A stretch of 4,457 bases of DNA, taken from a virus (lineage: Duplodnaviria > Heunggongvirae > Uroviricota > Caudoviricetes). The stretch's first letter is position 1. Every line of letters begins with the position of its first letter. Location of the stretch: IMG/VR virus record IMGVR_UViG_3300030444_000070. One strand, 5' to 3'. Below the pieces are notes generated by a model. That model made no database searches and was not told the origin of the DNA. It worked only from the letters and a program-made list of their open reading frames with translations. Both the position numbers and the translations under genes were made by a program. Positions 1-4,457 of the stretch are shown here, piece after piece.

Positions 1-117
1 TACAAAACGCAATTGAAGAACGCGAGGCATCGTCTTAACGAGGCACCGAGGCGTCGCATTCTTCAGATGGTTCAACCCTTAAGTTAGCGCTTATGGGAAC
101 ACTCCCCGCCAGGTCTC

Positions 118-273
118 TTACCTTTCAGATTCGTAGGCTGTGAAGACAGTGACCTCCGTCTGGCCGGTTCGGATTCGTACCTCGCAGAGGTCTTTCCTCG
201 TTACCAGTGCCGTCACAATGACGGTTAAACAGATGACGATCAGAGCGATTAACATCGCTTTTTGCTGCTTCAT
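118..273 (-). CDS. hok: Hok/Gef-family type I toxin, 51 aa (MKQQKAMLIALIVICLTVIVTALVTRKDLCEVRIRTGQTEVTVFTAYESER)
   Basis: Own translation of the minus strand: ATG at 273..271, TAA at 120..118. The ORF is below the six-frame track size cutoff. SD-like CAAGGAGAAG lies 6 nt upstream of the ATG, as in R1 hok. The protein has the Hok/Gef hallmarks: single N-terminal TM helix, LVTRKDLCE motif, C-terminal FTAYE. It most resembles Gef/HokC and RelF/HokD from memory; the exact paralog is not assigned. Confidence 0.85.
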   Translation of the reverse strand: MKQQKAMLIALIVICLTVIVTALVTRKDLCEVRIRTGQTEVTVFTAYESER

Positions 274-331
274 AGCCTGCTTCTCCTTGACCTTTTGGTC
301 GGTAAGAGGCTAATCTACGTATGCTAAGCAT
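125..331 (-). CDS. mok: Mok-like overlapping reading frame (modulator of killing), 68 aa, coupling hok translation
   Basis: ORF-track frame 125..331 overlaps hok in a different frame and ends 7 nt before the hok stop, as mok does in hok/sok loci. GAGG lies 9 nt upstream of its ATG. The protein itself is low-complexity, which is typical for Mok. Confidence 0.5.
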   Translation of the reverse strand: MLSIRRLASYRPKGQGEAGYEAAKSDVNRSDRHLFNRHCDGTGNEERPLRGTNPNRPDGGHCLHSLRI

Positions 332-385
332 AGATATGGCCTCAGATTAATGTTAAGCGTCTTGCAGGACGCGTAATGTTATCTG
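321..385 (+). ncRNA. sok: Predicted Sok-like antisense RNA covering the mok translation initiation region
   Basis: Plus-strand promoter candidate TTGACC (287..292), 16-nt spacer, GCTAAT (309..314) inside the mok 5' end puts the start near 321. The transcript would be antisense to the mok SD and start codon. A GC hairpin GCGTC-TTGCAG-GACGC (357..372) followed by a U-rich tract gives a ~64-nt RNA. Boundaries are approximate. Confidence 0.35.
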
Positions 386-440
386 GGGCTTTCTTCTATC
401 TGCTTTTCGGGTCATGCCTGAAGCAGATAGCCTCAAGCAC

Positions 441-480
441 CCGCAACGATTGTATCAATGTCTGGCTTTTTTTCTATAGA
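441..480 (-). promoter_or_regulatory. Predicted hok mRNA promoter (extended -10 TGaTACAAT) and transcript start
   Basis: Minus strand reads CATTGATACAAT (rc of 449..460) with a TG extension. About 7 nt downstream the transcript would begin GGTGCTTGAGGCTATCTGC, which closely resembles the 5' end of R1 hok mRNA (GGCGCTTGAGGCTTTCTGCC, recalled from memory). A 10-bp inverted repeat CTATCTGCTT / AAGCAGATAG (396..405 and 421..430) would form a 5' leader hairpin. Confidence 0.35.
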
Positions 481-700
481 AATCACCTGGAAGGGTGAAT
501 ATCCACATCAGAAGAAATGTTGCAGCAAACATGATCCCTAATGGCCAGACCGCGCCAAAGAAAATCCATACTAAGATCTCCTCTGCTCGTTCTTTGCGGT
601 CGATATCGACAAGCATTTTTCGGCTGATCATGTATACACAGAAGCCAATACAAACATATCCTGCAAAAGCGATCGCTAACTGTAAAAAATCAGATTGCAT
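455..700 (-). CDS. Small membrane protein of unknown function, 81 aa, two predicted TM segments
   Basis: Track ORF 455..781. I prefer the internal ATG at 700..698 because GAGG lies 6 nt upstream; the 781 start has no SD and would overlap the repL stop. Two hydrophobic stretches (FLQLAIAFAGYVCIGFCVYMI and ILVWIFFGAVWPLGIMFAATFLLMWIF) are separated by a charged loop, and the C-terminus is basic. No family recognised. Confidence 0.5.
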   Translation of the reverse strand: MQSDFLQLAIAFAGYVCIGFCVYMISRKMLVDIDRKERAEEILVWIFFGAVWPLGIMFAATFLLMWIFTLPGDFYRKKARH

Positions 701-750
701 CTCCGACCTCAAACTGAAAACGCCAGGTGACTCCAGATTAGAGCAATCTA

Positions 751-1596
751 TCACCCCCTGAATCCTGCCGGTATACCCCATTTTTCGTTATCTTTATTTT
801 TGGCTAAAACCGCATTAAGAGCTTCGTTTACCGTCATGCAATGCGGTAGATTATCGAAGTTTGATATCCCGCCAATATCAGGCGAACGCTTGTTCTTCAG
901 GTAAGCATATTTCCGCGCAGCCGCCTCTACTTTCTGCTTGAACTCATGTTTTTGAGCGCGTTTTTTGGATAACCGCAGATTGTCAGCCTTTGCTTTTGCC
1001 TCAGCGATCCATGAAGTCAATTTTTTGAGTCTGGTCGTTCCGGCACCGCCGGAAACTGATCTTTTTGTTTTTTTAACTTGTGACTTCTTATTCTTTATTG
1101 CCACGTCATCCTGACAGGGGGAGGGGGTATCATTTTGACATGGGGGTGTGGATAAAAAATCAAATAAAGCCAATGTCTTAGCGAGAACAGCTTTAACCTT
1201 GGTTGCGGCTGAAGAGATCTTTAATTTGCTTTCAATCAGCGCGTTTTTAGCGTGTTGTGCGAAGGCCAAAAAGGATGGTGTAAACCGGTACAGGTTAGCG
1301 CGGCGTTCACGGTGATCGCCGATAACAATCTCTACCGACAGGATTCCTTTGTTTACAGCTTCACGGAATGCGCGAACGACGGTTGATTGGCTATAACCAG
1401 TTTCTGCCGCGATCATGCGGTGAGGCTTGTGAATGAAGTATTCACTGGTTGTTGCCGCGAGATTTGCACATTGCGACAGGATATGCCCGGCGCTACGGGA
1501 TAGACCGGAGTGTGTTACAAAGCAGGCCAATTCATAGCCAGAAAAAGTAAAATCGCTCATCGTTATACAGCTCAGGAAAGTGACTTTAGCCAGCAT
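751..1596 (-). CDS. repL: RepL-like lytic replication initiator, 281 aa, winged-HTH (RMIAAETGYSQSTVVRAFREAVNKGIL), lysine-rich C-terminal half
   Basis: Long ORF immediately downstream of kilA with a 29-bp gap. The order (operator, kilA, repL) and the size (281 aa, matching my recollection of P1 RepL) fit the P1 lytic replicon. HTH motif seen directly in the translation. The start could instead be the second Met at 1560; neither has a strong SD. Confidence 0.8.
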   Translation of the reverse strand: MLAKVTFLSCITMSDFTFSGYELACFVTHSGLSRSAGHILSQCANLAATTSEYFIHKPHRMIAAETGYSQSTVVRAFREAVNKGILSVEIVIGDHRERRANLYRFTPSFLAFAQHAKNALIESKLKISSAATKVKAVLAKTLALFDFLSTPPCQNDTPSPCQDDVAIKNKKSQVKKTKRSVSGGAGTTRLKKLTSWIAEAKAKADNLRLSKKRAQKHEFKQKVEAAARKYAYLKNKRSPDIGGISNFDNLPHCMTVNEALNAVLAKNKDNEKWGIPAGFRG

Positions 1597-1625
1597 TACA
1601 ATGCTGGTGGTTCTTACTACGTCTG

Positions 1626-2426
1626 TTAGCGCGTAGCCGCGACAGGTACCAGCACACCAGCATCAAGCAATCGCTTCATTAGCCACTGCTGACCTTTGCC
1701 GGTTATACGAGTCGTGAAAGAAATCCTGCTTCCGTTGCTTGTATCGATCACGGTTTCTTTGAGGGTGAAGTACCCACGGGATATGTATTCTTGTTTGGGG
1801 ACGTTCCTGCGTTCATCGGTTGCGATCAGAATTCCGTTATCACGCAACCAGGTGAAGAGATAGTTTTGGCCCAGGCCGAGCACTTTGGCATAGTTGCCGA
1901 TTAGAACCCCGCTGGCGGTAGCAACGCGTTCGGCGAATTCGACTTTAGGCGCATCCATAAGCATTTTTTGCTCCAGCCGTTGCTTTTGCTCTGCCAGGTC
2001 GGCAGCCAAACGGAGAGCTTCAGGGAGACTCTGCGGAATAGCAGGTTGCAATCTTCCGGCTCGATAGTCGATAAATGTCTGGTTTACCTTCAGCCGAAAC
2101 GCGGGAGAAATCCAGCCTGCGTACTCCACAGCGAGCAATTCATGGGCAAACGTACCGCCGCCACGGCCTTCGAACGAAACTATGCAATTCTGCATAGTTT
2201 CTTTTTCAAGCTCTTCGATGAGCTGTTTGGCTGACAGCGTTCTTAGCCATTGAGCTGGCGCTTTATGGGCACCGAGTCCGCTCGCTCTGTGTAGAGCATT
2301 AAGGTTGTAACGGCCAGCGCGGTCGGTCGTAATTTCAACACCACAAATAACAGGCAGAGTGGTTGAAGGATCGACATTTTGATGAAGGTTTGATATATTC
2401 ATATCCGCATTGAATGTTTGTTGCAT
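1626..2426 (-). CDS. kilA: KilA protein, 266 aa: N-terminal KilA-N DNA-binding domain plus C-terminal KilAC/ANT domain
   Basis: Track ORF with GGAG 7-8 nt upstream of the ATG. The N-terminus (VICGVEITTDRAGRYNLNALHRASG...APAQWLRT) looks like KilA-N. The C-terminal ~130 aa are clearly homologous to the C-terminus of the neighbouring ant product. The size agrees with my recollection of P1 KilA (266 aa). Confidence 0.85.
   Translation of the reverse strand: MQQTFNADMNISNLHQNVDPSTTLPVICGVEITTDRAGRYNLNALHRASGLGAHKAPAQWLRTLSAKQLIEELEKETMQNCIVSFEGRGGGTFAHELLAVEYAGWISPAFRLKVNQTFIDYRAGRLQPAIPQSLPEALRLAADLAEQKQRLEQKMLMDAPKVEFAERVATASGVLIGNYAKVLGLGQNYLFTWLRDNGILIATDERRNVPKQEYISRGYFTLKETVIDTSNGSRISFTTRITGKGQQWLMKRLLDAGVLVPVAATR
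2371..2399 (+). promoter_or_regulatory. Plus-strand antisense promoter (P53as-like): TCGACA, 17 nt, TGaTATATT
   Basis: -35 TCGACA at 2371..2376, 17-nt spacer, -10 TATATT at 2394..2399 with a TG extension at 2391..2392. It sits inside the first codons of kilA and points away from the gene toward the operator region. Confidence 0.45.
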
Positions 2427-2495
2427 TTTTTCTCCAAATTTGCATCAACCTTCAATCACCAGCTCGAAATGGTGATTCTTTGCACTTAGAAAACG

Positions 2496-2512
2496 AAATT
2501 TATTAGAGCAAA
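2496..2512 (-). promoter_or_regulatory. C1-type repressor operator (Op53-like) upstream of kilA
   Basis: Minus-strand 17-mer TTTGCTCTAATAAATTT matches the asymmetric P1 C1 operator consensus ATTGCTCTAATAAATTT (recalled) at 16/17. It lies 70-86 bp upstream of the kilA ATG. A second copy is at 4166..4182. Confidence 0.55.
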
Positions 2513-2554
2513 TTTTTCTGACTCGATCCAGATCGGGTTGGTCGATCTGCTCAG

Positions 2555-2592
2555 AAACCTGCCAGTTTGCTGGCAGGTTTTTTCTTTTGTTA
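2555..2592 (+). terminator. Rho-independent terminator: stem CCTGCCAG / CTGGCAGG, loop TTTG, then TTTTTTCTTTTGT
   Basis: Perfect 8-bp stem (extendable by AAA/TTT pairs) with the T-tract on the plus strand. On the minus strand it is preceded by an A-tract and followed by GTTTCTGAG, so it may also act weakly after ant. The T-tract overlaps the ant stop codon. Confidence 0.6.
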
Positions 2593-3384
2593 ACCTATTG
2601 CTACTGGTTTTAACAAACCAGCATCAAGTAGCTTGCGAGTTAACCACTGCTGGCCTTTACCCGTTAATTGGGGCGTCAGCCGTATCTGGTAGCCATTTTC
2701 ATCATCCAGCACCACTTCTTTCACCGTGAAATACCCGGCGTTAATGTACTGCTGGCGCGGTACGTTTTTGCGCGCACCAAAAGCCATGAGAATGCCGTTC
2801 TGGCGCAACCATGAGAAAAGGGCGTTTTGCTTAAGTCCAACGACCTTTGCAAAGTTCCCGATCAGGATTCCATTAGCCGCTGATACCCGGTCGGCAAAAT
2901 CGACTTTAGGGGCTGCGGCCACCAGCTGTTGTTCCAACTGCATTTTCTGTTCTGCCAACTCGGCAGCCAGGCGTAGAGCGTCTGGTAATGTTTGGGGGAT
3001 CGATGGGGCAGGGGAGTTTGCCTGCTGCAATTCTTCCAGTTTGTCGATCAGCGAACGGCGGACTGCTTTTGACTCGCGCGCGGCGACTCGCAGGGCTTGT
3101 TTGTAGGTCATGGTTATGACAACCATAGGCGTACCGCCACCTGGCGGCACGGTTGCACTTTTTGTGTAACCGTCCTCACCTTCTAATTCGTCGAGTATTT
3201 TTTTGATGAATTTGTTGTTCCGAACCTCTGGTTCCCCACATAACTTACGCGCTTCATTGACCATCTTTAACAGCGTCTGGCTGTCGATTGTGTCTCCAGT
3301 GTTGGAGATAACATTCACAGCTGGTGATGGCGTAGCTGAAGCAACAGATGCTGGTTTTTTAACATTCAAATTATTACTGGTCAT
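2590..3384 (-). CDS. ant2: Antirepressor Ant2, 264 aa: in-frame internal initiation product of the same ORF
   Basis: In-frame ATG at 3384..3382 is preceded by a strong SD, AAGGAGG, with an 8-nt spacer. P1 ant is known to produce Ant1 and Ant2 from two in-frame starts (recalled). Whether both are used here is an inference. Confidence 0.45.
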   Translation of the reverse strand: MTSNNLNVKKPASVASATPSPAVNVISNTGDTIDSQTLLKMVNEARKLCGEPEVRNNKFIKKILDELEGEDGYTKSATVPPGGGTPMVVITMTYKQALRVAARESKAVRRSLIDKLEELQQANSPAPSIPQTLPDALRLAAELAEQKMQLEQQLVAAAPKVDFADRVSAANGILIGNFAKVVGLKQNALFSWLRQNGILMAFGARKNVPRQQYINAGYFTVKEVVLDDENGYQIRLTPQLTGKGQQWLTRKLLDAGLLKPVAIG

Positions 3385-3633
3385 TCTATGTGCCTCCTTT
3401 CTCATTTCTGCTGCCACCGTTGCGTAACGTAGACGTCCTTGTTCAATCAAATAATCCCTGATCTCGGCTATCAGTAGCCTGTTGATCACAGCCTTATCTG
3501 TTCGGGTATAAAAACGTCTGGTTATCATGAAATAGTTGGCAATTGCGCCGGGGATCTCCCGTGTCGGCATACAGGCAGTATGCAGGGCGATCGCTTCGGC
3601 TATGTCATTACGGGTGACGAGAGGTTTTTTCAT
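2590..3633 (-). CDS. ant1: Antirepressor Ant1, 347 aa, with C-terminal KilAC/ANT domain
   Basis: Track ORF. The ATG at 3633 overlaps the stop of the upstream icd-like ORF as ATGA, and AGGGGG lies 4 nt upstream. The C-terminal ~130 aa (LPDALRLAAELAEQK...GKGQQWL) are paralogous to the KilA C-terminus. The middle region loosely resembles Rha-like regulators. Confidence 0.8.
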   Translation of the reverse strand: MKKPLVTRNDIAEAIALHTACMPTREIPGAIANYFMITRRFYTRTDKAVINRLLIAEIRDYLIEQGRLRYATVAAEMRKEAHRMTSNNLNVKKPASVASATPSPAVNVISNTGDTIDSQTLLKMVNEARKLCGEPEVRNNKFIKKILDELEGEDGYTKSATVPPGGGTPMVVITMTYKQALRVAARESKAVRRSLIDKLEELQQANSPAPSIPQTLPDALRLAAELAEQKMQLEQQLVAAAPKVDFADRVSAANGILIGNFAKVVGLKQNALFSWLRQNGILMAFGARKNVPRQQYINAGYFTVKEVVLDDENGYQIRLTPQLTGKGQQWLTRKLLDAGLLKPVAIG

Positions 3634-3851
3634 AAAACCCCCTGAACGTCGGCAGAGAAGGGGAGGTTCCAGTAACTAAGTGAATTGCGCGAGTTAGTTG
3701 AAAAACGGGCAGTAAAAATGCAGGGGCCATCAGGCAATTGAGAGCGTGCTTCGTCTTCTGTTGCTGCGATGACGAAGTGATAGTGGTGTTTTTTGCAGGA
3801 ATAGAAACGCCAGATGAATTCTTGGCGTGCGCAAGGATTGGCATTAACCAT
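3630..3851 (-). CDS. icd: Icd-like small protein, 73 aa, translationally coupled to ant
   Basis: Track ORF (MVNANPCARQEFIWRFYSCKKHHYHF...). GAGG lies 8 nt upstream of the ATG. Its TGA overlaps the ant ATG (ATGA). Size (73 aa) and position between the c4-like region and ant match P1 icd. The protein sequence itself is not independently recognised. Confidence 0.55.
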   Translation of the reverse strand: MVNANPCARQEFIWRFYSCKKHHYHFVIAATEDEARSQLPDGPCIFTARFSTNSRNSLSYWNLPFSADVQGVL

Positions 3852-3907
3852 AGTTACGGCCTCACAATCAGGTTTAACAACCTGCTACCCGCTGCTAAAC
3901 AGGTGGC

Positions 3908-3990
3908 AGGACGTGACGGGGTTAGCAGACTGGCGATTGTGAAACCAGCAGGCCGAAGCCTCCCCATCACGCCCCACCATAATTTGGGCG
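3908..3990 (-). ncRNA. c4: Predicted c4-like antisense repressor RNA
   Basis: On the minus strand, UCACAAUC (rc of 3935..3942) and CUGCUAAC (rc of 3922..3929) lie 6 nt apart. Each is complementary to two target pairs on the same transcript: upstream GUUUAGCAG (rc 4061..4069) and GAUUGUG (rc 4047..4053), and downstream GUUUAGCAG (rc 3892..3900) and GAUUGUGA (rc 3862..3869), the last overlapping the icd SD GUGAGG. Local hairpins place the first motif in a loop. The RNA ends are not determinable from sequence; boundaries are approximate. Confidence 0.35.
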
Positions 3991-4098
3991 TAACGCGGTT
4001 TTACGGACACAAAAATACCGCAATATCGGATATCTGCGGCTGTCCGCACAATCATTCAGGCTGCTAAACCCGGTCGCAGAATTTGCTACGACGGCGAA

Positions 4099-4127
4099 AC
4101 TATAAGCCTGAACGATTAAAAGGTCAA
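4099..4127 (-). promoter_or_regulatory. Sigma70 promoter for the c4-icd-ant operon (P51-like): TTGACC, 17 nt, TATAGT
   Basis: Minus strand: -35 TTGACC (rc of 4122..4127), exact 17-nt spacer, -10 TATAGT (rc of 4099..4104). Predicted start near 4092, upstream of both upstream target motifs. Confidence 0.5.
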
Positions 4128-4165
4128 TATGATGCAAAAAGATAGCATTCGCGACTTAAAAATAC

Positions 4166-4182
4166 AAATTTATTAGAGCAGA
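4166..4182 (-). promoter_or_regulatory. C1-type repressor operator (Op51-like) upstream of the immunity-I operon promoter
   Basis: Minus-strand 17-mer TCTGCTCTAATAAATTT matches the recalled P1 C1 operator consensus at 15/17. It is nearly identical to the 2496..2512 copy, and the flanks are also conserved (~27/33 over 2483..2515 versus 4153..4185). Confidence 0.5.
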
Positions 4183-4457
4183 TTAGTGTCGTGCAATAGA
4201 TATATTATTTGTGATGAAAAATAATGCAGAGGGATATTGTAACTTTAAGATGGATATCAATAGTCGATACATAAATTAAGTTAGCAATAAACTATTAACT
4301 TAAGAAATAATGCAGATGGTGAACTTGTCTCTGACTTTTCAGCTATACACAATAAGTTAGGGATAGCTTATAAAGGTAATGACTCCAACTTATTGATAGT
4401 GTTTTATGTTCAGATAATGCCCGATGACCTTGTCATGCAGCTCCACCGATTTTGAGA

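What the first reader, a model, noticed from the sequence alone, without database searches (positions are those of the whole stretch)
118..480. Complete hok/mok/sok-type toxin-antitoxin locus next to a P1-like lytic replicon
A Gef/RelF-like Hok toxin, an overlapping mok frame, a predicted Sok promoter and terminator, and a hok leader resembling R1 hok mRNA are all present. From memory, reference P1 carries phd-doc as its addiction module and has no hok locus in this position, so this looks like accessory cargo on a P1-like element. It could act in plasmid-prophage maintenance or as an abortive-infection module.
Basis: partly seen in the sequence, partly recalled or inferred. Interest (0 to 1): 0.55.

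Follow-up and report, generated by a model that had tools for sequence, protein, structure and literature searches.

The report
IS186-interrupted hok/sok on P1-like plasmid
This is a genuine hok/mok/sok toxin–antitoxin locus of a kind already annotated in most P1-like phage-plasmids (though absent from reference P1), and here its 3' control element has been cut off by an IS186 insertion, as at the hokC/gef locus of E. coli K-12, so it is ordinary and probably crippled.

Summary
On the minus strand, 118-480 holds a 51-aa Hok toxin (Pfam HOK_GEF, E 2e-22; 48/51 identical to K-12 HokD), an overlapping 68-codon mok frame, the hok mRNA leader (Rfam RF01794, 114 bits), a hok promoter, and on the plus strand a Sok gene. 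The Sok gene lines up with the annotated sokW of phage 933W and sokC of K-12.

Reference P1 and P7 lack the locus: they carry pmgF-rlfB-rlfA between bplB and repL. It is not unusual cargo, however. In PLSDB, 284 records have repL-ORF81-hok, against 100 with the reference rlfA-repL junction. The gene is routinely annotated hokD or MokW.

The locus is not complete. Window 1-94 is the end of IS186/IS421 (94/94 identical to K-12 IS186A), inserted 23 nt after the hok stop in the GC-rich 3' hairpin. That removes the fold-back-inhibition (fbi) element and the terminator found in uninterrupted relatives. K-12 hokC/IS186A has the same insertion site and orientation. Folding predicts loss of the 5'-3' fold-back. 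Close relatives (RCS47, SJ46) have lost the hok ORF.

Verdict: a known system, probably impaired for post-segregational killing. Low interest.

The parts
1..94 (+). Right end of an IS186/IS421 (IS4-family) insertion sequence. The 23-bp terminal inverted repeat is at 72-94. The transposase gene lies upstream, outside the window, on the + strand and convergent with hok.
   Evidence: 94/94 identical to K-12 IS186A nt 1248-1341. In the 99.9%-identical plasmid p1108-IncY the full IS, with an IS421-family transposase CDS and terminal inverted repeats CATAAGCGCTAACTTAAGGGTTG, sits between bplB and hok.
95..117 (-). Residual hok 3' UTR: one arm of the GC-rich hairpin (GGCGGGGAGUGUUCCC on the hok strand) that is the IS target and duplication site. 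The other arm, the fbi element and the terminator are beyond the IS, outside the window.
   Evidence: Alignment to uninterrupted MH422554 and 933W diverges exactly at 94/95. The same target hairpin is used in K-12 hokC/IS186A and, with the IS in the opposite orientation and a perfect 10-bp duplication, in L005.
118..273 (-). hok toxin gene, 51 aa, HokD/HokW lineage.
   Evidence: Pfam HOK_GEF E=2.4e-22. PHROG 251 'MokW-like host killing' E=5e-32. 48/51 identical to K-12 HokD, 47/51 to 933W HokW, and identical to the Hok of MH422554.
125..331 (-). mok reading frame, 68 codons, overlapping hok out of frame. Its SD (GAGG) and AUG lie inside the Sok-complementary region.
   Evidence: ORF list. Upstream sequence CUGAGGCCAUAUCU-AUG. 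PHROG 37205 E=8e-21.
268..442 (-). hok mRNA 5' leader, from the predicted +1 (G at 442; tac element GGGUGCUUGAGG at 431-442) to the hok AUG.
   Evidence: Rfam RF01794 full-length match, 113.9 bits, E=2.6e-26. The 5' 12 nt pair with the fbi element in the MFE fold of the uninterrupted relative.
449..476 (-). hok promoter-like site (TAGAAA, 16-nt spacer, extended -10 TG-TACAAT), 7 nt upstream of the predicted +1.
   Evidence: Consensus scan. The -10 aligns with TAGAAT of the 933W hokW locus. Prediction only.
287..316 (+). Sok promoter (-35 TTGACC at 287-292, 18-nt spacer, -10 TAATCT at 311-316).
   Evidence: Read directly from the sequence. It sits at the position that precedes the annotated start of sokW and sokC. 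It was not called by the strict consensus scan.
323..396 (+). Sok antisense RNA (about 71-77 nt): single-stranded 5' part, then a long hairpin and a U-rich tail. It is fully complementary to the mok translation-initiation region of hok mRNA.
   Evidence: Coordinates transferred from annotated sokW (933W) and sokC (K-12). Fold of -31.8 kcal/mol, z = -5.3, 0 of 200 shuffles as stable.
455..781 (-). Small membrane-protein ORF of unknown function (108 aa from the first ATG; 81 aa as annotated by NCBI, 455-700). It travels with hok/sok in the cassette that replaces rlfA/rlfB/pmgF.
   Evidence: PHROG 3772 (unknown function) E=1.7e-53. No Pfam match above the curated cut-off and no NCBIfam or PADLOC hit. 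Annotated as a hypothetical protein in p1108-IncY.
731..747 (-). Remnant of the P1 C1 operator Op55 (ATTGCTCTAAT|CTGGAG). The right-hand breakpoint of the cassette relative to reference P1 lies inside it, at 737.
   Evidence: Pattern scan and BLAST boundaries. P1 annotation of Orlf/Op55 directly after repL.

Best explanation
Window 95-480 is a hok/mok/sok type I toxin-antitoxin locus of the HokD/HokW lineage.

**Where it sits.** With a small membrane-protein ORF it forms a 0.7-kb cassette. In most P1-like (IncY) phage-plasmids this cassette occupies the bplB-repL interval, where reference P1 has pmgF-rlfB-rlfA.

**How the intact form should work (R1 hok/sok paradigm; established knowledge, not tested here).**
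- A stable hok mRNA starts near 442 and ends at the shared bplB terminator.
- It is kept inert because its 5' tac element (GGGUGCUUGAGG) pairs with a 3' fbi element (CCUCAAUGCACCC).
- Slow 3' trimming removes the fbi element and exposes the mok ribosome-binding site.
- The unstable Sok RNA (about 323-396, + strand) binds there and triggers decay.
- When the plasmid is lost, Sok disappears, mok and hok are translated, and Hok depolarises the membrane.

**What differs in this window.** An IS186/IS421 element sits 23 nt after the hok stop, in the GC-rich 3' hairpin that matches this IS's preferred target type. The fbi element and terminator are therefore 1.3 kb away, and hok transcripts must run into the IS.

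**Inferred consequence.**
- The mRNA is never locked in the inert form, so it is open to Sok from the start and is degraded.
- No long-lived toxin-mRNA reservoir builds up.
- Post-segregational killing, and any abortive-infection activity that depends on that reservoir, is weakened or lost.
- The toxin gene, mok, sok and both promoters remain intact.

This is the same state as K-12 hokC (gef)/IS186A.

**Shown:** identity of all parts, the IS junction, the distribution among relatives, and the predicted folds.
**Inferred:** the functional impairment.
For: - Parts identified by Pfam, Rfam and PHROG matches and by alignment to annotated sokW and sokC.
- IS end: 94/94 identity to IS186A. The full IS421 is seen at this site in the 99.9%-identical p1108-IncY.
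- The uninterrupted relative MH422554 continues with the second hairpin arm, CCUCAAUGCACCC and the bplB terminator. In its MFE fold nt 1-12 pair with that element. Summed pair probability of the 5' 12 nt with the 3' region is 11.9.
- In the IS-interrupted transcript the same sum is 1.9, and the 5' end forms a local hairpin instead.
- K-12 hokC/IS186A has the IS in the same orientation in the same hairpin, 19 nt after the stop, with the fbi-like CUUCAACGCACCC left on the far side.
- Literature: hokA, hokC and hokE of K-12 are regarded as inactivated by insertion elements (PMC7232551 and PMC12214031, both citing Pedersen & Gerdes 1999). IS186 is thought to disrupt the hokC fbi element and mRNA processing (PMC3562002).
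- Distribution in PLSDB: 284 records with repL-ORF81-hok, 100 with the reference rlfA-repL junction, 198 with an uninterrupted hok 3' end, 41 with the IS end plus ORF81.
Against: - No experiment bears on this particular locus, and the folding is in silico.
- The 3' end of the transcript inside the IS is unknown. PMC3562002 reports that K-12 gef mRNA ends about 200 nt into IS186 and is still regulated by its antisense RNA, so the locus is expressed and not dead.
- The IS end contains a segment (window 40-53, CGCCUCGGUGCCUC on the hok strand) that could pair with tac at -17.9 kcal/mol, against -21.0 for the native fbi element. Some fold-back is therefore not excluded.
- The IS186-hok junction is in 422 PLSDB records with the hok ORF intact in those inspected. 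That is compatible with retained function as well as with neutrality.
Confidence: 0.7

Rival explanations
1. The locus is fully functional despite the IS. It acts as a second addiction module of the plasmid-prophage (besides phd-doc) or as an abortive-infection module. The fold-back lock would be either dispensable or supplied by the IS end.
For: - The hok ORF, mok, sok, both promoters and the leader structure are intact and near-identical to uninterrupted relatives.
- The IS-hok junction persists in 422 PLSDB records.
- An fbi-like segment in the IS end pairs with tac at -17.9 kcal/mol, 65 nt after the stop; the native element lies 47 nt after the stop.
- K-12 gef with the same IS is reported as still transcribed and regulated by its antisense RNA (PMC3562002).
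Against: - The IS segment's pairing energy is reached by 7% of shuffles and 3% of natural 117-nt windows. It is also buried in a strong local IS hairpin.
- In ensemble folding the 5' end hardly pairs with the 3' region (1.9 against 11.9).
- The equivalent K-12 loci are regarded in the literature as inactivated (PMC7232551, PMC12214031).
- From prior knowledge of the R1 system (not tested here), a long-lived inert mRNA pool is what makes post-segregational killing possible.
Confidence: 0.2
2. The locus is a decaying remnant with no remaining role. The IS insertion is the first step of erosion and the intact ORF merely has not yet been hit.
For: - Close P1-like relatives have gone further. RCS47, SJ46 and vB_EcoM-673R5 keep only window 305-800 (ORF81, hok leader, Sok body) and have another gene in place of hok.
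- In P1-derived segments inside plasmids typed IncHI1B, the neighbouring ORF81 is cut by IS30 or IS3.
- The window itself is flanked by two IS ends, IS186 at 1-94 and IS1 at 4375-4457.
Against: - No point mutation distinguishes the toxin from that of uninterrupted relatives: it is identical to MH422554 Hok.
- Sok and its promoter are intact. They must remain so as long as hok can be expressed, so the pair is still a working toxin-antidote unit at minimum.
Confidence: 0.1

Closest known systems
hokC (gef)/mokC/sokC locus with IS186A of E. coli K-12 MG1655
   Same: - Same gene layout: hok, overlapping mok, antisense sok, and a tac-type 5' end GGGUGCUUGAGG.
- Same IS (window 1-94 is 100% identical to IS186A), in the same orientation.
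- Same insertion point in the GGCGGGGA-N-UCCCCGCC hairpin, about 20 nt after the stop.
- The fbi-like element is left on the far side of the IS.
   Different: - The toxin here is of the HokD/HokW lineage (41/51 identical to HokC).
- mok is out of frame with hok here, whereas annotated mokC is an in-frame extension.
- The location is a P1-like plasmid-prophage rather than the chromosome.
hokW/mokW/sokW of Stx phage 933W and the hok loci of Rac-type and lambdoid prophages
   Same: 87-93% nucleotide identity over window 101-454, covering hok, mok, sok and the leader, with the same element order. The toxin is 47/51 identical to HokW.
   Different: Those loci are uninterrupted and keep the fbi element (CCUCAACGCACCC). 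Their flanking genes are lambdoid. A 1-nt difference puts mokW in frame with hokW.
hok/sok (parB) of plasmid R1, the mechanistic paradigm
   Same: Same family by Pfam HOK_GEF and Rfam RF01794. Same logic of overlapping mok, cis-antisense Sok against the mok initiation region, and 5'-3' fold-back in the uninterrupted relative.
   Different: The sequence is distant. I did not align R1 directly; my comparison with R1 promoter and fbi sequences rests on memory. Here the fbi element is physically separated by an IS.
hokD (relF) of K-12, in the Qin prophage
   Same: Closest named toxin: 48/51 aa and 147/156 nt identical. This is why PGAP labels the plasmid gene hokD.
   Different: K-12 hokD keeps the 3' fbi-like element but has lost the whole upstream leader, mok and sok, which are replaced by relBE. 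That is the mirror image of the defect seen here.

Membership tests
[quoted passage not shown] | Small (about 50 aa) hydrophobic Hok toxin with the HOK_GEF domain | tested here: met
   Pfam PF01848 E=2.4e-22, 78.7 bits against a cut-off of 22. 48/51 identical to K-12 HokD. NCBIfam Hok models hit only below their curated cut-offs (49.5 against 73).
[quoted passage not shown] | Overlapping mok reading frame with its own Shine-Dalgarno sequence upstream of hok | tested here: met
   ORF 125-331(-), 68 codons, GAGG 8 nt before the AUG.
[quoted passage not shown] | Structured hok mRNA leader | tested here: met
   Rfam RF01794 full-length match at 268-442(-), 113.9 bits against a gathering score of 59.
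[quoted passage not shown] | cis-encoded antisense Sok RNA with its own promoter and terminator hairpin, complementary to the mok initiation region | tested here: met
   Positional homology to annotated sokW and sokC. TTGACC-18-TAATCT promoter. Hairpin of -31.8 kcal/mol, z = -5.3, with a U-rich tail. Expression was not tested.
[quoted passage not shown] | 3' fold-back-inhibition (fbi) element pairing with the 5' tac element in one contiguous mRNA | tested here: not met
   tac is present (431-442), but the sequence after 95 is IS186. The fbi element and terminator of uninterrupted relatives are absent from the contiguous transcript. Predicted 5'-3' pairing falls from 11.9 to 1.9.
[quoted passage not shown] | Toxicity of Hok and post-segregational killing | not testable with these tools
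   Only indirect: K-12 HokD and most tested Hok homologues are toxic on overexpression (bioRxiv 10.1101/2025.08.07.668861).
IS186/IS421 (IS4 family) insertion | Terminal inverted repeat and identity to a reference element | tested here: met
   Window 1-94 is 94/94 identical to K-12 IS186A nt 1248-1341. The 23-bp inverted repeat CATAAGCGCTAACTTAAGGGTTG is at both ends of the full copy in p1108-IncY.
IS186/IS421 (IS4 family) insertion | Target-site duplication in a G-run/C-run target | tested here: inconclusive
   Only one flank is in the window. In p1108-IncY the two copies differ by 1 nt (GGATCTCTCC and GGATCACTCC). In L005 (opposite orientation) and in K-12 hokC the 10-bp duplication is perfect.
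P1-type immI region and lytic replicon | c4 RNA, icd, ant1/ant2, kilA and repL in P1 order with C1 operators | tested here: met
   96.2% identity to NC_005856 over window 737-4180. Rfam C4 at 69.6 bits and c4-a1b1 at 54.6 bits. Operator-like sites at 2496-2512 and 4166-4182.

The most novel reading that the evidence does not exclude
The recurrent IS186/IS421 insertion in the hok 3' hairpin is not simply inactivating. It occurs in the same place in K-12 hokC, in this P1-like lineage, and in the opposite orientation in another P1-derived segment. The IS end would carry a surrogate fbi-like segment (window 40-53) that partly restores the fold-back lock. Alternatively, convergent transposase transcription would add a second antisense control. 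Either way the IS would rewire the toxin-antitoxin module rather than kill it, and it would gain a safe, addictive landing site.
Probability: 0.08. Interest if true: 0.45.

Novelty: already known. Interest (0 to 1): 0.15.

Why it matters
There is little new biology here. The points of practical value are these:

- Reference P1 is not representative of P1-like phage-plasmids at the bplB-repL interval. Most of them carry a hok/sok cassette there in addition to phd-doc, so annotation and stability models of these elements, which are increasingly noted as carriers of resistance genes, should take it into account.
- An annotated "hokD" ORF does not mean a working addiction module. A sizeable sublineage has the IS186 insertion that removes the fbi element and terminator, and others have lost hok altogether.
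- The hok 3' hairpin is a repeated IS186/IS421 target on plasmids as well as on the K-12 chromosome.

Tried and rejected
- **PADLOC defence models:** no hit for Hok or ORF81.
- **NCBIfam:** Hok models matched only below their curated cut-offs, and nothing matched mok or ORF81.
- **Pfam:** nothing above the curated cut-off for ORF81 (a weak B12D hit, below cut-off) and nothing for mok.
- **Second promoter-like site:** the site at 356-327(-) and the weak terminator-like site at 498-483(-) occur at the frequency expected from shuffles and were not used.
- **Surrogate fbi in the IS end:** the best duplex was -17.9 kcal/mol against -21.0 for the native element. 7% of shuffles and 3% of natural windows reach that value, and the segment is buried in an IS hairpin. 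I treated it as probably chance.
- **Exact source of the window:** the best plasmids match 1-4374 at 99.9%, but none in PLSDB, RefSeq E. coli or the phage set has the IS1 junction at 4375.
- **Is the IS186-hok junction in unrelated conjugative plasmids?** The three sampled records from the junction set (L010-L012) were all P1-derived bplB-IS421-hokD segments in plasmids typed IncHI1B. I therefore dropped the idea of exchange with IncF hok loci.
- **Literature on hok in P1-like elements:** I found only passing mentions, such as type I and II TA modules on pUTAK-22.3-P1 (PMC13596339). The p1108-IncY paper lists IS186B but does not discuss hok on that plasmid (PMC10101111).
- **Pedersen & Gerdes 1999** could not be read directly and is cited through PMC7232551 and PMC12214031.
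- **R1 hok/sok** was not aligned directly.

Full report
**1. What is in the window.**
The window is the immI / lytic-replicon segment of a P1-like plasmid-prophage, all on the minus strand:
- c4 RNA (3899-3984; Rfam C4, 69.6 bits) and its a1/b1 targets
- icd (3630-3851)
- ant1/ant2 (2590-3633)
- kilA (1626-2426)
- repL (751-1596)

Over 737-4180 the window is 96.2% identical to reference P1, NC_005856. The finding concerns what lies downstream of repL.

**2. Check of the observation.**
- *hok.* ORF 118-273(-) encodes a 51-aa protein that matches Pfam HOK_GEF (E=2.4e-22) and PHROG 251, 'MokW-like host killing'. It is 48/51 identical to K-12 HokD (RelF), 47/51 to HokW of phage 933W and 41/51 to HokC.
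- *mok.* A 68-codon frame (125-331) overlaps hok out of frame and has GAGG 8 nt before its AUG.
- *Leader.* The stretch 268-442(-) is a full-length match to Rfam RF01794 (113.9 bits, gathering score 59, E=2.6e-26). This model lies on the hok-sense strand and ends at the hok AUG, so it describes the hok mRNA leader.
- *hok promoter.* A promoter-like site (TAGAAA, 16 nt, TG-TACAAT; 476-449) sits 7 nt upstream of the G at 442 that begins the match.
- *Sok.* On the plus strand, TTGACC (287-292), an 18-nt spacer and TAATCT (311-316) precede the position where sokW (933W) and sokC (K-12) are annotated to start. The corresponding RNA, from 323 to about 393-399, folds into a long hairpin with a U-rich tail (-31.8 kcal/mol, z = -5.3). 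It is complementary to the mok SD and AUG.

These matches are far beyond chance.

**3.
- *The IS.* Homology to other hok loci and to uninterrupted P1-like phages stops at 95-104. Window 1-94 is 94/94 identical to nt 1248-1341 of K-12 IS186A. In p1108-IncY, which is 99.9% identical to window 1-4374, a complete IS421/IS186 element lies between bplB and hok. It has a transposase CDS and 23-bp terminal repeats CATAAGCGCTAACTTAAGGGTTG. The insertion point is 23 nt after the hok stop, inside a GC-rich hairpin (GGUGGGGAGAGAUCCCCGCC in the uninterrupted form).
- *What the uninterrupted form has.* In MH422554 the hok-sense strand continues with the second hairpin arm. Then comes CCUCAAUGCACCC, which is complementary to the 5' end GGGUGCUUGAGG. 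Last comes the bidirectional bplB terminator.
- *Folding.* In the 434-nt full-length transcript of MH422554, nt 1-12 pair with that 3' element in the MFE structure. This is the tac-fbi fold-back that defines inert full-length hok mRNA in the R1 paradigm. The summed pair probability of nt 1-12 with the region 3' of the stop is 11.9 in the uninterrupted transcript. It is 1.9 in the window transcript extended 200 nt into the IS, where the 5' end forms a local hairpin instead.

The locus is therefore not complete.

**4. The same configuration is already known.**
- In K-12 MG1655, IS186A sits in the same orientation in the equivalent hairpin (GGCGGGGATCACTCCCCGCC). It lies 19 nt after the hokC (gef) stop and has a perfect 10-bp duplication. 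The fbi-like CUUCAACGCACCC is stranded on the far side.
- The literature treats hokA, hokC and hokE of K-12 as inactivated by such insertion elements (PMC7232551 and PMC12214031, citing Pedersen & Gerdes 1999).
- PMC3562002 says IS186 is thought to disrupt the hokC fbi element and mRNA processing. It adds that gef is still transcribed, still regulated by its antisense RNA, and ends about 200 nt into the IS.
- In another P1-derived segment (L005, inside an IncHI1B-typed plasmid) IS421 is inserted at the very same position in the opposite orientation, with a perfect GGATCTCTCC duplication. The hairpin is therefore a repeated target, and at least two independent insertions exist among P1-derived elements.

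**5. Distribution.**
- *The cassette.* Relative to reference P1, a 693-bp cassette (fbi, hok/sok, ORF81) replaces 1826 bp carrying pmgF-rlfB-rlfA. The left breakpoint is just after the bplB terminator. The right one lies inside the C1 operator Op55 that follows repL.
- *Counts in PLSDB (records, not lineages; redundancy not removed).*
  - 284 records carry repL-ORF81-hok at 80% coverage or more.
  - 100 carry the reference rlfA-repL junction.
  - A composite query places an uninterrupted hok 3' end next to ORF81 in 198 records.
  - The matching composite places the IS186 end next to ORF81 in 41 records.
  - The IS186-hok junction itself (window 1-130) is in 422 records.
- *Sampled junction records.* The three sampled beyond the intact P1-like plasmids were all bplB-IS421-hokD segments in IncHI1B-typed plasmids. 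In the two where a further IS is annotated, ORF81 is cut by it.
- *Phage records.* Deposited P1-like phages MH422554, MH445380/1, phi456 and Ro157c2YLVW have the hok cassette. RCS47, SJ46 and vB_EcoM-673R5 retain only window 305-800, that is ORF81, the hok leader and the Sok body. They have another ORF in place of hok, and the breakpoint falls between the Sok -35 and -10.
- *Annotation.* The gene is routinely annotated hokD or MokW.

**6. Mechanism.**
For the uninterrupted cassette I adopt the R1 hok/sok mechanism (established knowledge; homology shown here, function not):
- a stable, folded-back, inert mRNA;
- slow 3' trimming that frees tac and opens the mok initiation region;
- Sok binding and RNase III decay while the plasmid is present;
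- mok-coupled Hok translation and membrane damage after plasmid loss.

For this window I infer impairment. Without the fbi element the mRNA should be Sok-accessible from the outset, so no reservoir forms and post-segregational killing is weak or absent. The pair remains a silent toxin-antidote unit. Confidence is about 0.7 for the whole statement. It is near-certain for the identity of the locus and of the IS junction.

**7. Rivals.**
- *Full function retained (0.2).* The IS end contains CGCCUCGGUGCCUC (window 40-53), able to pair with tac at -17.9 kcal/mol against -21.0 for the native fbi element. This value is reached by 7% of shuffles and 3% of natural windows, and the segment is buried in an IS hairpin.
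- *Functionless remnant (0.1).* This is supported by erosion in relatives. Against it, the toxin is identical to that of uninterrupted relatives, and sok must stay intact while hok is expressible.

**8. Novelty and score.**
The system, its presence on P1-like elements and the IS186-type interruption are all already known or already annotated. Interest is 0.15.

Noticed in passing
window 4375-4457: Left end of an IS1 element (82/83 identical to K-12 IS1A nt 1-83), inserted upstream of the c4 promoter region. None of the near-identical plasmids in PLSDB, the RefSeq E. coli set or the phage set has this junction; their homology stops at 4374. The window's source is therefore a variant not present in those collections.
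   Followed up: partly
window 4181-4374: AT-rich stretch between the C1 operator Op51-like site (4166-4182) and the IS1 end. It is shared with many P1-like plasmids but not with reference P1, whose sim genes follow at this point.
   Followed up: no
window 131-135 (Tyr47 codon of hok, 133-135): The Tyr47 codon UAC sits in a CCUACGAAU context, which is the TadA A-to-I editing motif (UACG). Editing of the equivalent Tyr codon to Cys is reported for hokC, hokD and hokE, and at another position for hokB (PMC12214031). A second TACGA occurs at 175-179.
   Followed up: partly
window 731-747: Half of the P1 C1 operator Op55 (ATTGCTCTAAT followed by unrelated sequence). The breakpoint of the hok cassette relative to reference P1 lies inside this operator, so the C1-controlled rlf promoter region of P1 is absent.
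   Followed up: partly
window 455-781 (-): Small predicted membrane protein (81 aa as annotated by NCBI; 108 aa from an upstream ATG that overlaps the end of repL). It belongs to PHROG 3772 (unknown function, E=1.7e-53) and always accompanies hok/sok in the P1-like cassette. The hok promoter overlaps its last codons.
   Followed up: partly
L007 (RCS47) 900-1600; also SJ46 and vB_EcoM-673R5: These P1-like phages keep the hok 5' leader and the Sok body (window 305-800) but lack the hok ORF and the Sok -35. A 198-aa ORF (labelled Lom outer-membrane protein in SJ46) takes its place, leaving an orphan sok/leader remnant.
   Followed up: partly
L002 6741-6779 and 8073-8111; window 95-110: The two copies of the IS target duplication are not identical in p1108-IncY (GGATCTCTCC on the left, GGATCACTCC on the right). 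The right copy equals the K-12 hokC duplication. The window has GGAACACTCC. Whether this reflects loop polymorphism, later mutation or recombination between IS186-flanked hok loci is unexplained.
   Followed up: no
window 4011-4092 (-): Sub-threshold Rfam match to isrK (43.7 bits against a gathering score of 50), overlapping the c4-a1b1 target region. It probably reflects the known relatedness of isrK-type RNAs to the P1/P7 c4 region rather than a separate gene.
   Followed up: no

What the first reader, a model, noticed from the sequence alone, without database searches (positions are those of the whole stretch)
455..781. Unrecognised small two-TM membrane protein between repL and hok
An 81-108 aa protein with two hydrophobic helices and a basic tail, with an SD-supported start. 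I recognise no family. Small membrane proteins in prophage accessory slots are often superinfection-exclusion, abortive-infection or toxin-like effectors. The hok promoter is embedded in its 3' end, so the two may be functionally linked.
Basis: inference. Interest (0 to 1): 0.5.

Follow-up and report, generated by a model that had tools for sequence, protein, structure and literature searches.

The report
Orphan small membrane gene beside hok
This is a real but dispensable gene for an 81-residue, two-helix membrane protein of unknown function, found only in P1-like phage-plasmids; the promoter of the neighbouring hok toxin gene lies in its last codons.

Summary
The ORF exists as described. The window is a P1-like phage-plasmid. 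On the minus strand it reads ant1, kilA, repL, this ORF, hok/mok/sok, then an IS421 end.

**Gene and protein**
- The best gene model is 455-700 (81 aa, GAGG 6 nt before the ATG). The 108-aa form is less likely.
- It matches only PHROG 3772, which has no known function.
- A profile search of 1.84 billion proteins found no relatives outside P1-like elements.
- Two diverged alleles keep the same length and layout: hydrophobic helix, charged loop, near-invariant second helix, basic tail.
- The second helix carries only synonymous changes. The N-terminal half evolves about neutrally.

**Distribution**
- The locus occurs in 524 of 5,426 complete E. coli genomes.
- About 40% of those carriers have lost the N-terminal half, either to a TnpB-only IS605-family element or to a matching 137-bp deletion. 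The gene is therefore dispensable.

**Relation to hok**
- A consensus hok promoter overlaps the ORF's end, with the -35 inside it and the stop codon supplying the TG of an extended -10.
- The two genes also occur separately.

**Function**
Function is untested. My best guess, at low confidence, is an accessory inner-membrane effector co-transcribed with the C1-repressed kilA-repL operon. Superinfection exclusion or host-membrane modulation is the likeliest class. Overall an ordinary finding of modest interest.

The parts
455..700 (-). Best gene model: 81-aa protein plus stop codon (457-455). Sequence MQSDFLQLAIAFAGYVCIGFCVYMISRKMLVDIDRKERAEEILVWIFFGAVWPLGIMFAATFLLMWIFTLPGDFYRKKARH.
   Evidence: ORF list. 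PHROG 3772 at E 6e-54, full length 1-81/81. Intact in 64 of 66 full-length copies. RefSeq annotates it as hypothetical protein WP_001426344.1 in p1540-3.
701..781 (-). Upstream in-frame extension that gives the 108-aa reading. Probably not translated.
   Evidence: No Shine-Dalgarno sequence before ATG 781. It overlaps the repL 3' end (751-1596). It is absent from the PHROG profile and from allele B.
707..710 (-). Shine-Dalgarno GAGG, 6 nt upstream of ATG 700.
   Evidence: Read directly from the sequence.
626..688 (-). Hydrophobic helix 1 (about residues 5-25). This is the variable half of the protein.
   Evidence: Hydropathy peak 2.1. 4 synonymous against 15 non-synonymous changes in codons 1-45. 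Allele B is about 27% identical here but significantly alignable: Smith-Waterman score 43 against 19.5 +/- 3.6, 0 of 5000 shuffles.
572..625 (-). Charged loop, residues 26-43 (SRKMLVDIDRKERAEEIL).
   Evidence: Charge map. Helix break at residues 34-38 in the AlphaFold2 model.
491..571 (-). Hydrophobic helix 2 (about residues 44-70), holding the invariant core WPLGIMFAATFLLMWIFT.
   Evidence: Hydropathy peak 2.2. Codons 52-69 show 4 synonymous and 0 non-synonymous changes, p=0.002. The stretch WPLG...GDFYR is identical in allele B.
458..490 (-). Basic C-terminal tail, PGDFYRKKARH.
   Evidence: Allele B has RNRVKR, the same length and also basic, with the stop codon at the same place, although the DNA has clearly diverged (many mismatches in the alignments).
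449..476 (-). Consensus hok promoter: -35 TAGAAA (476-471) inside the ORF, and extended -10 TGaTACAAT (457-449) whose TG comes from the ORF's stop codon.
   Evidence: Promoter scans. The Rfam hok-leader model starts at 442. Lambdoid hok loci have a different -35 with a -10 at the same position.
731..747 (-). Remnant of the P1 C1 operator Orlf/Op55: ATTGCTCTAATCTGGAG. The left 11 nt are kept. The joint with P1-type sequence is at 737.
   Evidence: Compared with the P1 annotation and sequence. P1 homology ends at 737.
268..442 (-). hok mRNA leader / sok region, downstream neighbour of the ORF.
   Evidence: Rfam RF01794, 113.9 bits, E 2.6e-26.
118..273 (-). hok toxin CDS (51 aa). mok overlaps it at 125-331.
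   Evidence: Pfam HOK_GEF at 2.4e-22. ORF list.
751..1596 (-). repL, the upstream neighbour and probable co-transcribed gene.
   Evidence: 97.5-98.1% identical to repL of P1 and P7. No convincing terminator on the minus strand between kilA and the ORF.

Best explanation
Positions 455-700 (minus strand) encode a genuine 81-residue inner-membrane protein built as a helical hairpin. It has a variable first helix, a charged loop, a near-invariant aromatic-rich second helix and a short basic tail.

The gene is an orphan, confined to P1-like phage-plasmids of Escherichia and Salmonella. It sits in the accessory slot downstream of the lytic replicon, where P1 itself carries rlfA-rlfB.

**Inferred expression.** No promoter of its own and no convincing terminator separate it from repL. 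It is therefore most likely the last cistron of the C1-repressed kilA-repL transcript. That would mean it is made on induction or infection, and that transcription runs on into hok.

**Inferred function, low confidence.** Through its conserved second helix it acts on a host or phage component in the cytoplasmic membrane, as a dispensable accessory effector. The most probable class is superinfection exclusion or host-membrane modulation during lytic growth. By my own recollection of the literature this resembles what phage T4 Imm does, but there is no homology to it.

**Relation to hok.** The link is physical, through a shared promoter region, and not obligatory.

**Confidence by part.** Gene reality and membrane location about 0.9. 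Co-transcription with repL about 0.6. Exclusion or modulation function about 0.3.
For: **Real gene**
- ORF intact in 64 of 66 full-length type A copies and in 9 of 9 type B copies.
- PHROG 3772 full-length match at 6e-54.
- GAGG Shine-Dalgarno at the right spacing.
- The two alleles have diverged N-halves that still align significantly (0 of 5000 shuffles) and share length, hydropathy and a basic tail.
- Excess of synonymous change over the whole ORF (pN/pS 0.45, p=0.026), concentrated in the C-half (8:6, p=0.004) and the helix-2 core (4:0, p=0.002). Controls: kilA 0.11, repL 0.25, hok 0.32, mok 0.82.

**Membrane hairpin**
- Hydropathy and the AlphaFold2 two-helix model.

**Accessory and dispensable**
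- Absent from P1 and P7, whose homology stops at 737.
- The slot is a known variable region (PMC9603915, PMC6906374). The P1 occupants are non-essential (PMC10695390).
- Of 524 E. coli genomes with the locus, only 309 keep the full region. 115 have an IS605-family junction. PGAP calls the deletion form a pseudogene.
- Isolated phages 673R5 (frameshift) and RCS47 (IS) lack an intact copy.

**Co-transcription**
- Promoter and terminator scans of 400-2600 find no minus-strand promoter between the kilA upstream region and the ORF, and only two 5-bp stems as terminator candidates.
- A C1 operator with one mismatch lies upstream of kilA at 2496-2512.

**Conflict context**
- The neighbours are hok/sok here and an Ail/Lom outer-membrane protein in allele B loci.
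Against: - No experiment and no homology to any protein of known function, so the functional class rests on architecture, position and base rates only.
- No hit to defence models (PADLOC), to Pfam or NCBIfam above cut-off, or to known folds.
- An exclusion function that protects a lysogen would need expression in lysogeny, whereas the inferred transcript is C1-repressed.
- The N-terminal half shows no purifying selection within type A (4:15).
- About 40% of carriers have lost the N-terminal half, which also fits a gene in decay.
- In allele B a terminator-like hairpin precedes the gene, so co-transcription there is doubtful.
- Topology is ambiguous. Both the loop and the tail carry 4-5 Lys/Arg.
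Confidence: 0.35

Rival explanations
1. Membrane toxin or lysis helper. The protein damages or permeabilises the inner membrane. Together with kilA upstream and hok downstream it forms a host-killing block that switches on when C1 repression is lifted.
For: - Small hydrophobic protein with a basic C-terminus, an architecture shared with class II holins and membrane toxins.
- It lies between two host-killing genes, kilA and hok.
- Transcription probably reads through into hok.
- The gene is often inactivated in nature.
Against: - No match to Hok/Gef, to holin PHROGs or to any toxin family.
- It is not in a lysis cassette.
- No cognate antitoxin or antisense RNA was seen: no plus-strand promoter inside the ORF and no Rfam hit there.
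- Independent frameshifts (2 of 66) are no commoner than in kilA (2 of 82) or repL (7 of 76).
- Most of the losses trace to one IS event.
Confidence: 0.2
2. A real gene in decay. It once had a function, but in the common (type A) lineage it is now effectively neutral cargo. Only its 3' part is kept, because that part carries the hok promoter and serves as a substrate for recombination.
For: - The N-half evolves neutrally (4 synonymous to 15 non-synonymous).
- About 40% of E. coli carriers lack the N-half and start codon.
- PGAP marks the deleted form as a pseudogene.
- Several single-contig frameshift variants exist in the protein database.
- Every disruption found spares the last 115 nt or so.
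Against: - 309 of 524 carriers keep the full region, and 64 of 66 sampled copies are intact.
- The helix-2 core tolerates only synonymous change. A promoter or DNA constraint would not produce that pattern.
- Allele B keeps the ORF intact in loci where hok and its -10 are gone.
Confidence: 0.2
3. Replication-linked membrane factor. The protein tethers or modulates the RepL/oriL lytic replication machinery at the membrane. In that case it is a positional successor to P1's 'replication-linked functions' rlfA and rlfB.
For: It lies immediately downstream of repL, is probably on the same transcript, and occupies the rlfA/rlfB slot.
Against: - No similarity to rlfA or rlfB; P1 homology ends at 737.
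- In allele B loci an Ail/Lom gene and a terminator-like hairpin separate it from repL.
- It is lost in many elements whose repL is intact.
- The replication role of rlfA/B is itself only conjecture (the P1 record says 'possibly associated').
Confidence: 0.07
4. Spurious ORF. The sequence is conserved as DNA (hok promoter, recombination linker), and the open frame is an accident.
For: - An island of about 80 bp (roughly 474-553) is almost identical between alleles whose flanks on both sides have diverged.
- The hok -35 lies in it.
- The frame test on the SNPs discriminates only weakly. Sense frame 1 gives pN/pS 0.43, similar to frame 0.
Against: - Frame 1 has 5 stops and frame 0 has none.
- Two alleles with very different DNA keep the same open frame, length, hydropathy and stop position.
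- The N-halves are significantly homologous as proteins.
- A Shine-Dalgarno sequence is present.
- The island is equally conserved where the hok promoter is destroyed.
- The RNA fold of the island is no better than shuffles (z -0.13).
Confidence: 0.05

Closest known systems
PHROG 3772 (phage protein family, function unknown) / RefSeq WP_001426344.1 'hypothetical protein'
   Same: Full-length match, 81 of 81 profile positions, E 6e-54. It is the same gene as annotated in p1540-3 and in many P1-like plasmids.
   Different: Nothing differs. This is the family. It carries no functional information.
Phage SJ46 gp017 (83 aa) and E. albertii plasmid homologues ('allele B')
   Same: - Same architecture, and an identical helix-2 stretch WPLG...GDFYR.
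- Homologous N-half.
- Same slot, between the lytic replicon and bplB.
   Different: - The N-half is only about 27% identical.
- Most copies have the tail RNRVKR.
- The gene follows an Ail/Lom gene and a terminator-like hairpin instead of repL.
- No hok CDS is present, only a decayed hok leader.
Phage T4 Imm (superinfection immunity protein; a resemblance recalled from the literature, not tested beyond the family scans)
   Same: As I recall, Imm is about 80 residues with two hydrophobic segments and is made early in lytic growth. It is a membrane-level exclusion factor. That architecture and timing are comparable with what is inferred here.
   Different: - No sequence relationship. No superinfection-immunity family appears among the Pfam or PHROG hits at E<=1.
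- The function of the present protein is untested.
Class II (two-helix) holins such as phage 21 S21
   Same: Small size, two hydrophobic helices, charged basic C-terminus.
   Different: - Not in a lysis cassette.
- An 18-residue charged loop rather than a tight turn.
- No dual-start motif and no holin PHROG or Pfam hit.
Hok/Gef type I toxins (the neighbouring gene)
   Same: Small hydrophobic membrane protein, adjacent to hok and sharing promoter DNA with it.
   Different: - Two helices rather than one, and 81 rather than about 50 residues.
- No HOK_GEF match.
- No mok-like overlapping frame, and no antisense RNA detected.
P1 rlfA-rlfB (occupants of the same slot in P1)
   Same: Same position downstream of repL and of the Orlf/Op55 operator. 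Non-essential accessory cargo (PMC10695390).
   Different: Unrelated sequences. rlfA is a DUF3800 protein, and PMC3710099 lists it as having an RNase H fold. P1 homology to the window ends at 737.

Membership tests
PHROG 3772 | Full-length match to the family profile | tested here: met
   E 6.2e-54, 181 bits, positions 1-81 of 81.
Hok/Gef toxin family (PF01848) | Match to the HOK_GEF profile | tested here: not met
   hmmscan at E<=1 lists only B12D (17.3 bits, cut-off 21.5) and PRA1 (13.1 bits, cut-off 30.1) for the ORF. The neighbouring hok scores 78.7 bits.
Hok/Gef toxin family (PF01848) | About 50 aa with a single transmembrane helix, with mok-type translational coupling and a Sok-type antisense RNA | tested here: not met
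   - 81 aa with two hydrophobic helices.
- No Rfam hit within 455-737.
- No plus-strand promoter in the ORF.
Holins (class II) | Two transmembrane helices and a charged C-terminal tail | tested here: met
   Hydropathy and charge map.
Holins (class II) | Location in a lysis cassette next to an endolysin or spanin | tested here: not met
   The neighbours are repL and hok. In relatives the next genes are bplB and pmgG.
Holins (class II) | Sequence match to a holin family | tested here: not met
   No holin family among the Pfam, PHROG or NCBIfam hits at E<=1.
Holins (class II) | Triggers membrane permeabilisation and endolysin release | not testable with these tools
   Needs expression and lysis assays.
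Superinfection-exclusion membrane proteins (T4 Imm-like, functional class) | Sequence match to a known exclusion or immunity family | tested here: not met
   None in Pfam, PHROGs, NCBIfam or PADLOC.
Superinfection-exclusion membrane proteins (T4 Imm-like, functional class) | Small inner-membrane protein | tested here: met
   Two hydrophobic helices, 81 aa.
Superinfection-exclusion membrane proteins (T4 Imm-like, functional class) | Expression reduces infection by incoming phage | not testable with these tools
   Needs plating-efficiency and DNA-entry assays.
Known anti-phage defence systems (PADLOC-DB 2.0) | Match to any defence-protein model | tested here: not met
   0 families for both alleles.
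P1 rlfA/rlfB 'replication-linked functions' | Sequence similarity to rlfA or rlfB | tested here: not met
   Megablast similarity to P1 and P7 stops at window 737, just past the repL stop.
P1 rlfA/rlfB 'replication-linked functions' | Position downstream of repL and of the Orlf operator | tested here: met
   Same slot. The left 11 nt of the operator are kept at 737-747.

The most novel reading that the evidence does not exclude
The protein founds a new, lineage-restricted family of phage-plasmid membrane effectors for exclusion or abortive infection. The near-invariant second helix would be the effector part, and the fast-evolving first helix and loop would set target specificity. It would be made together with the lytic replicon and be transcriptionally wired into hok, so that derepression delivers two membrane-active proteins at once. 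It would be carried by roughly 6% of complete E. coli genomes.
Probability: 0.2. Interest if true: 0.5.

Novelty: new member of a known kind. Interest (0 to 1): 0.25.

Why it matters
P1-like phage-plasmids are common in E. coli: this locus occurs in about 10% of complete genomes, and the full-length region in about 6%. They also spread antibiotic-resistance genes. Their variable slots are where exclusion, addiction and defence functions collect.

A small membrane protein this prevalent with no known function is a reasonable candidate for a simple expression and phage-panel screen. The natural knock-outs (IS and deletion forms) provide ready-made comparison strains.

On present evidence, though, it is one more uncharacterised accessory membrane protein. 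It does not open a long-standing question.

Tried and rejected
**Family and structure searches**
- Pfam gave only sub-threshold hydrophobic noise: B12D 17.3 bits, PRA1 13.1 bits.
- NCBIfam gave ElxI1 at 14.4-14.6 bits against a cut-off of 45.
- PADLOC gave nothing.
- The PDB sequence profile gave nothing meaningful; the best hit was Lon protease at E 0.64.
- Foldseek of the AlphaFold2 model against viral structures and the PDB gave no match with E<=0.001. The model is low-confidence (pLDDT 69.5) and is a generic hairpin, so this carries little weight.
- A profile HMM search of 1.84 billion representative proteins returned only fragments and variants of the same gene.
- A weak PHROG 4955 hit (E 0.002, function unknown) could not be followed up.

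**Other lines tested**
- RNA structure as a reason for the identical island: z -0.13, rejected.
- Rfam: no RNA family inside 455-737.
- Frame discrimination by SNPs is weak. Sense frame 1 gives similar numbers but has 5 stops.
- Obligate pairing with hok is rejected by the census and by lambdoid hok loci that lack the ORF.
- Literature searches for the protein accessions and the PHROG id found no paper.
- Venturini et al. (PMC6906374) mention the slot in pSvP1 only as '2 orfs including antibacterial toxin'.

**Counting problem**
- My first attempt to count deletion-form genomes by a junction query was confounded, because the tool joins split matches.
- The figure of about 90 is therefore a subtraction: 524 - 309 - 115 - 9.
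Full report
**Where the window comes from**

The 4,457-base window is 99.9% identical over positions 1-800 (the part searched) to E. coli plasmid p1540-3, a P1-like phage-plasmid. On the minus strand it reads:
- C4 antisense RNA (3899-3984, Rfam, 69.6 bits)
- ant1 (2590-3633)
- kilA (1626-2426; KilA-N and ANT domains)
- repL (751-1596)
- the ORF in question
- the hok/mok/sok locus (hok 118-273, Pfam 2.4e-22; Rfam sok/hok-leader model 268-442, 113.9 bits)
- the right end of an IS4-family element, IS421 (1-97)

These assignments rest. Similarity to P1 and P7 stops at position 737, a few bases beyond the repL stop codon. At that point P1 has the C1 operator Orlf/Op55 followed by rlfA and rlfB. 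This slot is one of eight highly variable regions of P1-like phage-plasmids (PMC9603915; also PMC6906374). Its P1 occupants are non-essential for plaque formation (PMC10695390).

An open frame runs from ATG 781 to the stop at 455-457 (108 aa), with an in-frame ATG at 700 (81 aa). I favour the 81-aa start for these reasons:
- GAGG lies 6 nt upstream of it (710-707), whereas ATG 781 has no Shine-Dalgarno sequence and sits inside repL.
- The only family that matches, PHROG 3772 (function unknown), is an 81-position profile. It aligns end to end with residues 28-108 at E 6e-54.
- The second allele of the gene has no equivalent extension.

Hydropathy shows two transmembrane-grade peaks, at residues about 5-25 and about 44-70. 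Between them is an 18-residue charged loop, and after them a basic tail, RKKARH. AlphaFold2 gives a two-helix hairpin at modest confidence (pLDDT 69.5). Topology is ambiguous, because both the loop and the tail carry four to five Lys/Arg.

**It is a real gene, but an orphan**

Pfam, NCBIfam, PADLOC, PDB sequences and Foldseek give nothing above threshold. A word-indexed search of 5.8 billion proteins returned only this gene, its frameshifted or truncated variants and one divergent allele, all from Escherichia or Salmonella P1-like elements. A profile HMM search of 1.84 billion representatives gave the same result. Among one genome per species (185,579 species), only two Escherichia records encode it.

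The divergent allele ('B': phage SJ46 gp017, E. albertii plasmids, some IMG/VR contigs) is 83 aa. Its C-terminal stretch WPLG...GDFYR is identical. Its N-terminal half is only about 27% identical, but it aligns in register (Y-x2-IG-x3-Y-x2-SR-x2-L). The Smith-Waterman score was reached by none of 5,000 shuffles. Its tail differs (RNRVKR) but is equally basic, and the stop codon is at the same place.

I took 76 IMG/VR loci, 2 genome loci and the annotated records. Of 66 full-length type A copies, 64 are intact, and all 9 type B copies are intact. Polymorphism among 21 type A haplotypes gives 12 synonymous and 21 non-synonymous changes (pN/pS 0.45, p=0.026 for excess synonymous change). The same loci give kilA 0.11, repL 0.25, hok 0.32 and mok 0.82.

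The constraint is uneven:
- Codons 1-45 look neutral (4:15).
- Codons 46-81 are constrained (8:6, p=0.004).
- The helix-2 core, codons 52-69, has four synonymous and no non-synonymous changes (p=0.002).

This pattern, together with an open frame in two alleles with very different DNA, rules out a spurious ORF for practical purposes.

**An identical island**

About 80 bp (roughly 474-553) are almost identical between alleles A and B, while both flanks have diverged. Tails and N-halves also occur in mixed combinations, for example L011 and L082, which have a B-type N-half with an A-type tail. The RNA fold of this stretch is no better than shuffled sequence (z -0.13). The island is equally conserved where the hok promoter has been destroyed. 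The simplest reading is repeated homologous exchange within the gene between related phage-plasmids, not a separate DNA or RNA element. This is an inference.

**Dispensability**

In 5,426 complete E. coli genomes, 524 hold part of 455-737, almost always on plasmids.
- 309 hold at least 80% of that region.
- 115 have a junction where a 1,330-bp TnpB-only IS605-family element replaces window positions about 573-709. Phage RCS47 annotates this element as ISEc46.
- 9 carry allele B.
- About 90 remain by subtraction. These fit a 137-bp deletion with the same end points, which PGAP annotates as a pseudogene, 'membrane domain protein, missing N-terminus'.

The deletion junction (TTTTCAG|TATGG) is exactly what precise excision of the IS would leave, so the two forms probably share one origin. 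That is an inference. Isolated phages 673R5 (frameshift) and RCS47 (IS) also lack an intact copy. The gene is therefore not needed for maintenance of these elements, and probably not for their propagation.

**Relation to hok**

The only consensus promoter on the minus strand near hok is TAGAAA (476-471), 16 nt, TACAAT (454-449). It has a TG two bases upstream that belongs to the ORF's TGA stop. It sits 7 nt before the first position of the Rfam hok-leader model.

Lambdoid phages carry the same hok locus (about 88-93% identical over 102-454). They have their own -35 (TTGGCG or TTGGCA), a -10 at the same place, and no such ORF upstream.

In 78 related loci the two genes separate in both directions:
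- 44 have an intact ORF with hok.
- 12 type A and 6 type B have an intact ORF without a hok CDS. These keep only a leader remnant from about 305 upward.
- 8 have an intact hok next to a deleted or IS-disrupted ORF, and 1 has an intact hok next to a frameshifted ORF.

The link is a shared piece of DNA, not an obligate functional pair.

**How it most likely works**

What is shown: a small hairpin membrane protein with a constrained second helix, in an accessory slot, and dispensable.

What is inferred about expression: no promoter of its own was found, and only two weak 5-bp stems lie on the minus strand between the kilA upstream region and the ORF's stop. A near-consensus C1 operator lies upstream of kilA (2496-2512). 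The left 11 nt of the Orlf operator survive at 737-747. The gene is therefore most likely the distal cistron of the C1-repressed kilA-repL transcript. It would be made on induction or infection, with transcription continuing into hok. In allele B a terminator-like hairpin after the Ail/Lom gene precedes it, so this wiring may not be general.

What is guessed about function: among small phage membrane proteins outside lysis cassettes, the class best known to me is superinfection exclusion or host-membrane modulation. T4 Imm is an early-lytic precedent with similar size and architecture, recalled from the literature, and it is not a homologue. I give this class about 0.3. The rivals are:
- a membrane toxin or lysis helper acting with kilA and hok (about 0.2)
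- a real gene now decaying in the common lineage (about 0.2)
- a replication-linked membrane factor (about 0.07)
- a spurious ORF (about 0.05)

**Verdict**

The gene is already catalogued as a hypothetical protein and as a PHROG of unknown function, and it is mentioned in passing as an unnamed ORF in pSvP1 (PMC6906374). It is an ordinary uncharacterised accessory membrane protein. Its points of interest are its prevalence, its uneven pattern of constraint, and the hok promoter built into its last codons. Interest 0.25.

Noticed in passing
window 1-117; L009 3742-3760 and 5090-5110: IS421 (called IS186B in PMC6906374) is inserted in the loop of the hok 3' hairpin, GGCGGGGA|TCCCCGCC. This places the fold-back element CCTCAATGCACCC about 1.3 kb away, on the far side of the IS. 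In uninterrupted relatives that element is complementary to the hok mRNA 5' end, GGGUGCUUGAGG. The hok mRNA of this element should therefore lack its 3' inhibitory pairing, and post-segregational killing may be impaired.
   Followed up: partly
L078 1693-3022; L072 about 3000; window about 573-709: A 1,330-bp TnpB-only IS605-family element (annotated ISEc46 in phage RCS47) replaces the N-terminal half of the ORF in 115 complete E. coli genomes. A 137-bp deletion form has exactly the junction expected from precise excision of that element (TTTTCAG|TATGG). This may be a natural example of an IS200/IS605 insertion with an adjacent deletion, followed by excision.
   Followed up: partly
window 305-454; L002, L003, L010, L011: Many P1-like elements, and all allele B loci, keep only the 5' leader of the hok locus (from about 305 up). 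They have no hok CDS, and the break removes the apparent sok -35 (TTGACC, 286-291). In SJ46-type loci the hok -10 and the 5' stem have also decayed. These are hok/sok remnants next to an intact small membrane gene.
   Followed up: partly
window 731-747: The recombination joint with P1-type sequence (737) falls inside the C1 operator Orlf/Op55. The conserved left part, ATTGCTCTAAT, is kept and the right part is replaced (CTGGAG against TATAAC in P1). Allele B loci have an ATTGCTCT or TTTGCTCT motif about 20 nt before their start codon. Whether C1 still binds is unknown.
   Followed up: partly
window about 474-553: An island of about 80 bp inside the ORF is almost identical between alleles whose flanks on both sides have diverged. 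Tails and N-halves occur in mixed combinations (L011, L082, L088). This points to frequent crossovers inside this short gene.
   Followed up: partly
window 455-700: There are four GATC (Dam) sites in 246 bp, about four times the random expectation. Two of them are in the N-half and one is in the conserved island. I saw this by reading the sequence and did not test it statistically against the rest of the element.
   Followed up: no
L003 3460-3975 (KU760857.1, J46_0018): The GenBank record of phage SJ46 labels this gene 'replication protein RepL', but it is an Ail/Lom outer-membrane beta-barrel protein (Pfam OMP_b-brl 2.2e-24, Ail_Lom 1.3e-22). The RefSeq copy has the correct name.
   Followed up: yes
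window 3899-4105, 2496-2512, 4166-4182, 2371-2399: The rest of the window is standard P1 immI and lytic-replicon regulation:
- C4 antisense RNA and its a1/b1 targets (Rfam)
- near-consensus C1 operators upstream of kilA and of c4
- a plus-strand promoter at 2371-2399, matching P1's antisense promoter PaskilA

   Followed up: partly
L002 2454-2969 (+); L003 2337-2969 (+): In the loci without hok, the space between the leader remnant and bplB holds other unknown ORFs on the opposite strand (171 aa in 673R5, 210 aa in SJ46 and E. albertii). Neither has a Pfam match, and the 210-aa SJ46 ORF has no PADLOC match either (the 171-aa ORF was not scanned against PADLOC). They are further uncharacterised cargo of this slot.
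   Followed up: partly

What the first reader, a model, noticed from the sequence alone, without database searches (positions are those of the whole stretch)
1590..1607. Inverted repeat CCAGCATT-AC-AATGCTGG spanning the repL start codon
Two 8-bp arms are separated by 2 bp, with the repL ATG (1596..1594) in the right half. In the mRNA this could form a 6-bp hairpin sequestering the start codon, and no SD is evident for repL. This suggests translational control or coupling to kilA, or a protein-binding site.
Basis: seen in the sequence. Interest (0 to 1): 0.35.

Follow-up and report, generated by a model that had tools for sequence, protein, structure and literature searches.

The report
Conserved RNA hairpin before P1 repL
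A small stem-loop in the messenger RNA just ahead of phage P1's lytic replication gene repL is real and is kept, with a different sequence, in distant relatives. It probably fine-tunes how much replication protein is made, so it is a modest regulatory detail rather than a new kind of system.

Summary
The 8-2-8 inverted repeat at 1590-1607 is real and identical in phage P1. The window is a P1-like immI and lytic-replicon segment, with its genes on the minus strand.

In the kilA-repL mRNA the repeat folds into a 7-bp stem with a UGUA loop (-9.8 kcal/mol). The stem buries the first in-frame AUG (1596..1594), which has no Shine-Dalgarno (SD) sequence.

On its own the hairpin is only marginally unusual: p is about 0.02 for this leader, and similar hairpins occur about once per kb in P1. 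The comparative evidence is stronger:
- repL genes about 48% identical, which sit behind an unrelated upstream gene, carry a hairpin of different sequence with a 4-nt loop at the same place.
- In a gap-free alignment, 5 of 7 pairs are changed on both sides and 103 of 105 cells are paired.
- All G.U pairs fit the sense strand only.
- The P1-group leader is about four times less variable than synonymous sites.

In those relatives, however, the hairpin holds no start codon in most variants. Frame-breaking indels, and in some an in-frame stop, separate it from repL. Only the second ATG (1560..1558, already listed as an alternate start in GenBank X15638) is shared.

Best reading: a selected sense-strand RNA stem-loop in the repL leader that tunes RepL synthesis after transcription. 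It is not the origin, a terminator or a repeated protein site. The mechanism is unproven.

The parts
1590..1607 (-). Stem-loop of the repL leader. The 5' arm is 1607..1601 (CCAGCAU), the loop is 1600..1597 (UGUA) and the 3' arm is 1596..1590 (AUGCUGG).
   Evidence: Position-equivalent hairpins occur in distant repL loci.
1594..1596 (-). ATG1, the first in-frame ATG of the 281-codon repL ORF. It lies inside the 3' arm, has no SD, and is one of the two alternate starts in GenBank X15638.
   Evidence: It is used as the start in AF234172 and by PGAP.
1558..1560 (-). ATG2 ('ATGAGC', Met-Ser), the only start codon shared by all RepL lineages. It is probably the conserved RepL start and would give a 269-aa product.
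   Evidence: It is chosen as the start in MH422554 and in vB_EcoM-813R1.
1571..1573 (-). Weak SD-like GAG, 10 nt upstream of ATG2. The B lineages have GGGU at the corresponding place.
   Evidence: the anti-SD duplex is -1.9 kcal/mol in P1 and -3.6 to -3.7 kcal/mol in B. No other AUG in the P1 and B1 leaders scores better.
1577..1581 (-). ACUUU motif, which begins 9 nt after the stem. The same offset is seen in P1, B1 (ACUUU/GCUUU) and B2 (ACGUU/GCGUU).
   Evidence: Its function is unknown.
1614..1628 (-). The kilA stop TAA (1628..1626), followed in frame by CAG ACG TAG TAA. That makes three in-frame stops in the 18-nt spacer before the stem.
   Evidence: Read directly. The kilA ORF is listed.
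751..1596 (-). The repL ORF, which encodes the lytic replication initiator. oriL lies in its 3' half; the 13-mer-like GATCTTTTTGTTT is at 1058-1070 (+).
   Evidence: and PMC9948254.
1626..2426 (-). kilA, the upstream cistron, with KilA-N and KilAC/ANT domains. It is transcribed with repL from P53 under the C1 operator at 2496-2512.

Best explanation
The inverted repeat is the DNA image of a selected, sense-strand RNA stem-loop in the leader of repL. It lies between the stop codon of the upstream cistron (kilA in P1) and the conserved RepL start, ATG2 at 1560..1558, 29 nt downstream of the stem.

It most likely acts after transcription to keep RepL synthesis low and defined. In P1 it buries the SD-less upstream in-frame AUG1. 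In the relatives it sits on or within about 8 nt downstream of the first start-like codon after the upstream stop. Ribosomes would therefore not start de novo in the leader, and RepL would be made from the weak-SD, U-rich, unstructured ATG2 site.

Shown: the structure exists, it is conserved with compensatory changes, it fits one strand only, and the leader is under purifying selection.

Inferred: that the effect is on translation initiation, and in which direction it acts.
For: 1. The fold is stable and local. The 26-nt segment folds at -9.8 kcal/mol with z = -3.2. In the ensemble of a 126-nt context, AUG1 is at least 90% paired while the GAG and ATG2 region is mostly open.

2. Distant repL loci (about 48% amino-acid identity) carry hairpins of different sequence at the same place: 7-8 nt after the upstream stop and 30-35 nt before ATGAGC.
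   - B1: GUCCCUGCC-CUAU-GGCAGGGGC.
   - B2: GCCCCUGGC-ACUU-GUCAGGGGC, plus variants.
   - Energies run from -13.7 to -20.2 kcal/mol with z down to -5.1.
   - The upstream gene in these loci is unrelated to kilA, so the hairpin travels with repL.

3. Pair counts.
   - Within B, 97% of cells are paired, 6 of 9 pairs vary, and RNAalifold finds the same helix on its own.
   - In a gap-free alignment of P1 with B, 103 of 105 cells are paired. Five of 7 pairs are changed on both sides between P1 and B. Slid controls give 30-59% paired.

4. Strand specificity. All 11 non-Watson-Crick paired cells are G.U on the sense strand, which would be A.C mismatches on the other strand; only 2 cells are mismatches. 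The antisense fold of variant L183 is much weaker, -9.9 against -13.7 kcal/mol.

5. Purifying selection. The P1-group leader has 4 variable sites in 62 nt across 68 haplotypes, against 27% at synonymous third positions (P = 5e-5). Two of the three stem variants keep pairing as U.G.

6. ATG2 is the only shared start. Four B2 variants (L009, L093, L173, L174) have an in-frame TGA 18 nt upstream of it. Indels of 5 nt and 1 nt break any common leader frame. Amino-acid conservation starts at F18.

7. A role in the origin is excluded. The target that RepL acts on in trans is the AT2 region in the 3' half of repL, and truncations that keep only that region still work (PMC9948254). Half-sites of the repeat do not recur in repL.

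8. The same paper reports that high RepL activity may be cytotoxic (section heading). This fits a need for low expression.
Against: - No experiment bears on this hairpin. I found no mention of it in the P1 annotation, in Rfam or in the papers searched.
- Only two to three independent lineages are available.
- Homology of the leader between P1 and B rests on synteny and structure alone. BLASTN alignments start inside repL. MAFFT offsets the P1 stem by one column. A covariance model built from B scores the P1 leader at only 6.4 bits, E = 4.4.
- The hairpin does not overlap the ATG2 ribosome-binding site in any lineage, so direct occlusion of the real start is not the mechanism.
- Only in P1 is a start codon that opens the annotated repL frame buried in the stem. 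Some B variants have an out-of-frame AUG in the loop or 3' arm.
- Use of ATG1 in P1 cannot be excluded. Both variants between ATG1 and ATG2 fall on third codon positions of the ATG1 frame.
- Within the P1 group, 3 of the 4 leader variants hit the stem, and one (L019) breaks a pair.
- The D6/Pantoea RepL lineage has no equivalent hairpin.
Confidence: 0.45

Rival explanations
1. The hairpin is an intercistronic mRNA processing or stability element. It would act as a barrier to 3' exonucleases, or as a guide for RNase E cleavage in the U-rich tail downstream. This would separate the fates of the upstream (kilA) and repL parts of the P53 transcript and so set their ratio.
For: - The hairpin always lies just after the upstream stop codon and travels with repL behind unrelated upstream genes.
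- It is absent where repL has its own terminator and presumed promoter, as in D6 and Pantoea.
- A conserved ACNUU motif sits 9 nt after the stem.
- In a delta-hfq host, kilA was under-induced while repL was transiently over-induced (bioRxiv 10.64898/2025.12.28.696737). This hints that the two parts of the operon can differ in abundance.
Against: - No transcript ends have been mapped here.
- The stems are short (7-9 bp), and the P1 stem is weak for an exonuclease barrier (-9.8 kcal/mol).
- The RNase E idea rests on a 5-nt motif and my own recollection of its consensus.
- The hfq data concern whole genes and are indirect.
Confidence: 0.2
2. The repeat is a double-stranded DNA palindrome bound by a dimeric protein. 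One candidate is RepL itself, which has a winged-helix/MarR-like region and could bind here as an autoregulatory operator. Dyad symmetry would then be kept as the protein co-evolves.
For: - The arms are perfect 8-nt repeats with a 2-bp spacer.
- RepL has weak HTH_36 and MarR_2 matches.
- Dyad symmetry that is retained with a changed sequence, as in P1 against B, is also what a co-evolving operator would show.
Against: - The sequence occurs once in the 97-kb genome.
- Half-sites do not recur in repL or oriL beyond chance, in either P1 or B1.
- RepL's trans-acting target is the AT2 region about 500 nt away.
- The B variants accumulate G.U pairs, up to 2 of 8 in L183 and L184. These keep the RNA stem but break DNA symmetry, and they all fall on the same strand.
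- The site is not a C1 operator. The only matches to the operator consensus are at 2496-2512 and 4166-4182.
- It lies inside a transcription unit, far from P53.
Confidence: 0.08
3. The hairpin is a transcriptional attenuator or pause hairpin. It would act either as a leaky intrinsic terminator on the sense strand that lowers read-through into repL and oriL, or as the terminator of an antisense transcript on the + strand.
For: - The B stems are GC-rich, 9 bp long, and followed by CUUU.
- The lenient scan flags the + strand version in P1 as terminator-like, with the tail GGTTCTTACT.
Against: - There is no U-tract on the sense strand in P1 (CUAAAGUC).
- The B hairpins are not called terminator-like on either strand.
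- No promoter-like site that could drive an antisense RNA was found in the regions scanned.
- The wobble pattern disfavours the antisense strand.
- Transcription from P53 through repL is needed for replication (introduction of PMC9948254).
Confidence: 0.07
4. The hairpin has no function. It would be a chance hairpin, or a relic of a module junction, that is retained by descent.
For: - Comparable perfect hairpins occur about 1.1 per kb in P1.
- The single-leader p value is only about 0.02.
- The covariance model does not link P1 and B.
- Within the P1 group the stem takes 3 of the 4 leader variants.
Against: - Two lineages share only 2 of 7 bases in each arm, yet both keep 7 of 7 Watson-Crick pairs at the same offset from the downstream motif. 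If the arms had drifted independently, the chance of this is about (1/4)^5 to (3/8)^5 (my own arithmetic).
- Pairing within B is 97% despite 6 variable pairs.
- The leader is far less variable than synonymous sites (P = 5e-5).
Confidence: 0.1

Closest known systems
Start-codon or translation-initiation-region hairpins, such as the MS2/R17 replicase operator hairpin (from my own knowledge, not tested here)
   Same: It is a short stem of about 7 bp with a 4-nt loop. In P1 an AUG forms the first bases of the 3' arm. It sits at the head of a replication gene that follows another cistron.
   Different: No binding protein is known. The buried AUG1 is probably not the conserved start. In the relatives the stem does not hold the start codon of the conserved repL frame. 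The ribosome-binding site of the conserved start, ATG2, is 29-35 nt downstream and unstructured.
Leader-peptide translational coupling of plasmid rep genes: IncFII tap-repA with CopA, and IncI-alpha/IncB repY-repZ with Inc RNA (from my own knowledge)
   Same: It is a structured leader in front of a replication initiator. In four B2 variants a 20-codon ORF runs through the hairpin and ends in TGA overlapping the repL ATG (ATGA). In L009 and L093 this ORF opens with ATG overlapping the upstream stop (UAAUG); in L173 and L174 the corresponding codon is ATT.
   Different: The leader frame is not conserved: there are 5-nt and 1-nt indels, and in P1 and B1 the leader is in frame with repL. The hairpin does not sequester the repL ribosome-binding site. 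I found no pseudoknot partner on reading the sequences. No antisense promoter or RNA was found.
Intercistronic stem-loops that set differential mRNA stability in operons, such as REP elements in malEFG and the papBA processing site (from my own knowledge)
   Same: It lies just after the stop codon of the upstream cistron in a polycistronic transcript. It is absent where repL is not intercistronic.
   Different: It is a single short hairpin, not a repeated REP family (it is unique in the genome). No processing data exist for it.
Intrinsic (Rho-independent) terminators, for example the one at window 2553-2582 (+)
   Same: Both are stem-loops with a 4-nt loop.
   Different: There is no U-tract after the sense-strand stem. 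The hairpin is not flagged in the B lineages. The genuine terminator in the same window has a 13-bp stem followed by a T-run.

Membership tests
Intrinsic terminator | A GC-rich stem-loop followed at once by a U-rich tract on the transcribed strand | tested here: not met
   The sense-strand tail is CUAAAGUC in P1. The scan flags only the + strand in P1, under a lenient rule. It flags neither strand in B1 or B2.
Hairpin that sequesters the start codon (translational operator) | The functional start codon or its SD lies inside the stem | tested here: inconclusive
   AUG1 is in the 3' arm in P1. Whether AUG1 is functional is unknown, since there are two alternate starts. The shared start, ATG2, and its weak SD lie outside the stem in every lineage.
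Hairpin that sequesters the start codon (translational operator) | The feature is conserved in homologous loci | tested here: not met
   The hairpin is conserved, but a start codon in the stem is not. L009, L174, L183 and L184 have no ATG in the hairpin. The loop ATG in L007 and L173 is out of frame with repL.
Hairpin that sequesters the start codon (translational operator) | A specific RNA-binding repressor protein | not testable with these tools
   No candidate protein is known. Testing needs binding assays.
Leader-peptide-coupled rep translation (IncFII tap, IncI/IncB repY) | A short leader ORF whose stop overlaps or abuts the rep start, conserved across relatives | tested here: not met
   It is present in L009, L093, L173 and L174. 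The frame is shifted by a 1-nt indel in L182 and L184 and by 5 nt in B1. In P1 and B1 the leader is in frame with repL.
Leader-peptide-coupled rep translation (IncFII tap, IncI/IncB repY) | An antisense RNA that targets the leader structure | tested here: not met
   There is no Rfam hit at the site. No promoter-like site was found on either strand near it. Absence of evidence only.
Phage P1 C1 operator | A match to the asymmetric 17-mer ATTGCTCTAATAAATTT | tested here: not met
   The only matches are at 2496-2512 and 4166-4182.
Iteron or operator set of a replication initiator | The site or its half-site recurs at the origin or elsewhere in the replicon | tested here: not met
   The 18-mer is unique in 97 kb. 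No half-sites with up to 1 mismatch occur in P1 repL, and the count in B1 is at the chance level. The oriL target is the AT2 region.
Programmed -1 frameshift or read-through stimulator | A slippery heptamer or leaky stop 5-9 nt upstream of the structure | tested here: not met
   On direct reading there is no X XXY YYZ motif in the last codons of kilA or of the B upstream ORF. The kilA stop is followed by two further in-frame stops.
Any curated RNA family (Rfam 15) | A match to a covariance model | tested here: not met
   With an E-value cut-off of 1, the only hits in the window are sok, C4, c4-a1b1, isrK and noise. Nothing falls at 1540-1640.

The most novel reading that the evidence does not exclude
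The stem-loop is the core of a previously undescribed cis-regulatory leader that belongs to RepL-type lytic replication initiators and moves with repL between operons. Under this reading it gates RepL synthesis on translation of the upstream cistron or of a short leader ORF. It would be a protein-free and antisense-free counterpart of the tap/repY coupling devices of IncFII and IncI plasmids. It would thereby set the size and timing of the replication burst when a P1-like phage-plasmid is induced.
Probability: 0.15. Interest if true: 0.5.

Novelty: new member of a known kind. Interest (0 to 1): 0.3.

Why it matters
RepL and oriL drive P1 lytic replication. They are also used in PAC/P1 vectors, phagemids and copy-number amplifiers, and several synthetic-biology constructs keep the native kilA-repL junction as 'the RBS' (PMC9948254).

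Two facts would help in designing and interpreting such constructs, and in annotating the hundreds of P1-like plasmids that carry resistance genes. First, the junction holds a selected RNA hairpin. Second, the conserved RepL start is probably the second ATG, not the annotated first one. Scientifically this is a small regulatory refinement of a well-studied operon, not a new principle.

Tried and rejected
1. Conservation within P1-like elements. The phage, plasmid and IMG/VR relatives (about 500 plasmids and about 100 viral contigs) are more than 95% identical here. Simple conservation is therefore uninformative; only diversity statistics could be used.

2. Scans of genome and metagenome contigs added few new lineages. 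A second profile search added only more B variants.

3. A covariance model built from the B leaders did not recover the P1 leader. Nothing was found with default filters, and the leader scored 6.4 bits, E = 4.4, with filters off.

4. MAFFT would not place the P1 and B stems in one register. The cross-lineage pair table therefore comes from a gap-free alignment that I made by hand.

5. The idea that the leader encodes a conserved peptide ('[VS]TF'). Differences between B1 and B2 looked biased to third codon positions, but the 5-nt and 1-nt indels and the in-frame stop argue against a common frame. It remains open for P1 alone.

6. A long-range alternative fold that pairs the 5' arm with ATG2. 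It appears in one minimum-free-energy prediction, but the 111-nt region is no more stable than shuffles (z = -0.13) and the centroid keeps the local hairpin.

7. A pseudoknot between the loop and the ATG2 region. No complementarity was seen on reading P1, B1 or B2.

8. Frameshift or read-through signal. There is no slippery site, and there are triple in-frame stops.

9. Promoter. No sigma-70-like site was found.

10. Origin or iteron role. Rejected.

11. The D6/Pantoea lineage. It has a different gene context and no equivalent hairpin.

12. Literature. Lobocka 2004, Heinrich 1995 and Sheth 2017 are not held in the library. The PHROGs and NCBIfam searches did not help decide the start codon.

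Full report
CONTEXT. The window is a P1-like phage-plasmid segment. It is 96-98% identical to P1, P7 and many IncY plasmids. Its genes lie on the minus strand: ant1/ant2 (3633..2590), kilA (2426..1626) and repL (1596..751). C1 operators Op53 and Op51 are at 2496-2512 and 4166-4182, and the C4 antisense RNA is at 3899-3984. kilA and repL form the lytic replicon, which is transcribed from P53 (annotation of AF234172; PMC9948254).

THE OBSERVATION. CCAGCATT-AC-AATGCTGG occupies 1590-1607 with perfect 8-nt arms and is identical in P1.
- On the mRNA strand it is CCAGCAU-UGUA-AUGCUGG, a 7-bp stem with a 4-nt loop. It folds at -9.8 kcal/mol with z = -3.2.
- The first in-frame ATG of the long repL ORF (1596..1594) forms the first three bases of the 3' arm.
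- That ATG has no SD: the anti-SD duplex is -1.2 kcal/mol.
- As a single-sequence observation it is only marginal. Comparable perfect hairpins occur about 1.1 per kb in a P1-type genome, and leader shuffles give p = 0.021.
- The 18-mer is unique in that 97-kb genome.

WHICH ATG IS 'THE' repL START?
- GenBank X15638 lists two alternate repL CDSs, which start at this ATG and at an ATG 36 nt downstream (window 1560..1558).
- AF234172 and PGAP use the first. The annotators of MH422554 and vB_EcoM-813R1 use the second.
- RepL homologues about 48% identical align only from F18 onward, and D6 RepL aligns only from residue 20.
- Four variants of sub-lineage B2 have an in-frame TGA 18 nt upstream of the 'ATGAGC' start, so RepL cannot begin further upstream there.
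- Between sub-lineages the leader carries 5-nt and 1-nt indels.
- ATG2 is therefore the only start common to the family. It also has the best, though still weak, SD-like element: -1.9 kcal/mol in P1 and -3.6 to -3.7 in B.
- For P1 itself ATG1 cannot be excluded. The two polymorphisms between ATG1 and ATG2 both fall on third positions of the ATG1 frame.

THE COMPARATIVE RESULT.
- All P1-group leaders are nearly invariant.
- A second lineage (B) is found on Enterobacter and Vibrio conjugative plasmids and in metagenomic contigs. There repL follows an icd-like gene and a 77-82-aa ORF that is unrelated to KilA.
- In every B locus a hairpin with a 4-nt loop starts 7-8 nt after the upstream stop and ends 30-35 nt before ATGAGC. 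B1 has GUCCCUGCC-CUAU-GGCAGGGGC. B2 has GCCCCUGGC-ACUU-GUCAGGGGC, with variants CCCUGCU-UCAU-GGCAGGG, CCCCUGCC-CUAC-GGCGGGGG, CCCCUGUC-CUAU-GGCGGGGG and CCCCUGCC-CUUU-GGUGGGGG.
- These fold at -13.7 to -20.2 kcal/mol.
- Within B, 97% of cells pair and 6 of 9 pairs vary. RNAalifold predicts the same helix.
- In a gap-free alignment, the downstream ACNUU motif starts 9 nt after the stem in all lineages. There the P1 and B stems coincide: 103 of 105 cells pair, 5 of 7 pairs differ on both sides between P1 and B, and slid controls give 30-59%.
- All 11 non-Watson-Crick paired cells are G.U on the sense strand, and only 2 cells are mismatches. The antisense fold of a two-wobble variant is much weaker.
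- The P1-group leader has 4 variable sites in 62 nt across 68 haplotypes, against 27% at synonymous third positions (P = 5e-5). Of the three stem variants, two keep pairing as U.G (-7.5 and -7.8 kcal/mol) and one breaks a pair (-3.6 kcal/mol).

LIMITS OF THAT EVIDENCE.
- Only two to three independent lineages exist in the collections searched.
- BLASTN does not align the leaders of P1 and B.
- MAFFT offsets the P1 stem by one column.
- A covariance model built from B gives the P1 leader only 6.4 bits, E = 4.4.
- Equivalence therefore rests on synteny, structure and one short motif.
- The D6/Pantoea lineage lacks an equivalent hairpin. In it repL follows a head-protease gene, a strong terminator and presumably its own promoter.

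WHAT IT IS NOT.
- It is not the origin. The site on which RepL acts in trans is the AT2 region in the 3' half of repL, and a truncation that keeps only AT2 works (PMC9948254). The 13-mer-like GATCTTTTTGTTT is at 1058-1070.
- It is not an iteron or operator set. It is unique in the genome and its half-sites do not recur.
- It is not a C1 operator.
- It is not a canonical terminator. There is no sense-strand U-tract, B is not flagged on either strand, and only a lenient + strand call is made in P1.
- It is not in Rfam.
- It is not a frameshift or read-through signal. There is no slippery heptamer, and the kilA stop is followed by two more in-frame stops.
- No promoter-like site lies nearby.

MOST LIKELY MECHANISM (inferred). 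I read the repeat as a sense-strand RNA stem-loop that belongs to the repL leader and tunes RepL synthesis after transcription.
- In P1 it buries the SD-less AUG1.
- In B1 the first AUG after the upstream stop abuts the stem, and its G is the first stem base. In B2 the AUG, AUU or UUG after the stop lies 5-8 nt upstream of the stem. In each case the stem would fall within the span I take a 30S subunit to cover downstream of a start codon.
- The stem would thus suppress de novo initiation in the leader. That leaves the unstructured, U-rich, weak-SD ATG2 site as the RepL start.
- This fits a need for low, defined RepL levels, since high RepL activity is reported as possibly cytotoxic.
- Ribosome-mediated melting from the upstream stop is geometrically possible in B, where the stem starts 7-8 nt after the stop. 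It is not possible in P1, where the gap is 18 nt. Classical coupling to kilA is therefore not the conserved feature.

RIVALS. I give the broad claim, a selected RNA hairpin acting on repL expression after transcription, about 0.45, and the specific initiation-gating mechanism less. The rivals are:
- an mRNA processing or stability element (0.2). A weak hint is the opposite behaviour of kilA and repL transcript levels in a delta-hfq host;
- a DNA operator (0.08);
- an attenuator or pause site (0.07);
- no function (0.1).

NOVELTY AND INTEREST. The hairpin is not annotated in the very detailed P1 record, not in Rfam, and not mentioned in the papers I could read. The ambiguity of the start codon is old knowledge. 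Leader or intercistronic hairpins that tune translation or stability are a common kind of element, so this is a new member of a known kind. Its practical relevance is for repL annotation and for repL-based vectors. Interest 0.3.

Noticed in passing
window 100-454, minus strand: A hok/mok/sok-type toxin-antitoxin module. The Rfam sok hit covers 268-442 (113.9 bits). A 51-aa Hok-like ORF lies at 273..118. The stretch is 87-94% identical to mokW/hok regions of Stx and lambdoid phages. It replaces the rlfA/rlfB region that follows repL in reference P1, whose match starts only at window 737.
   Followed up: partly
window 2553-2582, + strand: A 13-bp stem-loop with a T-run, a strong intrinsic terminator on the strand opposite to kilA. 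It sits about 180 nt downstream of the position equivalent to the P53as (PaskilA) start, so it is probably the terminator of the known kilA antisense RNA.
   Followed up: partly
window 1614-1628, minus strand: The kilA stop TAA is followed in frame by CAG ACG TAG TAA, giving three in-frame stops within 15 nt. This 13-nt stretch is absent from the B-lineage leaders.
   Followed up: no
window 3899-3984, 4053-4105 and 4011-4092, minus strand: The C4 antisense RNA, its a1/b1 target sites, and an overlapping isrK-like hit below threshold. This is the immI region as in P1.
   Followed up: no
window 4375-4457: The last 83 nt are 96-99% identical to IS1 transposase regions of unrelated phages. The P1-like sequence is interrupted by, or ends in, an IS1 copy.
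   Followed up: no
L009 2144-2206 (also L093, L173, L174): In B2 loci a 20-codon ORF runs through the hairpin and ends in TGA overlapping the repL ATG (ATGA). In L009 and L093 it opens with ATG overlapping the upstream stop (UAAUG, preceded by GGAG); in L173 and L174 the corresponding codon is ATT. The frame is lost in L182 and L184 (a 1-nt indel) and in B1 (a 5-nt indel).
   Followed up: partly
L009 1893-2138 (the ORF upstream of repL in lineage B2): The 82-aa ORF upstream of repL has a weak Tad2-like (Thoeris anti-defence 2) Pfam match, E = 0.001 at 20 bits, below the 25-bit cut-off. The operon is icd-like gene, this ORF, then repL. In L009, L175 and L182-L184 a zeta-toxin-like gene lies downstream of repL.
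   Followed up: no
L184 about 1180-1290: In one Enterobacter contig the B-type repL carries an in-frame TAG, so only a 157-aa C-terminal product is called. Its leader hairpin has two adjacent G.U pairs. This may be a decaying copy.
   Followed up: no
window 751-781: A 108-aa ORF with a hydrophobic sequence (781..455) starts 31 nt before the repL stop. It is not present downstream of repL in reference P1.
   Followed up: no

What the first reader, a model, noticed from the sequence alone, without database searches (positions are those of the whole stretch)
2371..2594. Plus-strand antisense transcription unit over the kilA start and operator
A near-consensus promoter (TCGACA, 17 nt, TGaTATATT) inside the kilA 5' end faces a strong plus-strand intrinsic terminator ~185 nt away, with no coding capacity between them. 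This fits antisense control of the kilA-repL operon and therefore of the lytic origin that transcription activates.
Basis: partly seen in the sequence, partly recalled or inferred. Interest (0 to 1): 0.5.

Follow-up and report, generated by a model that had tools for sequence, protein, structure and literature searches.

The report
Known P1 antisense promoter P53as
The plus-strand promoter and terminator are real, but they are the antisense unit P53as (PaskilA) of phage P1's lytic replicon, which was characterised in 1995, so this is a correct rediscovery and not a new finding.

Summary
The window is the immI and lytic-replicon segment of a P1-like phage-plasmid (96-98% identical to P1 and P7). 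The genes all lie on the minus strand, in transcription order c4, icd, ant1/2, kilA, repL.

TCGACA (2371-2376), a 17-nt spacer and TGaTATATT (2391-2399) lie on the plus strand inside the kilA 5' end. They face a 13-bp hairpin with a T-run (2553-2592). A promoter match this good is expected 0.05 times per shuffled window.

The P1 reference genome (AF234172) annotates these same bases as "sigma 70 promoter PaskilA; corresponds to former P53as". It places the start of an "RNA antisense to 5' region of kilA" at window position 2407. The window is 99% identical to P1 here. The primary paper is Heinrich et al. [quoted passage not shown]

The predicted RNA of about 180 nt crosses the kilA start codon, its ribosome-binding site, the C1 operator Op53 and the promoter P53. 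P53 fires the opposite way from about 88 bp away. Interest is low.

One side observation may be new. The unrelated repL leader of phage D6-like plasmids carries a similarly placed promoter and terminator pair.

The parts
2371..2376 (+). -35 hexamer TCGACA of P53as (PaskilA), inside the kilA coding sequence
   Evidence: Scan. Same bases annotated as minus_35_signal PaskilA in AF234172 (L001 2435-2440 = window +64). Invariant in 66 distinct relatives.
2391..2399 (+). Extended -10 TGaTATATT of P53as (PaskilA)
   Evidence: AF234172 minus_10_signal at L001 2458-2463. TATATT is invariant. The only change is A to G at 2393 (the n of TGn) in 1 of 66 distinct sequences.
2407..2407 (+). Transcription start of the antisense RNA, by homology to the annotated P1 start site
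   Evidence: AF234172 misc_feature 'transcription start site of RNA antisense to 5' region of kilA' at L001 2471. The alignment has no gaps in this stretch.
2407..2590 (+). Predicted antisense RNA of about 177-184 nt. It is complementary to the first 20 nt of kilA, its ribosome-binding site, its 5' UTR, Op53 and P53.
   Evidence: Start site and terminator. The RNA folds to -57 kcal/mol with z = -4.7 against shuffles. There is no Rfam family; the only hit is a sub-threshold ctRNA match on the terminator hairpin (21 bits against a gathering score of 50).
2553..2592 (+). Intrinsic terminator of the antisense RNA: 13-bp stem, 4-nt loop, T-run
   Evidence: reported on the plus strand only. Among relatives the only changes are in the loop (2568, 2569) plus one A to G at 2557 that keeps a G-U pair. 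It is retained in E. albertii plasmids that lack ant.
2424..2435 (-). kilA start codon (2426-2424) and GGAGA ribosome-binding site (2435-2431), both covered by the antisense RNA
   Evidence: ORF 1626-2426 on the minus strand, with KilA-N and ANT domains. The ribosome-binding site is annotated in X15638.
2496..2512 (-). C1 repressor operator Op53 (OrepL): AAATTTATTAGAGCAAA on the plus strand
   Evidence: AF234172 protein_bind at L001 2560-2576. The P7 annotation agrees. One change at one position in 1 of 66 distinct sequences.
2502..2530 (-). P53 (PkilA), the C1-controlled promoter of kilA-repL (-10 TCTAAT at 2507-2502, -35 TGGATC at 2530-2525), convergent with P53as
   Evidence: AF234172 and X15638 promoter annotations. 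Three GATC Dam sites at 2525-2528, 2531-2534 and 2544-2547 are annotated in P1 and present here.
1626..2426 (-). kilA, the first gene of the lytic replicon operon
751..1596 (-). repL with the internal oriL, the downstream target of the control
   Evidence: 97.5% amino-acid identity to P1 RepL.

Best explanation
The feature is the P53as (PaskilA) antisense unit of a P1-like phage-plasmid. It is a sigma-70 promoter with an extended -10, embedded in kilA codons 10-19 and pointing away from the gene.

By homology to P1, transcription starts at 2407 and stops at the hairpin and T-run at 2553-2592, giving an RNA of about 180 nt. P53, the C1-repressed promoter of kilA-repL, fires in the opposite direction from a start near 2495. 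The two start sites face each other about 88 bp apart. The two transcripts are complementary over about 89 nt, and this overlap includes the kilA ribosome-binding site and start codon.

Because its hexamers lie about 100 bp from Op53, P53as is not controlled by C1 and fires constitutively. It lowers productive P53 transcription and therefore RepL synthesis and the transcription that activates oriL. Weak or transient derepression of P53 then does not start lytic replication.

- the anatomy of the unit;
- orthology to the annotated P1 element;
- conservation across relatives.

Taken from the P1 literature (title confirmed here, details from my own recollection of the abstract):
- a 180-base constitutive transcript;
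- insensitivity to C1;
- mutual inhibition of P53 and P53as;
- higher repL transcription and replication in a P53as promoter-down mutant.

Inferred:
- the main mechanism is transcriptional interference between the convergent promoters (collision and occlusion);
- RNA-RNA pairing (kilA translation block, duplex cleavage, polarity on repL) contributes as well;
- the same antisense activity also counters read-through from the upstream ant operon.
For: -: a 10/12 promoter with TGn is expected 0.053 times per shuffled window. A strong plus-strand terminator lies about 185 nt downstream.
- AF234172 annotates the same bases as PaskilA (former P53as), with a mapped antisense start site, and Op53 and P53 downstream in convergent orientation.
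- the window is 99% identical to P1 over 2330-2620. All differences lie outside the hexamers, the operator and the terminator stem.
- two held papers cite Heinrich et al. [quoted passage not shown]
- the unit is at least 95% identical in 22 phage records and 510 plasmid records.
- in 66 distinct sequences both hexamers are invariant, and the changes in the terminator are in the loop or keep a wobble pair.
- two E. albertii plasmids lose homology immediately after the T-run, where ant is replaced. The terminator therefore belongs to the kilA-repL module.
- the predicted RNA is much more structured than shuffled controls (z = -4.7).
Against: - No transcript, promoter-activity or mutant data exist for this particular element. 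Function is carried over from P1 by 99% identity.
- I could not open the primary paper. The transcript length, the C1 independence and the mutant phenotype rest on the GenBank annotation, the paper's title and my memory of its abstract.
- Conservation of the promoter cannot be separated from the coding constraint of kilA. There is 1 variable site in 29, against 0.12 variable sites per position in the rest of kilA, which gives a Poisson P of about 0.14.
- The whole clade is so similar that there is no covariation evidence for the RNA's internal structure.
- The split between transcriptional interference and RNA pairing is not resolved by anything I ran.
Confidence: 0.9

Rival explanations
1. 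The RNA is the effector, not the act of convergent transcription. The 180-nt transcript pairs with the kilA leader, blocks the ribosome-binding site and start codon and/or triggers RNase III cleavage. Untranslated kilA mRNA then suffers Rho-dependent polarity, which lowers repL transcription. This would resemble CopA of plasmid R1 or sar RNA of phage P22.
For: The predicted RNA is fully complementary to the kilA ribosome-binding site (2431-2435) and ATG (2424-2426) and to the whole P53 leader of about 69 nt. It is strongly structured, with several hairpins that could present loops. The title of the 1995 paper credits control to 'an antisense RNA'.
Against: KilA itself is not needed for replicon function (text of PMC9948254), so a pure translation block on kilA must act indirectly through polarity. 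As I recall the abstract, inhibition between P53 and P53as is mutual, which is a signature of interference in cis. The kilA leader shows no special structure (z = -0.4). No trans test is known to me.
Confidence: 0.3
2. The hairpin at 2553-2582 is mainly the terminator of the upstream c4-icd-ant operon on the minus strand, and the promoter-like motif in kilA is an incidental consensus match with no transcript of consequence.
For: The hairpin lies 8-37 nt beyond the ant stop at 2590. Promoter-like matches in general are no more frequent in the window than in shuffles (5 found, 5.8 expected).
Against: The T-run follows the stem only on the plus strand. On the minus strand the stem is followed by TTTCTGAGCAG, and the scan reports no minus-strand terminator there. 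The hairpin is kept in plasmids where ant is absent. A 10/12 match with TGn is expected only 0.053 times per window. P1 has an annotated antisense start site at the homologous base.
Confidence: 0.03
3. The plus-strand transcript is a small mRNA for the 30-residue ORF at 2414-2506 (MFVAFFLQICINLQSPARNGDSLHLENEIY).
For: The ORF exists, starts with ATG 7 nt after the mapped start site, and lies wholly within the transcript.
Against: It has no Shine-Dalgarno sequence and no Pfam match. The sequence is explained by constraints on the opposite strand (kilA codons, ribosome-binding site, operator). The clade is too uniform to test for coding selection.
Confidence: 0.03

Closest known systems
[quoted passage not shown]
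   Same: It is the orthologous element: the same hexamers, spacer, start-site base, operator, convergent P53, Dam sites and terminator stem. Identity over 2330-2620 is 99%.
   Different: There are three substitutions (2352, 2523, 2542) and one fewer T in the terminator tail, none of them in a functional motif. The host element is a P1-like plasmid variant that carries hok/sok where the P1 reference has rlfA/rlfB.
sar RNA of phage P22 immI (a small antisense RNA started inside the 5' end of ant and transcribed against Pant); from my own knowledge
   Same: A promoter inside the 5' end of a KilA/Ant-type gene, convergent with that gene's promoter, makes a short untranslated RNA complementary to the ribosome-binding site and start codon.
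   Different: There is no sequence relationship. sar is about 69 nt and regulates an antirepressor. P53as regulates a replication operon and is about 180 nt.
Convergent-promoter transcriptional interference, for example pR/pL of coliphage 186; from my own knowledge
   Same: Two face-to-face sigma-70 promoters lie less than 100 bp apart at a lysis/lysogeny-relevant switch, so firing of one lowers the output of the other.
   Different: In phage 186 both transcripts are mRNAs for regulators. Here one of the two is a terminated non-coding RNA.
Countertranscript (ctRNA) control of plasmid replication: R1 CopA, ColE1 RNA I, pT181 and pIP501 RNAs
   Same: A constitutive cis-encoded antisense RNA against the leader of a replication-initiator transcript acts as a negative regulator of replication.
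   Different: It is not a member of any Rfam ctRNA family (the best hit is 21 bits against a gathering score of 50, on the terminator hairpin only). It controls a lytic origin activated by transcription, not steady-state copy number. A repressor (C1) is the main on/off control.
C4 antisense RNA of P1/P7 immI, present in the same window at 3899-3984 (Rfam RF01695)
   Same: It is a second small regulatory RNA in the same immunity and replication region of the same phage.
   Different: C4 is processed from the sense transcript and acts in trans on the a2/b2 target sites to block icd-ant translation. P53as RNA is a true cis-antisense transcript from its own promoter.

Membership tests
P1 P53as (PaskilA) antisense unit | Sequence orthology to the annotated P1 promoter: -35 TCGACA, 17-nt spacer, -10 TATATT with TGn | tested here: met
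   every base from 2353 to 2522 is identical to AF234172; those bases are annotated as PaskilA (former P53as).
P1 P53as (PaskilA) antisense unit | Located inside the 5' end of kilA, on the opposite strand, pointing upstream | tested here: met
   The kilA ORF is 1626-2426 on the minus strand. The promoter is 2371-2399 on the plus strand.
P1 P53as (PaskilA) antisense unit | Convergent with the C1-controlled Op53/P53 element | tested here: met
   Op53 at 2496-2512 and P53 at 2502-2530 on the minus strand, by homology to the annotations. The operator sequence is present.
P1 P53as (PaskilA) antisense unit | Gives a discrete transcript of about 180 nt | tested here: inconclusive
   The predicted length from the homologous start site (2407) to the T-run (2583-2590) is 177-184 nt, which fits the reported size. 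No RNA data could be examined.
P1 P53as (PaskilA) antisense unit | Constitutive and not repressed by C1 | not testable with these tools
   Only the geometry is available: the hexamers lie about 100 bp from Op53 and no second operator overlaps them.
P1 P53as (PaskilA) antisense unit | Inactivating it raises repL transcription and lytic-replicon replication | not testable with these tools
   This needs a mutant. It is reported for P1 in Heinrich et al. 1995, which is cited but whose text is not held.
Plasmid countertranscript RNAs (Rfam ctRNA families) | Match to a curated covariance model at its gathering score | tested here: not met
   RF00489 scores 21.1 bits against a gathering score of 50, E = 0.42, and covers only the terminator hairpin.
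Convergent-promoter transcriptional interference modules | Two face-to-face promoters close enough for collision or occlusion | tested here: met
   The start sites are at 2407 (plus) and about 2495 (minus), roughly 88 bp apart. Whether interference actually occurs cannot be tested here.

The most novel reading that the evidence does not exclude
An antisense promoter and terminator cassette at the 5' end of the first lytic-replicon gene may be a conserved design of P1-type phage-plasmids in general, not a peculiarity of P1. Phage D6 and about 118 D6-like plasmids have a RepL only 27% identical to the window's, no kilA, and no DNA similarity to P53as. Even so, they carry TTGAAA, a 17-nt spacer and TAAAAT inside repL codons 2-12 on the opposite strand, followed about 70 nt later by a hairpin with a T-run. 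In plasmids about 22% diverged, both hexamers and the terminator stem are unchanged, while the spacer, the loops and the intervening sequence differ. If this cassette is functional, antisense damping of RepL expression was either inherited from an old ancestor or evolved twice.
Probability: 0.45. Interest if true: 0.3.

Novelty: already known. Interest (0 to 1): 0.08.

Why it matters
The element belongs to the circuit that decides whether a P1-type prophage plasmid stays quiet or fires its lytic origin. The same kilA-repL cassette is the inducible high-copy replicon of PAC and P1 cloning vectors. All of this has been established for P1 since 1995. Finding it in one more P1-like plasmid adds no new biology. 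What the check does show is that the first-stage reader can recover a real, experimentally validated antisense unit from sequence alone. It also shows that the element is essentially invariant across more than 500 sequenced P1-like plasmids, and that it has no Rfam family.

Tried and rejected
- Rfam search of the whole window at E up to 1. No family covers the unit. A weak ctRNA_p42d hit falls on the terminator hairpin alone and was rejected as chance.
- Reading the primary literature. Heinrich 1995 could not be opened by DOI or by PMC306884, and Lobocka 2004 (PMC523184) is not held. Full-text searches for 'P53as' and 'PaskilA' found nothing relevant to phage. Only the reference-list citations could be confirmed. 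Two P1vir papers, one of them an RNA-seq study, do not mention the antisense RNA in the passages searched.
- Covariation support for the RNA structure. The clade is 95-100% identical, so there are too few substitutions. Only the pattern of loop variation against stem conservation at the terminator is informative.
- Testing whether the promoter is more conserved than the surrounding kilA codons. The result was not significant (1 of 29 variable sites against 12% background).
- Sensitive blastn for diverged copies of the unit. Nothing below 95% identity turned up in phages or plasmids, so the sequence is confined to the P1/P7 clade.
- The 30-aa plus-strand ORF as a gene. Rejected because it has no ribosome-binding site and no family match.
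- The hairpin as the ant operon's terminator. Rejected on orientation and on its retention where ant is absent.

Full report
**What the window is.** Megablast against phage records gives 96-98% identity over most of the window to P1, P7 and other Punavirus genomes.
- Genes, all on the minus strand: repL 751-1596, kilA 1626-2426 (KilA-N and ANT/KilAC domains), ant1/ant2 2590-3633 and icd 3630-3851.
- RNAs (Rfam): C4 RNA at 3899-3984, its a1/b1 targets at 4053-4105, and a sok antitoxin RNA at 268-442.
- The window is therefore the immI and lytic-replicon segment of a P1-like phage-plasmid.

**Checking the observation.**
- Promoter: TCGACA at 2371-2376, a 17-nt spacer and TATATT at 2394-2399 on the plus strand, with TG at 2391-2392. 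This is 10 of 12 consensus matches and an extended -10.
- Terminator: a plus-strand hairpin at 2553-2582 (13 pairs) followed by a T-run. No equivalent is reported on the minus strand.
- Chance: promoter-like matches in general are not enriched in the window (5 found, 5.8 expected). A match of this quality is rare: 0.053 expected per shuffled window on both strands.
- The only other 10/12 site in the window is the known promoter P51b/P1c4.
- One inaccuracy: a 30-codon ATG ORF lies at 2414-2506 on the plus strand. It has no Shine-Dalgarno sequence and no family match, so I do not consider it a gene.

**What it is.** The reference P1 record AF234172 is heavily annotated. Locus L001 maps to the window with an offset of +64.

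| Feature annotated in AF234172 | L001 position | Window position |
|---|---|---|
| "sigma 70 promoter PaskilA; corresponds to former P53as" | 2435-2463 | 2371-2399 |
| [quoted passage not shown] | 2471 | 2407 |
| C1 operator OrepL (former Op53) | 2560-2576 | 2496-2512 |
| PkilA (former P53), minus strand: -10 | 2566-2571 | 2502-2507 |
| PkilA (former P53), minus strand: -35 | 2589-2594 | 2525-2530 |

- Three Dam sites are annotated in the kilA regulatory region. The window has GATC at 2525-2528, 2531-2534 and 2544-2547.
- A pairwise alignment of window 2330-2620 with P1 is 99% identical. The differences are at 2352, 2523 and 2542, plus one fewer T in the terminator tail. None touches a hexamer, the operator or the terminator stem.
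- The older record X15638 and the P7 genome annotate P53 and the operator at the same places.
- The feature is therefore the orthologue of P53as.

- The paper itself is not in the library.
- From my own recollection of its abstract, which I could not verify here: P53as lies at the 5' end of kilA and gives a constitutive 180-base transcript running opposite to P53. C1 represses P53 but not P53as. The two promoters inhibit each other when unrepressed. A P53as promoter-down mutant shows strongly enhanced repL transcription and replication.
- The length predicted in the window, from 2407 to the T-run at 2583-2590, is 177-184 nt. This agrees with that figure.
- PMC9948254 confirms in its text that P53 is repressed through Op53, that kilA is dispensable, and that repL transcription is essential for lytic replication.

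**Anatomy and likely mechanism.**
- The antisense RNA covers the first 20 nt of the kilA coding sequence, the GGAGA ribosome-binding site (2431-2435), the whole kilA leader, Op53 and P53. It stops just before the ant stop codon.
- The P53 start should lie near 2495. The two start sites then face each other about 88 bp apart, and the transcripts overlap by about 89 nt.
- The antisense RNA folds far better than shuffled controls (-57 kcal/mol, z = -4.7). The kilA leader does not (z = -0.4).
- I favour transcriptional interference between the convergent promoters as the main effect, with RNA pairing as a secondary one. KilA protein is not needed for the replicon, so a pure translation block would have to act through polarity. 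As I recall, the reported inhibition is mutual.
- This split is an inference. The RNA-pairing model is listed as a rival at about 0.3.
- A further inference: because the hairpin has no T-run on the minus strand, read-through from ant into kilA is plausible, and P53as would also oppose it.

**Conservation.**
- The 261-bp unit is at least 95% identical in 22 phage records and 510 plasmid records, mostly from Escherichia, with some from Salmonella, Klebsiella, Shigella and Cronobacter. Nothing more diverged was found.
- I compared 66 distinct sequences drawn from 80 fetched loci: most of the 80 IMG/VR contigs plus phage and plasmid loci fetched earlier.
  - Both hexamers are invariant.
  - The only change in the 29-bp promoter is at the n of TGn.
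  - Op53 has one change in one sequence.
  - The terminator varies only in its loop (2568, 2569), plus one A to G change at 2557 that keeps a G-U pair.
- The promoter's low variability cannot be told apart statistically from the kilA coding constraint (1 of 29 sites against 12% background, P about 0.14).
- In two E. albertii plasmids, homology to the window ends immediately after the T-run, where ant is replaced. One of them has an IS200-family transposase gene annotated about 140 nt beyond the break. The terminator therefore travels with the kilA-repL module. This argues against reading it as the ant operon's terminator.

**Side observation on phage D6.**
- Phage D6 has a RepL only 26.6% identical to the window's and no kilA in front of it.
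- Inside the 5' end of D6 repL, on the opposite strand, lies TTGAAA, a 17-nt spacer and TAAAAT (L003 4760-4788, 10 of 12 matches). A hairpin with a T-run follows at 4857-4880.
- The predicted RNA of about 98 nt forms three hairpins (z = -5.6).
- 118 plasmid records hold this region.
- In two of them that are about 22% diverged, both hexamers and the terminator stem are unchanged. The spacer has five substitutions, a 43-nt insertion follows, and the hairpin loops differ.
- This looks like a positional analogue of P53as in a lineage with no sequence similarity to it. I know of no publication on it. Its function is untested, and the hairpin might also serve the upstream pro gene.

**Verdict.** Novelty: already known. 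Interest is low at 0.08. The only mildly new lead is the D6-type analogue.

Noticed in passing
L003 (phage D6, MF356679 17500-25000) 4760-4892; L095 and L096 470-645: D6-like phage-plasmids have a diverged repL (27% identical) and no kilA. Inside the repL 5' end, on the opposite strand, they carry TTGAAA, a 17-nt spacer and TAAAAT, followed by a hairpin with a T-run. The predicted RNA of about 98 nt has z = -5.6. In plasmids about 22% diverged the hexamers and terminator stem are invariant, while the spacer, the loops and the intervening sequence differ. This is a possible non-homologous analogue of P53as.
   Followed up: partly
window 118-442: A hok/sok-type toxin-antitoxin locus lies downstream of repL: Hok ORF 118-273 on the minus strand (Pfam HOK_GEF, 78.7 bits) and sok RNA at 268-442 (Rfam, 113.9 bits). 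The P1 reference has rlfA/rlfB in this position, and homology to AF234172 starts only at 737.
   Followed up: partly
window 455-781 (-): A 108-aa ORF overlaps the 3' end of repL by 31 nt and lies between repL and hok/sok. It has no Pfam match above the cut-off and looks hydrophobic. It is absent from the P1 reference at this position.
   Followed up: no
window 4375-4457: The last 83 bases are the end of an IS1 element (100% identical to IS1F). Matches occur in more than 5000 plasmid records, often at several places in a record. Homology to P1-like plasmids stops at 4374.
   Followed up: yes
window 4180-4374: The segment to the right of the c4 operator (Op51, 4166-4182) is AT-rich. It does not match the sim region of the P1 reference, although it is shared with other P1-like plasmids. 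Its content was not examined.
   Followed up: no
window 4011-4092 (-): There is a sub-threshold Rfam match to isrK, an Hfq-binding RNA (43.7 bits against a gathering score of 50, E = 2.8e-7). It lies in the c4 leader and overlaps the a1/b1 target family hit.
   Followed up: no
L007 and L008 (E. albertii plasmids) versus window 2583-2600: In two E. albertii P1-like plasmids, homology ends right after the P53as terminator T-run and ant is missing. L007 has an IS200-family transposase gene annotated about 140 nt beyond the break. The terminator marks the module boundary of kilA-repL.
   Followed up: partly
window 2176-2201 (+) and 1589-1608 (+): Two more plus-strand terminator-like hairpins lie antisense to the operon. 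One is inside kilA (11-bp stem followed by TTTTTC) and one is in the kilA-repL junction. They could stop antisense transcription entering from the repL side. They were not examined.
   Followed up: no
window 1626-2000 versus 2590-2960: The 3' halves of kilA and ant1 encode paralogous KilAC (ANT) domains (Pfam PF03374 in both). The P53as unit therefore sits between two related gene ends.
   Followed up: no

What the first reader, a model, noticed from the sequence alone, without database searches (positions are those of the whole stretch)
2483..2515. Two copies of a C1-operator-like element with conserved flanks
Beyond the 17-bp operator core, ~30 bp are conserved between 2483..2515 and 4153..4185, including ACTTA at a fixed distance on the plus strand. 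On the minus strand both copies read (T/C)TGCTC, 17 nt, TAAGT(G/C), which could be a weak repressor-occluded promoter. This is the only repeated regulatory motif shared by the two operons.
Basis: partly seen in the sequence, partly recalled or inferred. Interest (0 to 1): 0.45.

Follow-up and report, generated by a model that had tools for sequence, protein, structure and literature searches.

The report
Known phage P1 repressor operators Op53, Op51
The two repeated elements are the already-characterised binding sites (Op53 and Op51) where the phage P1/P7 master repressor C1 shuts off the lytic-replication genes and the antirepressor operon, so the finding is real but ordinary.

Summary
The repeat is real. 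Windows 2484-2514 and 4154-4184 share 26 of 31 nt. Each holds, on the minus strand, a 17-nt match to the phage P1 C1-operator consensus ATTGCTCTAATAAATTT (1 and 2 mismatches; 0.03 matches expected by chance).

The window is the immI operon (c4 RNA, icd, ant1/2) plus the lytic replicon (kilA, repL) of a P1/P7-like phage-plasmid. Copy 1 is Op53 (OrepL) and copy 2 is Op51 (Oc4). Both sequences are letter-identical to the curated operators Op(rep) and Op(c4) of phage P7. A plasmid differing from the window by 3 SNPs encodes a C1 repressor 99% identical to P1's.

P53 has its -10 (TCTAAT) inside Op53. P51a has its -35 across the 3' end of Op51. The proposed hexamers match only 6/12 and 5/12 and lack the key T at -7.

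The shared 3' flank (T-run plus TAAGT) is not special to this pair. It recurs in register at 8 of 19 P1 operators, and at three others P1's annotation does place a -10 there. What that flank does is unresolved, and it is the only mildly new point.

Verdict: already known, low interest.

The parts
2496..2512 (-). C1 operator Op53 (OrepL / Op(rep)), TTTGCTCTAATAAATTT
   Evidence: 1 mismatch to the consensus. Orthologous to P1 OrepL at L001 2560-2576. Identical to the P7 Op(rep) annotation. Invariant in 37 haplotypes from 76 IMG/VR loci.
2502..2507 (-). -10 hexamer TCTAAT of promoter P53 (PkilA), inside the operator
   Evidence: P1 annotation AF234172 and X15638; the hexamer is identical in the window.
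2525..2530 (-). -35 hexamer TGGATC of P53, overlapping a Dam GATC site
   Evidence: P1 annotation; identical in the window.
2483..2495 (-). 3' flank of Op53 (cgttttcTAAGTg).
   Evidence: The register is shared with 7 other P1 operators.
4166..4182 (-). C1 operator Op51 (Oc4 / Op(c4)), TCTGCTCTAATAAATTT
   Evidence: 2 mismatches to the consensus. Orthologous to P1 Oc4 at L001 4230-4246. Identical to the P7 Op(c4) annotation.
4162..4168 (-). -35 (TTTGTAT) of the C1-sensitive promoter P51a (P2c4), overlapping the 3' end of Op51
   Evidence: P1 annotation; identical in the window.
4139..4144 (-). -10 (TATCTT) of P51a
4153..4165 (-). 3' flank of Op51 (gtattttTAAGTc).
4099..4127 (-). Promoter P51b (P1c4), TTGACC-17-TATAGT, downstream of the operator
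   Evidence: Recovered by the consensus scan and annotated in P1; identical in the window.
3899..3984 (-). c4 antisense RNA gene
   Evidence: Rfam RF01695, 69.6 bits, E=1.2e-12; P1 misc_RNA c4 maps to window 3903-3979.
4053..4105 (-). a1/b1 target sites of C4 RNA
   Evidence: Rfam RF03163, 54.6 bits.
3630..3851 (-). icd (73 aa, intact)
   Evidence: the product differs from P1 Icd at 3 of 73 residues.
2590..3633 (-). ant1 (347 aa), with ant2 in the same frame; antirepressor with a KilAC domain
1626..2426 (-). kilA (266 aa; KilA-N plus KilAC domains), first gene of the Op53-controlled operon
751..1596 (-). repL (281 aa), lytic replication initiator; contains oriL
2371..2399 (+). PaskilA (P53as) promoter, TCGACA...TATATT, for the antisense RNA that runs across Op53
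   Evidence: P1 annotation; hexamers identical in the window.
2553..2582 (+). Terminator hairpin (13 bp) plus T-run that ends the antisense RNA; it sits between ant1 and Op53
   Evidence: The RNA fold of 2407-2592 is -58.6 kcal/mol, z=-5.2.

Best explanation
The two copies are the C1 repressor operators Op53 (2496-2512, minus strand) and Op51 (4166-4182, minus strand) of a P1/P7-type phage-plasmid. In the lysogen, monomeric C1 binds each asymmetric 17-bp site, and the corepressor Lxc helps it bind. At Op53 the operator contains the -10 hexamer (TCTAAT) of promoter P53, so bound C1 excludes RNA polymerase and keeps kilA-repL, and therefore lytic replication from oriL, silent. At Op51 the operator overlaps the -35 of promoter P51a, so C1 shuts off the C1-sensitive transcription of c4-icd-ant1/2. 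The downstream promoter P51b still supplies C4 antisense RNA, which blocks icd/ant translation. When C1 is inactivated by Coi or Ant, both operons are derepressed together. Shown here: sequence identity and orthology to the curated operators and promoter hexamers, and the presence of C1 in a plasmid differing from the window by 3 SNPs. Inferred from the P1 literature rather than tested here: C1 binding and promoter occlusion in this particular element. The shared 3' flank (T-run plus TAAGT) is a recurrent extension of the P1 operator module. At these two sites it sits in different positions relative to the real promoters: the transcribed leader at P53, and the -35/spacer at P51a.
For: Consensus matches with 1 and 2 mismatches against 0.03 expected. 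The window is 96-98% identical to P1 and P7 across c4-icd-ant-kilA-repL. P1's annotation places OrepL/Op53, PkilA/P53, Oc4/Op51, P2c4/P51a and P1c4/P51b at the orthologous positions, and every hexamer is identical in the window. P7's annotation lists the exact window sequences as Op(rep) and Op(c4). Rfam finds the C4 RNA and its a1b1 targets. Pfam finds KilA-N and KilAC domains. Plasmid pHN257-3 differs from window 1-4374 by 3 SNPs, encodes C1 with 282/284 positions identical to P1 C1.100, and carries 17 operator-like sites. Literature: the 17-bp asymmetric consensus and Lxc enhancement of C1 binding (PMC8546580); Op53 overlaps P53 and represses kilA/repL (PMC9948254); C1 represses the c4-icd-ant operon and C4 RNA is also required (PMC8198154).
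Against: No binding or transcription data exist for this particular element. The window itself does not contain c1, and its exact parent (with the IS1 end at 4375) was not found in the collections. Copy 2 has C at operator position 2, which no P1 operator shows, although it is the P7 form and is curated there as an operator.
Confidence: 0.95

Rival explanations
1. One reading: each operator carries its own weak sigma-70 promoter, with the operator's TTGCTC/CTGCTC as -35 and TAAGTG/TAAGTC 17 nt downstream as -10. C1 would then occlude the -35 of a promoter additional to, or instead of, P53 and P51a.
For: The same geometry is annotated in P1 for P1ban (TTGCTC-17-TAATAT, listed as a sigma-70 promoter), PpmgR and P2pmgT (both TTGCTC-17-TAAAAC, predicted). 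T8-A9 of the flank, which would be the first two bases of that -10, recurs in register at 8 of 19 P1 operators and at a diverged P1-like element, L093 (TAAAAC, TAGGCT). Seven of those eight operators point toward a downstream operon.
Against: The hexamers match consensus at only 6/12 (copy 1) and 5/12 (copy 2). The -10s lack the near-invariant T at position 6, and the scan did not call them. The curated P1 records place P53 and P51a on other hexamers, and none is annotated at TAAGT. In P1 itself Op51 begins AATGCTC, which makes the -35 weaker still. Among the recurrent flanks the sixth base is C, G or A, and T only at Pban.
Confidence: 0.1
2. The 3' flank (nnn-TTTT-TAAGT) is a functional extension of the operator. 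Either it is contacted by C1 or the C1-Lxc complex, or the T-tract gives a DNA shape that raises affinity. It is therefore conserved relative to the operator and not relative to any promoter. This adds to the best explanation rather than replacing it.
For: The flank keeps a fixed register relative to the operator (8 operators at shift 0, 0-4 at other shifts). Its position relative to the annotated promoters varies: leader at P53, -35/spacer at P51a, Pdmt and P4cre, and -10 at PpmgR. Roughly 75 chance matches to the core in unrelated viral contigs lack it, so it is not a by-product of core composition. In L093 (about 70% nt identity to P1) the Op68 orthologue keeps tgtttttta 9/9.
Against: 11 of 19 P1 operators lack it, including the perfect-consensus Op72a and the strong Op99d. 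A plasmid carrying the 17-bp consensus operator lowered the probability of lysogeny in vivo, which the authors attribute to reduced C1 activity (PMC8546580). The statistic was defined after seeing the data. Population data show the flank is no more conserved than the rest of the kilA leader. The primary footprinting papers could not be read.
Confidence: 0.25
3. The flank similarity only reflects common descent: a roughly 30-bp operator cassette was duplicated, or each flank is a decayed second inverted half-site like those in the bivalent Op72ab/Op99ab. It has no present function.
For: Bivalent operators put ATTAG(T/A)G(T/C)AAT in exactly this flank. Several monovalent flanks begin ATTA/ATTT and keep T8-A9-A10 (Op83 matches 8/13). 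KilA and Ant1 are paralogous in their KilAC domains (49% identity), so some ancient duplication in this region is plausible.
Against: Op51 and Op53 flanks match the bivalent partner at only 5/13 (counted by eye). Op51 resembles Op86a (10/13) more than Op53 (8/13), and those loci are not otherwise related. Operator-to-gene distances differ greatly: about 70 nt to kilA against about 530 nt to ant1.
Confidence: 0.2
4. The repeat is a chance coincidence of AT-rich intergenic DNA.
For: Both sites are AT-rich. Outside the core only 8/13 flank positions agree.
Against: 0 of 200 shuffles gave two consensus matches. Both sites are orthologous to curated operators in P1 and P7.
Confidence: 0.01

Closest known systems
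Phage P1 operator Op53 (OrepL) with promoter P53 (PkilA), controlling kilA-repL
   Same: The 17-nt operator sequence is identical (TTTGCTCTAATAAATTT), as are the -10 TCTAAT inside the operator, the -35 TGGATC with its Dam site, and the downstream flank. Position upstream of kilA is the same.
   Different: One substitution 11 nt upstream of the operator (G to A, in the P53 spacer), as in P7. The gene content downstream of repL differs: hok/sok instead of rlfA/rlfB.
Phage P7 operator Op(c4), equivalent to P1 Op51 (Oc4), with promoters P51a/P51b, controlling c4-icd-ant1/2
   Same: Identical to the P7 operator TCTGCTCTAATAAATTT. The P51a and P51b hexamers, the C4 RNA and the a1b1 sites are all present.
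   Different: Compared with P1, operator positions 1-2 are TC instead of AA, and everything upstream of the operator is unrelated (P7-type rather than the P1 sim region). P1 homology stops at window 4180, inside the operator.
P1 Pban/Op72a-type operator-promoter module (TTGCTC as -35, -10 placed 17 nt downstream)
   Same: Same spacing between TTGCTC and a TA-starting hexamer.
   Different: Pban's -10 is TAATAT, supplied by the overlapping second operator. Here it is TAAGTG/TAAGTC with no T at position 6, and no promoter is annotated there.

Membership tests
P1/P7 C1-controlled operators (17-bp asymmetric sites) | Match to the 17-bp asymmetric consensus ATTGCTCTAATAAATTT | tested here: met
   1 and 2 mismatches, with 0.03 matches expected by chance. 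The consensus is quoted in PMC8546580.
P1/P7 C1-controlled operators (17-bp asymmetric sites) | Orthologous position to an experimentally defined or curated operator | tested here: met
   P1 OrepL/Op53 and Oc4/Op51 lie at a constant offset of +64. P7 Op(rep) and Op(c4) have identical sequences.
P1/P7 C1-controlled operators (17-bp asymmetric sites) | Overlap with a sigma-70 promoter of an early or immunity operon, oriented the same way as that operon | tested here: met
   The P53 -10 lies inside Op53 and the P51a -35 overlaps Op51. All hexamers are conserved and both operators point toward their operons.
P1/P7 C1-controlled operators (17-bp asymmetric sites) | The cognate C1 repressor gene is present in the same element | tested here: inconclusive
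   c1 is not in the 4.4-kb window, and the exact parent (with the IS1 junction) was not found. pHN257-3, which differs from window 1-4374 by 3 SNPs, encodes C1 with 282/284 positions identical to P1 C1.100.
P1/P7 C1-controlled operators (17-bp asymmetric sites) | Specific binding of C1 protein (EMSA or footprint) and C1-dependent repression | not testable with these tools
   Established for P1 Op53 and Op51 in the literature as cited in PMC9948254 and PMC8198154. Not measured for this element.
   TTGCTC (4/6) with TAAGTG (2/6), and CTGCTC (3/6) with TAAGTC (2/6). Neither has T at position 6 and neither was called by the scan.
   No TSS data were available. The P1 and P7 records annotate no promoter at this position.

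The most novel reading that the evidence does not exclude
About 40% of P1 C1 operators, including both copies here, would be roughly 30-bp extended operators. Their 3' extension (nnn-TTTT-TA(A/T)G(T/C), in fixed register) would be functional, for example as a contact or DNA-shape element for C1 or the C1-Lxc ternary complex that tunes repression strength between operator classes.
Probability: 0.25. Interest if true: 0.3.

Novelty: already known. Interest (0 to 1): 0.1.

Why it matters
It matters little beyond correct annotation. These are textbook control points of the P1/P7 tripartite immunity system: Op53 gates lytic replication, and Op51 gates the antirepressor operon. Recognising them confirms that this phage-plasmid lineage, which is common in E. 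coli from livestock and humans, keeps an intact C1-controlled switch. The only open point is the recurrent 3' extension of many C1 operators. If it is functional, it would refine how a single monomeric repressor grades repression across about 20 dispersed operators.

Tried and rejected
1. Phylogenetic footprinting of the flank did not work. A KilA-based locus search in IMG/VR returned 80 loci, all 99-100% identical at protein level. Across 76 of them the operator is invariant, but the whole 110-nt leader is equally conserved, so there is no power to show flank-specific constraint. The genome-contig search gave only three close copies plus distant KilA homologues without P1 context.

2. Phage D6 was tried as a diverged test case. 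It has no P1-type operators: 3 sites with up to 4 mismatches against 2-4 in shuffles. It was rejected as uninformative.

3. An exact-core scan of IMG/VR gave 120 loci, of which 75 are unrelated chance matches. These served only as a negative control for the flank.

4. The exact parent carrying the IS1 junction was not found among complete E. coli genomes or plasmids.

5. Lobocka 2004 (PMC523184), Heinrich 1994 and Citron 1992 are not held in the paper library. I therefore could not check whether the extended flank or additional P53/P51 starts were described.

6. I considered that Op51 and Op53 are a pair-specific duplication. This was rejected because Op51's flank is closer to Op86a, Op88 and Op68 than to Op53.

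Full report
**Observation.** The window was read in full. The longest direct repeat in it is 2484-2514 against 4154-4184, 31 nt at 84% identity. A search for the phage P1 C1-operator consensus ATTGCTCTAATAAATTT with up to 3 mismatches finds exactly two sites, both on the minus strand. They are 2496-2512 (TTTGCTCTAATAAATTT) and 4166-4182 (TCTGCTCTAATAAATTT). Shuffled sequence expects 0.03 matches, and none of 200 shuffles gave two. ACTTA sits 7 nt from the operator edge in both copies.

**Context.** The window is 96-98% identical to phages P1 and P7 over 737-4180 and 737-4374. It is 99.9% identical over 1-4374 to many E. coli P1-like phage-plasmids. All genes lie on the minus strand:
- c4 antisense RNA (Rfam RF01695, 3899-3984) and its a1/b1 targets (RF03163).
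- icd (3630-3851) and ant1/ant2 (2590-3633, KilAC domain).
- kilA (1626-2426, KilA-N plus KilAC) and repL (751-1596).

This is the immI operon followed by the lytic replicon.

**Identity of the two copies.** In the curated P1 record, copy 1 aligns at a constant offset of +64 with 'monovalent C1-controlled operator OrepL; former Op53; controls expression of kilA and repL'. Copy 2 aligns with 'Oc4; former Op51; controls expression of c4'. The P7 record annotates exactly the window's two 17-mers as Op(rep) and Op(c4). The window is too short to contain c1. However, plasmid pHN257-3 differs from window 1-4374 by three SNPs and encodes 'phage repressor protein C1'. That protein matches P1 C1.100 at 282 of 284 positions, and the plasmid carries 17 operator-like sites orthologous to P1's set.

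**Mechanism.** P1's annotation and the original X15638 record place promoter P53 (PkilA) with -35 TGGATC and -10 TCTAAT. The -10 is operator positions 6-11. Promoter P51a (P2c4) has -35 TTTGTAT spanning the last three operator bases and -10 TATCTT. P51b (P1c4, TTGACC-17-TATAGT) lies further downstream and is the only promoter in this region that the simple consensus scan recovered. Every one of these hexamers is identical in the window. Bound C1 therefore occludes the -10 of P53 and the -35 of P51a. This silences kilA-repL (lytic replication) and the C1-sensitive transcription of c4-icd-ant, while P51b still supplies C4 RNA. The literature I could read agrees:
- The operator consensus is 17 bp and asymmetric, and Lxc increases C1 binding (PMC8546580).
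- Op53 overlaps P53 and represses kilA/repL (PMC9948254).
- C1 represses the c4-icd-ant operon, and C4 RNA is also needed (PMC8198154).

C1 binding in this particular element is inferred, not shown.

The proposed -35/-10 pairs match consensus at 6/12 and 5/12. Both lack the T at the last -10 position, the scan did not call them, and neither coincides with an annotated P1 or P7 promoter. At these two sites the promoter reading is therefore not supported. The same geometry does exist elsewhere in P1. The annotation uses the operator's TTGCTC as -35, with a -10 exactly 17 nt later, at P1ban (TAATAT), PpmgR (TAAAAC, predicted) and P2pmgT (TAAAAC, predicted).

**The conserved flank.** I aligned all 20 annotated P1 operators in operator orientation. 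The 3' extension seen here, a T-run followed by TA at flank positions 8-9, recurs in the same register at 8 of the 19 seventeen-bp operators: Op21, 51, 53, 68, 83, 86a, 88 and 99e. Shifted registers give 0-4. The pattern's background frequency is 0.4% genome-wide and 1.4% in AT-rich DNA. The statistic was chosen after seeing the data. A more independent version uses TAAGT from the window copies and asks for at most 1 mismatch at flank positions 8-12. By eye count, 4 of the other 17 operators pass.

Further points on the flank:
- About 75 unrelated viral contigs with chance exact matches to the operator core lack the flank.
- A diverged P1-like contig, L093 (about 70% nt identity, syntenic), keeps it at its Op68 orthologue (tgtttttta 9/9) and has TAAAAC at its ban-region operator.
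- Op51's flank is closer to Op86a (10/13), Op88 and Op68 (9/13) than to Op53 (8/13). The similarity is a family trait, not a property of this pair.
- Relative to the annotated promoters the flank falls in different places: the transcribed leader at P53, the -35/spacer at P51a, Pdmt and P4cre, and the -10 at PpmgR and P2pmgT.

Its function is therefore unresolved. The candidates are a weak -10, an extended C1/Lxc contact or DNA-shape element, or a relic of a second half-site. Population data could not discriminate between them. The operator is invariant across 37 haplotypes, but so is nearly the whole kilA leader. That leader is also covered by the P53as antisense RNA: the PaskilA hexamers are conserved, and 2407-2592 folds with z=-5.2 and ends in a 13-bp terminator hairpin.

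**Other observations:**
- P1 homology ends inside operators at both edges. At the left edge only the first 11 nt of Op55/Orlf survive (ATTGCTCTAAT, window 737-747). Beyond that a hok/sok module and a small membrane ORF replace rlfA/rlfB.
- At the right edge, P1 identity stops at 4180 inside Op51, and the sequence beyond is P7-type.
- Window 4375-4457 is an IS1 end (81/83 to P1's IS1). It is absent from all of the listed near-identical plasmids.

**Verdict.** The finding is a correct recognition of two long-known operators. Its added promoter hypothesis does not fit the mapped promoters. The only mildly new element is the recurrent operator extension. Novelty: already known. Interest: low.

Noticed in passing
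window 737-747 (minus strand ATTGCTCTAAT); compare L001 795-811: A truncated third C1 operator. Only the first 11 nt of P1's Op55/Orlf survive, and homology with P1 breaks exactly inside the operator. Downstream, rlfA/rlfB are replaced by other DNA.
   Followed up: partly
window 4180-4182 (5' end of Op51): P1 homology also ends inside this operator. Positions 1-2 are TC here and in P7, AA in P1 and CC in other IMG/VR P1-like contigs, and the upstream DNA is unrelated between P1 and P7 types. Operators seem to coincide with mosaic junctions.
   Followed up: partly
window 4375-4457: An IS1 terminal sequence (81/83 identical to the IS1 copy in P1). It matches thousands of places in E. coli genomes but is absent at this position in all of the listed near-identical plasmids (top 12-15 hits shown), so the window's parent has a private IS1 insertion about 190 bp upstream of Op51.
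   Followed up: partly
window 118-442: A hok/sok type I toxin-antitoxin module: Hok 51 aa (Pfam HOK_GEF) and sok RNA (Rfam RF01794, 113.9 bits). A small membrane ORF (455-700) follows, downstream of repL where P1 has rlfA/rlfB.
   Followed up: partly
P1 AF234172 operators (L001, L004, L005); window 2483-2495 and 4153-4165: A recurrent 3' extension of C1 operators (nnn-TTTT-TA(A/T)G...) in fixed register at 8 of 19 P1 operators, also seen in a contig about 70% identical to P1. Its function is unknown.
   Followed up: partly
window 1639-1705 vs 2600-2666: Direct repeats D2/D3 reflect paralogy. KilA and Ant1 share a C-terminal KilAC domain at 49% amino-acid identity over about 200 residues.
   Followed up: yes
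window 2371-2592 (+): The antisense RNA unit (P53as/PaskilA) opposite the kilA 5' end is conserved. It runs across Op53 and ends at a strong hairpin plus T-run at 2553-2582. The predicted fold has z=-5.2.
   Followed up: partly
window 4219-4233 and 4305-4319: An unexplained 15-nt direct repeat, AAATAATGCAGAGGG / AAATAATGCAGATGG, spaced 86 nt apart in the AT-rich P7-type intergenic region upstream of Op51.
   Followed up: no
window 3791; NZ_CP139806.1 13989-14210: icd is intact in the window (73 aa). In the near-identical plasmid pHN257-3 it carries a nonsense codon (K21*), one of only 3 SNPs between the two sequences.
   Followed up: yes
L093 13804-13847 (IMGVR_UViG_2565956772_000019): In a diverged P1-like element the ban-region control has two operators in direct orientation 27 nt apart, with a TATAAT between them. 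P1 has the overlapping inverted bivalent Op72ab here.
   Followed up: no
L135/L136 (phage D6, MF356679): D6 encodes a C1-like repressor but has no P1-type operator matches above chance, so its repressor presumably recognises a different site.
   Followed up: partly

What the first reader, a model, noticed from the sequence alone, without database searches (positions are those of the whole stretch)
3382..3633. Two in-frame start sites in ant with very different ribosome-binding sites
The long form starts at 3633, coupled to icd through an ATGA overlap. An internal in-frame ATG at 3384 has a near-perfect SD (AAGGAGG, 8-nt spacer). Gene callers may annotate only one, but the arrangement suggests two products (Ant1 and Ant2) with differential regulation.
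Basis: partly seen in the sequence, partly recalled or inferred. Interest (0 to 1): 0.4.

Follow-up and report, generated by a model that had tools for sequence, protein, structure and literature searches.

The report
Phage P1 ant1/ant2 nested antirepressor starts
The two in-frame start sites are real and conserved, but they are the long-known ant1/ant2 antirepressor pair of bacteriophage P1, here in an E. coli P1-like phage-plasmid, so the finding is correct but ordinary.

Summary
On the minus strand, a 347-codon ORF starts at ATG 3633 and shares ATGA with the icd stop. An in-frame ATG at 3384 (codon 84) lies 8 nt after AAGGAGG (3399-3393). The window is a P1-like phage-plasmid immI operon: C1 operator, C4 antisense RNA, icd, ant, then kilA and repL. 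It is 99.9% identical to E. coli IncY plasmids and about 96-98% identical to P1 and P7. GenBank records for P1 (X15639, NC_005856) and P7 (AF503408) annotate ant1 and ant2 with the same 249-nt offset, and X15639 annotates this very ribosome-binding site. Published work describes Ant1/Ant2 as a heterodimeric antirepressor of C1. AAGGAGG is invariant in 94 loci (42 distinct sequences). These include a second module only 66% identical at DNA level, one form of which has a different protein body after the internal Met. The "very different RBS" claim needs nuance. ant1 also has a G-rich SD (AGGGGG), but with a 4-nt spacer and inside a weak hairpin, whereas the ant2 site is canonical and unstructured. 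Differential regulation remains an inference. Verdict: already known, low interest.

The parts
4166..4182 (-). C1 repressor operator at the immI promoter (equivalent of P1 Oc4/Op51)
   Evidence: Exact TGCTCTAATAAATTT at 4166-4180. The corresponding P1 feature is annotated as a C1 operator controlling c4.
4099..4127 (-). Sigma-70-like promoter TTGACC-17-TATAGT (position of P1 P1c4/P51b)
   Evidence: Consensus scan, 10 of 12 matches. The P1 annotation places promoters here. Function is inferred.
4053..4105 (-). a1/b1 target sites of C4 RNA
   Evidence: Rfam RF03163, 54.6 bits against a gathering score of 46.7.
3899..3984 (-). C4 antisense RNA gene
   Evidence: Rfam RF01695, 69.6 bits against a gathering score of 45.
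3892..3898 (-). a2 target of C4 RNA (TTAGCAG)
   Evidence: Position transferred from the P1 annotation. Complementary to CUGCUAA in the C4 RNA of the window.
3862..3869 (-). b2 target of C4 RNA (GATTGTGA), overlapping the icd Shine-Dalgarno GAGG
   Evidence: Position transferred from the P1 annotation. Complementary to UCACAAUC in C4.
3630..3851 (-). icd, 73 codons; its stop overlaps the ant1 start (ATGA)
   Evidence: ORF list; NCBIfam phage_ICD_like, 52.7 bits; P1/P7 annotation.
3634..3643 (-). ant1 SD-like AGGGGG plus the 4-nt spacer TTTT, paired in a local hairpin (3650-3606) with the AUG in the loop
   Evidence: Anti-SD duplex -10 kcal/mol. Hairpin -13.1 kcal/mol but z = -1.2, not significant. 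The sequence varies among relatives.
2590..3633 (-). ant1 CDS, 347 aa, 38.3 kDa: N-terminal helical domain (1 to about 88), disordered linker (90-111), central domain, KilAC domain (234-336)
3393..3399 (-). ant2 Shine-Dalgarno AAGGAGG (codons Lys79-Glu80-Ala81 of ant1)
   Evidence: Annotated as an RBS in X15639. Invariant in 94 loci. The local RNA is unstructured, -3.1 kcal/mol.
2590..3384 (-). ant2 CDS, 264 aa, 28.7 kDa, nested in frame in ant1
   Evidence: Same offset as the annotated ant2 of P1 and P7; molecular mass.
2553..2582 (-). GC-rich hairpin after the ant stop; terminator-like
   Evidence: Pattern scan; it scored on the plus strand, and the T-run is weaker on the minus strand. Function is inferred.

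Best explanation
This is the ant1/ant2 gene of the immI immunity operon of a P1-like phage-plasmid. One mRNA runs from the C1-controlled promoter through c4, icd and ant. Ribosomes make the 347-aa Ant1 by starting at 3633. That site overlaps the icd stop (ATGA), has a G-rich SD only 4 nt from the AUG, and lies in a weak hairpin, so initiation there most likely depends on ribosomes finishing icd (translational coupling). Ribosomes independently make the 264-aa Ant2 by direct initiation at 3384, on a canonical, unstructured AAGGAGG-8 nt-AUG site inside the ant1 frame. Ant2 has the architecture of an ordinary stand-alone antirepressor (central domain plus KilAC). Ant1 is the same protein with an extra 83-residue helical domain. 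The two associate and inactivate the C1 repressor. In a lysogen both are kept off together: C1 acts at the operator, and C4 antisense RNA pairs with a2/b2 over the icd RBS. By my recollection of Biere et al. 1992, which I could not read here, that pairing also causes premature Rho-dependent termination before ant. Shown here: the anatomy, orthology to the annotated P1/P7 genes, conservation of the internal RBS, the domain boundary and the RNA elements. Taken from annotation and literature: two proteins forming a complex with C1. Inferred: the coupling mechanism for ant1, the ratio of the two products, and the origin of Ant1 by fusion.
For: Identity: 99.9% to E. coli IncY P1-like plasmids and 96-98% to P1 and P7. 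Ant1 is 93-97% identical to hundreds of 'phage antirepressor Ant/KilAC' proteins. Start sites: identical to the annotated ant1/ant2 of P1 and P7 and to the annotated RBS (alignment). The annotation notes say 'contained within ant1 and translated in the same frame' and 'formation of Ant1/Ant2/C1 complex'. Literature: Ant1-Ant2 heterodimer antirepressor repressed by c4 RNA (PMC8546580; PMC8198154); icd is 'apparently required for ant expression' (PMC8201110; P1 annotation). Conservation: AAGGAGG is invariant in 94 loci (42 distinct N-domain sequences); the start is ATG in 90 loci and GTG in 4. AAGGAGGC is one of the three longest invariant runs in the 252-nt N-domain, of which 108 columns vary. 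It is kept in the paralogous module, which is 66% identical in nucleotides and 63% in amino acids, even where the protein after Met84 is replaced by an ORF6N-KilAC body (P0131). AAG and GAG are the minority codons in these genes (joint probability 0.09). RNA: the ant2 site is unstructured (-3.1 and -5.1 kcal/mol, weaker than most shuffles), whereas the ant1 site folds at -12 to -13 kcal/mol with its SD paired in all three lineages. Architecture: about 120 of the 150 best 50%-cluster representatives are proteins of roughly 220-260 aa whose own N-termini project onto Ant1 residues about 91-106. The AlphaFold model shows a helical domain at 1 to about 88, a disordered stretch at 90-111 (pLDDT below 50), then confident domains. 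Regulation: C4 RNA, a1/b1, a2/b2 and C1 operators are all present.
Confidence: 0.93

Rival explanations
1. The internal AAGGAGG-ATG is a coincidence of Lys-Glu-Ala...Met codons, and only the full-length protein is made.
For: In the window alone the motif is only mildly above chance: AAGGAGG has 0.42 expected and appears in 68 of 200 shuffles. Automatic annotation of near-identical plasmids lists a single CDS.
Against: The SD is invariant in 94 loci, including a lineage 66% identical in nucleotides, while flanking synonymous sites change. It uses the minority codons AAG and GAG. The local RNA is unusually open. The curated P1 and P7 records annotate ant2 and its RBS, and papers describe an Ant1-Ant2 heterodimer.
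Confidence: 0.03
2. Only Ant2 is a real protein. The upstream 83 codons are an untranslated or separately acting leader, or a mis-called extension.
For: Most homologous antirepressors lack the N-terminal 83 residues and begin near Ant1 residues 91-106. The ant1 start has a poor 3-4-nt spacer.
Against: The 83 codons stay open and in frame with ATGA coupling in both lineages. They show a protein-like substitution pattern: 63% amino-acid identity against 66% nucleotide identity, with many synonymous changes. They are predicted to fold as a helical domain (pLDDT about 90 over residues 10-70, pTM 0.70). A homolog of this domain exists as part of another protein elsewhere (P0177). The P1 and P7 records annotate Ant1.
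Confidence: 0.03
3. Ant2 is regulated separately, for example from an internal promoter within the first 250 nt of ant1, and so escapes C4/icd control (true differential regulation at the transcript level).
For: The strong, open, independent RBS would allow translation from any transcript that reaches it. The P1 annotation predicts an IHF site just after the ant2 start.
Against: The scan found no sigma-70-like promoter on the minus strand between 3384 and 3633. Published descriptions have C4 RNA repressing synthesis of the Ant proteins together.
Confidence: 0.05

Closest known systems
Bacteriophage P1 ant1/ant2 (immI operon; GenBank X15639, NC_005856)
   Same: The operon order, the ATGA overlap between icd and ant1, the 249-nt offset, the AAGGAGGCACATAGAATG internal site, the product lengths (347 and 264 aa), and the C4 RNA and C1 operator are all the same.
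   Different: There is about 4% nucleotide divergence. The ant1 SD run is GGGGGTTTT rather than GGGGGGTTT. Codon 77 is ATG rather than ATA. The flanks differ: hok/sok replaces rlfA/rlfB, and there are no sim genes upstream.
Bacteriophage P7 ant1/ant2 (AF503408)
   Same: Same arrangement, annotated 'contained within ant1 and translated in the same frame'. It is 98.1% identical over the shared part, and codon 77 is ATG as in the window.
   Different: P7 Ant1 is one codon longer (1047-nt CDS), and the flanking genes differ.
Second C4-icd-ant module of P1-like plasmids (between pacB and c1; for example RCS47-type, P0123/P0131)
   Same: It has C4 RNA, a 73-codon icd, ATGA coupling, the 83-codon N-domain, and the identical internal AAGGAGGCACAYAGAATG.
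   Different: It is only 63% identical in amino acids in the N-domain. The ant1 SD is AGGAGGG. In P0131 the body after Met84 is ORF6N plus KilAC instead of the P1 central domain.
Phage D6 icd-antirepressor
   Same: It has C4 RNA, a1/b1, and icd with a stop/start overlap (TGATG) to an antirepressor gene.
   Different: The antirepressor is Rha/Roi-like. It has no 83-residue N-domain and no annotated nested second start.
Other nested in-frame isoform pairs in bacteria and phages (IF2 alpha/beta, CheA long/short, ClpB 93/79, lambda S107/S105) - from general knowledge
   Same: One ORF gives two products from an upstream and an internal initiation site, and the short form often modulates or partners the long form.
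   Different: The proteins are unrelated. Here the long form is additionally coupled to an upstream ORF that is itself the target of an antisense RNA.

Membership tests
P1/P7 immI ant1/ant2 antirepressor gene | Protein orthologous to P1/P7 Ant1 along its whole length | tested here: met
   93-97% identity at 100% coverage to database Ant proteins. DNA is 96-98% identical to P1 and P7.
P1/P7 immI ant1/ant2 antirepressor gene | Two in-frame starts 249 nt apart, the internal one preceded by AAGGAGG at 8 nt | tested here: met
   Same positions as the annotated ant1/ant2 and the RBS feature.
P1/P7 immI ant1/ant2 antirepressor gene | An upstream icd ORF whose stop overlaps the ant1 start | tested here: met
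   ATGA at 3633-3630. icd matches the NCBIfam Icd-like family.
P1/P7 immI ant1/ant2 antirepressor gene | C4 antisense RNA and its a/b target sites upstream in the same operon | tested here: met
   Rfam RF01695 and RF03163 score above their gathering thresholds. The a2/b2 sites are complementary to the C4 loops.
P1/P7 immI ant1/ant2 antirepressor gene | A C1 operator at the operon promoter | tested here: met
   Exact TGCTCTAATAAATTT at 4166-4180.
P1/P7 immI ant1/ant2 antirepressor gene | Both proteins are made and form a complex that inactivates C1 | not testable with these tools
   Known only from annotation notes and secondary literature.
KilAC-domain phage antirepressors (Pfam PF03374 ANT) | A C-terminal KilAC domain above the Pfam gathering score | tested here: met
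   107.6 bits against a cutoff of 25.3, residues 234-336.
Translationally coupled gene pair (icd to ant1) | Downstream initiation depends on translation of the upstream ORF | not testable with these tools
   Only the anatomy is consistent: the ATGA overlap, the short spacer, and the SD paired in a weak hairpin. The P1 annotation says icd is 'apparently required for expression of ant'.

The most novel reading that the evidence does not exclude
The 83-codon N-terminal segment, with its embedded AAGGAGG-N8-ATG, behaves as a portable cassette. Ant2 corresponds to an ancestral, complete stand-alone antirepressor that kept its own RBS. The N-domain, which also occurs outside antirepressors (P0177, next to ProQ/SSB genes), was fused upstream. 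Recombination right after the internal Met can then swap in different antirepressor bodies: the P1 central domain, ORF6N, or both together in the 467-aa P0122. Each resulting gene would automatically produce a long/short isoform pair. I found no description of this modular view of the cassette, or any function for the N-domain, in the papers I could search.
Probability: 0.5. Interest if true: 0.3.

Novelty: already known. Interest (0 to 1): 0.1.

Why it matters
It matters little as a discovery. The nested ant1/ant2 starts have been in GenBank since the 1989 P1 immI sequence (X15639) and are part of the textbook tripartite immunity system of P1 and P7. There are two practical points. First, automatic annotation of the many P1-like phage-plasmids lists only one Ant CDS, so Ant2 is systematically missing from those records. 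Second, the internal RBS is strictly conserved across divergent and chimeric modules, which argues that the two-isoform design is functionally required. That leaves one small open question: what the Ant1-specific 83-residue domain does.

Tried and rejected
(1) Primary papers: Lobocka 2004 (PMC523184) and Riedel 1993 (PMC204598) are not held, so the experimental claims rest on GenBank annotation, secondary papers and memory.
(2) The search for homologous proteins with full Ant1 returned only relatives at least 91% identical in its top 120, which was useless for the conservation test. The 50%-cluster search solved this.
(3) The genome-contig scan for the N-domain found only 6 loci, in two lineages, so the domain has a narrow distribution and deep covariation or dN/dS tests are not possible.
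(4) SD sequestration at ant1: hairpins exist in all three lineages but are no better than shuffled sequence. I kept this only as a suggestion.
(6) MAFFT placement of homolog N-termini was an artefact, with the initial Met stuck at column 50. I used the phmmer coordinates instead.
(7) An internal promoter for ant2: none was found by the consensus scan.
(8) The in-frame ATG at 3405 as a third start: rejected, because its SD is weak (-5.1 kcal/mol) and it is not conserved.

Full report
**What is in the window.** All relevant features are on the minus strand. Rfam finds the a1/b1 targets of C4 RNA at 4105-4053 and the C4 antisense RNA at 3984-3899. It also finds a sok RNA at 442-268. The ORFs are as follows:
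- icd, 3851-3630, 73 aa
- a 347-aa ORF, 3633-2590
- kilA, 2426-1626
- repL, 1596-751
- a 108-aa ORF, 781-455
- a 51-aa hok-type ORF, 273-118

Exact C1-operator cores (TGCTCTAATAAATTT) lie at 4180-4166 and 2510-2496. The whole window is 99.9% identical to E. coli IncY P1-like plasmids such as pECY44-3. It is 96-98% identical to P1 and P7 over the c4-icd-ant-kilA-repL segment. The window is therefore the immI immunity operon plus the lytic replicon of a P1-like phage-plasmid.

**Checking the observation.** The coordinates are right.
- ATG 3633-3631 overlaps the icd stop TGA 3632-3630 (ATGA).
- ATG 3384-3382 is 249 nt downstream, in frame, at codon 84.
- AAGGAGG is at 3399-3393, and the 8-nt spacer CACATAGA follows at 3392-3385.
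- AAGGAGG is unique in the window (0.42 expected by chance). AGGAGG-N5-10-ATG is also unique (0.17 expected).
- Of the 25 in-frame ATG/GTG/TTG codons, codon 84 has the strongest anti-SD pairing (-11.6 kcal/mol). Codon 1 follows (-10.0), and none of the rest is below -6.1.

The motif on its own is only modestly unlikely. The comparative data below make it convincing.

**It is the annotated ant1/ant2 pair.**
- X15639 (P1) annotates ant1 at 540, ant2 at 789 and a ribosome_binding_site at 774-780.
- NC_005856 (P1) annotates ant1 and ant2 at locus positions 2047 and 2296.
- AF503408 (P7) annotates them at 2242 and 2491. Its note reads 'contained within ant1 and translated in the same frame' and 'formation of Ant1/Ant2/C1 complex'.

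The offset is 249 nt in every record. An alignment shows both initiation regions of the window are the same as in P1 and P7, apart from one G-to-T change in the ant1 G-run. [quoted passage not shown] They also say icd is apparently required for ant expression (PMC8201110). That paper's reference list cites the primary work: Heisig et al. 1989, J Mol Biol 209:525, and Riedel et al. 1993, FEBS Lett 334:165. I could not read those papers here. My recollection that they showed two proteins of roughly 42 and 32 kDa apparent mass is from memory.

I collected 94 loci that carry the N-terminal domain followed by the internal site. They contain 42 distinct 252-nt N-domain sequences with 108 variable columns.
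- AAGGAGG is invariant in all 94 loci. The start codon is ATG in 90 loci and GTG in 4.
- AAGGAGGC is one of the three longest invariant runs.

The informative comparison is a paralogous C4-icd-ant module that some P1-like plasmids carry between pacB and c1 (L005-L009). Rfam finds a C4 RNA there as well. Its N-domain is 66% identical in nucleotides and about 63% in amino acids, with many synonymous changes. It nevertheless keeps AAGGAGGCACA(C)AGAATG, and the sequence diverges completely right after the ATG. In one form (P0131, 370 aa) the body after Met84 is ORF6N plus KilAC rather than the P1 central domain. AAG and GAG are the minority Lys and Glu codons in these genes (joint probability 0.09). 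The ant1 SD region, by contrast, varies: GGGGGGTTT, GGGGGTTTT, GGGGGATTT, GGGGGGGTT and GGAGGGACT all occur. The criterion is passed.

**How the two sites differ.** 'Very different RBSs' needs qualification, because the ant1 start has an SD-like AGGGGG (AGGAGGG in the paralog). Its spacer is only 3-4 nt, and it overlaps the icd stop. It is also predicted to pair with the A/C-rich codons just after the AUG: the hairpin energies are -13.1 kcal/mol in the window, -12.1 in P1 and -12.0 in the paralog. These hairpins are not more stable than shuffled controls (z -1.2 to -0.2), so I treat sequestration as suggestive only. The ant2 region is essentially unstructured (-3.1 and -5.1 kcal/mol, weaker than 176 and 195 of 200 shuffles). 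The anatomy thus fits a coupled or re-initiation start for Ant1 and a strong autonomous start for Ant2.

**Why the internal start sits where it does.** I ran a search of 50%-identity cluster representatives with Ant1 residues 1-233.
- About 120 of the best 150 hits are stand-alone proteins of roughly 220-260 aa. Their own N-termini project onto Ant1 residues about 91-106.
- Only 15 hits contain the first 83 residues.
- One gene call starts exactly at Met84 (P0166).

The AlphaFold model (mean pLDDT 83) has four parts:
- a four-helix N-terminal region, 1 to about 88
- a disordered stretch at 90-111 (pLDDT below 50)
- a confident central domain
- the KilAC domain

**Regulation.** The window has the full control apparatus: a C1 operator, a promoter-like site (4127-4099), C4 RNA, and the a2 (3898-3892) and b2 (3869-3862) targets. 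The b2 target overlaps the icd SD and is complementary to the C4 loops. Both Ant products therefore sit behind the same C1 and C4 gate. I remember, but could not verify here, that C4 repression of icd translation causes Rho-dependent termination before ant (Biere et al. 1992). The consensus scan finds no internal promoter between icd and 3384. Differential regulation of Ant1 and Ant2 at the level of translation (coupled versus autonomous) is plausible but not shown.

**Comparison and verdict.** Every testable defining feature of the P1/P7 ant1/ant2 gene is met. Only the protein-level facts cannot be tested with these tools. The finding is a correct re-discovery of a feature annotated since 1989. 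Novelty: already known. Interest: low (0.1). The one mildly new angle is the modular view: the N-domain plus embedded RBS acts as a cassette joined to different antirepressor bodies, and the role of the Ant1-specific domain is unknown.

Noticed in passing
window 3634-3643; proteins P0002-P0005: A few database proteins of 419-420 aa are Icd-Ant1 fusions (...ADVQGGFMKKPL...). They arise from one extra base in the G/T homopolymer run at the icd/ant1 junction (6 G + 4 T, against 5+4 in the window and 6+3 in P1). They could be real variants or homopolymer sequencing errors.
   Followed up: partly
L005-L009 (3001-4113), L013-L015: Many P1-like plasmids carry a second, divergent C4-icd-ant1/2 module between pacB and c1, with its own C4 RNA. 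Its Ant body can be P1-like (P0123), ORF6N-KilAC (P0131), or both domains together (P0122, 467 aa).
   Followed up: partly
L016 3001-3402 (P0177): A homolog of the Ant1-specific N-domain (about 52-55% identity) occurs in a 133-aa protein with no antirepressor part. It lies next to ProQ/FinO-like, SSB and DUF927 genes, which suggests an autonomous domain of unknown function.
   Followed up: partly
L004 4470-4490 (phage D6): In D6, icd is coupled by TGATG directly to a Rha/Roi-type antirepressor. The SD region there reads GGAGGCACAC, the same GGAGGCACA string as the P1 ant2 SD region. This could be chance or a trace of common ancestry of the junction.
   Followed up: no
window 3403-3405: There is another in-frame ATG at codon 77, seven codons before the ant2 start. 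It is present in the window and in P7 but is ATA in P1 and GCA/ACA in the paralogous module, and its SD is weak (-5.1 kcal/mol). It is not a conserved start.
   Followed up: yes
4 of the viral-contig loci L019-L098 (ant2 start region): Four loci have GTG instead of ATG at the ant2 start (AGAGTGACC), with the SD intact. Four others have GCGCGC instead of GCACAT in the spacer.
   Followed up: no
P0128 (135 aa, contig fragment): This variant joins ...AAEMRKEA directly to RKLCSEKPVRNN..., which deletes the ant2 start and the linker. The deletion apparently occurred between the repeated EARK motifs, so it would make only an Ant1-like product.
   Followed up: no
window 118-781: Downstream of repL, the window has a 108-aa ORF (781-455) and a hok/sok toxin-antitoxin locus (sok RNA 442-268, hok-type ORF 273-118) in place of rlfA/rlfB of P1. 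The sequence upstream of about 4180 also departs from the P1 sim region.
   Followed up: partly
window 1626-2426 and 2590-3633: kilA and ant are adjacent paralogs in their C-terminal halves: both have a KilAC domain and the same IPQSLPEALRLAA..PKV.FA.RV motif. KilA has a KilA-N domain where Ant has its central domain.
   Followed up: no

What the first reader, a model, noticed from the sequence alone, without database searches (positions are those of the whole stretch)
3860..4070. c4-type antisense RNA with two loop motifs and duplicated target sites, one pair masking the icd RBS
Seen directly: UCACAAUC and CUGCUAAC in the middle of the leader are complementary to GAUUGUG and GUUUAGCAG both ~120 nt upstream and at the icd SD. 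This reproduces the P1 immunity-I logic in which processed c4 RNA blocks icd translation and, through coupling, ant. The CUGCUAAC pairing has a 1-nt bulge.
Basis: partly seen in the sequence, partly recalled or inferred. Interest (0 to 1): 0.55.

Follow-up and report, generated by a model that had tools for sequence, protein, structure and literature searches.

The report
Phage P7 c4 antisense immunity RNA
This is the textbook c4 antisense RNA switch of phage P7/P1, which blocks the ribosome-binding site of icd and so keeps the antirepressor Ant off; it is correctly read but already known.

Summary
The window is a P7-type P1-like phage-plasmid segment (immI, kilA, repL; 99.9% identical to many E. 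coli plasmids). The c4 RNA, its four target sites and the leader are base-for-base identical to phage P7. Rfam finds C4 (69.6 bits, gathering 45) and the a1/b1 target element (54.6 bits, gathering 46.7). The 77-nt RNA folds strongly (z -5.7), with b' in a hairpin loop and a' in a single-stranded junction. b2 overlaps the icd Shine-Dalgarno, and icd and ant1 overlap by ATGA. Across 43 specificity classes from about 130 homologous loci, a' has an exact complement of at least 7 nt in its own leader and downstream region in 43/43 (cross-locus about 2%). b' matches its own downstream site in 37/43 (cross 2.5%). Corrections: a' is not in a hairpin loop, and the canonical a pairing is 7 bp without a bulge. 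Beyond the finding: the upstream a1/b1 leader is homologous to Salmonella Gifsy-1 IsrK and to P4 seqA. It carries a conserved terminator-like hairpin, so it may be an active regulatory RNA. That role is untested in P1/P7.

The parts
4166..4182 (-). C1 repressor operator Op(c4)/Op51, which controls the upstream promoter of the c4-icd-ant operon
   Evidence: The P7 annotation maps here. It matches the operator consensus with 2 mismatches; 2 hits in the window against 0.03 expected.
4099..4127 (-). Sigma-70 promoter P1c4 (former P51b), TTGACC-17-TATAGT; predicted TSS about 4092
   Evidence: Found by the promoter scan with 10/12 matches. It coincides with the promoter annotated in P1.
4073..4092 (-). 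Leader hairpin I (GUCGUAG/CUGCGAC), the 5' end of the IsrK/c4-a1b1-type leader
   Evidence: Rfam c4-a1b1 and isrK alignments. 6 of 7 pairs show compensatory changes across 43 loci.
4057..4072 (-). Leader hairpin II, which displays target a1 (GUUUAGCAG 4069..4061; 7-nt core 4067..4061) in its loop
   Evidence: a1 covaries with a' in 43/43 classes.
4047..4053 (-). Target b1 (GAUUGUG), single-stranded, complementary to 7 of the 8 nt of b'
   Evidence: The own-leader match is at least 7 nt in 24/43 classes against 1.3% for cross pairs.
4011..4039 (-). Terminator-like hairpin (CCGCA(G)AUAU-CCG-AUAUUGCGG) plus UAUUUUU, between b1 and c4. Its 5' arm is shared with a competing hairpin (4048..4035).
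   Evidence: The Rfam isrK alignment is full length at 43.7 bits, E 2.8e-7. A run of at least 5 U is present in 43/43 classes. The simple terminator scan did not call it.
3902..3978 (-). Mature c4 antisense RNA (77 nt)
   Evidence: Identical to the P7 c4 misc_RNA. Rfam C4 scores 69.6 bits against a gathering score of 45. MFE is -44.9 kcal/mol, z -5.73. Structure covariation is shown.
3935..3942 (-). b' recognition motif UCACAAUC in the loop of hairpin 2
3921..3928 (-). a' recognition motif CUGCUAA(C) in the single-stranded junction; the last C is in the closing stem
3892..3900 (-). Target a2 (GUUUAGCAG; 7-nt core 3898..3892), starting 2 nt after the c4 3' end
   Evidence: 43/43 classes have an exact own match.
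3860..3869 (-). Target b2 (GAUUGUGA 3869..3862) overlapping the icd Shine-Dalgarno GAGG (3863..3860)
   Evidence: The SD starts inside b2 in 28 of the 37 classes that have an exact b2.
3630..3851 (-). icd (73 aa), the cell-division inhibitor whose translation is the direct target of c4
   Evidence: ORF. 72/73 residues identical to P7 Icd and 70/73 to P1 Icd.
2590..3633 (-). ant1 (347 aa; ant2 starts in the same frame at 3384), the antirepressor. Its AUG overlaps the icd stop (AUGA at 3633..3630).
   Evidence: ORF. Pfam ANT/KilAC hit at 5e-31. P7 annotation. Junction sequence.

Best explanation
This is the immI immunity module of a P7-type P1-like phage-plasmid. The operon leader-c4-icd-ant1/2 is transcribed on the minus strand from promoter P1c4 (TSS about 4092) and from a second, C1-controlled promoter further upstream. 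A 77-nt RNA, c4 (3978..3902), is cut out of the leader. It folds into a long closing stem with two hairpins. The 8-nt motif b' sits in the hairpin-2 loop and the 7-nt motif a' sits in the adjoining single-stranded junction. c4 pairs in trans with a2 and b2 on the same operon's mRNA. Because b2 overlaps the icd Shine-Dalgarno, icd is not translated. ant1 starts at an AUGA overlap with the icd stop, so Ant is not made and the C1 repressor stays active. The a'/b' sequences set immunity specificity, and this element carries the P7 specificity. Steps shown here: sequence identity to P7, RNA family membership, the fold, the placement of the motifs, the b2/SD overlap, the AUGA junction, and three-way covariation. 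Steps taken from published P1/P7 work rather than tested here: processing to 77 nt, repression in vivo, and polarity on ant.
For: The window is 99.2% identical to P7 over 3600-4200, and all 5 SNPs lie outside c4, its targets and the leader terminator. The P7 and P1 GenBank records annotate c4, a1, b1, a2, b2, the promoters and Op(c4) at the matching positions. Rfam C4 scores 69.6 bits and c4-a1b1 scores 54.6 bits, both above gathering. The fold has z -5.73, with b' in a loop and a' unpaired. Helices are 94.4% paired across 43 loci against about 41% when slid, with compensatory changes. In P1, P7, D6, SJ46, 673R5 and JL22 the a and b motifs change together with both target pairs while the flanks stay invariant. 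Across 43 classes, a' matches its own leader in 43/43 and its own downstream region in 43/43, against about 2% for cross pairs. b' matches its own downstream site in 37/43 against 2.5% for cross pairs. The b2/SD overlap is conserved. P1 motifs pair much more weakly with these targets (-1.9 to -6.5 kcal/mol) than the cognate motifs do (-7.2 to -9.4), which fits P1/P7 heteroimmunity. The context is right: a C1 operator, a promoter, and icd, ant1, kilA and repL.
Against: Nothing in the sequence argues against it. There are limits. No expression or processing data exist for this particular element. The a2-b2-RBS segment has no significant fold of its own (z -0.75), so target accessibility is assumed rather than shown.
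Confidence: 0.96

Rival explanations
1. The upstream pair a1/b1 is not a passive duplicate. It is the core of a short, terminated leader RNA (about 82 nt, 4092..4011) homologous to Salmonella Gifsy-1 IsrK. This RNA would act in trans as a decoy (anti-antisense) that titrates c4 and so switches icd/ant on. This adds to the main explanation rather than replacing it.
For: Rfam isrK matches 4092..4011 over its full length (43.7 bits, E 2.8e-7), starting at the predicted P1c4 TSS. In Gifsy-1 the isrK gene (79.3 bits) overlaps a c4-a1b1 hit (48.1 bits) and is followed 25 nt later by a C4 hit (69 bits), then by a2/b2, an SD and the antirepressor anrP. The same tandem occurs in Stx phages, mEp460, a Yersinia phage, F1055, D6 and P4. 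In Gifsy-1, short IsrK in trans raised antirepressor translation about 140-fold. Mutations at pairs of positions (IsrK 18-31 and positions 159-173) were tested there, and by my coordinate mapping those fall in the a1 region and the a' region (PMC4825925). A leader U-run is present in 43/43 classes.
Against: In the P1/P7 group the isrK score is below gathering (43.7 against 50), the U-run is only 5 long, and the simple terminator scan did not call the hairpin. The leader fold is weak (z -1.8). No short leader RNA is known to me from P1/P7 work. The P1 GenBank record calls a1/b1 only 'putative' targets.
Confidence: 0.35
2. a1/b1 act in cis as an attenuator sensor, as seqA does in phage P4. c4 pairing with a1/b1 on the nascent leader would favour the terminator hairpin (4039..4018) over a competing hairpin (4048..4035). 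High c4 levels would then shut down transcription of c4-icd-ant, including from a superinfecting genome.
For: P4 has the same module: seqA is hit by isrK and c4-a1b1, and CI RNA is hit by Rfam C4 at 74.9 bits. As summarised in PMC4825925, P4 CI RNA causes premature termination by pairing with seqA and seqC. Two mutually exclusive hairpins share the terminator's 5' arm, and b1 abuts or overlaps the competitor. In silico, blocking b1 raises the terminator probability in 31/43 classes with 2 falling (median +0.145; this window 0.57 to 0.79).
Against: A control block in leader hairpin I also raised the terminator probability in 26/43 classes (median +0.068), so the effect is only partly specific. 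Equilibrium folding ignores co-transcriptional kinetics. The competing hairpin is not in one alignment register, so covariation could not be tested for it. Blocking a1 alone had no positive effect.
Confidence: 0.3
3. c4 is a small protein-coding gene, and the complementarities are incidental. This was the historical reading: old records annotate a c4 CDS, and the Gifsy-1 paper calls the region orf45.
For: Records X15639 and RCS47 annotate c4 as a CDS or 'transcriptional regulator', and JL22 has a hypothetical protein there. A 56-aa ORF spans 3885-4055. The frame from the AUG inside the invariant 15-mer stays open in 25/43 classes.
Against: That frame closes after 8-45 codons in the P1/P7, Gifsy and several other groups, and in P7 it ends 36 nt before the icd AUG. 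The variation pattern is RNA-like, with compensatory stem changes and covarying recognition motifs. The ORF has no Pfam hit. [quoted passage not shown]
Confidence: 0.01

Closest known systems
c4 antisense RNA and immI operon of phages P7 and P1 (Citron & Schuster 1990, 1992; Rfam RF01695 and RF03163)
   Same: Everything tested. The 77-nt RNA, a', b', a1, b1, a2, b2, the leader terminator region and the SD context are identical to P7. The promoters, C1 operator, icd and ant1/2 have the same layout.
   Different: There are only 5 SNPs against P7 in 3600-4200, all outside the RNA and its targets. Compared with P1, a' differs at 2 nt and b' at 2 nt, with matching changes in all four targets. That is the heteroimmunity difference.
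Gifsy-1 IsrK, STnc1160/orf45 and anrP locus of Salmonella (Hershko-Shalev et al. 2016, PMC4825925; Rfam RF01394)
   Same: Same order of parts: a leader with a1/b1 and a terminator (IsrK), then a C4-family RNA about 25 nt downstream, then a2/b2 over an SD, then an antirepressor. The recognition motifs covary in the same way (a' ACGCCAA with UUGGCGU; b' CGGUGAU with AUCACCG).
   Different: There is no icd, and b2 masks the RBS of the antirepressor gene itself. The antirepressor has an ORF6N domain rather than KilAC. The leader is an established stand-alone Hfq-binding sRNA that activates in trans. In P7 the isrK score is sub-threshold and no such RNA has been shown.
Phage P4 immunity: seqA, CI RNA (seqB) and seqC
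   Same: Homologous RNAs. P4 CI scores 74.9 bits on Rfam C4, and seqA scores 60.8 bits on isrK and 44.1 bits on c4-a1b1. A processed antisense RNA has complementary sites both upstream and downstream on its own transcript.
   Different: As summarised in PMC4825925, the P4 output is premature transcription termination of the replication operon, not masking of an RBS upstream of an antirepressor.

Membership tests
C4 antisense RNA (Rfam RF01695; P1/P7 c4) | Covariance-model score at or above the curated gathering score | tested here: met
   69.6 bits against 45, E 1.2e-12, model positions 1-87 of 87, at 3899-3984 (-).
C4 antisense RNA (Rfam RF01695; P1/P7 c4) | Long closing stem with two internal hairpins, b' in the hairpin-2 loop and a' single-stranded next to it | tested here: met
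   MFE -44.9 kcal/mol, z -5.73. 94.4% of cells are paired across 43 loci against about 41% when slid, with compensatory changes in hairpin 1 (4/4 pairs) and in the main stem.
P1/P7 immI antisense control | a' and b' complementary to a2/b2 downstream, with b2 covering the ribosome-binding site of the first ORF | tested here: met
   a2 is at 3900..3892. b2 is at 3869..3862 and overlaps GAGG 3863..3860, 8 nt before the icd AUG. This is conserved: own a2 in 43/43 classes, own b2 in 37/43, and the SD starts inside b2 in 28/37.
P1/P7 immI antisense control | A second target pair a1/b1 in the leader upstream of c4 (Rfam RF03163) | tested here: met
   c4-a1b1 scores 54.6 bits against 46.7 at 4053-4105 (-). 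a1 is at 4069..4061 and b1 at 4053..4047.
P1/P7 immI antisense control | Operon context: C1 operator and promoters upstream, then c4, then icd overlapping ant1/ant2 | tested here: met
   Operator at 4166-4182. Promoter at 4127..4099. icd at 3630-3851, ant1 at 2590-3633 with an AUGA overlap.
P1/P7 immI antisense control | Specificity set by a'/b' with compensatory target changes (heteroimmunity) | tested here: met
   Among 7 P1-like phages there are 2 a-classes and 4 b-classes, each matched in all targets. The wider set has 18 junction classes and 31 loop classes. Heterologous P1 motifs pair weakly with these targets.
P1/P7 immI antisense control | Processing of a precursor to a 77-nt RNA and repression of Ant synthesis in vivo | not testable with these tools
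   Only the invariant processing-site sequence AUUAU|GGUGGGGCGU can be seen; it was the exact-match anchor used to collect the loci, so its invariance in them is by construction. Function is taken from the literature (titles cited).
IsrK Hfq-binding sRNA (Rfam RF01394) | Covariance-model score at or above the gathering score | tested here: not met
   43.7 bits against 50 in the window, although full length with E 2.8e-7. D6 scores 46.5. The threshold is met in the Gifsy-1, Stx, Yersinia, F1055, ECO95 and P4 loci (53.8-79.3 bits). So this is a homologue, but it is not filed as a member.
IsrK Hfq-binding sRNA (Rfam RF01394) | Ends at a Rho-independent terminator that is partly read through | tested here: inconclusive
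   A 9-bp hairpin with one bulge plus UAUUUUU lies at 4039..4011. The consensus scan did not call it. The equilibrium terminator probability is 0.57. A U-run is conserved in 43/43 classes.
IsrK Hfq-binding sRNA (Rfam RF01394) | Binds Hfq and acts in trans to activate antirepressor translation | not testable with these tools
   Shown only for Gifsy-1 (PMC4825925).

The most novel reading that the evidence does not exclude
The 'duplicated' upstream target pair is an active third RNA player. Transcripts from P1c4 that stop at the conserved leader terminator (about 4011) would give an IsrK/seqA-type RNA of about 82 nt carrying a1/b1. That RNA would titrate c4, and c4 pairing to a1/b1 on nascent RNA would in turn tune termination. 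P1/P7 immI, Gifsy-1 IsrK-STnc1160-AnrP and P4 seqA-CI-seqC would then be one ancient, modular three-RNA immunity switch with at least 43 interchangeable specificities. As a corollary, Pfam PF10554 'Phage_ASH' would largely be a translation of this RNA module. The homology itself is close to certain. The probability given here is for the functional claim in P1/P7.
Probability: 0.35. Interest if true: 0.5.

Novelty: already known. Interest (0 to 1): 0.13.

Why it matters
As a finding it is a correct rediscovery of a classic system, the first phage repressor shown to be an antisense RNA. For annotation it matters because most of the related phage records I opened leave c4 and its targets unannotated or call them proteins; PLSDB plasmid gene tables hold no RNA genes, so the plasmid hits are uninformative on this. 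The a'/b' type predicts which P1-like phage-plasmids are mutually immune, and many of these carry resistance genes. The wider value lies in what came out on the way. The long-unexplained a1/b1 sites belong to the same RNA family as IsrK and P4 seqA. Those two systems have measured but different functions, which makes the role of a1/b1 in P1/P7 directly testable.

Tried and rejected
(1) Column-wise covariation counting of the intermolecular pairs was dropped. The recognition motifs sit one register apart between the P1 group and the other groups in alignment A3, so I used a register-free own-versus-cross test instead.
(2) The first version of the terminator thermodynamic test was discarded. The duplex-defined b1 window ran into the competing hairpin, and three cases gave P > 1. 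The strict version is only suggestive because a control block also shifts the equilibrium.
(3) The first automatic b2/SD count was confounded by ATGs inside b2 and was redone.
(4) The simple terminator scan does not call the leader hairpin.
(5) The primary P1 papers and the P1 and D6 genome papers are not held.
(6) The protein-coding reading of c4 was rejected.
(7) Weak Rfam hits (ceN48, ctRNA_p42d, and a second sok hit on the plus strand) were treated as noise.

Full report
WHAT THE WINDOW IS. All long ORFs lie on the minus strand: a 73-aa ORF, then 347 aa (KilAC/ANT domain), 266 aa (KilA-N + KilAC), 281 aa, and a Hok toxin. Positions 3600-4200 are 99.2% identical to phage P7 and 95% to P1. 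The whole window up to 4374 is 99.9% identical to many E. coli P1-like phage-plasmids of 85-130 kb. The P7 and P1 GenBank records annotate c4, icd, ant1/ant2 and the C1 operator at matching positions. The P1 record also annotates a1, b1, a2, b2 and two promoters. The window is therefore the immI-kilA-repL segment of a P7-type punavirus.

CHECK OF THE OBSERVATION. On the minus-strand RNA the motifs lie as follows:
- a1 GUUUAGCAG at 4069..4061
- b1 GAUUGUG at 4053..4047
- b' UCACAAUC at 3942..3935
- a' CUGCUAAC at 3928..3921
- a2 GUUUAGCAG at 3900..3892
- b2 GAUUGUGA at 3869..3862, overlapping the SD GAGG (3863..3860), with the icd AUG at 3851

GTTTAGCAG occurs twice against 0.04 expected (0/200 shuffles reach 2). 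GATTGTG occurs four times against 0.6 expected, and three of the four are in this module. Two details need correcting. The 77-nt RNA folds at -44.9 kcal/mol (z -5.73), with b' filling the hairpin-2 loop but a' in the single-stranded junction, not in a loop. The contiguous a pairing is 7 bp (CUGCUAA:UUAGCAG), the length annotated in P1. The 'bulge' arises only if C3921 is added, and that base is paired in the closing stem.

IDENTITY. Rfam gives C4 (RF01695) at 69.6 bits against a gathering score of 45, at 3899-3984(-). It gives c4-a1b1 (RF03163) at 54.6 bits against 46.7, at 4053-4105(-). Against P7 there are five SNPs in 3600-4200 (positions 3637, 3795, 4097, 4136, 4152). None lies in c4, any target site or the leader hairpins. 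Window Icd matches P7 Icd at 72/73 residues. The promoter scan recovers TTGACC-17-TATAGT at 4127..4099, which is the annotated P1c4/P51b promoter, and this puts the TSS near 4092. The C1 operator is at 4166-4182. icd and ant1 overlap by AUGA at 3633..3630.

Test 1: the motifs lie inside the mature RNA (3978..3902).
Test 2: the complementarity is conserved. Among P7, P1, D6, SJ46, 673R5 and JL22 almost everything in the leader and c4 is invariant except the motifs. There are two a-types (CUGCUAA, CUGUCAA) and four b-types (UCACAAUC, UCACUAAC, UCGUAAGU, UCAUUCGU). Each is matched in a1/a2 or b1/b2, and a- and b-types reassort. JL22, for example, combines P1-type a with P7-type b.

In distant loci (Stx2a_1447, mEp460, a Yersinia phage, Salmonella F1055, ECO95, Gifsy-1) the recognition sequences are entirely different, yet each still matches its own targets. 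I then collected 120 more loci using the invariant 15-mer at the c4 5' end. Together these gave 85 unique modules and 43 distinct a'/b' combinations, made up of 18 junction classes and 31 loop classes.

An exact complement of at least 7 nt was found at these rates:
- a' against its own leader: 43/43 (cross-locus about 2%)
- a' against its own downstream region: 43/43 (cross-locus about 2%)
- b' against its own downstream region: 37/43 (cross-locus 2.5%)
- b' against its own leader: 24/43 (cross-locus 1.3%)

b1 often carries a wobble or a mismatch. In 28 of the 37 classes with an exact b2, the SD 4-mer starts inside b2. In most of the rest the SD starts 1 nt after b2, or b2 covers or abuts the AUG. 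Intramolecular helices are 94.4% paired against about 41% when slid, with compensatory changes in leader hairpin I, c4 hairpin 1 and the closing stem. P1's motifs pair much more weakly with this window's targets (-1.9 to -6.5 kcal/mol) than the cognate motifs do (-7.2 to -9.4).

MECHANISM. The best explanation is the established one. A processed c4 RNA pairs through a' and b' with a2/b2 and occludes the icd RBS. Because ant1 is translationally coupled to icd, the antirepressor is not made. From my recollection of Biere et al. 1992, untranslated icd also causes polarity on ant. Anatomy, family membership and covariation are shown here. Processing and in vivo repression are inferred from the literature (Citron & Schuster 1990 and 1992; Riedel 1993; Heinrich 1994 and 1995). 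These are cited, but the papers themselves are not held.

BEYOND THE FINDING: WHAT a1/b1 MAY BE. Rfam isrK (RF01394) matches 4092..4011 over its full length at 43.7 bits (below the gathering score of 50; E 2.8e-7). This match overlaps c4-a1b1 and includes a hairpin plus UAUUUUU between b1 and c4.

In Gifsy-1 the isrK gene (79.3 bits) overlaps a c4-a1b1 hit (48.1 bits). It is followed 25 nt later by a C4 hit (69 bits), then by a2/b2, an SD and the antirepressor-like gene. All other loci examined, including P4, show the same tandem. In P4, seqA is hit by isrK and c4-a1b1, and the CI RNA is hit by C4 at 74.9 bits.

Hershko-Shalev et al. 2016 describe IsrK, a processed RNA of about 80 nt (STnc1160, 'orf45') and AnrP without mentioning P1 c4. 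They showed that short IsrK activates antirepressor translation in trans. Later papers list IsrK and c4 as separate sRNAs. In the library I could search, the identity of IsrK with the a1/b1 leader is therefore not stated. I cannot exclude that it is stated elsewhere.

Two readings of a1/b1 follow. One is a decoy RNA, as in Gifsy-1. The other is a c4-sensing attenuator, as with P4 seqA. A run of at least 5 U is present in 43/43 classes. A competing hairpin shares the terminator's 5' arm. Blocking b1 in silico raises the terminator probability in 31/43 classes (this window 0.57 to 0.79). A control block also raises it in 26/43, so this result is only suggestive.

VERDICT. The finding is real, correctly interpreted and already known. 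It is P7's c4, base for base. Interest as a discovery is low. The IsrK/seqA connection and the breadth of specificity classes are the only parts that go beyond textbook knowledge.

Noticed in passing
window 4011-4092 (-); L012 (Gifsy-1) 34131-34329 (-); L133 (P4) 8420-8705 (-): The a1/b1 leader of P1/P7 is homologous to the Salmonella sRNA IsrK and to P4 seqA. Gifsy-1 STnc1160/'orf45' and P4 CI RNA are both C4-family RNAs. The searchable literature treats IsrK and c4 as unrelated.
   Followed up: yes
L007 1425-1716 (+); L133 8329-8521 (-): Pfam PF10554 'Phage_ASH' matches the conceptual translation of the IsrK+C4 RNA stretch (5.8e-11) and the obsolete P4 'cI protein' ORF that overlaps the CI RNA (4.3e-16). 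The real P4 epsilon protein belongs to PF25738. The 'Ash domain' of Stx-phage 'Rha/Ash' proteins, and the use of PF10554 as an epsilon marker, may therefore rest on a translated RNA gene. The window's own ORF does not hit the family.
   Followed up: partly
L007 and L008, 1077-2228 (+): Stx2a_1447 and mEp460 annotate a single 383-aa 'antirepressor/Rha' CDS that runs straight through the IsrK and C4 genes. The conserved a2/b2-SD-AUG suggests the true start is near 1677.
   Followed up: partly
window 3881-3910 (-); A3 columns 220-260: The c4 3' arm (CCUGCCACC) is complementary to a downstream element (GGUAGCAGG; in other groups CUCACCACC:GGUGGUGAG). This gives an alternative hairpin that would display a2 in its loop and that excludes the c4 closing stem. 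It is 89.7% paired against 30-58% when slid, and three adjacent pairs change on both sides as one event. Its function is unknown.
   Followed up: partly
loci L001-L132: Recognition modules reassort freely: 18 a' classes and 31 b' classes occur in 43 combinations among 85 unique modules. This implies many mutually heteroimmune specificities built by recombination between the two motifs.
   Followed up: yes
window 118-442 (-): A complete hok/sok type I toxin-antitoxin locus lies downstream of repL. Rfam sok scores 113.9 bits at 268-442, and a 51-aa Hok ORF lies at 118-273 (Pfam HOK_GEF 2.4e-22). It is annotated hokD in matching plasmids.
   Followed up: partly
window 4375-4457: Similarity to P1-like elements stops at 4374. 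The last 83 bases are an IS1 end (100% identical to IS1F), cut by the window edge. It sits where P7 has the upf50.5 lipoprotein gene and P1 has sim.
   Followed up: partly
window 2496-2512 (-): A second C1 operator (1 mismatch to the consensus) lies upstream of kilA-repL. This is presumably Op53, which controls the lytic replicon.
   Followed up: no
L005 (673R5) b1 region: In phage 673R5, b1 carries a 2-nt insertion (ACG-GG-AAUG) while b2 is perfect. Another locus with the same b' (L124) has an intact b1. The upstream site therefore tolerates damage that the RBS site does not.
   Followed up: no
window 2553-2590 (+): There is a weak Rfam ctRNA_p42d hit (21.1 bits, E 0.42) in the ant1-kilA intergenic region. 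It is probably just a terminator-like hairpin.
   Followed up: no
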